Source: Kondoa subrosea | Taxonomy: Eukaryota | Direction of reading: 5' to 3' | Assembly (NCBI GenBank): GCA_039545335.1 | Contig: BCIN01000010.1 | Coordinates: 186,001-250,000, forward strand | DNA: 64,000 nt | In this document: positions 1 to 64,000 of the stretch, piece by piece | How positions within the stretch are numbered: position 1 is the stretch's first letter | How the letters are laid out: every line of letters starts with the position of its first letter | Made by a program: the position numbers and the translations under genes | The notes under the pieces: model-generated | Seen by the model: only the letters and a program-made list of their open reading frames with translations | Databases searched by the model: none | Told to the model about the DNA's origin: nothing

Positions 1-712
1 CAATGAACTCCAATGGATGTCTTGCTTACCTTTCCATGATGCTGAATGGCTCGGAAGAGCCAGTATCTACTTTGTTATCGATCAGGACCGGAATCTTGTT
101 GGCAGACTTAGTACACTTTAGATATAGATGTAAAGGACGCATGACTGACTCTTCCATTTGGGTTCAACTGATTACAATTATCAAGATCATCTGAGTCGAA
201 CATCCTTCAGCTTACTTTGAGAAACCAATCTTCCTACACAACACGATCAGCACGATTCGAGCAACTAGATGGCAACCTACTTTCTGAACATTGGTAGTAA
301 TATCGATCACCTAAGCAACACATAATCAGCCTTTGGCGATAGTCTGACAGTCGGAATAGCTCACTTCGAATGAGAAGTCAGTTCCATACATCTCCTTCAT
401 CTCTGTTGCTAGTCAGCAGGCAATAATCACGTTTGTGAGAAGCTTGCCTTCGAGCGCGATTTGAAGTTCTGGTTTTCGACGCATTAGCTATACTCGAAGG
501 TGTTGTGACAGCAAAGACTGACTCTTTCCATTCGGGGTAGATTGAGTGATCTAGTCAGCGTTCAGCGTCAGCTTTGACAGAGTCCTTGAATTGATTAGCT
601 AACCATATGTAGATTCTTCTGCTCGGAACGAGGGACTTTCTGCTGTAGATCGCTACGATAGAGGTGTAAGATACGGCCAAATGAGTGTATATCAGCGGAC
701 TCACGATGCCAT
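1..712 (-). CDS. Glutathione S-transferase (Ure2/GST-like), 5' part; runs off the window start
   Basis: Micro-exons splice to MASDLQQKVPRSEQKNLHMITQSTPNG...VIDITTNVQK/EDWFLK/LNPNG/KIPVLID...SIME, the GST N-terminal thioredoxin-fold motifs; ATG at 712. Confidence 0.8.
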
Positions 713-2170
713 GTTCGACGTGAGGAGCAACAATAGTGACGTGAAATCTGGGGAAAATTGCATGCGAAGCGAAGGAGTTAAGTATCGATGGGAAGGAGGG
801 GACGCAGCACGAAAACAGCTGCCATAGAAGGATGATGCATTGCAACTGAAATATAACCCAACAATCCTATCTTTTGCTGAAAGTGCTCTACTCGGCTGGA
901 ACTTCAAGTTCGCCAGCGTTGCTGCGAAGACAATAAGCTCAACACAGTGTACTGAATCAAGTGAATCGCAACTCACATAGCCTCGATGATATCGTGCTAG
1001 CAGAAACCTGTAAGCGAAGAGTAACGAACGAAATGCGAAAATCTCACAGGAGGCTTTCCGTCAACCTGGCATCCAACAGATTGGCATGTACCCAAGATTC
1101 TATTACCAGTAAGAGGAGATCACATCAGCAAGTTAGATAGCATACTCTTTTACGGTTCCAGATAATTCTGCAGAGACCAAACATATTAGTAAGCAATTCT
1201 TAGGAATAGAGATACTTTGAGACCAACCTTTCGCCATCGACTTGAATCTCATTTTTCTGCTTATTTCTATGATCTGATCAAAGGGGATAGAGCCAGAGTG
1301 TTCTAGAGCGCGAAATGAGCTCAAAGAGGCATTTCGAGACAAAATCCAAACTTACTGATGTTCTTTTCCTTCTTTCGCTGTAAATTCACATCCAACTATC
1401 AGCATACATATCAAGCAGCAGTAGGCATGAGAACTCACGTCACGAGGAGGTTCTGTCCAAAGGGAAAAAGAAATGGTACAGCATCAACAAAGTGAATACC
1501 GACAACCAAATCACATGTATAAAGCACCTTTGAGAGCCTTGATGACTAATGAAGAAGCTGAAGGAACGACGGAAACTGCTGCTTGACGGTTCTGGATGGT
1601 GAGTTGAACAGTGACACGAAGACCTTTCCAGTCGCCGGTGGCTTTTGCGATATCTTCACCGACTTTCTTAGGGGCCTGTTACGTCCAAGGTAAGAATTAG
1701 TCAATGTTTGAGACTGATGACTTCGCGCTGAGACTGACAAGACCGAGAGGACCAATTTTACTAGACAGCCGAGCGTTATATCAGATACTGCATACACCTT
1801 GCTGCTACTGGACTCACGGAGCTAGAGCAGAGGAAGCTCCGACTTCACCACCTCTGATTAGCGAAATTCCATAAAATTAGCTATCCATTCAATACTTTCG
1901 AGCCCGGTGAACGAACGTAGCTCTCAGGTAGATGATTTTGATCTCATTGGGCTGTTCAAATAGAAGGAAAGAGCTCTGAGACTAATTTTTTGCAAGGGAC
2001 TCGAATTTGATGCTTACATCCATTTTTGGTGGCATTTTGGGCGAGTAACTGCGATATGAGGAAATTCAGCTACATAAGCATGCGAATAAGAGCTGTTGGA
2101 AGCAGTTCTTGACCCACGAGTAGGTTTAAAGAGGGTTACAAGCGGGTATTGGTCTGTTGCAACCTGTCAG
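610..2170. repeat. Copy A of a ~1.56 kb direct segmental duplication (GST 5' exons + RPL12 + ~135 bp upstream)
   Basis: Aligns by eye with 3841-5404 at an offset of ~3230 bp. Confidence 0.95.
888..2035 (-). CDS. RPL12: 60S ribosomal protein L12 (uL11), copy A, 12 exons
   Basis: Spliced [69 protein letters not shown]...[32 protein letters not shown]; splice sites intact. Confidence 0.95.
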
Positions 2171-2214
2171 TATACAGCAGATAATTGCTGTGTATTAGAG
2201 CGACAAACGGGAAC

Positions 2215-3840
2215 AGGATTCGTTCAAAGAAAGCTGGGTACGGATATTTTGGCGTTCCAAGAAAGTACGAGGATCAGTCATGATTCGCTCGCTGCCAAGT
2301 TGGAAAGCATCTTCGACTTCTGTAGCTTGCCATGCTTTTCCGCCGAACAGTGGTGCACCATCACCATCTTCGATAGGCGCACGCTTGGCTTTTGCGGGAT
2401 CCAGCGATACAAAGGCCAGAAACCGGAATCGATAGCCAATTTGGTTTCTTTGAGTACTTCCAAAGCTTTTGATGCACTATTGTCACCCTTGGGCAAGGAA
2501 GCAAGAATGATAGAAGGTCCATCAACTTTGTCGGCTTCGACGAAAGCGCGGACAGTCTGACTGTAGTCGCCATAAACAGCAACTGAAGCAACGTAGCGTT
2601 TCCATAATTCATGGCGAGCGTAAAGTCCAACATCCTTCTTCGCCCTTCTTTCACCATCTTGTACTGCTTCTGGTCCATCGGAAGGCTGAGAATCGGTTAC
2701 GAGAAGATTGACATTGACATTGCTTCGCAGAGCGTGGTGATCACCTATGTACCGAGATCGTAGGACCAAGCATCAGAGCCGATGATCCGGAGATGACTTG
2801 TTAGATGCTGAAGTCTGCAAGTCCAATTGAGAAAGAGCCGGACTTTCATCCAGAAGAGGTGTAATCTTGAATGCCAATGATGCATCACTCGGCAGGCTGG
2901 CCAATCCACAAGCAGCTTTTGAGCTCTGAAGATACCTCTGGACTATGGTTACAGAGCAAGATCGAACAGTGCTGGTCTGTTTGGTTTTCAATGACTGGGC
3001 GGCCAAAACTTTGCCAAGTTCGTGGTCTGGAAAAGTAGCAGGAATGCTTATTGAGGCTCCAGCATTCGGGTCGGAGGCCGCTTTATTCACTAATTCAAAA
3101 CGAGAAACGAGGACCAAAGGTGTTTTCGAGAATCTTGGTATATGCGGTTTCGTGCTTTGGCACTTTGAGTCCGGTAGAATAAGCAGAAGTTGGTACTATA
3201 GTTCTAACAAGGACGGTAGATGATGCAACAGATGATTCGGAAAGAAGGTCCATGAAGTCAGTAACAGCGTTTTTGGCATTGACGGTGCCGATTTTGCCCA
3301 AAGATCTGGAGATGATTTTCGGGTTTTCTGCCCGAGCTTCAACATCCTTGAGGGTAGAGAGGACGTCGAGGAAAAGAGGACTACCGAGCTTGGTTGTGCG
3401 AGTGCAGGCGTGCTCAAGAACAAGTATCCATTTAACAGATTCTGGACGAGAAGTCTTGTTGAGAAAGAAGTCTGGTTGAGAAGAGAGGCAAAACAAGAGA
3501 AAAAGAGGACCACCGAGCTTGGTTATGCGAGTGCAGGCGGGCTCAAGAACAAGTATCCATTTGACAGATATCGATTCTGGTACAAGAGAGAAGTCTTGTT
3601 GAGGACAGAAGCGAAACAAGAGATAGGGAGAGAAGTGCTGCTTCAGCTGGTAGTGTATTGGCTAGGACTTCGATAGATGAGGATCCAGCCAGAGCAATGA
3701 CCAGATCTGGTGGGAGAAGATGATCCATAATGTTTGACAGCTTCACCATCTCCGATCGATCTCGGCATCGAAGAGTAACTTGAGTCGACTGAAGTCTCAA
3801 CGGTTGCTGCTTGCACTCAACCGATTCGTCTGCCTCGTTG
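2215..3840 (-). pseudogene. MET5: Frameshifted internal fragment of sulfite reductase beta subunit
   Basis: Across shifting frames: KHETAYTKILE, IIGSDAWSYDLG*, NVNLLVTDSQP, KKDVGLY/AMNYGNA/YVASVAVYGDYSQ, GPSIILA, LKETKLAIDSGFWPLYRW, FQLGSERI..FLERQN; several indels and a stop; no flavodoxin or siroheme domain. Confidence 0.85.
3371..3622. repeat. Imperfect ~129-bp tandem duplication inside the MET5 remnant
   Basis: aaaagaggac..ccgagcttggtt.tgcgagtgcaggcg.gctcaagaacaagtatccattt.acagat occurs at 3372 and 3501. Confidence 0.9.
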
Positions 3841-5404
3841 TAGATCCTTCTGTTCGGAACGAGGGACTCTCTGCTGTAAATCGCTACGATAGAGGTGTAA
3901 GATCGGCCAAATGAGTGTATAACAGCGGACTCACGATGCCATCTTCGACGTGAGGAGCAAACAATAGTGACGCAAAATCTGGGGCAAGTCGAATTAAACC
4001 AAAAGGGTAGACATAACGAGTACAGGCAAGGGACGCAACACGAAAAGAGTCGCTATGGTAGGATGATGCATTGCAACTGAATACAACCCAACAATCCTAT
4101 CTTTTGCTGAAAGTGCTCTATTCGGCTGGAACTTCAAGTTCGCCGGCGTTGCTGCGAAGACAATAAGCTCAACACAGTGTACTGAACCAAGCGAAATGCA
4201 ACTCACATAGCCTCGATGATATCGTGCTACAAGAAACATGTAAGCGAATGATAATAACTGGAGATGCGAAAAACTCACAGGAGGCTTTCCGTCAACTTGG
4301 CATCCAACAGATTGGCATGTACCCAAGATTCTATTACTCAGTAAGAAGAGAACACATCAGCGAGGTAGATAGCATACTCTTTTACGGTTCCAGATAATTC
4401 TGCAAAAGACCGAAAGTATTACTAAGCAATCCAAAAGCATCTGAATACATTGAGACCAACCTCGAGCCATAGATTTGAATCTCATTTTGCGGGCTATGTC
4501 GATTATCTGATCAAAGGGGATAGAGCCAGAGTGTTCTAGAGCGAGAAATGAGCTCAAAAAGGCATTTCGAGATAAAATCTGAACGTACTGATGTTCTTTT
4601 CCTTCTTTCGCTGTGAAATCAAGCGCATCTTATTAGCCTGCATATCACAGCAGTAAGCGTGAGAACTCACGTCACGAGGAGGTTCTGTCCAAAAGGAAAA
4701 AAGAAATGGTACAGCATCAACAAAGTGAATACCGACAACCAGATCACATGTACAAAGCACCTTTGAGAGCCTTGATGACTAATGAAGAAGCTGAAGGAAC
4801 GACGGAAACTGCTGCTTGACGGTTTTGAATGGTGAGTTGAACAGTGACACGAAGACCTTTCCAGTCGCCGGTGGCTTTTGCGATATCTTCGCCGACTTTC
4901 TTAGGGGCCTGTTATGTTCAAAGCAACAATCAATCAATGTTTGAGACTGATGACTTCGCGCTGAGACTAACAAGACCGAGAGGACCAATTTTGCTAGACG
5001 GATGAATAATACATCAGATACTGTATATGCTTTTGCTGATGCTGAACTTACGGAGCTAGAGCAGAAGAAGCTCCGACTTCACCACCTCTGATTAGCGAGA
5101 TTCCATAAAATTAGCTATCCATTCAATACTTTCGAGCCCAATGAACGAACGTAGCCCTCAGGTAGATGATTTTGATCTCATTGGGCTGTTCAAATAGAAG
5201 GAAAGAGCTCTGAGACTAATTTTTTGCAAGGGACTCGAATTTGATGCTTACATCCATTTTTGGTGGCATTTTGGGCGAGTAACTGCGATATGAGGAAATT
5301 CAGCTACATAAGCATGCGAATAAGAGCTGTTGGAAGCAGTTCTTGACCCACGAGTTGGTTTAAAGAGGGTTACAAGCGGGTGTTGGTCTGTTGCAAGCTG
5401 TCAG
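3841..5404. repeat. Copy B of the ~1.56 kb direct duplication
   Basis: Matches 610-2170; includes orphan GST exons 1-2 (MASDLQQRVPRSEQKDL) at ~3841-3942. Confidence 0.95.
4118..5269 (-). CDS. RPL12: 60S ribosomal protein L12 (uL11), copy B, 12 exons
   Basis: Same exon structure as copy A, intact; head-to-head with RACK1. Confidence 0.95.
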
Positions 5405-5620
5405 GACGCTGCCTGGTATGGTATGCAACACGTCTACTCACGGAAGCGAGGAGATGTCAACACTTTGAGGTCAAGGGTCTTCCTGCGAAGACCGCATAAA
5501 TTGCCACCCTGCGCAACAAAATTCGAGTTTTTCTGAATATCGCTCTTCCCTTCACCAACCTTGTAAGCTCTGCGCTGCTGACACCGCAATCGCGTCCTGA
5601 TCTGTCTCCTGTGCAGCAAT

Positions 5621-7124
5621 ATGTCTGAAGTAAGCTACTTATCGTCAAATACCGATAGAGCAACTTTCTGACCTGCATGGACAGTCACTTGTCTTCAAAG
5701 GGTGAGCAGCTCCCGCAAATAGACGGACGCATTTGCATCGAACTTACGCGAAAATTTCATCCAGAGAGCTCGCCGGCCACAGTGGATGGGTCACTGCTAT
5801 TGCAACCTCTCGTATGTGATTTTTTTGGTCTAACCTGGTTACATTTGATTGTTCTAACGCTTTCTTGCAGCTGAAAACCCAGACATGATCTTGACTGCCT
5901 CTCGTGACAAGACCATCATGGTCTGGCAGCTCACTCGTGAAGATGGGGAATACGGTTACCCAAAAAAGTCTCTTCACGGCCACAACGGCTTCGTCTCTGA
6001 CGTTGTCATCTCTTCTGACGGTCAATTCGCTCTTTCCGCTTCATGGGACAAGACTCTTCGTCTTTGGGATCTCAACACTGGTCTCACCACCCGTCGATTC
6101 GTCGGTCACACCAAGGATGTTCTCTCAGTCTCCTTCTCCGCTGACAACAGACAAATCGTCTCTGGTTCTCGTGACAAGACCATCAAGTTGTGGAACACTC
6201 TTGGTGAATGCAAATTTGAAATCAAGGATGAAGGTCACACCGAATGGGTTTCCTGCGTTCGCTTCTCACCTAACCCAATGAACCCTGTCATTGTTTCAGC
6301 CGGCTGGGACAAAGTCGTCAAGGCGAGTTTCGATTCCTTTTTGGTCTTTCTTACCATTTCTTCCATTTTCGAGTGATGATTTCTATACACTTGTTATATT
6401 ATATTTGCTACTTCAGAAGGGGCAATCTACCTCTCATGAGAATATCTAATTATCCACCAAGATCTCTGACTCTTTACATTCTTCGCAATTTCCACAAAAT
6501 TTGCTGTAATGTGTTGCTAATACGTATTTGATGGATAGGTTTGGGAATTGTCAAAGTGCAAACTCCGCACCAACCACTTCGGTCACACTGGTTACATCAC
6601 CACCGTCACTGTTTCACCTGATGGTTCGCTTTGCGCTTCAGGAGGAAAGGATGGCAGTAAGTCTCTTTGCTTCTTCTTTTTCAAAACCTTCAGCTAACGT
6701 GACTGGTCAGTCACCATGCTTTGGGATTTGAACGAGGGCAAGCACTTGTACTCTCTGGAAGCTGGAGACATTATCAACGCTCTCACTTTCTCACCAAACC
6801 GGTTTGTTCAAGTGTTGTTGTGCAATTTCGTGTATGCTCACACTATATCCTTGAATGGACAGATACTGGTTGTGTGCTGCTACCGCATCAAGCATCAAAA
6901 TCTTCGACTTGGAATCCAAATCCATTGTTGATGAACTCAAGCCTGAGTTCAACTTGGGACCCAAAGCTCAAGTACCTCAATGCGTTTCTTTGGCTTGGTC
7001 AGCTGATGGTCAAACTTTGTTCGCTGGTATGTTCCTCTTTTCGGAGCATGAGAAGTGACGGGAGACCTGATGTTCTGTAATAGGTTACACCGACAACTTG
7101 GTCAGAGTTTTCGTTGTTGTCTAA
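5621..7124 (+). CDS. ASC1: 40S ribosomal protein RACK1 / G-beta-like WD40 protein
   Basis: [105 protein letters not shown]. Confidence 0.97.
6371..6472 (+). ncRNA. SNR24: Intronic box C/D snoRNA U24 (snR24)
   Basis: In an unusually long RACK1 intron (6323-6538): C box GTGATGA, guide TATTTGCTACTT + D' CAGA, guide CACCAAGATCT + D box CTGA, terminal GAG/CTC stem; matches my recollection of yeast snR24, which lies in the ASC1 intron. Confidence 0.9.
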
Positions 7125-7960
7125 ATGCAGCATAGCGAGTCGTAGGGATGGATGGAGGAAACAAAAAAAGCATAACTAGCATGCGGTTTAGGCTAGAAAT
7201 TTCATATTTCTCTTTGGGTCTCTTTTCCCAGAGTTAAAACTGCCCTTTGCTTTGCGTCTTTGCATTCCTTGCGCCCCTCTTACTCTTTTCAATGATCTAT
7301 TCATTCTTCTCGTGTCTCTTGCTTTCATTCCCTACCTTTGTCTTTTCGCTATAGATCCCTGTGCATCTCTCTATCTTCAGTATCTGTCTGCTACTTGTCT
7401 CGGATGGGTGCGTCAATGGCAAACTCATGATGCAAAGCAAAGATGGTGTCCTTAAGCAAGGATTGTCTTGCTTCTAGCGTTGCGGAGCAGAAGTAGCTTG
7501 ATGTGCTGATGTCTAAAAGGTACATGTCTCCCAGAGCAAAGTAAGTAGATTGCACTGTGATTCCTCGTTCGGGCCAGAAGGATCACTGCACTGCAGGTAG
7601 TCGTACATCTATGATTTCAGCCTCAAGCAAGAAGAGTTAAGAACCCTTCGAAAGATCAAGATACTGCCCGAGCTTTCGAAGATACTGCAGCGGGACCCTT
7701 TCACACAGAGAGAAAGAAGCGAGGCAACATAACTTAAGATAGCGAATGCTTAGGATGGGCAGACTGCCAGACAATAGTCATTTTGCATCCCGCGCAGATG
7801 CTTAGCTTAGCGCGTGTAGTCAGATTCAAAGGAGAGTCTAGGATACATGAGCAGACTTATACAGGAAACATGGCTGATGGTGATCAATAGCCTCATTGAA
7901 ACAATTCCGACCTTATACATTCTTGTTCCCAAACCATTCACTTGCTCTGCGTCAAGTCAA

Positions 7961-10034
7961 ATGTCAGACTTTGATGAAGAGCTCTTAGGGCTCTTGGACG
8001 ATCAACCAGCCAAGAAGAAGAAATCCAAGTCTTCCAAATCCAAGAAACCTTCAACCGGTGAAAGCAAGAAACGGAAACGAGCTCCTGCTGTGAATAAAGA
8101 TGAAGGCGTCGGTGCTGGTGGGGGATCTGATATGGACTTATCTGATGGTTCTAGTGATGCTGAACCCCCTCCAAGAACTTCTCGAGTCCAAGATGATGAA
8201 CAAGAGGAGCAAGTCGAGGAAAGTGAAGATGAGACTTATGTCAATCCTTACCCTTTCGAAGGCAAATACAAGGATGCTAGTGATAAGAACAAGTGAGCAT
8301 TCTACTGCACTACAGCTGCCTAAACAAGTCTAAACATGGATGGGGATAGACTAATGAACATGTCTGAATTGGATCGGGAATCTGAATTGTCTAGAAGAGC
8401 AGAAGAAGCAGATAAGATTAAAGAACGTATTGAAGTACGCAAAATGGCCAAAAGGTTGCATTCAGGTCCTTCTACCAGTAATCGACAATCTCAACAAGAT
8501 GCTACCAAACGTTCTTCTAGACAAGTCAAAGCTACTGGTACCACTGAAGCTAAGAGTAAAGGCTTAGAGAAGCTCAAGCAGACTAGGGAGAAGAAGAAAC
8601 GCAAGGCAGAACAGGTAAGTATCCCCTCTTTCAATACTTTCACTTGCTATTTTGCTCATACGCGTTCTTAGGGCTCTGATTCGGATGGCGATTACGGACC
8701 AGAAAAACGTAAACCAGCTTCTTTCTCTTCCGAAGCAGAATCAGAGGAAGGTGAAATCGATTCCGATGATGATCGTCGCAACAGGCGAGGCAAGAAGGGA
8801 GATAAGAAGAGAAAGGTCGAGAAGGAACCTGCTTCTCAAGCTGAATTGAAGAAGATTTGGTTACCGAGATCTAGATTGGCTCAATTGTGGCCTAAACCTT
8901 GGTTTGAAGAATACGTCAAAGGTGAATCAAGTCGTACTATTCTCTTCCTTCACAGAACTAATATCGCGTAGGCACTTTTGTTCGCTTTCTGGTTGGCAAC
9001 AGCGATGTTACCAAGGACCCTGTTTATAGACTCTGCGAAGTCATCGGTTTGGGCGAACCGTCTCGAGAAGTCTATCAGCTCGAAAAGCACAAGACGGATG
9101 TTAAGCTTCAGATCAAACTCGGCAAGGACAAGAATGTAGTCAGAATGGAGCTCATGAGCAATTCAGAGTTTACAGATGTTTGTCTCTATTCGTAATTCCG
9201 CTTGCATCGCTTGCTGAAGCTCTTTATCACACTCAGAAAGAATACATCTTCTGGCTCAATACTCTTGGCGCTGCCGATATATCACTGCCAGCTAGAGATG
9301 TAGTTTTGAAGAAAGCTGAAGATTTGGCTAAAAGAAATACTGAAACCGCTTTGACTGAAGCTGACACTCAAGTCATCTTATCCAAGAAAGGAGTGAACCC
9401 ACAGAAACAAAACCCAGTCTTATACAAAGCTACTCTTACTTCCCGTATTGACGCCGCTCGTGCATCAAGTGATGTCCAACCTGAAGAATTAGCTAAAATG
9501 GAATCGGAATTACAACAACTCAACGGAGGAGTTCCATCTTCTGCTAAACCTTCTGCACCTCCTTCTGGTGCTACTACACCCACCAAAACTGGTTATGCTT
9601 CACCTGTACCTACACCAGAGAAACCGGCAAATATGGCTTCCCTCAATGCGAGAAACAAGAAGTTGAACAGAGAAGAGATTAGAAGAGCAGAGTTGGCGCA
9701 GATTGAATTGAGGAAGAAGCAAGCTGCGGATGGAAGTATGAAAGTTGATCCTAGTGCTAGAGTGAGAACGACCGTCCGAGTTATGCATGATGTTCGGTCA
9801 GTTAAAAGTGTTTGCTTTATCGAGGGATATTTGGCTGAGGTAGCCGAACAGCGCTGGAACGCCAGATGTGAACGAAAGAGCTTCACCTGCTCCTTTGGCG
9901 AGCGGTATTACTCCTGCCATGAAACAGGCTTCGAAGATTGAAGTACGTTCTCCTTGCGTTGTGCCATTTCAATGCTCTGATTATTGTTGCAGGATATTGC
10001 TGGACAGATGGACGTAGATTTGGGGGATTTCTGA
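7961..10034 (+). CDS. RTF1: Paf1 complex subunit Rtf1 (Plus3 domain)
   Basis: NPYPFEGKYKDASDK..LMNMSELDRESELSRR; KPWFEEYVKGTFVRFLVG..PVYRLCEV; C-terminal MDVDLGDF*. Confidence 0.88.
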
Positions 10035-10172
10035 GGAACAGTATCATCGCAGCATTGTATATATCTTAAATCCATAGTCTTGAAAGTGTCATGTTCTGCA
10101 TTGCAATGCACTCATTATTCGCATCATACACTTGAGTAACTACAGTCTAATGACATACTAACAGCTCGGTCC

Positions 10173-12754
10173 CTACTTCTCAGCCAGAGCAACGGGCCGA
10201 GCCTTTCTCGGGATTGAATACTTATGCCTGATAGCTTGACCTTTGATTTGCAGCAGAGGAATAATTAAGACGAAGAGGCCAACAACGATGGCAGCTTCCA
10301 CGCCAAATGTTTGAGATGCGCCATGCGTTTCAGCCCATTCGACCTGTTTTAAGGAAATGAAATCCCAATTGAGTCTTCCTGGTCACAAAGAGACGCAAGT
10401 CAGGTGTCCAACGGACCTGAAAGTAGGGCACTGCGAAGCCTCCAAGTGTCCTCCAAAAGTTGATCAACTACTTTTGCGTGAGTTTTGATCGGTCGAATGT
10501 GGTCAATCGACTCACTGCACTGGTTTCTCCTTGAAACAGAGGGAACGCGTTGTTGAGATAGTTGTAGATCGCCACTGTAGACATAAGAATAGCGGCTTCT
10601 GCTATGAGCCAACCCATAACCAGACCTCCCACGTTCAACTTGTATTGGAAGCAAAAGCCAAGAGTTACGAATCCAGCGACAAAGAAAGGTAAAGCGATAT
10701 ACAGAGTCCACAGACGCATTTCTGCCATGAAACTTTTGGACACCAGATCAGGCAACATTCATGAAAATAGGGTAAGCGATGCCTACACTCCGGAGTTGCG
10801 CTTTGTCAACCTTTTCGCAATCGCATCGTTCAGATAGCCGCCAAGCAGCTCGCCAACCAGGACACCAAAGACGGGAGCGAAATACGTTCCAGCTTGCTGA
10901 TCTGGCGTTAGCCCATAGCCGATAGGTCTTGGAGAGCCGACGAAGACAGCATTGGCTGATAATTTGTCCATCAGCAACAGACAAAAGAAGTCGACGAGCA
11001 TGTCCACATACTGACGTTGATTCCGATACTGTCTTGGTGTCAAACAATGGAACTAAAAGATGATTATAGACATACCCGAAGCCGAACACAGCTAAAATAT
11101 ATACGCCACATAGAACAGCTTGAGCTGTAGGCCCAGTCAGCTTCCGACTGAGACACGAATTGTTGATCTTACGTCGCCAGAAAACGTTAAAGATGTCGAA
11201 CGTTATCTCTCCCCCTGTACGAGGAAATGCATTATTAGCAATGGTAGTTAAGAGATGACGCCAGAAACCCATAACTTACATCCTGGTCGATACTTTTTCA
11301 TCTTGAATGCCGTAATGCCGACCAAGTCTTCGATTCGTCGGCGTAGACCAACAGAATTCGGTCGAGGTATAGGCCTCAAGTGCCTGTCATACATGCTGTA
11401 CAAACATGTCAGCACATATTTGGTGCTTCCAATCTTGTGTAGCATACGTTTCTCGCTGTCATCGAGCATTATTAGCCAGAAACAAAGTTTAGAACTGAGC
11501 ATACAGCGAAGAAGACGATCAAGCAGATGACCACGAACTATATATCGAGCGAGCACCATCAGAACAGCTTCGTTGACTCTGGGATGATGTAACTCACATC
11601 ATAAATACACCCAAAACCGTATATCCATCTCCAGGTTGTTCGGCTCGCCATGAAGCCTAGAACTGAAGGTCCGAAGAACGGTGATATGATGAAGGCAAGG
11701 TTCCATAAGTTGATTTTTCTTGCTTGATCATGGAAGAAGAACATCTGTACATGCCAGGGAATTGTACGTCAGTAAAGCAGGAGGATACTTAAGAAGCAGA
11801 GATTGCACAAACGTCGCAAATAGTATACAGCCCAAGTACCTGCGGAGCAGTTTGAAAGGTCGCTTGCAGAATACGGCAAGCAGCGAAGGTCCCAAGAGTC
11901 TGTGACACTGTGCAACCAATAGTAAAGCCTACAGCAATCGAGGGAATCGCGTTCAGCAGCTAGTTCTCAGTGATGAAACAGAAGTAGACACACCTAACCC
12001 GATCAGCTGTCCCCAGAACAAGACAGGAAGTCGTCCGAAGCGTTTCACAAGGGCAACCACCACTGATAGCGGATTAGCTCCATAAGATCCTGCTTTGACA
12101 TGAAATACCTGGCGAAGCTAGACCAAGCATAAGAATACTCCAATTACTGGCGTTGCTATTAGCTCCAAAAGACCTGGCGTGAGGAACAACATACGAAGAG
12201 ACATTATTGACATGATTTACGTTTGTATCGAATTGTGCAGCCAGAGGGAAGAGGGAAGCGATTCCTAACGACGAGTTCATATCGGGAACTGCACCACATG
12301 AGCAAAGAAAACAAGCTATTGATAGGTAACTAAGGACATACCGAATGCGGCAGCAGCGAGGATGAATAGCTGGAAGTTCTTCTTGAAGTTTGACCACTAT
12401 AAGACGTCATGAGACTTGAATATGCCATCAACATAGAGTCTCGCACATTCAGGGGATCGTCGGCATTGGAAGTAGGCTGAGGCCATAATATGGTTGTGCC
12501 ATCGGATGTCTATGGTTGAGGAGTATAGTTCTGAGTTGCCCAGTGCTACACTGAAGAGGATCTTGACATACGGTCTTGAGTCTAGAAGAGATATCTGGAC
12601 CAAACTCCCGACTGGCCTCTTCTGGATCCACTACAAGTCGACCATCCTCGGATGAGAATCCATGCTTCTCTGCGAGTTCGTGGAAGTTTACATCAGGGTC
12701 ATCAATCAAGGATAATTGAGACAGCTGTTTCTTGGGTTTCGCTCCTTCTTCCAT
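10173..12754 (-). CDS. MFS transporter (HOL1/DHA1-like), multi-exon
   Basis: KRFGRLPVLFW, DMFFFHDQARKINLWNLAFIISPFFGPSVLG, WRWIYGFG, MAEMRLW; many TM segments. Confidence 0.85.
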
Positions 12755-13318
12755 CGAATTGAATTATGGGTATAACAAGGATGCTTGATCTGGGATAAGC
12801 AGAAAGGGCAAGAAAGGCAGAACGTAGGGACATCCGTTCATCCAGAAATGCTATTCATAGCAAATCGATGTGTCATGAAAGCATGGCGAACACGGCCGCC
12901 AGAGGAATGTCACGAAGGGGATGAATCTTGAGCATACGGGTACGTGAGGGCTGCAGATGGAAGGCAGGACATCAAGTGGCAGATTCGAGGCGATAGCACA
13001 GAGTGAAGCTCCAAAGCAATGGCAGATTGGTCGGGGTTGCAACGTAGGACTCACGACGATTTGCTTATGGTTGAGAGACAAGCAGAGAGCACACGCCCAG
13101 GTCGGAATGAAGGCTAGATAGCATATTGCCATGAGCGCAAACGATACTTCCGAAGTCATTGTTTGAGACATCGAGAGACACAAATTTGTGTGAAGGACTA
13201 AGGGCTTGAGAGCATGCCCCGCACAGGATGTAGATCGTATATCATTGCAGCAACACTTCTCATCCACAAATAGGAGCACAGCCACGTAAGCCTTCCTCTC
13301 CCAAGCCATATAATTTTT

Positions 13319-15925
13319 CTACAGTAACATTCCGGCGATGGTCGCAGTCTGGCAGGTTGTCAAGTAGCCACAAGCGAGAGCACTCAATGCCGCAGATCTG
13401 CAGTGCTGGTAAGTGAAAATACGGGCTGAGCGAGTGCTATTAACGTACGCGATGACAGACTTTCTCCTAGGTCCGAGAGCAGACAATACACCGATTTGAA
13501 TACCAAGCGATCCAAGATTTGCGAAACCACAAAGCGCATATACGGCGATGTTCTGTAACCATCATTAGCTAAATTCAGAGAATTTGCAATATTGACTTAC
13601 GAAACCTCTCTCGGTCATGTCTGGTCGAAGCTGTTGTACTGCGGATTTGGAATATCTTAGGCATGGTCAGACAAGAGAGAAGCAAGAGAACTCACGACGC
13701 TGGTACGCAACGAATTCGTTGGCGACTAATTTTGTGCCCAAGAGACCGGAAACCGTGAGCAGATCTTGCTTGGGTACGCCCATCAACCACGAAAGGGGAT
13801 AAAATACGTAGCTGAAGATCAGCTCCAGGGAGAGAGGACCTTCGTTCGCGGTTAGTATAATGACTGAATATGAGCTCCAGGGAGAGAGCACCTTTGTTCG
13901 CAGTAGCGGTGATGTCGAAGGAAGAGCCAATGTAAGCGAGAAGTCCATTGACAGTGTAGACCAGAGCGAGAATAGTCAAAACATTGCACTGCTCAAATAG
14001 TCAAATAATGTCCAAGTTGTAGACGAGAAGCATACGAAGATCAGGCCAGCTACTCGTAAACCAAAATATGCTCCGTTTCCGTTTACGGCACGACTATCAG
14101 CTCAAGGAAAATCGGAAAATTTGAAAACTCACGAAAAGGCATGAAGAGCATTGGCTGCATCTTGACCTTCACGAGTGACGACGATCTTGCCTTTGGTCAT
14201 AGGCTGATCAGCTTCTGGCCATCTTAGTTTCGATACTGCGATGGCTGCTGGAATACTCATAATGCTGTGACCAATATCACTTTTCAAACAGAACTCAAAA
14301 GCATGATCACGTACGCGGAAGTGACAAGGTATACTGGAGGCATGCCGAAGCCGATGTATGCACTCAAGACTGAACCAGCGATGGTAGCGAAACCAGATGT
14401 AAGCATTTGGTGAATTTCAGAAGAAGTCATGGTGTTGACGTATGGCTGGATAATCACTTAGATACACCTCATAAATACACATAGGAGGAACACTGACCTT
14501 GACGAGACATGCTGATTCACCTTGTCCAATAAAAGGTGAGGCGGCAGCGACAACGGCTTCAGCACCAGAGATGTCCTGCAAAATTCATTTAGCCCTGTCT
14601 TGTACTATAGGATAACTGAGCTTACAAGAGTCTTCAAGAAGACCCATCCGAATTTGCGAATGATCCATTGAAGGATACCAGCATAGTAGCACATTTCGGC
14701 GAAAGCGATGAAGAAGATGATAGCTGGCAAGGTTGTAGCCTGGCACACGATTAGAATTGCCCCTAGCACGCAGAGACAAGCTCACAATGAACCAGAATTG
14801 TTCGACAGGACCGGTCCAGAAGAAAGCGGAAGCTGGGTAGGCTTGCTTTAAGAAATCACCAGCGAGAGTTGCGACCCAGTTGAACAAGTCATATCCTTTA
14901 TCAAGAGTTTAGCCGATATGCAAGTTTTTTGCAGTGAATACTGACCTGCACTTGTCTTCAAAACGAAAAGAGCAATAATTTGTTGCAGACCGAGACCGAC
15001 AATGATGGTGTGCCATTGAATAAGAGATTTGTTGTTGCATGACAAGTACAAGATAGCTTGGAACACGACCAGACCGAAGACTGATTGAGCGCGAGATCCG
15101 TAGTTACTTCCAGATGGCAAAGGGTTACCGAAGGCTGAACCAAGAACCAGCGCTAAAAGCAATACCCAACCAATAGCTAGACGAATACGTTTAGAGAGTT
15201 TGAACCATGGTGTTGAAACACTGGAGCTCCAGGCTTGCGATACAGGCTTGGTGATAACTCGGTTTGGAATATATTGGAAGGCGACTGAACATAAAACTTC
15301 AGTGATAGCTTCAGTCTGGAGCGGAATGACACTCACTGAGAAGGATGAAGAACCAGACAATAATGGAAGCCACAACAACAGCTGTGACATTTAATGAGAA
15401 ATAGCTAATTTGTTCAATCTAAAAGACTGACGACTTCTGGCTGCATCAACGAGGATAGTAGCGATCCACCAGCCCAGCAAGAGCACGATCAGGAAGGCCT
15501 GTCGTTAGTGCGGAGACATCAGCCAAAAATTCTCATGCTCTCCATCTTTCGGAAAAACTCACGTGAAGAATGGGAGTCTTCATCCTGTAGTACATACCCC
15601 TCCATCCAGGCATAGTCTTTTTGTCCCTCTCACGATATTCTATCATTTCAAGTTCTCGGGTTGTGAATACTTCATCCCCGCGTTGATCTGCGAAAATTTC
15701 ATGCGTTCAGCAAAATTGCTCTCATTCCTAAACAGATTGGGTAGACTTACGAAAGTGCGGTAGGATAGTTTCATCTGATACTGAATCAACTTTTGTTGGA
15801 TCTAGATCATCCACTACGTCGGGTTTCTTTTCAGGATCTCTGTTGAGAGCCGAAGGTTCATAAGATCCTTCATCTGAACTCTTGCCAGAGCCTGGTATCG
15901 AAGGTTTGTTCATCTGAGCAGACAT
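13319..15925 (-). CDS. Concentrative Na+/H+ nucleoside transporter (CNT/SLC28)
   Basis: [86 protein letters not shown]. Confidence 0.93.
13805..13905. repeat. 52-bp-period tandem duplication that forms the intron at 13840-13891
   Basis: Minus strand GCGAACAAAG|GTGCTCTCTCCCTGGAGCTCATATTCAG recurs as GCGAACGAAG|GTCCTCTCTCCCTGGAGCTGATCTTCAG. Confidence 0.9.
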
Positions 15926-16369
15926 GTTGAATGTACAGTTGGATGGTAGAGGACAGGAAGGAAGAGATAGCACTACTCGAGGAGCCGGATAGCCGTCCCC
16001 GCACACATGATCTTATCATAAGCTACCTCGTGATACCAATGTCTTGGTGTCGCCCTGACCCAAGGCGAAGACAGATAAGCACAACTTAAATCGTGGGGCA
16101 TTGCTCGGAGATGTGAGATAGCGCGAGAAAGGCAGACGCTGAACATGCAAGCAGGAAGGGAAAGTTGTGAGAAATGATGCCCACTAGCGATCGAGAGGAG
16201 GCAGAGGTATGGCTCTGCCCGAGGGTGCAGTAGCAGCTTATATAGATATGTAGTGATGCATAATACGTGCAACTCAAGACACTACTGCTCGGATTAAGAT
16301 CTGAAATTTGCACTTTTCGTTCTGCACGACGATTCTTGCATACCCGCAGCTTGATACGGCTGCAACTGC

Positions 16370-17964
16370 ATGTCCAGCTATGCGGTGCTTGGAGGGGGAA
16401 TATCAGGTCTTTCGGCTGCCTATCGATTGGCCAAATCTTCACCTTCAAGTCAAGTGACATTGATCGAAGCAAGTAATCGGTTAGGAGGATGGATGCAATC
16501 GCACAAACAAGAGGGAGGAGTGATCTTCGAGTCTGGACCTAGGACTATGCGACCTAAAGGCATTCGAGGCTGGTCGACAATCGCTTTGGTTAGCCTTGCA
16601 TTACACATCACTATTTGAGAACAAGCGCCAATATGTCCTCTGTGCTGTCAGATTGAGGAGCTCGGCATGTCAGATCAACTTTTGACTGTGTCCAAATCTC
16701 ATGCTTCAGCAAAGAATCGTTTCATCTACTATCCAGATCGTTTGAACAAACTACCTTCCTCCCTGCTTTCTTTGCTACCTGCTTTGCGTCAACCAGCTTT
16801 ACATGGTCTTCTTCCTTCTATACTCAAAGAACCATTTCAACCGTCATGCAGAGAAACAGATGAAAGCGTCGATTCCTTCTTTCGCAGGCGTTTCGGTTCA
16901 AACGTAGCAGACAACATGATTTCAGCTATGATCCGCGGAATATATGCTGGTGACTCTAGACAACTTTCGATAAGAGCTATCTTCCCTTCCCTTTGGCAAA
17001 TGGAGCGAAAACACGGGAGTGTACTTAAAGGCATGCTCACTTCTACACCGAAGGATTTGCAAGAAGAAGCTACCATTACTGGCTATAAATCAAAGCTTGA
17101 ACCTGGTCTGTTGAAAGAGTTGGAAGATTGTAGTGTTTGGGGAATCAAAGGCGGCATGGGCGCTTTGGCTATCAAGTTGGAAGAACATTTGAAAGCAAGA
17201 CCTAATGTCGAAATACTTCTCAATTCTCGTACTACCCAAATCACGTCTTCGAGCAATACGCATACTCTGCAGGTAAGTAAATTTCTCTTGCAGTTCTCCA
17301 ATAAAAACTCATGTCCTCTTAGCTACCGAACCGAACTCTGTCCTGCTCAAACCTCATCTCAGCTCTACCATCTACAGCTCTCCACTCTCTCCTTCTTCTA
17401 CCTCATCTCCAAGCCAATCCAACAGTTTCAGTAGGCGTAGTGAACCTTTCTTATCCCTCAGCAAACATCTTGCCCGTGAAAGGTTTCGGCTACCTCATCC
17501 CTCGTTCCACTCCTGCAGAAAATAACCCACATAAAGCACTAGGCGTAGTTTTTGATTCCGATTCCATGCCATATTTAAAAGATGGGGAAGAAGATCAAAC
17601 TAAATTATCCGTTTTAGTAGGAGGACATCAATATTCTTCATCGGAGGAAATGCCAAGTAACGGAAAATTGATTGAACAAGCTGTTGAAACTGTTGAAAAA
17701 CATTTGAGGATCAAGATGAAACCTAATTTGAAAGTTGCTCATCAGCAATACGATTGTATTCCACAATATGGAGTTGGTCATGTCGAACGAATGAAAGAGT
17801 TGCATGAAGCACTGAAAGGAAGTAGAGTTAGTGTAGTGGGAGCGAGTTATGATGGTGTTGGAGTGAATGACTGTATTTGGTCAGGACTACAAACTGCTGA
17901 TCGATTAGTAGCAAAAGGAGAAGCTACGGGATTAGAGGGCATAGCGAATGCAACGACGAAGTAG
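16370..17964 (+). CDS. HEM14: Protoporphyrinogen oxidase
   Basis: AVLGGGISGLSAAY, EASNRLGGW, FESGPRTMR, GIYAGD, GFGYLIP, CIPQYGVGH, GASYDGVGVNDCI. Confidence 0.95.
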
Positions 17965-18039
17965 GGAGGAATCGGGTCAAGTATGCTGCCCATTGATGAA
18001 AATGCAACGACAATGTGAATTTTAATGATGCAGTCGCAC

Positions 18040-18915
18040 TCAATCAATGAGCTGCTTCCTCTTGAAATAACTTCGAAGATAGATCACTTGCCAAGCTCCC
18101 AGCGTAACAAGCGTTGCTGCTGATAATAGTGAGAACCAGCGAACTCGTTGGTTTGTCGACTCTGTCAGATACAGGAATGTCGTTATGAGAATGAGTCTCA
18201 GGCTAGCGAGTCCATACTGACCATTCGTATCACGCATTCGTGCTTCTCTCCTTTTGAGGTAATTCAACTCATCCACAATCTCCTTGACTACTCCTTCCAA
18301 CTTCCTCATTTCTACTTCCAGGCCAGATAGTGATTCTGGTAGCGAGAAACTAGTTAGCCGACCACCACGGCTATGTCGTTCAATCGCTAACCTTGTTTCG
18401 CTATCGCATTGTAATCTACTGCATCTGCTCCAATGTCCACGCTGCGGCAGTACAATCAGCGCAAACGATTGATCATAAGGGAGATACTTACTCTAGATCT
18501 ATAGCCCTCTTGTATTTCGGTGCTTGACTGTCCGGTATTTCTACAACAATTCAACGTGTCAGATTCAATGCACACAGATCCCAGTTTGAGACTGACTGTT
18601 ATCCAAATGATTCCTGAAGCACACTCCCAAATCCGCATCCGCATGAGTAGTGATAGCGATCCTAGTTTCGCCCATAACGTTTCTCTTTGTTTGATAAATG
18701 TTTCGATGATTGGATCCATCAATGACTTCTAAATCCACTCTTTGGTTGCCTAAACCTCCCTTCTCTACATTTGCTGTTATCACTACTAAAGTATCGGCCA
18801 TGGCATAGTTCCAGATGCATTTCAGAGGTGGGTTCGTTGATGCTTGAATATCAAACTTTACAGCCGAAACTAGAGAGGAAGAAAGCAGGAGTAGGATCGC
18901 GTAAGGTAAGAGCAT
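18040..18915 (-). CDS. ERV25: p24 family vesicle protein (TMED10/Erv25)
   Basis: Signal peptide, GOLD domain, [49 protein letters not shown]. Confidence 0.92.
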
Positions 18916-18991
18916 CGTGAGCCAGTCGTAAGGAAGTCGTTTGCGGGCGAAAGTCACTGCATGAGGTTGACCTTCTTCGACGGGCAACGTA

Positions 18992-19185
18992 AAGTCCAAG
19001 TTTTGCTCCAAGTTGAAACTCCAAGTATGCTATGTTACATAGCATACTTGGAGTACTTGGACATGCGGTGTTCCAAGTGCTCCAAGTTCGTCCAAGTCTG
19101 CGTCCAAGTCTTGCCTAGTGGACTTCTCGTGCCCTGCTGAGGCTTTCCTTGACCCCTCTGTGCATCATTTCCAACAAACTTGGAT
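18992..19185. repeat. Cluster of ~10 TCCAAGT/ACTTGGA heptamers with a 37-bp palindrome
   Basis: Copies at ~18995, 19007, 19020, 19046, 19055, 19072, 19081, 19091, 19103, 19178; palindrome ACTCCAAGTATGCTATGT-T-ACATAGCATACTTGGAGT at 19018-19054. Confidence 0.92.
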
Positions 19186-20463
19186 GTTTCTTTAGCTCTG
19201 TGCTATATCATTTCTTCTTCTAGTTCTATGTACTTCAATTATCTCCATTAGCACCTGCTATCCCTCTTGATCTGCAGTANTATCTTGCGTCGTAAATCTC
19301 CTGAGTCTGCATTGCATGCAAGAAATGCGAGCTACGGCTAGCTCTGCTGATTTTCCTGTGTTATTGAGATTGCTCCAGGCAGTCTCCTTGCACGACGGCA
19401 GGACCCGAGATGTCCCTTTGTATTGTTTTCTGCTGAAATGGCCGTCTTCTGCTGTTGTAGTACATTTTGTGTCTCTGAGCGAGCCGATAGCCCTCTGACC
19501 GAGTATTATTAGTGCACAGTCCCAGAAGTACAGTCATAGATCATACAGCAGGAAACTAGAAGCAAGCTGATCTGTCATACAGGTAGCTTATAGGAGGTAA
19601 AAAGGTGCTAGACTGGGATAGCACGAAGGACGGTCGCAGACAGCGGTCAAGCGAAAGAGAAAGAAAAGGAATGAAACACTTAATTATCTTCAGTATCGAA
19701 TGAACGCTAAGCTGGAAGAAAGACAATATGACAGTTTGATCGCGAGTCGACCAGAAGATACTGCGAACACCAGAGAGTCACTCTTCAGGTGACTATCTAG
19801 AGAAATATCTTGTATGGCAGTGCAGCAGAAGCTGCGTTCCCTCCAAGAGAGAGAAGAGAAGTTCTATCAATCAGGTAGTGGTGCTTCAGGATAGTGGAAT
19901 AAGACGGATTGTTGCTTTGATATTTCGAGGCTCGATAAATCAAAAGCATATGTCCGCCAATAACATTGCGACGTCTCAAACAGACGAGAACTTGCAACTA
20001 GGAATTGTGTCCGGGCAGAGCAGCATCTGGCGCGGAAGAAAAAGAGGCTGAAGATTGTAATGCTGATGTACGACATACCTCGATTTCACTATCACAGAAC
20101 TGAAACTTGATAGATTTGACAGCTGCTGCGCACTGCGGAGCAATCACCGAGAAAAAGAGAGTCAATACTCATGTTGGACTGCTTCGGGCTGATGTATATG
20201 TATGTAGACACAAATCCTGAAAGATATAATAGATCGATTCAGCTGAAATAAACCATTTGCTATGCTCGGCTGAGCGCACTTACGTCCATTGCAATAGATA
20301 GTGTGATAATTGCGTACAATGACCCATGCATTGATTGAAAAATTCGGCAGCAGTACCTGAAGCGGAATACTAAAAGCATACACAATGATGCATCAAATCA
20401 TCTGCTTGTCTCGCAGATGTCAAGAAGATCAGACTTACAATGCTTTGACCGGAGATACAAGCA

Positions 20464-20503
20464 TTTTATAAGGGTACTTGGGCGAAACTTGGACTACTTG
20501 GAG
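20464..20503 (-). promoter_or_regulatory. Three CCAAGT motifs directly upstream of TATAAAA on the minus strand
   Basis: Minus strand CTCCAAGTAGTCCAAGTTTCGCCCAAGTACCCTTATAAAA; regulatory role is inferred. Confidence 0.45.
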
Positions 20504-21567
20504 CAAGTGAGCATGACTATTTCGGAGTTCAGAGTTTTAGTCACCACTATTTTCATGCTGGGCGTTACTGCAAGGCCCGATACAGGTATTGAGCAGGTTC
20601 GAGGGGTCTTCGTAGCTTTAGCGTTCGGTTTGTTGTTTCCGAAATACGGTAACGAGATACAGACTGTCGCGCTTGAGATGATCATGCATATGCTACTGAT
20701 CAAGGGAAAGACTTTACTGATGAGCTTGAGCATGCGACATCAAGATCTTACTTACATAAGTTGTTTGCTGTTGAGGATGAAATTTCCTAGACAATACTGA
20801 CAATCAGCTTGTGGTAGATTTATCTTCAGAGATCTCTAGAGAGCCAAAGTGCCATCACACAAGGCGTTATTGCCTGAGAATCACGAACACCGATTAATAC
20901 ATCCGCTACACAAGAAGGATAACTTACCCTTTGACCTACTCGGGAAAACAGCGGTTGATCTATCAGATATTAATGAGACCGCACGAGTGCTGTCAAGATA
21001 ACTTGACGTAAAGCAGCTCTGAGATATAGATAAATAGCGAAAGACAATAAGTGTTCAGCTGCGTTTCGATATTAGATCTGATCTATCGTTCTCATGGAAT
21101 ACTCACTCAGCACAGTCTCTCTGTTCTCATTCATGACCAGCCTTTGTCCAAGTCCAGGACCAGAAGCCCTCGTTGCGTACATGATCATTCAATACATTGT
21201 CAGGAAGCTTTGAAACGAGGCAAGAATAGATTTTGTGTTCAGTGAATACCTTTCATTACTACAGCAGAGAGGATAGTAGGCACAGCCGTACTACAAGGAT
21301 GTAAGTCGCGTAACACACAGGATTGGGTTGCATCGGGTTCAATGAAAACAAATGACAACAGGCAGCGTTGCAACGCGGAAGACGATTAGTCTAATGACCA
21401 ATTGTGCTGTAGTAGATAGTAGTAGAGAAGTGGAGCGATGAATGAGCAAGTCCTCCAAAATGGAAACAAAAAGGTCACAAAGATTGCCGTCGCAAGCAAA
21501 GGACTGGACGGGCGCCAGACTGTTGCGCTGGTGTCGTAGATGATATATTGAGCCACTGCGCGAATGC

Positions 21568-21622
21568 ACTTGGGTGGTACAAGTCCAAGTTATGCTACTT
21601 GGACTTGGACACTTGGAGTTTC
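21568..21622. repeat. Cluster of 5 CCAAGT/ACTTGG motifs with a palindrome
   Basis: CAAGTCCAAGT-TATGCT-ACTTGGACTTG (21580-21607), then GACACTTGGAGTTTC. Confidence 0.9.
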
Positions 21623-21655
21623 TCAGCCCCGCCTTCTTCGAGCACCAACATAAAG

Positions 21656-22903
21656 ATGGCAGCAGCAAACAAGGAGACCGAGAAAGGGATGGCTTTCAAT
21701 GGTCAGTCTGAATGACGCGTGCTCATATATAGTACCGACTGATTTGCGACTGGAATACAGAAATAATGCAAGTGTTGCAAGAGTTCCGTGAATCCTTTTT
21801 CTCTCTCACCTTGTCCCTTTTCTTGTTTCTCATTCTGTGTCTCTTTGTGCAAGCTCTGCAGTGGAAGTAGCTATCCACAATATTCTTTATCTTCGTTCCG
21901 TTTATCCAGCAGGTAAACCCTGTCTGCTAAAAGTGATACATGCAACGCAAGCTCACTAACACCGTGCTGGTAGACCTTTTCGAGAAGTTCAAGAAGTATA
22001 ATGTCCCAGTTTATAAAGCTCGACATCCTCAATTATCTGCTTACGTAGCCGAGATTGTCAAATCAGCAATGGAGAACATCGTCAAGGTACGCTCTCTGTC
22101 TTCTTCTTTTGCTGCTATGTCGTCGTCCTGATAATGATGTAAAAGGGACTAGTCAAAAAACTCATCATCGCTATAAAAGATGCGACGACGGATGAAACGC
22201 TAGAACATTTCGTCTTTTCCCTTATGTGGGTTAAACCATTAGCTTTCTTTGCGAATGAGGATGCAGTACGATCGTTTGTCATTCCCGACTCTTTTGCTAG
22301 CACAATAGCTAAAAGCGTCTCGGATTGTAAACAGATTCGATTCGGGCATGAGTCGAGCAGACGCGGAATTGATGCTTCGTGCTTTCCTCTTGAAATTATC
22401 TACTGTCGAAGCACAACTGGGAGGACTGAAAGAAGGTGAGACTCACTGACTGCTGTTGTTTGCTTTCAAACTCAGGAGTACGAGTGGACACACAGACTTG
22501 ACTTTCTCTGTCATTATTGAATTGGCGGATGACATTAATATACCACATCAACCTGCGGATGAACCAATTCCTTGGTTACCTGCTTCTATGGAGGAAGAAA
22601 GGTTGACTGAAGAAATGTACAAGAATTCTAGACTGCAGTCAGTTCCTCTCATTGGCTTTATTATGATGAAGAAGTGATTTATCAAAAATTCACAGCGCAT
22701 TGAAGTGGACCCAATTAGGCATTGTTGATGTGAGTCTCGTTCGTGTCTTGGTTTGAGCCGATACTGACGGGCGACTGCAGCTATCGCTCCAGGTGGAAGA
22801 ATCGCCGCTGAAGATCCGCTCAGCTCTCAGAGAACAAGAAATGCTATCTTCTGCTGATTCGACACGTTTCACAAAGGAGGAGAAGGGTAAAGGGAAAGCT
22901 TAA
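21656..22903 (+). CDS. REV7: DNA polymerase zeta subunit Rev7 (HORMA domain)
   Basis: EFLEVAIHNILYLRSVYPADLFEKFKKYNVPVYKARHPQLSAYVAE, LEHFVF, LMLRAFLLKL, LTFSVIIEL, IPWLPA. Confidence 0.88.
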
Positions 22904-23212
22904 CACGAGTCCTCTTGATGATTGTGATGCTGTAATCCTTTTGGGCTTTCATTGATATAGCAATCCAATGTGTATATTAAGCGAGAATCCTGCCCATGCA
23001 GACAGTTACATGGCGGTTGACGCGTTGAGGGCTTCGATTGGCAGACGCGTTTTGACCCTTTGCGCTTCTATTCCATTCGACCAAACCTAGTATCTCCATA
23101 ATCGCACCCAGCTTGACGCTTTCATACCATTCACACTCTTTTATAACGCCCTTTGTATTCATTTTGTCCTGAAAACCTTCACGTCTCAACCCCGAAAAAG
23201 AAAACAAACTCG

Positions 23213-24096
23213 ATGATCCGACTTCTGCTCCTCTTGCAATGCATTTACCTGGTGCTAGGCCTTAATATAACTGCACCAATTGCTGGTCAGACTTGGGAGT
23301 GAGTATTCAATCTGCAACTTTCATGCGTTTCAAAGCTGAGAATAGAATCCCAGTGTCGCTCAACCTTTACTTGTCTGTAAGTCTGCGGAAACGCAGAGAA
23401 TGGACTATGCTGATCCAATGGAATACTCAGCATGGACTAAACCAATCGCTGGAGATCCCGACAATTTCTCTCTGCTTTTGATGAAACCTGGATCTAGCGA
23501 TTAGTGCGTTAGACATGCTACGCAAGACGCGCAAAAGACTGATGTTTCAGTAACATTTAGTGTCGTGCTCGATGTCAACACAGATGCGTCGCTACAGAAG
23601 CTCAAAGTGAAGGTCCCTGATGGTTCAGAAACGTTAGTCTGATATTCGTAATTCAGGAAGATCGCTGATTGGGGTTGCAGAGGAGATGGTTCAGGCTTCG
23701 TGATCGCTTTCGTCGAACCTCCCTCGACATATTACGCGTATGTCTTCAGTTCTTGTCTGTGGAGACTAAACTTATGCGGACGACCGCAGTGTCAGCCCTC
23801 CAATTAGTGTCACCAACTCAGCATCGCTACTCGAAGATACACCAGCGAAAGATGCAGCTCCTTCGCAAAGCACTCCTGTAACGACGATCCGAGCAAACGG
23901 GCGAAATGGCGCTTTACCTTCTTCTTCTCCCACCTCCTCGAGTTTGACTCAGCAAGCTATCACTGCAAAAGTCGGGGTCGCTTTATCTGCTGCTACCCCA
24001 AGCTCTTCTTCTTTACCTACTACTTCCAGCGCATCAACCCTTACGATCAGTTTACTAGTGGGAATAATTTGCTGCTTGTGCTGGCTATTTGTGTAA
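23213..24096 (+). CDS. Secreted Ser/Thr-rich, probably GPI-anchored protein (Kre9/KNH-N-like)
   Basis: MIRLLLLLQCIYLVLGLNITAPIAGQTW signal; last exon S/T-rich, ending in hydrophobic TISLLVGIICCLCWLFV*; internal exons only partly resolved. Confidence 0.7.
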
Positions 24097-24410
24097 CGCA
24101 AGATCGAAAGGGAACTTCACGAGAGGAAATAAGTAACGCTGGACGTAAAATTGTAATACTTGTACTTCTTGTTGAGTCAATAGCTTGCTCGATTAACAAC
24201 ATTTCGATTGCCTGCCCTATTTTCCAATTCTGCTGATGTTCTCAAAGGCATTCCCTCTCCTTTCAAGATGTCTGTGGGGTGCCTGTTTCTAGGGCTAAAG
24301 AAGTGACGGAGAAGACGACTCAAGTCGCAGAGGGTCACCAATGTTCAACGAACAGCGCGCTGCAGGGGCAACGCTTCCAGCAGACCACACATTCATTGGC
24401 TCATTGCTTG

Positions 24411-25430
24411 CTAATCTTCAATCTCCTCTATCTGGGCAGTCTGTTGCGGTTGCCTCTTCCTACTCTTGCTGCTGACCTTTTCTCCTCCTGCTTCTGCCGT
24501 ACCGTTCTCCTGAGTAGATGACTTCTTCTTTTTTCCTCTCTTCTTTGGCGGTACATCCCAAGCCCAACCAGGCCTAAACGAATCAAACTAATTTCGAGGT
24601 ATCAGCACATTTTTGTGAAATACAGACTGGCAGACTCACGAATCCCACATCTTCGAACAAGTTTGGATAAATCCAAATCCCAGGTTTGGGCCCAAGCAGT
24701 TTCGTTACACCCCAAACGATCAATCTCACAATCGCGATCACGATAAACAAGCCAATCAACCCCAGGACGGCCATAGAGAGATACCAAGTCCCCAAACGTA
24801 GCTTGTGAGGCCATAATGGGAACATTACTCCAGCTAAAATGACTGCAACCATTCCTATTGCACCCAACATGATTTTTAACTGAGAAGGAGGTAAGAGGAA
24901 AACAAAGTAGTCATCTTGAGAGAAAGATTGTTGTGGTTCTATTCGAACCATTCGAGGTTGTTTAGTTTGAGAAGCAGTAGCAGCTGTTGAAGCGGGCATG
25001 GAAGGATTGGAAGGAGGAGGTAAATGATCACCTCTTTGAATTTTGAGATAGAATTGATATTGAATAAGGGAATGTAAGAGTTTGACAGCTTCATCTTCTG
25101 TTGTTACTGTTGGAACATTCTTGAGTTTGCTGTAAGCTGGCGATAAAAGTGCTTTGACAGCTCCTCGACCTAGAGGCCATTTACGATGACACCGCGTCAG
25201 CTCATCTGGCTTATTCTGTACGTGTAAATTTGAAGCTGACCCTTGAAGTAATCGACTCTCTTGCCATCCAAAACGCCAACTCTAAGCTTGAGTCCAGCTT
25301 TGTGTCTCAAAAACTGTCCAACATTGCGCATTTCCGCTGTTTTCCCACATTCGAAAGATCAGCTGTCTGAGCTTGATTCATGTGACCTGACTGATGGCCT
25401 ACGTGGCACTTCATTCTGCTGTCCTTCCAT
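24411..25430 (-). CDS. SEC62: ER translocation protein Sec62
   Basis: LRVGVLDGKRVDYFKG, ILAGVMFPLWP, PGIWIYPNLFEDVGF, GWAWD. Confidence 0.93.
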
Positions 25431-25627
25431 TTTGACGAAGTTGAAGTTGGCGGATACAAGTCAAGCGTGCTTACTCTTATACAGTCAAGCTATACCCCTC
25501 GCCTCTCGCCTGCGAAGACTCAGGCCTTCTATACCTTGCTTCTTGGTAGTCCCCTCTCCCTTTCCTGACGCGTGCTGGCTTCATATTTGCGCGAATCTTT
25601 GGTTATTTTGATTTGGTTTAACAAGTC

Positions 25628-28600
25628 ATGCCTACTATAGACTTCAATCTACAAGATGCTCTGGAAGCCTTGACTGAGCCAGAGACTTTCTCTATACAAG
25701 ATGAAGTAGAAGTAGCTACTAGTTCTGCTACAGAGATCAATGCTGTTCTCAATAGTGGGTCTTTACTTTGTGTAGATATAACGGAAGAAAGAAAGCTAAA
25801 GGAAGTCTGATAGGTATTGTGGATGCTGTGGCTGATAATTCAGACGCGGTTACATCACAACAAATCTTTGATATGATCGCTTCTTTACTCAAACATGGTT
25901 CAAGCTTACAACCAGCTGCTTTACTCAAGCTTTTGGATTGTTTGCAGTCAGGTATTCCTTTCTTTCCCCTTCTTCTCATCTGTCTCCATCTTACTCGTTC
26001 AATGGAATACCAGGACTTAGTACCGAACTTGATGCAACAGTCAAAGACGTTCACCCATCCGAACATGCAGCTTATCGATCTCATAAACTCTCATTAGAAA
26101 TCTACGCCTTCCTACTTCGTTGGTTCGTACTAGCAGCAGAAAAATCCCAATCTTCATCTTCACAAATCGGTCCTTCTTCACCTAAAAAGAAAAGTCGGGC
26201 TGCAAGTAAAGCTACAACAACCAAAGGAAAGAAAGCGGCGGACAAGAGTACGAAACCTTGGGAATGGCAAGATTCAATACCGACAACTTTGGGTTTGATG
26301 GGTAAAGTGTTGCAGAAAGTTCGAACGGAAAGAATCTGGCAAACGACTCAAGAAAAGGATTCCTTTGTTGGGTATGTTTTCTTTTGATAGTGATTCTGCA
26401 GAGAAGCGCAAAGTTGACATGTAATGGTTCTTGAAGGTGTTTCACTAAATCTGCAAATCAGATTGCGGAATCGGATGTCTACATGAAAGTTACCGATATA
26501 AAACAGAATGTCTACAAGATCTTTTGCATCGCAGTCAAGAATCATGGCCAATCTTTCAGTCAGTAATGGCAGGAGGTATATGATCAATGTAAAGCTGATA
26601 AGTTTTTTGCCGTTCTGACAGGCATTCAAACTACAATCATGCAAAACCTGCAGTATTCTGAACATCTTGCTGATCCAATGGCGGAACTCGTTGCACTTCT
26701 AGCAAAAGAATTTGATTATGCGCAACTAGGAGAAGAGATTCTGAGGTGCGTTAGCTTTCCTGCGTTTATTCTGTATCATACTTATGCGAAGATAGGGAAA
26801 TATCTGGAAAGACTTCATTCGAAAAGATGGATACCAAAGGACCTAAATCAATATCCAAGTTCTTGGTCCGCATGGCAGAACTGTCGCCCCGTTTGGTGCT
26901 CAAGCAGATCAGTCTCCTACAGAAACATCTAGATTCAGATGTAGGTCATCTCTTTTCTTTTACGGTGAATATCGCTAATATTCGTGTCTAAGTCTTATCC
27001 CATGCGTAACACCATTATCGAAGTCATTGCTCTCTTGATCAAGGAACTTTCATCAGCAGCAACAGCAGATACCGAAGATGCAAGTGCTCGAGTAGGAGAA
27101 GAAAGAGATCAAAGAGCTTTGCAAGCCAAACAAATTGCAGCTTTCTTTGAACTCCTTTTCGAACGCTTCCTCGACGTATCTGCTTTTGTTCGAAGTAAAG
27201 TAGTCAACGTCTTCATCAAACTCATGGAGTGAGTGTTCATCTTGCTTCATTTGTGCCCGTTCCATATCTGACGTATTGCGTTAGTCTGCCAACTAAATTT
27301 CCAGCTGAAAGACTTCGATTGGCTAAATTCGCAACTCAAAGTCTTGAAGATAAATCTTCTATCGTCCGGAAGAACTGTATTTCTTTACTCAGCAAAATGA
27401 TTCTCACTCATCCGTACGGTTTAATGCATGGAGGTGAACTCAATGCGGACGAATGGTCCGCTCGATATGATAATATCGCTAAGGAGATAGCTCCGTTGGA
27501 TGCTGCGATGAAAGAAGCTGCTAAAGCTATGGGTGGCGCAATGGAAGATGCTGAAGAAGAGGAGGATGGAGATGAGGACGAAGAAGAAGGAGAGGAGGAT
27601 GGCGAAGAAGATGACGAACAAGATGAAGATGATGAGCAGGAAGAAGGGACCGCAGAAGAAGATAGCTCTTCGCCTATCAAGAAGAAGAAGGCGAAGAAAC
27701 CGAAGTCTGCGAAGAACAAGAAAAAGTCCAAAGTCAAGACTGAAGAAGGAGAAGGCGGAACTCCTGCGCTAGATCTACATGGCATGTCACATGAAGAAAT
27801 GCTAGGTCGAATTGATCATGATCAGCTCACCAAACTTCAGCTCATGCGGCGTTACTACACTGATGCGTTGAACTTCATCAAGCAACTAGAGGATGCCGTT
27901 CCGCTTATCGCCGACCTTCTGCAAAGTACGACCAAAAGCGAAGTGCTAGAAGCTATGGATTTCTGCACCATAGCGGAAGAGTATAGATTGGCTGAAGCAG
28001 AAGTACTTCCTCGCAATGCCAGCTCTGACCAGATCTGACTTGCTGAGCACAGGTCGGCGTCAAAGCCATGCTGCATCTGGTCTGGGCAAAAGACAATACT
28101 ACGATCAAGGACACTTCTGCAGCCGATTCTGAAGAGAAAGATCTGAAAAGCGTCAAGTCAAAGCTCATTGAATGCTACAAGACGTTGTACTTTGAAGCGA
28201 AGGAGGACTTGGACGCCAAAGCCAATGTCAATCGGATAACACGAAACATGATCGAGTGAGTCAAGGTTCTCGAGGCTCTTGCGAGGTCTGATTTCCATTC
28301 AGGCGCACTTACAACGCTACCCTTGCAGAACTGATCTCGCTCGAAGAGCTCATGGGTATCATGATGGCTGAAGACATGGTTCATGAGAATGTCATCGAGC
28401 GATTATGGGGAGTCTACAGCAAGTCTAGCTCTAGGGAATCTCCTTCTCTCTCTTACATGGTTTTTCACAGGCACAAATTCTGCGATCGCGAAAGCTCAAA
28501 GAAGAGGAGCTATCCTAATTCTAAGCTTCCTAGCTGCACCAAGACCAGCAGTTGTTGCGGAACATCTCGAACTGCTGTTGAAGGTCGGCCTAGGATCTTG

Positions 28601-30394
28601 GGGCAAGGTAAGCATAATGTACATTCCCCGTCGCCATGCTTATTTGTCATATAGCGTGACCTTGTTCTAGCAAAGTACACCTGCCAGGCGATACGGAGAA
28701 TCGGAGGAAGCGAAAAGAAAGTCAAAGGATCTCTGACAGACAAGACCGTCCGCCTGCCGATGGAAAACCCTCTCTTCGCCTGCCTTCAAGAAATTCTTCT
28801 CAGACCGACCGAATCCAAAGAATGGTTCGGCATGGCTGAACAAGCCATCAATACAATTTATGTGCTTGGTGATCAGCCAGATGCCCTCTGTACGGAAGTC
28901 CTGAAGGAGATGTCGCGTCGTGTTTTTGTACCTGCAGAGACTGATCAAACTGCACAAGAAGGCAAAGATCTACCACCGTTAGATGTCGATGCTGAAGCTC
29001 AACCATCACCTACACCTTCGGCCGGCACACCAGCTCCAGCTCAATATGGTAACGCATTCCAACTCGCTCAGCTGATCTTTGTGGCTGGACATGTCGCTAT
29101 CAAACATCTTATCCATCTAGAATTACTTGAACGTGAATACAAGCGAAGAAAGGCTGAAAGCGAAAAGAAAGGCGACAAAGCAGTGGCAGATGAACTCGAT
29201 CAGGTCGTTGGTTCAGTAGAGGACGATATTGCCGATGTCATTCACCTGACAAAAGAGAAAGAACTGCTCTATGGTCCTGACTCGCTTTTGGCCATATATG
29301 CACCGATGACAATAGCAATCATCAAGAACCCTAGTATATACAGAGTAAGCTTATATTCCGAAGTGCGTGAGTGCCTGCTCATTGCTCTCTTCATTAAGAA
29401 TCACACACTTCGTGTATCGGCTGCCTTGTCAATGAGCAAGTTCATGTGTGTCAGCGCACAATTCTGCGAAGATCACCTCATGATGCTGTTCAAATTGAAC
29501 GAAACCACTTCCGATCCAGTTGTAAGAAGTAACATTGCTATCGCTCTTGGTGATATCGCAGTGGCATTTGCAACCATCATGGACGATAACAGCGACCGTC
29601 TGTATCAAGGTCTCAATGATAAAGACCAGACTGTCAAGAAGAACACTTTCATGTGAGTTGTTGCTTTGTGCATGATCTTGTATCTTCTTGCTGACGTTCT
29701 GTTCCCAAAGGGTCTTGACTCATTTGATCCTCAATGGAATGATCAAGGTCAAAGGTCAATTAGGCGAAATGGCAAAATGTCTGGAAGACGACGATCGAAG
29801 AATCAAAGATTTGGCCAAACTCTTCTTTTCCGAACTCGCTTCCAAAGACAATGCTATTTACAACAATTTGCCCGACATTGTTTCTAGTTTATCAGCTGGA
29901 GCTGATGCAGTGAATGAAGCAACTTTTGAAGGCACTATGAAATTCATCTTCAAGTTTATCGATAAAGAAAAACAAGCTGAAGCGATTGTTGAAAAACTTT
30001 GTCAAAGATTCAGGTTGGCTACTGAAGAAAGACAATGGAGGGATATCGCTTTCTGTCTTTCGCTCTTACCTTTCAAATCAGACAAATCAATGAAGAAACT
30101 GATTGAAGCTTTACCTTTGTATCAAGACAAGTTGAGAGAACCTAAAGTGTTTGCTCGCTTCCAAGAGATCTTAACCAAAGTGAGGACCTCCTACTTTTTC
30201 TATTACTCAATCCTGATCCTGTTCTCTCTCTCTCTTCTTTCCAGGCTCGCAATAATAAGGGAAAAGCCGACGCGCCAGATTTCAAGGAGTTCGAAAACGC
30301 TTTGACGGAACATAAATCCAAAGGTGAAGAAGATCAAGCTATTGAGAAGAAAGTGGAGAAGAAGAAGAGGAAAGCTGCGACCAAAAAGAAATAG
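25628..30394 (+). CDS. YCS4: Condensin complex subunit 1 (Cnd1/CAP-D2)
   Basis: LEDKSSIVRKNCISLLSKMILTHPYG, WFGMAEQAINTIY, KFMCVSAQFCE, VRSNIAIALGD, LTHLILNGMIKVKGQLGEMAKCLED, KDNAIYNNLPD. Confidence 0.95.
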
Positions 30395-30439
30395 GCCCGG
30401 AGCGTTGTTGTTGTCTTTAGTTGTCGTGTGGTGTTGTTG

Positions 30440-31346
30440 TTACATGTACATTGTTGCTTGATGATCTGCTAGATCTGTATTATTCGTTTCTTGCGAAATT
30501 GGGATCGGCAAAGACAGTCGATAGGCGGACTTCCGATTCCTTGTGTGATCTTGAGCGACATTGATCATCCCAAGTGATGTGACATACAGATAGAATGCGT
30601 GTAGTCGCTTTTCGCGGATGAAACCTAGTCGCTCGTACAATGCAAGAGCAGAGACATTATCCACTTCAGTCTCCAGAACAATCTAATAAAGCCATCGAAT
30701 CAGCCTCTCTCTCCTACCAAGCATATTGATGTATGAAATCAACTCACTTCTTGAGCATCACTGAGACGCATTTGTTCAATTGCGAGTTTGATCAATTTCG
30801 AAGCAATACCGCGTTTGCGATGACTTTTCAGTATTGAAAGCATGCCAATATACCCTCTATTGAGTTTCCCACGATGAATGTCCTGTCATGTGGAATTCAG
30901 AACAGTACGACCGGGTTATCGATGGGATAGCTCTACCTGTTTGCAGACTATCACTCCAACGGGTAGAGATCCATCATGCGCCTACGCATATGCTCAGGGA
31001 GTAGGAATAGGAGGAAGGAGAAGAGCATACGAAGAAACATAGATGAGGCCTACTTCAACAATCAGAGAGAAGTCATAAAATCTGGTCTGGCAGTCATACC
31101 AATCATCCAGAAAATAGCGATACTAGAAACACAGTCACAAATGAGAAACAATAAAGCAACTTCAATGTCCGCGTGACAGCTAACAGTGTAGATTGTGTAA
31201 GGCTCGCTCAATTCATCTTGAATCAAGGCAATAATGTCCTTGATCTGATGCAAGCCTTGGTAGGTCGAGTAGCTTATCTCATTCGCTGCTGCTGCTGCTG
31301 GTATCGGATCGTCTGTTAATGCCAGTCTGCCAATGTCCAATGACAT
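30440..31346 (-). CDS. MAK3: NatC catalytic N-acetyltransferase (Naa30)
   Basis: LSEPYTIYTYRYFL, RGYIGMLSI, RGIASKL, IVLETEVDNVSALALYERLGFIREKRLHAFYL. Confidence 0.93.
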
Positions 31347-31405
31347 TGGTTTGCGGACAAGAGCGCGAGGTTATCTTGTCCTCACACAATCACTTTCTTC
31401 AATAA

Positions 31406-32073
31406 ATGGCCTTCTGTGCTACTGCTTCATTATCGACTGTGCGCAAGACGACATGGTTTGGAGGAATCACTAAACTGCCTTTGACTTCGAAACACGGAAA
31501 CAAGGATTTTTACAAAGGTTCATTCGAGAGTCCGACTATGCTTTGTCAGAGAAGCTGATGCAGATTGCAATGGACAGGAACTGGATCTCTACCTGGCTTA
31601 GGAAAGAAGAGACAAGGAAGGCATTCACCTCGATCTAAAGCACCTTATATCTTGATGGATGAACGAATGCGATCTTTCGTTGTCCCTTCCTCTCCCCCTC
31701 CTTCTGGTGTATGTCTCTACCTCTGCACATTCTATGACAGTCTAGTTGATCTGTATGCGATGCAGCTAAGAGCCTATGTCTCAAGAGCAGTAGAAAGTTC
31801 ACATCCTAAACATTGGCCAATCTCAGCAACCAAACCTGCAGAACATACAATAGCAACAGGACCGTTGAAGAAACATTCTATCTATGGACCAGAAGGTTTT
31901 GATGGAAGGTATTACCTACAACTGGCTAGAGGGAAAGCGGATGGATCCATTGTTGATCAAAGTCAACCAGTAGAGTATGTCACCCTCCTTTCCATGCTTA
32001 TTGTAGCGGTTTTGATGGCAGCGAACACAGATCGACATTGTCCAAGATCAAAAACATGCGGAATCCCTTCTAG
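31406..32073 (+). CDS. MRPL27: Mitochondrial ribosomal protein mL41 (MrpL27)
   Basis: LPLTSKHGNKDFYKGTGS...GRH...YIL..ERMRSFVVP...LRAYVS; exact 3' exon uncertain. Confidence 0.8.
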
Positions 32074-32415
32074 GCCTGAATCACGATTTGAGAAGTACCA
32101 GTGGTTCAGTTATCGGTGCGATAGACTCGACCTCGAGACTCTTGGAGTGTCATGAGTGTGAAGAGCAGCATATACGTCCAATAGTAGCATTTTGCATTTA
32201 TATACCATTATTTCGATTAACCTGGAACTCGCCTATCGGACCCTTTTATATGTCGTTACCTACTGTTTCCATATTGTCAGCTCTGACTGCTGTGACTGAA
32301 TCTATTTTGGAGTTCACATGATGCGGACAAAATCTGGGGTATACACTTCAAGCAACCGGCTTCCTTTGCTTTGACATCAAACAAGCACCTTCACGCTTCA
32401 TCTCCTTTTTCAATT

Positions 32416-34595
32416 ATGGTCAGAAAGGAAAGGAAATGGGCTACGCAAGTGGACAATGAGTTTCATTCCAATTTGGTGAGTACCAATTCCTCGGAAATCC
32501 GTCAATTTGGATAGCTGATCATCTCACAATGCTCAAATAGTCTGGAGTCAATCATTTCCCAGATGATCTTACACTCACGGACTTCATGTTCGACTATCGG
32601 CCTGCTGATCGACATGATCCGTCTAAGATGGTCTTCTATATTGACCCCGCTACAGGTCATGAAACCACTATTACAGACTGTCGGAAAAGAGTGGATGCGT
32701 TCTCTAGAGCACTATTCAACGAATATAATGTGGGAAAGGACGATATAGTTCTCATCTTCTCTTCCAACTCGCAAGATTTCTCAACGATTTGCTGGGGTGC
32801 ACATCAATTAGGCGGGATTATCTCTGCTGCTAACCCTTCTTATACCGCTGGTGAATTGGCTTACCAAATGAATACGGTCAAGAAGATTTTCAATGTGAAA
32901 GCTATTGTTACACATCCTTCTTCATTGAAAACAACACAAGAAGCAACTAAAGAAGCTGGATTGGATGAGAAATTGATTTGTCTTATTGAAGATTCTTCAG
33001 ATTCGAAATATCCCTCAATCAATAGTCTGATCAAGAAACATGAACAATCTAAAGCGTTTACTCGGTTTCAATTGAAGAAAGGAGAAGCGAAGAAGAAGTT
33101 GGCTTTCCTTTCCTTCTCTTCCGGTACTACTGGTTTACCTAAAGCTGGTCAGTGTCCCCTTATGTTTGCAAGGGATCGACAATTGACATCGGGTATGAAC
33201 AGTCATGATCTCGCATTATAACGTTACTTCTAATGTGTTGCAATACAATGAATTCCGAAAAGGTCGTTTCAAGCCTGGTCAATCTCGGTCGTTAGCTATT
33301 CTACCATTGTAAGTCTATAATTTGGGTGAATGGCAATCCTGCTGATATTGGATCAACTAGCTACCACATCTTTGGACTTGTGGTAGTCCTACACGCTCAA
33401 CTTTATGCCGGCGTTTCGCTCTTAGTATTACCCAAATTCGACCTTAAACTCTTCCTCAAATATACTGCTCAATATGCTGTTGATATTCATTGCCTCGTTC
33501 CTCCTATGGCTGTATTGTTAGTCAAGAGCCCAGAAGCAAAGAATGCAGACTTATCAGCTATGAGGGATATCAAGGTGAATTCGTTTGATAAGAGATTAGG
33601 CGAGGTTGACTTTGTGGGTTTAATTCAGATCGGGGCTGCTCCTTTGACGAAAGATACGATGGATGCTTTGAGAGCTAGAATACCACAATGTGCTATTGGA
33701 CAAGGCTATGGAATGACAGAAACTTCCGTGCGTCTTTTCTATGTTCTGTTCCTCAACAAAGAAGACTTATATTGCGCGTAATAGACTTCCGTTGTATCAT
33801 CACCTTCATCATTGGAAGTGCCAGAATTCCCACCGGGCAGTATAGGTCGAATTCTACCTGATTGCAAAGCTAAAATTATGGACACCAAGGGTAAAGCTTT
33901 ACCTCAAGGTGAAATTGGTGAACTAGCAATGTGGAGTCCTTCCAATGCTGTAGGTTATTTGAATAACAAGAAAGCGACGGATGAGACTTTTGTGAATGGT
34001 TGGGTTCATACGGGAGATGAAGCTTATGTGGATGAGAATGGAGCTATATTCATCACGGATCGGATTAAGGAGTTGTGAGTTTCTGTCTCTCGAGGTGTTT
34101 AGTGAGATATGAAATAACTCATGGCTTGCCATAGAATCAAGACAAACGGTATGCAAATAGCTCCTGCTGAGCTCGAGGGATTGCTCTTGACACATCCGGA
34201 TATACAAGATGTAAGATTTCCCTTTGGTTTGGGGCGGATTTTCAAAACTCTGATCTGTCTCTGTGTAGGCATGCGTAGTCGGTATCAAAGATGAAATGAT
34301 TGGAGAAAAACCGAAAGCTTTCGTCGTGCTTAGCGCTGGTGCTCAAGCGGAAATCAACAACAATTCAGAAAAACAACGTCAAAAGCAAGAAGCTATCATT
34401 GATTACATGAAACAAAAGACGATCAGATACAAACATCTCTCGGGTGGTGTAGAATTCATCGATGCAATTCCTAAGAATCCATCCGGCAAACTGCTAAGGT
34501 TCGTTGAAACTCGCTTGAGCAATGCTTGCAAGCTAACGGAATTGGTGCATAGACGAGTGCTGAGAGATCGAGCGAACACAAAAGCCAAATTGTAG
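32416..34595 (+). CDS. 4-coumarate/phenylacetate-CoA ligase-like AMP-binding enzyme with PTS1
   Basis: FLSFSSGTTGLPKA, LPFYHIFG-like, GQGYGMTET, GWVHTGD, DRIKELIK, IPKNPSGKLLRR; ends AKL*. Confidence 0.9.
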
Positions 34596-35007
34596 CGTGG
34601 AACCGCATGAGAGATTTGTATACACTGTCTGATGGGTCGAAAACTGTGTTGCAATCATAGCTTGTAAATGGCATAGGCAGGTTCATAATGCATGCGCGAA
34701 TAGCAGATCACAGCACGAATCATGGGGACACTGACACGCTGAAAGAAAGACAGAAGAAGTCTGATCGCACTTATGCAAATCGCTCAAATCAATACAGCAG
34801 ACAAGCGCTGGCGTAAGCAGGAAGGAACGATTGGATGCTGGCTGCAGTAAGTAGCATTGTATGTAGCGCTGAAGGAATACTAGACGGCCGCCGTGCAAGA
34901 AGAAACACTCAACAAAAAAAAGGATGCTCCTCTTGCTACCAACCGTGTTCGTCTAGTAGTACATATACCACACCTCTCTATCCGCTCCTTTCTTTGTACA
35001 ACTCAAC

Positions 35008-36692
35008 ATGGTCAACGCACCCGAAACCAGCAATGTGGACAAGCGCAACTTTGATGGAATAGCAAGCTGTCCGTTCACACGCGCGATCTTTTGGATTTGG
35101 ACATGGGAGCTGACAGTGAAGAGCAGATACTAAGCACTGGAATGCAGAATCAGCAAAGGAAGACTCAACTCATACCGAGAGTCGTGTCAATGCTTGTTTG
35201 TCGAATGTCCATAAATTCATCACTTGTAGCTGACAAGCCAGCAATACAGACGAGCAATTGACCAATGGCTATTACGATGGAGCAACAGCTTTGTAGGTTG
35301 ACTGCCCTGTAGGCAAAGCAAAACGCTAATGAGATGTGTGCACAAGATACGAATATGGTTCGCATTAACTTCCATAACAGAAGAATGTCAGCTAACAACC
35401 TTATTGTACAAAGGCTGGGGACAAAGTTTTCATTTCTCTCGCTTCTACAAGTGTGTTTAAAGCTTTCTGGGCAACAATCGGCTAATTCTAAGATTTCAGA
35501 GGCGAACCTTTCTATCAGTCAATTGCTCGTCACGAGCACTACCTCTCTGCTCAAATCGGCCTGAAACCTGGAATGCGCGTGCTTGATGTTGGATGCGGTG
35601 TAGGAGGACCAGCAAGAGAAATCGCTCGCTTTTCAGGCGCAACCATTGTCGGCATCAACAACAACGCCAATCAAGTTGATTTAGCCAACAAATACGCGAG
35701 AAAAGCTGGTCTGGCAGAACAAGTTCAAGTCGTCAAAGGAGATTTCATGAACTTGGCTGCTCAGTTTGGCGAAAATAGTTTTGATGCTGTTTATGCTATC
35801 GAAGCAACTTGTCATGCTCCTACTTGGGAAGGCGTGTACGGAGAGATTAAGAAAGTTCTCAAACCAGGAGGAGTCGTCGGAATTTATGAATGGTGCAGTC
35901 AGTCGCCAAAGCGAAACTGATCTCGAATCATCTCGAGCTTACTTTTCCAATTTCAGTGACCGACGCCTGGGACCCTTCTATTCCTTCTCATAAAAAGATC
36001 TCGCACGGTATTGAAATAGGCGACGGTATTGCTGAAATGAGAACAATCAAGCAAGCAAGGAATGCGCTCAACACTGTTGGTCTGGAGATTCTGCATGAAG
36101 AAGATCTGGCAGACAGGCCGGACACGATTGTTAGTTGCAACCTGGGGGATCCAGTAAAAGCATTGCTGATTCATGCTTGTTTGACAGAAATGGTACTATC
36201 CTCTAGAGGTAATTCAGCTTTGTGCCTCCATAGGTACCATTCCTCAGCATTTTCGAATCTTTAGGGCAACTTGATGCAATGTCAAAACCTCTGGGATGTA
36301 GTAATTTGCTGGAGAATGACAAGCTGGGGTTCATGGATGACACAAAAGGCTATTCAAGCCACAGAAGCTCTTGGTCTGTTACCAAAGGGAACATTTGATG
36401 TGGGGTGAGCAAGAACAGTCTTTCGATTACGAATGCCGAAGTTCTCACTGTGCTCCTTCATTGTTTCATTGTCACAGTGCATCGCTTCAGATTGCACAGG
36501 TCAACTTGGTAGAAGGTGGCAAGAAGAAGCTCTTCACTGTGAGTTTGGGCGAAACTGACAGCTGAGGACATGAGCTGATGTAAACCCTCTTTCAGCCAAT
36601 GATGCTTTTCGGTGAGCAATCATGTGTAGGTCTACTAGCGTCTTATCTGACCGCATCGCTTCTCTGTAGTCGCAAAGAAGCCGGCAGCTTGA
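35008..36692 (+). CDS. ERG6: Sterol 24-C-methyltransferase
   Basis: [65 protein letters not shown]. Confidence 0.95.
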
Positions 36693-36988
36693 TTTTGTGG
36701 GTCGTCGTTTTAGGGGATAGCAGTATACTTAGATTTCCATTAATGCAGTCATTTACCATTGTCCATCGTCTTTGCATGTTCCATGGATGACTGCCCTTGA
36801 TTCATTTAATGCAACGCGTCGTCGCGTTTTCGGCCAGTCGCCAGAATTGATTTGGCGGGGAGATCCGGGTTTCTTTGCTTATCGGCCATTTGACAATTCG
36901 CCAGCAAGCCTGAGCCGCTTACTTCTCAACGCTAAGGTCTTCTCTGCAGCCTCTTCTTCATCCATACTATTTCCAGTTCAGAGGAATA

Positions 36989-39149
36989 ATGGCTACCGTA
37001 CTTGAAACAGTTCAACAAGCTGCCAGCAATGCTGCAAACAAGGTCAACGCTATGACCAATGGCGCTCTGAAACCCAGCTCTGGTATCCAGGTATTGATTG
37101 TGGGCGGAGGTTTTGCAGGTTTGTGCTGTAAGGCAGTTTAAGTGACTCGGCTCAAAGAGCAGAACAGGTTTGGCTGCTGCGATCGAATCTATCTTGGAAG
37201 GACACAATGTAATACTATTGGAGCGCTTCAAGAAACTGGCTGTACTAGGGTGATTTAGTCCTGGCTGACTTGTGACTCTCATGCTGATTCGCCCCATAAT
37301 AGTGATATCATCTCGTTCGGTACCAATGCTGGTAGACAGTTCGAGCGATGGGGAGTCGGTCAGTACCATCTCAGGTATCAATTGCATTCAGTCTGACATC
37401 AAGACGGACAGGTGAACAAATGTATGAGCACTGCGCACATCTCAAGACTTTCGATATGTGGAATCACAAAGGAGAACAGATCTTCAGTCAGCCGGTGAGT
37501 TGAACCTCGATGCACTGTAAGGTACAGCCATCTGAGACTTCAGATTGACAAGGTGACGCAAGAAGAATTTGGTGCTCGCAGCTACAATGGTCATCGAGGG
37601 GAATTACATCGCGTGTTGTGGAACAAAGCACTCGAACTTGGCGTTGACATTCGTTGTGGATCAGACGTGACTGAATATGGAGAAAGTGCTGGTGAAGCTT
37701 GGTTGATCTGCAATGGACAGAAGATGACTGCAGATGTGATCATGTGAGTTTGAGCATCCTCAACAGCAAGCTATGATCTGAAATGTGTGCAGTGGAGCGG
37801 ACGGAGTTCGTTCTAATGCCAGAAAGGTAGGCATGGAATGCGCGAGCGACCGCGCCATTCATAATTGCTGACGGTGCTTCCATCAGCTGGTACTGGGATA
37901 TACCGACAAGCCTAAAGCCTCAGGATATGCAATCTATCGCACGTGGTATGTTGGATCTGGACGGGCTTGCTGCCTTTACTGACACATAGCTGTCTCCCGT
38001 CAACAGGTTCAAAGTGTGTTAGACAGTACCTTTTTGAACGTAATTGATCGCTCGATAGATCAAAGACACTGACATGGCGACAGATCCCCTGACGAGCTGG
38101 TTGATCAAGGAGCATGATACATTCAATGGATGGATTGGCGAAGATGTACATTTCCTTGTTACTGTCTTGAAGAATGCAGAAGACTGTTGCTGGGTTCGTA
38201 TTACTCAAATGTCGCATGTCTCACTACTAAGGGATTCATTGCAGGTCATCACTCACAAAGATGATGCTGACATCGAAGAGGTATATTTGCTTTCCATGCG
38301 AACACTGTCTTAAGCTGACCACGTTCCTAGTCTTGGTCGTTCCCTGGCAAGATAGAGGATGTCAAGAAGATCGTTGAAAACTGGGATCCTCGTTGCGCTG
38401 CTATCATTGGGAAGGCTCCCAGTGCAGTCGATTGGAAATTGGTGGGTCGTAAAATAATAGACAACTCGACTTAGCTGATTTAAATACAGGTCTATCGAGA
38501 TCCTCTGCAAACCTGGGTTTCTGAACAGGGAAGATTGGCCATTATCGGAGATGTACGCCGCTTCCTTGAATAATGTCTCGATCTGACGTGTCTCGTTCAG
38601 GCTGCGCATCCATTCTTGCCTACTTGTGAGTCTATACAAGCCTTCTATGTCTATATTGACTTTATGCGCAGCTGTACAAGGAGCTTCTCAAGCTATGGTG
38701 AGTCACTATCGTCGGGCGGAAACATATCCTCATGTCTATGCTCTAGGAGGATGGCATCTGTTTGGCCATCACTTTGGGTCTAGCTGGCAAATCAGATGTT
38801 CCCACCGCTGTCAGAGCCTTCGAGCAGATTCGGTACCAACGAGTTCGTCGGGCGCAGGTTACAGGAGAAACCAATAGGAATAAGTGGTACGTTCCTATGA
38901 CGCCTTAGTGATCCAATAGCTCACTGTTTACCGCTATGTAGGCATAAAACTTCCGCTGAAGATTCAAAGAAGAATCCTGATAGTGTCAAGCTCTCCCGTG
39001 AAGCATGGCTTTTAGGTCACGATTGCGCTTCTCACGCTAGGAGCGTTTATGCGGAAGTCGCGAATGATATTCACACAAACGGCTACAAGCTTCCGACTCT
39101 TCCAGCGGAGAACGAGACACCTAGCCAGCCGGCACCTCTGAAGGTCTGA
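36989..39149 (+). CDS. FAD-dependent aromatic monooxygenase (salicylate hydroxylase/FAD_binding_3 family)
   Basis: VLIVGGGFAG, GHRGELH, GADGVRS, DWKLVYRDPL, IIGDAAHPFLPT, QGASQAMEDG. Confidence 0.9.
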
Positions 39150-39662
39150 TACTGCTGAATTATTTTCTTGGGTTGGGTTGGGATGCTCAGAGCGGAGTTC
39201 TACGCATTTGTTTCTCATACTGTACTATTATCTCTCGCATGTCAATATCATTGCTATGGTCCTGTAAAGTAGTTCTACAACCCTCCTTACCTCGGGTGGG
39301 GCTCGCGCATGCTGTTGTCGAAGCAAGCAAGCGGATCAGATCGGCCAAATGCGAAATTAAGTCAGCTCAGGCAATTACGTAATCAGTCATGCTAGTTATA
39401 AAACCACCGAAAGTATCAGTCCTGGTTACTGTATGAGGCTCGCAGTCCCTCTACTTGTCTTGAATAGCAGCAAGCTCAAATGGACAGCCTGGAACTGGCT
39501 TCACAGTCAGAACGGCTAAAAGCAATATGCGGTTCCATTTGCCTTCGCTCAGGAGCCGAGGTAGCGGTCGCCCTCCTGAACTTCTCCGCGGGTAGTCTTC
39601 TGTTGGTGTATATCTTTTTCTCAACTACTATCACATCCTCTCTATTGTACTGAAGAAACGAA

Positions 39663-42114
39663 ATGGCCTCAGGTTTGTGCTTCCCGCGACCTTGGCGTTG
39701 CACCAGCTGATTCCCTTGCAGCACCTCAAAGACAAGGCTACGCTGTATACAACAAGGACTCTAAGGCAGATCCTTACACATGTTCGTGAACATAAACTGG
39801 CAAGCAAACGCAGCCTGTCTGACCTATTGAATAGACCAAGTCGGTTTTGGAAACAGCTTCCAAAGCGAAGCGATCCCAGGCTGTCTGCCAATTGGACAAA
39901 ACTCCCCTCAGAAGAACAAATATGGCTGTGAGTTCTGCTTGTCGCGTCGACACCTTCGTAACTAAGCTGTCTACATTACAGTGTATGCTGAACAAGTGAG
40001 TCGTGACCGCACTCCCAGACTTGATAATTACTGATCTGCGCTCATAGTTCACTGGCACTTCATTCGTAGCACCAAGACACAAGAACCAGAGATCTTGGGC
40101 CTATAGAATTCGTCCTGCCGTCGCACAGTAAGTTTCTTCACCTAGTACAATCCCATAAACTCATAGCCTCCTAGTGCTGGTTTCACTCGTTTGCCAGACA
40201 ACCCAAACTTGGAATCTACCTTTTCAACCTTGAACCCTAAAGTCCATGTCTCGCCTACTCAAGTTGCCTGGACCCCTCTCCCAATGCCCAAAGATGGAGA
40301 AGAGGTCGATTTTGTCGACGGCTGGCGCACCATTGCAGGAGCTGGAGGTCCCGACGCAAAAGCAGGTCTTGCTATTCACAGCGTTGTTGCGTGAGTGTTG
40401 CGGACGTGCTGTACCGAAATCATACTCAATTTAATTGACACGCCAGTAACAAATCAATGGGCCGCCGAGCCTTTGTTTCAAACGAGTTCGTTTATTCCCT
40501 TGAATGCTATGCACACAGTAGCTGATTGCGTGTGCAGCGGTGATCTTTTGATCGTTGCTGAGAAGGGACGCTTGGATATCACCACCGAATTCGGTAAGAT
40601 GATGGTTGCTGTAAGTCTACAAACCGATTGCCCGTAACATGTTCACTGATTGGACTTGCTTCAGCCTGGAGAAATCTGTGTCATCCAACGTGGTATCCGC
40701 TTTAAGGTTGAGCTTCCAGATGGCCCAATTCGTAAGCATTATACATGCATTGTATTTCGCAAGGTCTCATTCCGGATCTACAGGCTGCTACATCCAAGAA
40801 GTTTTCAACGGCCACTACGAACTGCCCGAATTAGGCCCTCTCGGTGCCAACGGTCTTGCCAATGCTCGTGATTTCGAACATCCTGTTGCATGGTTCGAAA
40901 TCGATCAAGGAGGATGGGAATCCGTTTACAAGATCCTAGGAGAGCTTCATTCCTGCAAACAAGAACACTCTCCCTTCGATGTGGTCGCTTATCATGGCAA
41001 TTATGTGTAAATCCATCTTTTTCCTCTATTTTCCCCTCTGAATGTGCCCTGTAGTCCATACAAGTACAATCTCGACCGTTTTATGAACTGCGGCTCGATA
41101 TCGTTCGGTGAGATCTCGTCCCTGCCGTCCAGATCAAGTCTGATCATCAAAATCGGCTTTTTCAGATCATTGCGACCCTTCAATCTTCTGCGTGCTCACT
41201 GTACCAACCGCCGAGCCTGGAACACCTCTTGCGGACTTCCTCATCTTCTCTCCTCGTTGGGATGTAGCCAGGTAAGATTTTCTGATCGCAAGTTGAATCT
41301 GGGTAATTTCTGATAATCGTTACAGCCATACTTACAGGTAATCCACAACCATTGTGATTGGTCCCGAAGCTCATCTATATCCCGCAGACCTCCTTACTTC
41401 CATCGCAATGCTGCCTCAGAGTTCATGGGATTGATCAAAGGTGGTTATGGCGGACGAGTGAGTTCCCGTTGTGTTCAAAGATGATTCTCGCTCATCTGCA
41501 TTGCAGTCCGATGAGTTCCAGCCTGGAGGAGCGAGCTATGAAGTGAGTAGAGGAGGAGAGTAACTTCTGTTCGCTCATGTTTACGCTTCTTGACTGCCAT
41601 AGTGTGGCTTTGTCCCTCACGGTGTCGCATACGAAGTGGGTCATGTCATGTCATCGTCGATTTCTGGACATTTCTGATTTTCATCTCAGGAATTCACTGC
41701 TGCTTCTGAGATGGAGCTCACACCACAGCGCATTTCGGAAGGCGCTATTGCCTGCATGTGTGTTAGATTTATTGCAGCCTGGTTCGATGCTCATTTCTAT
41801 TTCTCACAGGTTTGAATCAAGTCTACCTTTCACTTTAACCGACTGGGCCATGAAGGATGCCGCCTCAGGTGGTTGCGGCGCAAAGCATGAGCATGACCCT
41901 GCCATGTGGCTCCCACTTCGAGCTGGCTTCCTTGATCGTGAGTGCATTTTTGTTGGTGAGAATGTTAGCCTGAAGTTTTCTTTTAGAATTGGATCAAGTC
42001 AACAAGGACCTTGCCGCTCTTGGTTTACCTGAAGTCAAGATGCCAGAAAATGCTCAAGCCGGCAACAAAGGTATGGATCTTGGTATCAAGCCTCAAGTCA
42101 ACGGAAAGCACTAG
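39663..42114 (+). CDS. HGD: Homogentisate 1,2-dioxygenase
   Basis: [87 protein letters not shown]. Confidence 0.95.
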
Positions 42115-42264
42115 GGGTTTAGGTCTGAGGGATCATGGTTACCATATGTACATTAGGTCTTAGCTTTTATGCATGCCGCTGTGTTTGTTCGTGCAATGCT
42201 CTATGACTTTAATCTTTCGCGACTTTGAGCCTTATTTCGAAGCAATCAACCCAACTCCATCGGA

Positions 42265-45137
<2,873 letters not shown>

Positions 45138-45388
45138 ATGGATATAACGAGTCGTAACGAGTCTGACGCTTTTGCATAAATATTCATAAATCATTTCGCT
45201 TGGCTCTTGACCCGTTCCAACCCAAACTCTTTGTCTGGCATGCGATAACAGCATCTCAACAGTCTTTTTGTGTGCTCTGACCCGCACAGCCGTACAAAGC
45301 GTTCCTGTGCACGGACAACATTCGCGCAAAGAATTGACCAGGCTCGTTTCCTTGTTTCATTGTCCTGTCGCCTTGCAAGTGTCCATCA

Positions 45389-47584
45389 ATGACGAACGAC
45401 AACTCAAACGGGCATCAAGATCAATCTGATCACTCCAAACCCACGCGTACGAAAGCTGCAGGGCTTAGCGTGCAAACGAGCAAGTTGCTGCACCCCAAGC
45501 AAAACGGCAGCCAAGGAGCACTGGGATTAGGGATATCTGGAGATCAGGACGAGTCAGTGAACGGCTTGGATAGCGGGAAGCGAACGTCTGTCTATCTACC
45601 TATCGAAGATCCAAGTTCACGTCAAGGCGTATCAACGTCTCAACCTTGGCTCTTTGCCAATCACGGAGAATACGACTCGTCTAATCCACCTAAATCTCCT
45701 TCGCAAATTCATCCAATGTATGCAGAACCCGACTTCTCACCTCCGACTATGCATCATGCGCAAATGCCTGCTTACACAGCTTCAGAAGTCACCGTCAACG
45801 CTTCGCATAAAAGAGACGACAGCTTTTCACCATCTTATGACCCTCGGAAGCAGCAGAGTGAAGAGAATGGATTGCTGCCAGTTAGACCAAATGTACAGCG
45901 GAAACCCTCAAGACCTTTCTACGATCAAGATGGGATAGCAGTACAACCGGGAGGGTCGCAAACACTCTTTGGCATGTCTCCTAGTCTCGAAGCTATGTTG
46001 GATAAGCCTTCAGCATGGTTAAGTCAGTCATTTTGCAGTGATGAAGAAGAATTTCAGGAGCTCATTCCCATGCAATGTACAGTATACTACTTTATTCTGA
46101 ATCTTGGTCTCACTCTATACAACAAGCTCGTGCTGTAGGTGTCTTGCTCATTGACATGAGTCTGTGCTGATAGACAGCGTCCAGTGTCAAATTTCCTTTT
46201 CCTTGGGCCCTCAGTGGGTGTCTTTCATGCTTCATCTAAGCGAATACTGATCCAGGCTCCTTTTTCTTCGTTTCAGCTGGTAAGTCCAGCTGAAAGATTG
46301 GGAATGGTTGTTCTGATCTAGATTTGACAGGCGTTCATACCTTATGCGGAGCAGGAGGAGCATTCTTCCTTCTTCAGCAAGGCGTCTTTGTGCAAGCTCG
46401 GCTGACAAGACGGGAAAACCTGACGCTAGTCGCCTTTAGCGTTCTCTACACTGTTAATATCGCAATAAGCAATCTCTGTGAGTTCGAGTTTCTCTTGATT
46501 GGCGGACTGCGAGGTGTTCTGAGCGCTTCTTTTCGATTAGCTCTTAATCTCGTTACTGTACCGTTTCATCAAGTCGTTCGCGCAACAACACCTATTTTCA
46601 CTATTGCCATTTCTATGATTCTCCTGCATAAGCGTTATTCACAAAAGACATACATCTCAGTAAGTGAATCTTCTGTGTCCACAAAATACTTACACTGACC
46701 GTACTGTCGTGCAGCTAATACCGGTCGTCGCCGGAGTTGGATTTGCTACCTTTGGCGACTACTCTGTACGTTTTTTTTTTTCATCCACCGCATCTGTCAA
46801 GATTGTCCTCAAGACTTTCGATAGTTTACCGCACTTGGATTCGGCTTAACAATTCTAGGGACAATCTTGGCTGCTTTTAAGACGATAGTCACCAATATGA
46901 TTCAAGTCGGCCGGCTCAAGTTGCACCCCTTGGATCTGTTGCTGCGAATGTCACCGTTAGCATTTGTCCAATGCGTGATATGTAAGTCCAGATCGAGCTT
47001 GCGCTTTGGGTCCGTTCTTCATATTTGCAATGGTAGATTCTTGGTGGACTGGCGAATTGAGTCGGGTCCGCGAATATGGAGGAACGCAAATGACATCGCA
47101 AAGAGCGTTGGCACTTTTTATGAATGGGGCTTTTGCTTTCTTGCTCAACATTGTCAGCTTTTCGGCCAATAAGAAGACGAGCGCGTTGACTATGACTGTG
47201 GCTGGTTAGTCTTTTTCATCGGATGCGAAGACACATAGAGCTGATGTGATGGCTCTTATTAGCTAATGTGAAGCAAGTGCTGACGGTATGTATTGCTCCA
47301 GAGTGGTGATCATGAACTCACTTCCCATCAATTGCTTGCGATTTGCAGATAGTACTAGCGTGAGTCTCAGAAATTACTCTTTCTTGAAACCTCGCTGATG
47401 ATCTCAACTCAGGGTGGAAATCTTCAATTTGCATATTACACCGCTGAACTTTTTGGGTATCGTTTTGACATTGGCAGGTGGTGCGTTTTATGGCAAAGTA
47501 GGCTATGACGAGAAGGTAGCCAGCGAGAGAAAGAGTAATTTGTTAGGAGGATCAAATGCTCAAATGACCGAGATCAAGTCATAG
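45389..47584 (+). CDS. Triose-phosphate/nucleotide-sugar transporter family (TPT) protein
   Basis: NLGLTLYNK, FSVLYTVNIAISN, VTVPFHQVVRATTPIFT, LHPLDLLLRMSPLA, SFSANKKTSALTMTVAANVKQ. Confidence 0.9.
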
Positions 47585-47756
47585 AAAGGGAGTCGTTAAC
47601 GGCAGAGGGAAATGTATGTATTACTAGAACCGCATGAGAAACATTACTTCATCCCACCAGAATATCAAGTCTTCGTTCCATCTTTGGACTAGGTCAAAGT
47701 CGACGAGACGAATTCCAAATTGTGACACACCGGGGTTGTTTCTCTTGTACGCTGAC

Positions 47757-49212
47757 ATGGCCAAAACGCTCTCGGATGCCCAAGACTACGAGCGATTGAT
47801 CGACCAGTGCGTTTGTATCGCCTTGCGATCTCCATCTAGCCTAGACCTCTCGTGCTTATGTTATCACGAAAGATATGACAATTGGCTCTTTGATTTGGAC
47901 GGTAGGCTTCTCAATCTCTACAGGGCTGCCTTACTGAAAGTCTTATGCTATTTGCCAAGGCGTGGTCTGGCATGGAAACACGCTGATCTCGGGAGTGGTC
48001 GAAGTATTGCAACACCTAAGGAACAAGAAGAAGAAGCTCTTCTGTTCGTGTCTTACTGCCACATTTAGCTGAGCATAAGTGACTGAACATCTGGCCGATA
48101 GTCGTCACCAACAATGCTACAAAATCTCGAGCGGATCTTCAAACCAAGTTTGACAAGTTGGGCATAGAAGCTCATCTAGTAAGTCAGAACACCATAGCGT
48201 TGCTATACAATTTGACAATGCTTGGTAGGAAGAAATCTTTGGCTCTGCTTTCGCTTCCGCGGCTTACTTGAAGTACAACCTCAATTTCCCTACGGACAAG
48301 TATGTATATATAATAGGAGAGAAAGGTCTAGAGACCGAATTGGACGCTGTCGGAATCAAACACAAGGGAGGAACGGTTTGTCTTGTATCTTTGTGCAGAT
48401 AGGCTCGATTGATAAATAGAAGAACAGGATCCTGAGGATAATGTATTTCTGCCATCAATGGAGTTTTCTAGTATAGTATCAGATCCTTCAATTGGTGCGG
48501 TCATGTGCGGCTTCGATGTAAGCAATCTTTTACCTTTTCGGGATCGCACTGATATTGTCTTCCAGATGCGGATGAATTACAAGAAACTCGCTAAAGCACA
48601 CAAATATCTCTTGGAAGATCCAGAATGTCTCTTCATCTTGACGAATGATGGTAAGGTCTCGTTCAGCCGTTGACTTTCAGCTTTTGATTATCTACTCTTC
48701 TAGACTCATCCTTTCCGGAGAATGGAACAGTATATCCAGGTTAGTAGTGGAGTGCAGATTTCTGATAACTTGGGCCTTACCTAATCGGCAGGATCTGGCG
48801 CTATTTCTGCACCTTTGCGATACGCCTTGCCCAAGCGGAAACCGATTGTTGTCGGAAAACCCTGTTCGCCCATGCTGGACAGTATACTCAAAACGTGAGC
48901 TTCTCTGTATCCTCCTGGCCGTCTCTGTGAGCGAAAACGCACGTGACAGGCATGAATTAGACAAGAGCAAAACAATTATGGTCGGAGATAGGCTTGATAC
49001 CGATATCGCTTTCGGCACGAATGGCGGGATCTCGACATTAATGGTTCTCACAGGTTTGTGCTGTAGATGAAGCGCTGCCAAGGAATACTTATTATCGTCC
49101 AAAAGGGGTCAATAAACGGGAAGACTTCGAGCAAGATGATGCGCCTGTAGTGCCTCGATACGTCGCCAACAGTCTTGGAGACTTCTCCGTGCTGTGCAAT
49201 AAAGCAGACTGA
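47757..49212 (+). CDS. PHO13: HAD-IIA 4-nitrophenyl/phosphoglycolate phosphatase
   Basis: WLFDLDGVVW, FVTNNATKSR, EEIFGSA, VVGKP, MVGDRLDTDIAFG..GGISTLMVLTG. Confidence 0.88.
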
Positions 49213-49642
49213 GCGGTGTTATTGTGTCAACACATTTGTCTTTCATCTCAAGACCAGGAAATCGCCTGCACTTAGTCAGCCTCAGTCGCTTTTCGTACTC
49301 AATTCTTTGCAGGCATGTCAGGCTTCAGGCTAGCCTACCTCACTGTGAATTCTTCAAGCCTACGCTCCATAATGCTGACCTTGTGCTGCATTACGCAGGA
49401 TTTGCGAGTTATATCGGCCCGTCTGATTACAATGTTACACTGGACGCTTTCAGACTCCTCTGCCTTGCACGCTTCTGTTCACTCATGTTTCTTTTTTCTG
49501 GCTCGGTGTTTTTCCGCCAGGCACCCATTTGTGGAAAACTTCATTTCGCGCGATCACTTCCTTCCGATCCGCTTGTTGTTGTGGTCAACCTACCGCCTTG
49601 ATTTCTCATAACATAACTATCATCATCTCAGCAACTTCAAGC

Positions 49643-51583
49643 ATGATATCCTACTTGCCATACCTCTTTGCTGTTCTAAGCATATGCGCAGCACAAACGG
49701 TAGTCAGCCAATTGGATCCTTTACATATTGGACTCAGTACTAGCCATCTCAACAAGAATGGTATAGCGATGGGTAAGTCATTGGCACAATGCGTACTGAG
49801 ATGAAGCTCATCACAATCTCTCGGATAGGCTTCCTTCCTGGTTATGTAAGTACTTTGCAATCTGGATATTGTTTTTTTCTATTGACTGACGTACATCACA
49901 GGGAGAGCCAATGCACCCCAGCACAGCAAGCTCACTCAATCAGCTTTTACCAGCTCCAATGGCTGTTGTCGGTTCTATTTCCTTATAGGGTGAGGCAATG
50001 CTTGACAGTGTTTGTTGTCTTTCCTGTTTAGGTAGGAAGCTATTGTCAAATCCTGGATTCGGATCCTACATTCTCACAACTGGATCCATATGTTTCTGAT
50101 CTACTCAATTCGACAACGGGGGAATTACCGGTCATGGCGATAGCAATGATGCCTGTTCAAGGCCTAAATCTCACTCAAGACGTCGCAAACAGTATTGGCG
50201 CGAAAATGGCAGAATTGAATGCTCTAAACATTACGGTATGGCTTCGGTATGCTCACGTATGTCGCAATAGCCTTTTCGATGGTATCTTGCTTACATCGAT
50301 GTTTTCAAGGAAATGAATGGAGACTGGTATGGTGAGCACATAACCGTTCCTTGATTCGAAATCAGCGACTGAACATAATCTGATTGGATAGCTTGGGGAC
50401 AACAACCCGACGCATTCATCCCAAGTTGGCAGCTCGTTACCGCAGCAGTAAGAGCGCAAGCTCCAAACACCTGTAAGTGTCCTGCTGATTAGCTGGCCAT
50501 CTCTGATCCATGTTTCGTACAGACATGCTGTGGTCTCCAGTGAGCCACAAATCACTTCAATAGCCACTCCCTTGTTCGCTCATGATTACGCTTCTTGACT
50601 GCCACAGAATGAAATGTATGCAACTGATTATGATGTTGCAAATCCGATAGGTGGATACTCAGCCTACTGGCCGGGTGCTGAATACGTCGATATCACTGGA
50701 CTTTCGTTCTAGTGCGTGTGCTTATACTTTGTCTTTGTACTTTGTCTGAAGCCAAACTTGCCAGTCACTACGGCGGGCATGAAAGGCTCAACAACTTTCC
50801 ACCTCCTGGTGAAGCCTTGGCGGTCATGTCGAAATTTGATGCAGTCAGTATATACATGAGCAGCTGACTCTCACTTACATGCGGTCGAGCAGCTTTTCGC
50901 TTCAGCTCAGAACAGATCTTTGGTCTTGTCGGAAACGGGAGCTGCCTACACTCGGGATAAAGATACTGGTGTGCCTGCGCCTGGCAACTCTACCGAGTCG
51001 TGCGTGTCAAAGTGACGCACTCAAAGAGAAAGCTGAAACCGAAATTCAGTGCTATTAAATGGAATTGGGTTGGTTCTACAGCCGAGACCCGTGACTTGTA
51101 TGATGACTGTTCTTTAGCTATGGCAACTTACTAGTGCCGAAATTGCTGAAGCGCTGCCTTTCTATCGTGCTCTCTGCTGGTTCGAGATGTGAGTTCTCGA
51201 AATAGAGAAGACTTTCCCCTCTGACCTCGTCGCTAGCATCAAAGATGAAGATGCGTCATTTGGCACAGAAGTAAAAGAAGAAGGTCTGCTTTATTCCCTA
51301 AATCAGATCTAGACAGAGATTGATCTACAGCAGATTTCCGCCTTCTGACTGGAGATCCCGACGTTGGCATAGGCGCGCGTAACTACTTTTTGCAAGTAAG
51401 TGATAGGATCATGTCAGAATGGCCTCTCGTTGATCTAGATCAATACAGGCGAATGTTATCAATAGGACAGCTCCAACCACGAGTGCTGCGGCCGATGCTC
51501 AACCTTCACACAAATCAGCTGCAAATACAAGCTTCCTGTCGCTACCAGTAGCCATTTGCGCCTTCGTTTTCACCTTGATGTAA
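49643..51583 (+). CDS. Secreted glycoside hydrolase family 26-like protein, probably GPI-anchored
   Basis: Signal peptide; VWLRYAHEMNGDWY, WGQQP, YWPGAEYVDITGLSFY, LVLSETGA, LCWFE; hydrophobic C-terminus; many micro-exons. Confidence 0.85.
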
Positions 51584-51780
51584 TTTTGCCGGACAGGGAT
51601 TTATTCGATTTTCGATGGACTTTTAACTCTATTTAGAATGTTTAGACCAATTTAGTCACAGTTTGCTGGTCTTCAATACTGATAGATATTTATTTGCTTT
51701 CGCCGTGACGCTGCAATATTTTGTTGATCAGGCTAAAGCTTCTCTTTCCACAGCAGTCATTTTCTCACATCCGGCGCGCG

Positions 51781-52775
51781 ATGGGAAGCTTATTGCGTGC
51801 CTATAATTCAGCAGCCACGCGGAATCCTTACAGGACTAAGTACGCGTCTGATCTATAAGTTCCATCTGTCCTGTACTCATGCTCTGGTACAAGCTCAATA
51901 GGTTCTGCAACGTGAGCTCTCTTATTGTAGGATATACTCAGGCTTACCTTATATGTAGCCTGTTCGGCTTAGGCGATGTGTGAGCTATTTGGCTCGGCAT
52001 GATCCAGCAGATTTTAGACCTAACATCGGTCAAGTCTCGCTCAACAAGCTGTTGAAAGGAAGGGACTGAAGAATCATGATCTTATGAGGACTGGTCGCAT
52101 CTCGTTATATGGAGGTATGGATCCATTGAGAAGCATAGCGCGCCGGTTTTGAAGACATTTACAGCCTGCATCTTCGCACCGCTGGTAACAACTTGGTTTG
52201 GAGTTCTTCAACGAGTGCAGCTTCGCAGCAAAGTCATGACTACAGCTTCACGAGTAGCGCTAGATCAATTTGTGGGTTCGACAGCGCCAGGGTGTGTAAA
52301 AGCTGTAACTCTCGACAGGCTTTCACACCTATGCATCTTGTGATCTTCTTCTCTGGTATGAGCGTTTTAGAAGGGCATGGCACAGCGGAAATCAAAAAGC
52401 GATTATCTTCAGTACGTTGGCAAAATCAATCTTTATAAATTCACTGCTGATGTCTCGCATAGATGTACCAACCTAGTGAGTTGAATATGGTCAACAGCGT
52501 ATACAGAGTACCTGATATTTGATAGCGCTCTTCCGCAATTGGGTAGATAAGATTCTGTTTTCTGTTTGGGGATTGTCTGATCTGCAAACACTCAGGGTGT
52601 CTTTATTCCAGTGCAGCTGGCAAACTTTGCGCTTGTGCCACCTTCCATGCGTCTGCTCGTCGTAAACGTGGTGTCTCTGTTCTGGAATTGCTACTTGAGT
52701 TACGCAAATGGTCAAGCGTCAGAGGTCGATCCACCATCATCAGGTTTCGCAAAAGTAGAGCATAAGGTGCTATAG
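51781..52775 (+). CDS. SYM1: Mpv17/PMP22 family protein
   Basis: LFGLGD..AQQ, HDLMRTGR, RVALDQ, NWGVFIPVQLANFALVPPSMRLLVVNVVSLFWNCYLS. Confidence 0.88.
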
Positions 52776-52822
52776 ACAGAGGAATACCCGTAGATCTAAT
52801 ACAAATGATACAAATTGCATTA

Positions 52823-54508
52823 TCATACCTCTTCAGCAGCGAGTTTCTCTTCCGCATCGGCAACGAGAAGATTTCTAATGGCACCCAAGAGCTTTCCAGA
52901 ATTGGCTCGGTGCTTCGCACTGCAAAGTATTACGGAATCACTTTGCACATCACTATTGGATCGCATCCATTCTTGTAATGCTGCTGCTTTCTCTTGAGCT
53001 TCTGCTTGACCACCGACACACAAGTCTGCTTTGTTTGCAACAACCAATTTCGCTCGCGCACTCAGACCAGTCTCGTAATTCTCCAATTCAGTTTTCAGCA
53101 CTTGCAGTTCTAGTTCCGGGTTGGGCGCTGAAAGATCCACCACATAGAGAAGTAATCTCGCTCTTTCGATATGCCTTAGAAAAGAGTGACCCAAGCCAAC
53201 GTTGAGAGAAGCATCAGGTAGTAGACCTGGGCAATCTGCCATGGTGAACCTAAAGACTTCTTCTTTGTCTTCTCCTCTTATCCGACGAGGTCTTTCGGGT
53301 ATAAGACTTGAGCTATCGAAACTCTGAGCAGTGGAAGGTGAGTCTAGGATGCTGAGGTTATTGAATTCCGCGTTGGTAGTGCCGTCTGCATACAAGACAA
53401 TTGTACCGACTTGGGGTGAGAGTGTTGTGAAAGCGTAAGGTGCGACAGTAGCTTGAGCATTACTCAGAGATCGCAACAAAGTAGATTTGCCCTGGAATCC
53501 ACGATTCAGCAAACACATCGATAGTGACATGGCTATCAAGCTAAACTCACCCTGTTTGGAAAGCCTACCAAGCCCACATCAGCTATCGTCTTGAGTTCCA
53601 AGAACAACCTCAGCATTTCTCCTTGTTTCCCTCTTGTTGCAAACTTGGGACTGCGTACTTCTCCGGAAGTGAAAGCAGGATTGCCTGTTCCGCCTGTCCC
53701 TCCTTTAGCTACCAGGACCGGTTGCATGTCCAGTACAGATAGATCACAACTAAAGTCTGCGTGCGTGGGTTTCTTCTTCTCTGCTCGCTTTTCGGTAGCT
53801 AAGAGAGCAGCTTCAATTTTAGCGAAATGTTGAGACTCGGCATAATGTTCTCCTCCATCAGTAGGATAATAGATAAACATAGAGTCTCTCTTCTGTCGTA
53901 GCTGCTCTTCGCGTTGCTCGGGCGTTCGATAAAGGTAGCGAGGACTTGAATGATCTTCTTCACTTTCTCTCGGAGGTAAAGCTCTGACCACAGTACCCAA
54001 CGGGACTTCTAGTACAAGATCATCCCCTCTCTTGCCATGTAGCCAACTTCCTTTGCCATTCTCACCATCTCGAGCTTTAGATCTTCGTTTGATGGTTCCC
54101 AAATCTGTCAAGTTGGCAGTAGGTTTGATATATACGCAACCTCCAGGTGCTCCATTTCCACCAGAAGGTGGTCCTTTGGCTTTGAATTTCTCTCGATGGA
54201 AAGCTACGCAACCATCACCGCCTTTTCCGCCTTGTACTTCAATAGTCAAATGATCTACGAATGAAGATAAGGGCTGCAAATCGCGCTGTTTTAGACAGAG
54301 TGTAATGCAATCAGAAGTTGTAAAGATGCACCTTGTTTCTTTTAGCTAATCGACTACGCCTTTGAGCTATTTCTCGTCCCCATTCTTCAAAAGTTCCATC
54401 ATCATATGTGAAATCTGTTGAAGTCGAGGTAGAGCTAAGGTATCTTTGCTTTGGGTATGTTCGTAGGGATATACTCTTGTAGCATTGGCATAAAGCAGTT
54501 CTTGACAT
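52823..54508 (-). CDS. MTG2: Mitochondrial Obg-family GTPase
   Basis: FVDHL..GGKGGDGCVAFHREKF, GPPSGGNG, LELKTIADVGLVGFPN.GKST, YAFTTL, DCPGL, GLGHSFLRHIER, NKAD. Confidence 0.92.
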
Positions 54509-54586
54509 GCTTCCGAAATGGTCGAACAGAATCAACAATGCAAATGTTCAATTATGCAAGATATGCAACTCTCTAACTACGTTTCA

Positions 54587-56019
54587 TCAGAAGCCAAATA
54601 CTAAATCTGATACTCTCGACAGCCTGAACAATCGAGCATCAGAACATTTTCCATCTGTTCTGAGCACAGGTACTCACACTCCGCTCCGATCCTGCTGAAC
54701 ATGAGCTTGCCCACTTGGCGTTACAAAAGGGTTATCCTGGATAACTTTGGCAGGTGTTCCAGGCGCAGAAGAGATCAAACCGCCAAACCATCTTCCAGCA
54801 GAAGCAGGTGCTTGCGAAGTTTTCCTATACGCGACTCCACCTAGAATAGGTACTGGTGTTCCTAAACCTGATGATGATGACTGAGATGTAGTAGCGACTG
54901 TCGATACTTGCGAAGAAGAGGATCCAGCTTCAGATAAATCTGGACCATTGCCTTCTGCCCATTTTACGCCAATCATACAACCCGCTATCACTTCTCCTGA
55001 TTTCCGGATCGCTCTAGCTGCTTGCCAGGGTTGAGCGTAATAAAGTGTTGCCCAATTTGAAGACGAAGGTTCGATTTTGTTGATCGGGCCGATCAGTCTG
55101 AAGTGATCCAAGATAGATGCTAGTTGTTCGGGAAGGAAGCCGAAGAGGATGATAGCGTGAGATCGAAGTGTGGTTGAAGTTTCGGCAGGTTGCGATGCAG
55201 TGCTTTGCATGGAATTTCAGCTTATTGAAGGAGAGACGAGTTCAGTATGAGTACGTACGAATCAACTGGAGTAGCTAGACTCGCAAAAGCAGAAGAAGGG
55301 GCAGAAGGTAGATCGTCATCCATATCATGCAACGAATCAATAGGGGGAGCATCTTCTGCGTCTTGTGCTGCTTTACTAGGCCCACCAAAGATCGACGTGT
55401 TCTGGTTGCGTTTGCTTGTGTTACTGTCGGTAGCAGCGAGATTTTCAGCTGAATTCAAATACTTGGACGCTAGACTGACGCTTTTCTTGTGGCCGAGCCA
55501 AACAAACTGCCTCTGCCAATTGGAGGCGATGAGCGATCTCGATCCATTGATTCATCATGCGAACTTGTATTTTGCTGAGCTGGTGATCCAAAAGTAGTTC
55601 GTGACTGCATCTGTTGAGGTGATTGATGCTTTTTGATTGGATCACATTTCAGCAAGCGATGCAATAGAGCCTCGATAACTCACCACTGCAGTTGAATTCA
55701 GATAACCAGGCATGTATTTCTTCTCATTGGAGTTAGACAGATTGCTTTGACTTGACGAGGCAAATGTAGAGTTTTGGAAACCGCTCGATTGACTCCCGCT
55801 CAACCATGGCTGTTGCTGCTGTTGCTGCTGCTGGTATCCTGCTCCCTGGCTATTCATTGGTCCTTGGCTGCCCATGCCATTGCCTTGCGAATTGAAACCG
55901 AAGCCTGTCGTTCCCTGAGTTTGTTGATATTGGCTTCCATTGAAGCCAGAGTTGAAGCTATTGTAGCCTTGCGATTGTCCGCCAGGAGATTGCGTCTGAC
56001 CGAAAGATTGCGCGAACAT
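54587..56019 (-). CDS. NUP53: Nucleoporin Nup53/Nup35 (MPPN RRM)
   Basis: YMPGYL, DAPPIDSLHD, IILFGF, SNWATLYY..PWQAARAIRKSG..I.GCMIGVKW; C-terminal amphipathic LSRVSDLVFGF*. Confidence 0.8.
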
Positions 56020-56161
56020 AGTTGGACGCGAGAACGTTGTTGTGAGACGAACCTTGAAAGCTGATCTGGTAGGAATGATTCTGAATAGGGAAAAGATATA
56101 GTTATCTTCTATGTCTGTACAGTTCTCTAATGCATCACAATGAGTTCCCATTCAAGTACAT

Positions 56162-58473
56162 TCAGCTCTTGTGCTTGAGCAGAGCTTCAGCAATGATCTC
56201 GGTCATTGCAATGACTGCTTCCTCTTCGTTCTTTCTTCCCACGCATTGCAGACCTATAGGTACATCTTTGTATAGCTCGGGTTCGTCTGCAACATTTCAT
56301 TCAACTTGTATTCAGCTAGAAAGTGAGCAAACTTACACATCTCGAAAACGCGTTTGTCTTCATCATTGAAGAAGCTCTCCGGTGCACTTGGTTTGACATC
56401 AATAGCAGGATCAACCTGCAAGACGGGGAAGTTGGAAGCAGCGTAATCTGTCAAATTAATCCAGCTTGTATAGTTGATGTATTGTGGTGCATTGTGAGGC
56501 GCAGACTGATACAGGTGATGGGTTAGCACATGATGATTCTCACACAGAGTCTCAGACTCACACAATTGGCTGAGACAGGGCAAATGATGGCGTCTACTGG
56601 TCGACCTGTGCCAGTCGATTCTGCAGTTGCTTCCCAACGATCGAGCTGCTTCTTGATGAAGGCCACTTTCGCACGGCACACTTGCCAATACTCGTACGTA
56701 GTGAGATGTTTGGGAGAGTCGTGATTCATGACCCAGCCAAGCAACGCTACTCAGGCAAAATTAGCACCGTATCCTCACGATCCATATCACCAAAAGTGCT
56801 TACGTTCACCTGACAGAGCCAAAACAGACTTAATATCAGTTCCAGCATCAGCGTTATAGATGCCATGGATGATCGTGTTTGATTCGGCGTGCTCATGAGC
56901 ATGCCAATCGATAACTACAGGCGAGAATAATTAAGCAAGTCATGTCAAAATACACAGACAGCAAAGCACACCGAGATGACCAGCGGTTTCCAGTGCGAGC
57001 TTTGTCTTTTGCATCGCTCGTGTGTAAGGTGCTTGAGGACGACAGACACCGTCATGCCACATCATAGCGAAGCATAATTCCTTGCCATAACCGTGCTCAG
57101 CAAGAGCGTATTGCTCTTCACTCCAGGGAAGACGAAGAGCGATTGGATCCTTCATCCAGGGTTTCGCGTCTGCAACCTATGGCGGTGAAAAGAGAGATGA
57201 GCGAGAAGGACAACTGAGACGAAGAAGAGTGTTGCCGCACTGCTTTCATGAAGAGCTTGAGACCATCGACGGAGATAGTCATTGGACCGAGTACGCTTGG
57301 AACGGCTTCTTGACCTTCCATAGAATTAGTCGAGTGCATGTAAGGCACACGATTGTACCTAAACAATGTACATGATCAGTGAGCGAAGAGATTACTCGAA
57401 ATCAGACGCACGAAGGTCTCAATCCATATAAACCTTGAAAAGCTGCAGGGATTCTTACTGATCCACCTAGGTCTGATCCAACGCCCATCACGGAGCCACG
57501 CATTCCAATGAGAGCACCTTCACCTCCAGAAGAACCACCGCAAGTCAGATTTCTGTTGAAAGGGTTGCTAGTCGTTCCCCAGAGGTTATTAGTCGCCTCA
57601 GAGAACATCAATGCTTGAGGTACATTGGTGCTAGATTCGCAAGGTATTCTCAGGTCAAGTAAGATGAACATTCAAGTGTGAGCTTACCGAACATAGATCA
57701 CACAACCTTGTTGAACAAGAAGATCGACCAATACAGCGTTGCGCTTGCTTGTTTCGTTCCAGCCAACGTATCCCATTGACATGATGACGCCTTCCACATC
57801 TATCTGATCCTTGAGGGAAATGGGCAGACCACTAATAGATAGCAACGCGTTAGGTAAGCGGATTGAACAGTGATAGCCTGAGGACTTACTGGAGTGGACC
57901 AATGGTGTCACCATGTTGTTCGAGGTACTCGTCTAACTTCTTCGCCTGCTCTCTTCCTGCAGAAATGGCTCAACGAAATGCCATGTCTTATCCTGCAACA
58001 GCCACACCTACCTTGTTCTAGAAAGATTTCCGTCAAACAGTTGGTCAGTTGATGAGCGACTAGGGCACGACTAGGCGACCATAGGCATCAGAACATGGAT
58101 TGAATGATCCGAGGACAAACTTACTCGGCGAACGCATTGAAAACCTCAAGCGAGGTCCATTTCTTGCGCTTGATGTTGGCCAGAAGTAACTCGACCGTCG
58201 CGACGTTAGTAATCTCTATGGATTTGGCAGACAAGTATGGCGAGAAATCAAAGTTTGTCACATTATCGTCCGTGAGCAAGGATTGGATCCTCAGCCTGTC
58301 TGGAATCAATGCATCTTGCTGTTTTCGCCTTTCAGCTGCAATGACTGCGCACACGAACTATCAACACTAGCGTTAACATTGTCTTTGCATGCCTTACTCT
58401 GCCAACTCGAGCTGGTTCCGTTCAGATGCAACGTGTTCTTGATCATAGCTGTTGCTTGTTCGATAACGCTCAT
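56162..58473 (-). CDS. Amidase-signature family enzyme (acetamidase/Amd2-like)
   Basis: GLPISLKD, TNVPQ, GGSSGGEGAL, GVGSDLGGSVRIPAAFQGLYGLRPS, VDAIICP, PIGLQCVG. Confidence 0.93.
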
Positions 58474-58519
58474 TTCTTATGTGTGCTCGTTGCAAAGACT
58501 CTAATGGCCTAGTAGCCTG

Positions 58520-58670
58520 AGATCCTTATCTTTCATCCGAAACCGATAAGCGACGGTATCATCCCAGTTCGGTGCTAATGCGAGCTCGGCGCCCACTGAC
58601 GGACGCGATACGATATTATGCCCAGCATGTGTCTTATCAAACTGCGCGTTATCCAATTCGTGATAAGAAA
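58520..58670. promoter_or_regulatory. GATA-site cluster in the amidase/permease divergent promoter
   Basis: CTTATC 58525, GATAAG 58545, CTTATC 58633, GTTATC 58648, GATAAG 58662. Confidence 0.65.
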
Positions 58671-58748
58671 TCTTACTACTTGACCTTTTCTCAGTACTCG
58701 AGCTTTCCTTCCTTTGCCAGCACTGCTCCCTATCGTTCCTCCCTATCC

Positions 58749-60950
58749 ATGACAGACTACAAAGACCCTGAGAAAGATGGCGCTGTCACGAGCGCTGTAG
58801 CAGTGGGAGATGAAGTTCCGAATCATGTTGTTGCCGATCCAGACGATGAATTAGAAGTCTTCGCTGCTGGTGCAGACGGTGTTGATTTCCGGTAAAACTG
58901 TACACTGTGATATGTAACTTCGCCCCCGATTTACTTCTTTATCTAGAACTGTTGGCTGGAAACGAGCTGCTTTCTTCTTCTTGAAAATGACGTTCGCTGC
59001 TGGGTGAGTTATCACTTTCTTCCTTGTGACATAGCTCAATATTGCTTCAGTGTCTTGTCTATTCCTTCTGCATTCTACACGCTCGGTGCGGTTTTAGGGG
59101 TCTTGTTTGTCGTGAGCAAGTCCCTGAGACTGGATTGCTTCGATACTGATCAACTCTAGGTCTTCTGGGGTTCATTGAACACATATATGGCATTGCTTCA
59201 AGGCCAGTTCCGTAACAAGCATCGCTCGGTCCACACGGTAGCAGACATGGTATATTTCTTTCCTGCGGTTTGATCTTAGTTATTCCCTCATGCGCACGCC
59301 AGGGATACATTCTTGGCAAGCAATGGTCCAATCAAAGAACAGCTATATTTGCAAAGTAAGCTTGCCATGCTGCCTGCGACTTCGATGCTCAGCAGCTCCC
59401 CAGGGAGGCTCTCGGTGCTCTCTATCGTCAGTGTTCTGAAAAGTAATCAAGCATTGTGATATACTCAAATTTGGGTCATAGTAATCTCTTGGATTGTGGG
59501 TCTCGAGATTTGCCTTTTGATCTTGAATGTAGCTCACCTGTTCTCCATAGCTTTGCGCAGGCGTCTCTATGCTTGGATTCACTACAGCTCTTAATGCTGT
59601 CAGCTCTCATGCACTATGCACTGTCGCTTTTGGTAGCATTTCCATGATTGTTATCACTTTGGCTGGATCTGTTAAGAAGATCCACAACATGGGCTCAATC
59701 ACGCTTATTGGCTTTGTCTCGATCTTTGCAGCCATTATGCTAGTGACTATAGTATGTTCTGCTGCTTTAGGGGAATTTGCAGATCTAATCTTCTCACGCA
59801 GTCGGTCGGCTTGCGAGATGTTCGTGATATGTTTTTTTTTTTTCTACAGAGAACTGATACAGGCGTCAGAGACCCGCGGCTGCGCCTCAGACTGGCGACT
59901 TCGATCTTGGGTTTCATGCTGGTCCATCAGCTGGCGTGAGTTTCGCAGCTGCTTGGGGATCTGCTCTAGCTATCTTTGCATCTACTGCCAATACAAGTAC
60001 GCTAGCTTGATCTGCAAGGGTTTGAGCAATCGCTGAATGCACTTTCAGGTGGCTTCGTCCCTGTCATATCGGAAATGCGACGCCCGACAGATTATCCTAA
60101 AGCTGTCTTCACCACAATGACATTCATTTCCTCTGCCTATGTTGCAATCGCCTTGACGGTCTTTTATTACTGTGGTCAATGGGTTGCATCGCCCGCACTT
60201 GGCTCTGCTGGACCACTGATCAAGAAGATTGCATGTGAGCTGCAGATTGTCCTTCCGTAATTGTCAGCTGAGTCTGCCTGCCAAGACGGCATCGCCATGC
60301 CTGGACTCATAGCAGGAGCGGCGATCTGTGTACATGTAGCTGGTACGCCTCATCCATTTGTATGGGTCAATGTTCGCTGATCATAGCTCAGGCAAATACC
60401 TCTTTGTCCGGATGCTACGTGGTTCGCCTCATCTCACAAGAAACTCTGCTCGACACTGGATAACTTGGTTTGGCTGCACATTCAGCATTGGCATTGTATC
60501 TTGGCTACTCGCTGAAGCTGTACCATTCTTCGGGAGTTTGGTGTCTCTGATCGGGTGAGCCTAATTCAGCTGCAATATAATGGAATAATTGAGTGGAGCA
60601 TCATAGTGCGGTCGGTTTTGGGCCATTGGGTGTGGTGTTGCCTTCTTTGCTGTGGTTTGCGATGCACCCAAATGCCTGGAAAGAGCGAAAGTTTGGCGCT
60701 GTGATTCACCTGCTGGTATTCCTGATCGGTCTATTGATCACGGTAAGGCATTGAACTCCTCGAAAGGTGCCTGTCCTCATACATTTGTGGCAGTTTGGCG
60801 GTTTCTATGCAAATATTGTCGTGAGTCTCGAGAGGTTTTGCATTCATGATACTTATACTATTCTAGAATATCCGCAATCAATACGCAGCGGGTACTGTTG
60901 GTCATGCTTTCAGTTGTGCTGATAACAGTGGAACAGTTGCGGCAGAGTAG
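58749..60950 (+). CDS. Neutral amino-acid permease (Mtr-like, Aa_trans family)
   Basis: VDFRTVGWKRAA, GVLSIPSAF, GFVPVISEMRRPTDY, GQWVASPALGSAGPLIKKI, AEAVPFFGSLVSLIG, FSCADNS. Confidence 0.9.
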
Positions 60951-61504
60951 GGCAACGCCATTGCTTTGGGCGCAAGAATGCAATTTATTATATGTACATA
61001 CTAGAACACGATAGAGTTATAACAGAGGTACAATTGCAATATAGCGCAGTGCGCTCAGTCAGCGTGCGTATCGATACGTATGTATGCCGCCTCACTTTTC
61101 CCACTCTTTCGAACAACGTCAAAAGCTAGCTTGATAATTGATCCCGGCGCTATTGCTAGCAAGACTCAGGAACTGGTGTGAGACTGTCGCAGGCCATCAG
61201 CGACATCTCGCTGCACTTGAGGTTTACCGCGCCAGTCAAAAGGCGCAATATTCGTGGATCTTTCTCGTGGGCTATCTCGAGGGAGTGTGCAGCTTCTTCA
61301 TCATGTCTGCAAACAGCATTTTGGAGCAGATCTTCTTCACTCTAAACGTAGTTCCCTTTGTTCTTGAACAGTATTCAAGAATAGGCCACCTCTTGAAAAT
61401 TCGGTACGCGAGGTGATCTTCTCTACCTCTCGACTCCACTTTTCCATATTGAACTCTCTTTTCCGCTGGTCGTATCTGTGGATTAACTCTTAACTCTTTC
61501 TATC

Positions 61505-63599
61505 ATGCTGTCCATTCTCTATCTTATCCCGCTCCTTCGCATCTGTTATGCCCAGATGTTCGTGAACGTAGGGAGACAGACTCGTCGGTCTACTTCATGC
61601 TGATATCCACCCCTCTCAGAATCCTTCCGTGCTGGTCACGGAACGCATAGATCCAATGTCAGGAGTGACCAATAGGCTGGATTCTTTGAGCTAACGTCTC
61701 TTTCCATATCTATTAAGTATGGCTCCCGGCAAGATCTTCTCTCATGTTCATTCAATATTGTAAGTCGTATCACCAGACGCAAGACTCCGTGCTGAGGCTG
61801 TTCACTACAAAGTGGCGCAAACAAATTCTCCAAAGACATGACTTACGACAGCCTTCAAGAGTCAACATGTGTAACGTTCGTATTCTCGGGAATGTGGTTG
61901 ACGAATGCTAAACTTTAAGTAGATCCAACTTCGTCGAAGACAAATCGAATTGTCAGTCATCGCCCGTCTTCTACGACGCTTGCTCACAACCCAATACCAG
62001 ATTGGGTTCCTGAGGCCTATTGGGCCTATGCAAATGTTAGGAACTCTGCTGGGTGGAAGATCATCCTTATCTGATTTTCGGACAGGGCTCGTACACACCG
62101 ATTAACCGGGGTGATCACACTATGGGCGCCAATGTCTATGCAAGATAAATGATTCTTCGCCGTTGCTATGCTCATTTTGTTGTAGTATTTCGCAAGACCA
62201 GGAAACAACAATCCAAATGAAAAGATCTACGCTTTCCCTCCAAATTTCAGGATGATTGCCGGCGATACAGCTCGACGGTCTTTCAACGCTTCAGCAGGAG
62301 CAGACAAGGCAGTCAATTTCAGTAAGTACTTCTTCCCGCAATATGAAAGCTGCTTACCCTTTCAGATTGCTATGGACAAGCAGGGGAAGGCAATTCATTC
62401 CCAAAGGGACAGTGTGAACCGTAAGTCAGCTACCACCTGCTCATAAATGAATTTGACTCTAGGCGGTCGGTAGTTTTATGAGACTTCAAGTCTATTTTCC
62501 AAGTTGCTGGGTTGGTACTTGCACTTCTAAGACATCGCAAGTCTCTGATACTGAAAGCAGAATGGCGATCTCGACTCAGCTGATCACAAGTCACACGTCA
62601 TCTACCCTATGGGCAATGATGGTTCAGAAGTTGCCGGGAACTCTGGCGACTACTGTCCAGATTCCCACCCAAAACGTTTGGTCACTCTGTTTTACGAAAG
62701 GATGATGGCCAGTATGTCCCCAGATCTCTTTAAAGGCGAATTGCCGATGCTAAGATTGACCGTTAGTGGTAGTCGGAAAGCCCGGAGATGCCAATTACTG
62801 GAATTGGTATGATCACTTGGACACTGCTAAAGACAAAGATCAGCCCATTGTGCTCTCGTGAGCGACCTTCTTGAAATACAGTGGGAAGATGTTTGTCTGA
62901 TTTGATTTCGCGCTAGAAATGGCGACACAACTGGGTATGGCTGGCATGTACTTTACACGACTCGTTTTGTCTGTTTCAATCATTGACGCTCTTCTTAGGG
63001 AGATTTCGTCAACGGATGGAAGGATGGAGCTCTTCAAGCGGTAGTCGATCGATGCGGCAATGAGCCCAACTGCAAACCCTTGGATTCGCTCACTCAAGTT
63101 ACAGACAAAAATTCGTGCACGATTGTAAGTACTATCATTCTGTGTGTAGCCCTTCCTCATTCTTTCTGCAGCCTGTAGATCCATTGCTGGCCAATGAACA
63201 GAGTATGTTTAGCCTTGCACCCAGCAACTCTACTGATATGCGCATTCAGCTGGAGCCGAACAGTTCAATATGTTCATCAGTAACATCCCCTCAGGGTCCG
63301 AGTCCGACGAATCAATGGATACACAAGCTTCTGATCAATCTACATCCAGCAGCAAGGCGTCAAAGACTGCAGCAAATGGTCAACAGCCAAAGACAACTAA
63401 CAGCTCTGCTAAATCCATGCCGTCTTCGACTAGCGCGCCGAGCAAGGGTGAAGATCAAGATCAAGATCAAGATCAAGACAAGCAGAACGATGCATCTACC
63501 TCAGGTGGGACAACTCTAATCGATGACAATTCAGGCGCTGCGAGAGTTGGGTCGCACCTCGTCTTGGTGATTTCCCTGGTTATGGGTGCTTTGGTTTAG
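61505..63599 (+). CDS. Secreted DUF1996-domain protein with S/T-rich tail and probable GPI signal
   Basis: LVTERIDP, SSHVH, AFPPNFRMIAGD, YFPSCW, DSADHKSHVIYP, CPDSHPKRLVTLFYE, DFVNGW; hydrophobic C-terminus. Confidence 0.85.
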
Positions 63600-63660
63600 G
63601 TGGATGTCTAGCAAGAAGGGTCACGTCGAGTAACTTCTGAACTTATGAAATTGCAAAGTC

Positions 63661-63710
63661 AACTCCATTACTGTACTTACAAGATAACTCCATTACTGTA
63701 CTTATCAGAT
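63661..63710. repeat. 25-bp tandem duplication
   Basis: aactccattactgtacttacaagat / aactccattactgtacttatcagat. Confidence 0.9.
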
Positions 63711-63861
63711 GACTGAGCTTCAGAACAGTTCAGAACTTGTCACAATCATCGTTTACACCCACCAATTTTCTTTTTGTGTACAACGAGCATCTTCAGCAGG
63801 ACCCAGGATTCAAATCACCTTAATCTGCACAGCGAGTAATTGCTACTAGACAAGCTCTAGT

Positions 63862-64000
63862 ATGGAGTGGCAGGAAGCGAAAACGCCTGATGGCAAGGTT
63901 TACTGGTACAACGCGCAGACCAAGGCTAGCTCATGGGAGAAGCCTGACGCTCTGAAGACTCCTCAAGAAGTGCGTTCTCTATCATGTGCTCAAAACGTGT
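63862..64000 (+). CDS. PRP40: WW-domain protein, probably splicing factor Prp40, first exon (partial)
   Basis: [36 protein letters not shown] followed by GTGCGT donor. Confidence 0.7.

Follow-up and report, generated by a model that had tools for sequence, protein, structure and literature searches.

The ends of the Ac/Ds and En/Spm transposons combine short terminal inverted repeats (TIRs) with many short repeats, which lie in both orientations in the outer 100-250 bp, and non-autonomous copies of the Ac/Ds and En/Spm types are moved in trans. Short ends with subterminal repeat arrays are found more typically in hAT, CACTA or P elements; hAT elements make target-site duplications of 8 bp, CACTA-like elements of 3 bp and Merlin elements of 8-9 bp. 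To our knowledge, the DNA transposons of Pucciniomycotina yeasts have been little described. Elements of the Mutator superfamily (MULEs) make target-site duplications of 8-11 bp and usually possess long TIRs, while Mutyl of Yarrowia is reported with 9-10-bp duplications and imperfect inverted repeats of 22 bp, as far as the excerpted account goes (PMC6446971); a second account, also in excerpt, gives the duplications of Hop and Mutyl as 9 bp (PMC5014426). T1 of the basidiomycete Cryptococcus deneoformans is an apparently non-autonomous DNA transposon of 2.7 kb with 11-bp inverted repeats, found in few nearly identical copies that are all located between coding regions (PMC9942834), and it makes 3-bp duplications (bioRxiv 10.1101/2020.01.29.924845). 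KDZ1, of the Kyakuja-Dileera-Zisupton (KDZ) elements, has an 8-bp duplication and inverted repeats of 236 bp (PMC11343200).

Here we compare with these systems a gene-free island found in the window, the 64-kb stretch of Kondoa subrosea DNA that was analysed. We propose that the island is very probably a non-coding, non-autonomous cut-and-paste DNA transposon (class II TIR) of 2651 bp with two copies. Like Mutyl of Y. lipolytica and other fungal MULEs, Hop among them, so far as the excerpted accounts describe them, the element lies in 9-10-bp duplications and has short imperfect TIRs, and like Mutyl it occurs in few copies in a yeast whose genome is compact. In those same accounts Mutyl is 7.4 kb long and encodes MudrA and MudrB, whereas the 2.65-kb element has no detectable ORF; its perfect inverted repeat is 4 bp only, compared with the 22 imperfect base pairs of Mutyl, and it carries heptamer arrays, of which none is described for Mutyl there. 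The hosts also differ, being a Pucciniomycotina basidiomycete and an ascomycete, respectively. T1, compared by its description, resembles the element in its basidiomycete yeast host, similar size, short inverted repeats and few copies, but its 3-bp duplications, versus 9-10 bp here, indicate that the transposase families differ. Ac/Ds and En/Spm are similar in having two-orientation subterminal repeats beside short TIRs and different in their 8-bp and 3-bp duplications, respectively, and in their motifs, which are unrelated to that of the element.

Borders, copies and coding capacity

Copy number was assessed with the contigs of two runs, X1 and X2, from one sample of one study; given that both runs come from one sample, which may have supplied the window's own assembly data, they are treated as one line of evidence and not two. 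The k-mer depth of the island contigs is 236-272 in X1 and 91-109 in X2, about twice that of the flanks (139-146 and 49-50, respectively). At exactly 18981 and 21632 the contig graph forks, leading to another pair of flanks at single-copy depth, with exactly one further contig joining at each border among the contigs listed (X1 depths of 149 and 148). The genome contains the element twice, in nearly identical form. Directly outside the borders fixed independently by the contig graph lies the exact direct repeat CCTTCTTCGA, for which the arithmetic chance is ~1e-6. The second locus has its own 9-bp duplication: CTTGATTTT is the last sequence of the alternative left flank and, with the C at 21632 counted, the first of the alternative right flank; these flanks are two separate contigs, and the arithmetic chance is ~4e-6. 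The flank of the second copy resembles a gene start, and the right flank of the second locus is absent from the 64-kb window. The coordinates of all features are given in Table 1.

Table 1. Features of the island and its surroundings (positions in the window)
Feature	Position	Strand	Basis or remark
Transposon	18981..21631	+	2651 bp; borders from contig forks at 18981 and 21632, ~2x k-mer depth
Left target-site duplication CCTTCTTCGA	18971..18980	.	exact 10-bp direct repeat of 21632-21641; abuts contig-fork border
Right target-site duplication CCTTCTTCGA	21632..21641	.	exact 10-bp copy of 18971-18980
Left terminus CGGG	18981..18984	+	inverted partner of 21628-21631
Right terminus CCCG	21628..21631	+	inverted partner of 18981-18984
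Left subterminal array	18995..19109	7 on +, 2 on -	9 exact heptamers, first at element base 15
Tenth left-cluster heptamer	19178	-	exact copy (left cluster of 10 copies, 18995-19178)
Perfect 18-nt palindrome of two facing heptamers	19018..19054	.	inverted-repeat search; DNA fold z-score -5.4
Extra ~347 bases in the other copy	19543..19545	.	3-bp ATA overlap; size inferred from extent of 407-base contig
Internal cluster	20476..20502	-	exact heptamers 20487, 20496; variant CCCAAGT at 20476
Single internal heptamer	21147..21153	+	exact match
Right subterminal array	21568..21617	3 on -, 1 on +	exact heptamers 21584, 21597, 21603, 21611
emp24/p24 (ERV25-like) gene	18040..18915	-	Pfam PF01105 on two exons, E 2e-8 and 1.5e-15
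REV7/MAD2B-like gene, spliced	21656..22436 (3' limit approximate)	+	exon 21937-22128 against solved MAD2B chains, E 1.4e-4

Only ~10 positions and one ~347-bp indel distinguish the two copies, and both duplications are intact, from which we conclude that the element is young; the word "decayed", which the preliminary description had attached to its transposon candidate, is not apt. The indel is seen in a single-depth contig of 57 bases that crosses the 19543..19545 junction and in a single-depth contig of 407 bases that branches at 19543-19572; the extra segment may have been a nested insertion that duplicated 3 bp, or this copy may have lost it. One contig has C for A at 20496; this breaks an internal heptamer, which is probably missing from the other copy. 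An X2 contig covering 20497-20975 at a depth of 201 (~4x) ends in sequencing adapter and is probably an artefact. Neither an empty site nor an excision footprint was seen among the contigs, which can miss rare forms, and no contig bridges the island. By blastn, no part of the element is repeated in the remainder of the window, where two 15-base stretches match it by chance and nothing else does.

The attributes of a class II TIR transposon are found at this locus: a target-site duplication that differs at each insertion, terminal inverted repeats, here short and imperfect, and a further copy at an unrelated locus, the last in one sample only. The perfect terminal inverted repeat is limited to 4 bp, and the aligned ends are 69% identical with gaps needed. 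Of the candidates named at the outset, it is therefore the transposon with subterminal repeats that gains support, from two copies with inverted ends that carry the motif in register, and the check proposed for it, target-site duplications, turned out positive at both loci, with different sequences.

That the island holds no recognisable gene, as had been stated from its appearance, was borne out. Searches of its 12 ORFs against Pfam (E up to 1) returned no credible family and no DDE transposase, the chance-level matches to an avian coronavirus 5b protein (E 0.032) and CagX (E 0.075) being far below the curated cut-offs, and phmmer with the 153-aa ORF found no relative among 1.84 billion representative proteins. 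Given these results, the element is considered non-autonomous. Rfam at gathering scores has no match in the whole window and ARAGORN predicts no tRNA there; the island is not explained by any known structured RNA. A telomerase RNA or other long non-coding gene was also considered and was dropped given the two-copy, duplication-flanked structure.

The TCCAAGT arrays

Exact matches to TCCAAGT/ACTTGGA number 29 on both strands of the window, compared with a mean of 8.83 (sd 3.34, largest 17) in shuffles of the window, none of 100 of which reaches 29. Seventeen of the 29 are within 18995-21617, in three clusters of 10, 2 and 4 plus a single copy, and 12 are in the remaining 61 kb, just as the preliminary description had estimated by eye. 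The density is 6.5 per kb inside the island versus 0.20 per kb outside, and at the outside rate the Poisson probability of at least 17 in the island is ~2e-20. The outside number is close to expectation (~8 by chance), and in those 61 kb no two heptamers are <50 bp apart, nor is there clustering elsewhere. Most start-to-start spacings within clusters were said to be 9-13 bp, and 8 of 13 are. In 15 of the 17 island copies the preceding base is G or C, so that the unit of repetition is in fact an 8-mer (G/C-TCCAAGT).

The layout of the arrays follows the termini of the element. Counted from either terminus, the first heptamer is at base 15, and both face inward. The 12-mer GAAACTCCAAGT is common to both ends in inverted form; the facing copies first noticed by eye, GAAACTCCAAGT at 19015 and its inverted partner ACTTGGAGTTTC at 21611, are present. 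In addition to its exact copies, the right array holds two one-mismatch variants, at 21568 and 21578, and the inverted-repeat search found a palindrome of facing heptamers in it as well. Every heptamer of the internal cluster is oriented like the right end. The TCCAAGT heptamers are the subterminal repeats of the element, and their clusters most likely represent transposase-binding end repeats. The multi-site protein-binding architecture suggested earlier is a reasonable inference, in which the binder would be a transposase.

In the mechanism that we propose, the target of this copy was the very short divergent promoter or 5'-UTR region that separates the p24/ERV25-like gene from REV7, and 10 bp of it were duplicated on insertion. 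A transposase, whose gene would lie at another place in the genome, may bind the G/C-TCCAAGT heptamers in multiple copies, and the bound transposase may pair both ends and then cut at the CGGG/CCCG termini; mobilisation would be in trans.

Superfamily assignment

Granted a transposon, the Mutator superfamily is, given target-site duplications of 9-10 bp, its most likely home, at slightly better than even confidence, duplication length being the one character from which this placement is drawn. The two duplications differ by one base: they measure 10 and 9 bp if the C at 21632 is left to the target, and 9 and 8 bp if it is assigned to the element. Both readings are within the MULE range of 8-11 bp; the symmetry of the CGGG/CCCG termini favours 10 and 9. 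Long TIRs, often >100 bp in MULEs, are absent from the element, but MULEs with short TIRs such as Mutyl exist in the accounts excerpted, so long TIRs are not strictly defining.

That the same transposon belongs to another superfamily (hAT, Merlin or an undescribed one), with the 9-10-bp duplications then not reflecting Mutator ancestry, is possible, though we consider it the less probable assignment. Its perfect terminal inverted repeat is very short, its dense heptamer arrays are closer to those of Ac/Ds, En/Spm, P and Hermes than to long-TIR MULEs, and, if the C at 21632 is part of the element, duplications of 9 and 8 bp overlap those of Merlin. Against this, wherever the borders are set, the two loci do not both show the 8 bp that hAT would need, and the CGGG/CCCG symmetry favours 10 and 9 bp. 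CACTA/En-Spm was rejected, since CACTA-type termini are lacking and the duplications measure 9-10 bp instead of 3 bp, and KDZ was likewise rejected on the 9-10-bp duplications and the 4-bp inverted repeat.

Insertion site and other readings of the island

The divergent ERV25 and REV7 genes reported on either side of the island are indeed its neighbours, identified by PF01105 and MAD2B chains, respectively. Pfam HORMA has no match on single REV7 exons, and the second gene, which we take to be REV7, is so named partly for its general resemblance, beside the match to MAD2B chains. The ERV25-like start codon (CAT at 18913-18915) is 56 bp from the left duplication, and that of REV7 is 14 bp past the right duplication. 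Once the element is subtracted along with one of the duplications, 79 bp remain between the start codons, a distance that fits the small gaps first noticed elsewhere in the window. The terminal arrays are directly upstream of both start codons, at 80 bp (ERV25) and 39 bp (REV7), so that transcription of the two genes has to start in the ends of the element or pass through them; these ends may have promoter activity. The locus is a natural insertion 14 bp and 56 bp upstream of two start codons, which both genes apparently survived.

This proximity raises the alternative that the arrays are a multi-site host enhancer or bidirectional promoter to which a host transcription factor binds and which controls ERV25 and REV7, with the duplication of the island incidental. 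We regard it as very improbable, because TCCAAGT clusters are missing upstream of the other genes in the 61 kb, the interior cluster is near no gene, and the arrays are in register with transposon termini and were carried along to the second locus. A bolder combination, in which we place little confidence, would join a host role with the transposon: the element would represent an undescribed Pucciniomycotina DNA-transposon lineage, with Mutator-length duplications, 4-bp termini and hAT/CACTA-style heptamer arrays, and its ends would now be the only promoters of housekeeping ERV25 and REV7 after splitting their 79-bp shared promoter, so that the arrays would be transposase sites and host regulatory sites at once.

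A segmental duplication by recombination or repair instead of transposition would agree with there being two copies only and with no transposase having been found, but it is very improbable: exact short direct repeats, different at each locus, directly adjoin the element, whose ends are inverted relative to each other and in register, a combination that does not arise by recombination. The least credible reading is that of a short centromere or chromatin boundary defined by its motif. In its favour, the island is the largest gene-free stretch first noticed in the window, and its motif is spaced at about one helical turn. Against it, the ~19-Mb genome contains the sequence twice, both times between target-site duplications, G+C shows no trough (44%, as in the surroundings), and the flank of the second copy resembles a gene start. 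The centromere and the unknown enhancer, both candidates of the preliminary description, thus give way in the face of two duplication-flanked copies, unchanged G+C and no other motif cluster in the window.

With a transposon as the preferred reading, the apparent anomaly of a sole large gene-free gap in a compact stretch is removed, the gap being a recent transposon insertion, and such an insertion is nothing out of the ordinary. The element, a young one with clean borders, two copies and an evident candidate for the bound word, could also be of modest use in tracing the autonomous partner.

For the bare heptamer, the literature matches listed look unrelated by title and abstract (genome announcements, primer tables and similar). 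A metagenome scan for three closely spaced heptamers gave at least 121 loci, most of them plain tandem repeats, none of which is similar to the island by blastn (E up to 1e-3); seven of the loci were inspected by eye. In one metagenome family (L065, L085 and L086), TCCAAGT is repeated at ~10-bp spacing, with one facing copy, beside an element terminus. This family differs from the island in being A+T-rich, in having no blastn similarity to it and in its terminus, CACTACAAG, which we take to be CACTA-like; that the heptamer is common to both is probably a coincidence arising from the scan's selection of matches.

Two copies of one bounded element

The gene-less 2.6-kb island is a young, two-copy, non-autonomous DNA transposon whose subterminal repeats are the TCCAAGT clusters, which makes its explanation an ordinary one. 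This follows from a precisely bounded unit found twice, with target-site duplications around both copies, ends that are inverted with the motif in register, and no transposase gene, and it bears out one of the candidates in the preliminary description, a DNA transposon with subterminal repeats.

The public sequencing runs listed as containing this stretch were two of DNA (X1 and X2) and none of RNA, and the contigs of X1 and X2 were placed on positions 18000-22600; because both runs come from one sample, possibly the window's own source, they count as one line of evidence. The k-mer depths of the flanks are 145.7 and 138.9 in X1 and 49.4 and 49.7 in X2, while those of the island contigs are 235.7 and 272.5 in X1 and 90.7, 98.6, 93.8 and 109.1 in X2, about twice as high in both runs. 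The graph of the contigs splits at precisely 18981 and 21632. At both forks, among the contigs listed (all rows but five), a further long contig with single-copy depth (149.2 and 147.9 in X1) has only the 30-base overlap in common and beyond it runs on into other sequence. The forks and the pairs of single-copy flanks indicate that 18981-21632 is present twice in the genome, at two different loci. One 506-base X2 contig that covers 20497-20975 and ends in adapter has a depth of 201 (about fourfold); it is probably a library artefact, or it could hint at further partial copies. In X1 that region belongs to a single contig of 2089 bases that does not branch.

Immediately outside the borders, which the forks fix independently, the window carries a 10-bp direct repeat, CCTTCTTCGA, in two exact copies. 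The second locus has CTTGATTTT at the end of its left flank, and its right flank starts with the same nine bases, including the shared C at 21632. By arithmetic, the chance of such a repeat is ~1e-6 for 10 bp and ~4e-6 for 9 bp. The duplications are 10 and 9 bp long if the element ends at 21631, and 9 and 8 bp long if the C at 21632 is counted as element, so they differ by one base under both border choices; the former reading is preferred because the termini are then symmetric (CGGG...CCCG). Duplication of the segment by means other than transposition is rejected, since it would not leave the two loci flanked by exact repeats that differ between them.

Heptamer arrays and element anatomy

With both strands counted, TCCAAGT matches the 64-kb window 29 times, compared with 8.83 ± 3.34 times in 100 dinucleotide-preserving shuffles, none of which (0/100) reached 29. 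Seventeen of the 29 lie within 18995-21617 (Poisson probability of at least 17 in the island at the outside rate, ~2e-20), and the other 12, matching an earlier estimate of about a dozen, are scattered over the remaining 61 kb at chance level and without clusters. G or C precedes 15 of the 17 island copies, and 8 of the 13 within-cluster spacings are 9-13 bp, the range the preliminary description had given for most copies. Exact counting also reproduced its cluster layout, with about ten copies on the left, two and a variant in the middle and a single one near 21148; the four copies on the right stood as well, accompanied by two variants. The facing 12-mers noted at the island ends were recovered as an inverted pair by a repeat search.

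Features of the element and of repeats elsewhere in the window
Feature	Position	Description
Flanking direct repeat	18971-18980 and 21632-41	10 bp, exact
Element	18981-21631	2651 bp
Facing 12-mers	19015 and 21611	inverted pair
Left heptamer cluster		10 exact copies
Middle heptamer cluster		2 exact copies, one one-mismatch variant
Right heptamer cluster		4 exact copies, 2 variants
Lone heptamer	21147	1 exact copy
Middle (third, interior) cluster, extent	20476-20502	small, right-end orientation
Outermost heptamers	base 15 from both termini	facing inward
Further heptamers, left end	bases 27, 40, 92, 101, 111, 123 from terminus	facing inward
Further heptamers, right end	bases 23, 29 from terminus	facing inward
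Opposite heptamers	left bases 66, 75; right base 42 from terminus	opposite orientation
Long direct repeat	608-2098 and 3839-5332	~1.5 kb, 3.23 kb apart, 84-97% identity
Short direct repeat	3368-3440 and 3497-3569	73 nt, 93% identity, 129-nt period
Neighbouring second repeat	3462-3507 and 3585-3630	46 nt

Alignment of the two ends revealed that the right end resembles the left end minus its first two heptamers and that both carry GAAACTCCAAGT. Each end contains a palindrome of facing heptamers, the left one being a perfect 18-nt stem with a DNA fold z-score of -5.4. No coding signal was found in the element, in agreement with the earlier statement that it holds no recognisable gene: its 12 ORFs (56-153 aa) gave only two chance-level Pfam matches, a search of 1.84 billion representatives returned no relative for the longest, and no transposase gene was found in the element.

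Subterminal arrays that serve as transposase sites are textbook features of Ac/Ds and En/Spm. We propose that a transposase encoded elsewhere may bind cooperatively to the G/C-TCCAAGT words of both ends before synapsing the ends and making staggered target cuts 9-10 bp apart; the interior cluster may be what is left of an older end, or may provide an extra binding site. An enhancer of a host regulator, also suggested in the preliminary description, is judged unlikely, as the arrays keep register with the termini and heptamer clusters are absent at other promoters in the window. The suggested centromere is made unlikely by the two copies with their target-site duplications, the gene-start-like flank at the second copy and an unshifted composition (island G+C 44%; window 42-48%).

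Divergence of the copies and related elements

Compared with the window, the contigs have ten base differences and a deletion of a single base. All lie within the element, and the 1011 and 998 bases of flank have none. Six of the base differences are in X1 only; at five of those, X2 either lacks a contig or agrees with the window. These six are read as differences between the two copies; for the remaining four and the deletion, either copy differences or window errors could be the cause. By arithmetic, two copies that carry about nine copy-specific sites would have the observed mean depth of 272.5. The window's only N, at 19281, lies in the element, where the assembler probably could not choose between the copies. 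Two single-depth contigs meet the window at 19543-19545: one of 57 bases reads across its junction, and one of 407 bases departs from it, so the other copy probably carries about 347 extra bases there. The junction shows a 3-bp (ATA) overlap, and the extra bases could have arrived as a small nested insertion that made a 3-bp duplication, or this copy could have lost them by a microhomology deletion. The two copies are about 99.6% alike; the insertions are therefore young, not decayed as in one of the candidates first suggested. The other copy has probably lost the heptamer at 20496, which speaks against strong constraint on the interior cluster.

CACTA elements have CACTA termini and 3-bp duplications, and hAT duplications are 8 bp, a length that cannot fit both loci (10/9 or 9/8 bp). 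The duplications of Mutator-like elements (MULEs) are given as 8-11 bp and those of Mutyl of Yarrowia, which has 22-bp imperfect inverted repeats, as 9-10 bp (PMC6446971), or as 9 bp for both Mutyl and Hop (PMC5014426). By duplication length alone, the transposon is probably Mutator-like, Mutator being the best fit among the elements compared; however, MULEs usually have long inverted repeats, which the end alignment did not find in the island element. KDZ1 combines an 8-bp duplication with 236-bp inverted repeats (PMC11343200). T1 of Cryptococcus, a 2.7-kb, non-autonomous, intergenic element with 11-bp inverted repeats (PMC9942834), is the closest analogue in lifestyle, but makes 3-bp duplications (bioRxiv 10.1101/2020.01.29.924845) in contrast to the 9-10 bp of the island element.

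A metagenome scan for three close heptamers found at least 121 loci, most of them simple tandem repeats, and no blastn similarity to the island among the loci listed. Three metagenome contigs (L065 1023-1080, L085 255-377 and L086 281-356) carry an A+T-rich element unrelated to the island, whose terminus reads CACTACAAG, followed by TCCAAGT/ACTTGGA repeats at 10-bp spacing and one facing copy. We take this end to be CACTA-like; the repeats beside it suggest that another transposon family also uses the heptamer as a subterminal repeat, and the element is taken as a curiosity, not as a relative of the island.

The insertion site and its surroundings

The neighbours are as previously named: an emp24/p24 gene (ERV25-like) on the left and, on the right, a REV7/MAD2B-like gene recognised by one exon (E 1.4e-4), with single exons lacking a Pfam match. 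Their start codons are 2740 bp apart, or 79 bp without the element and one duplication. The element inserted into a minimal divergent promoter or 5'-UTR and divided it, with the ERV25-like start 56 bp and the REV7 start 14 bp away. The reconstructed second-locus flank is start-codon-like (...ATAAAGATG) and similar to that of REV7, so that, judging from two sites only, both insertions may be at the 5' ends of genes.

No ATG-started ORF of at least 350 aa was found in the 64-kb window, which indicates that its genes are intron-split, and Rfam and ARAGORN gave no match over the window. Identity of a Sec23 exon to proteins with named sources, which come from Microbotryomycetes and other Pucciniomycotina, reaches no more than 84%; this places the host among the basidiomycete yeasts or fungi of that subphylum, and none of the named species listed is close to it. 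The short direct repeat, next to the second repeat and without a tRNA or Rfam match, sits in a 188-aa ORF with a repeated peptide. The long direct repeat resembles a local segmental duplication in tandem; what was duplicated may be a gene.
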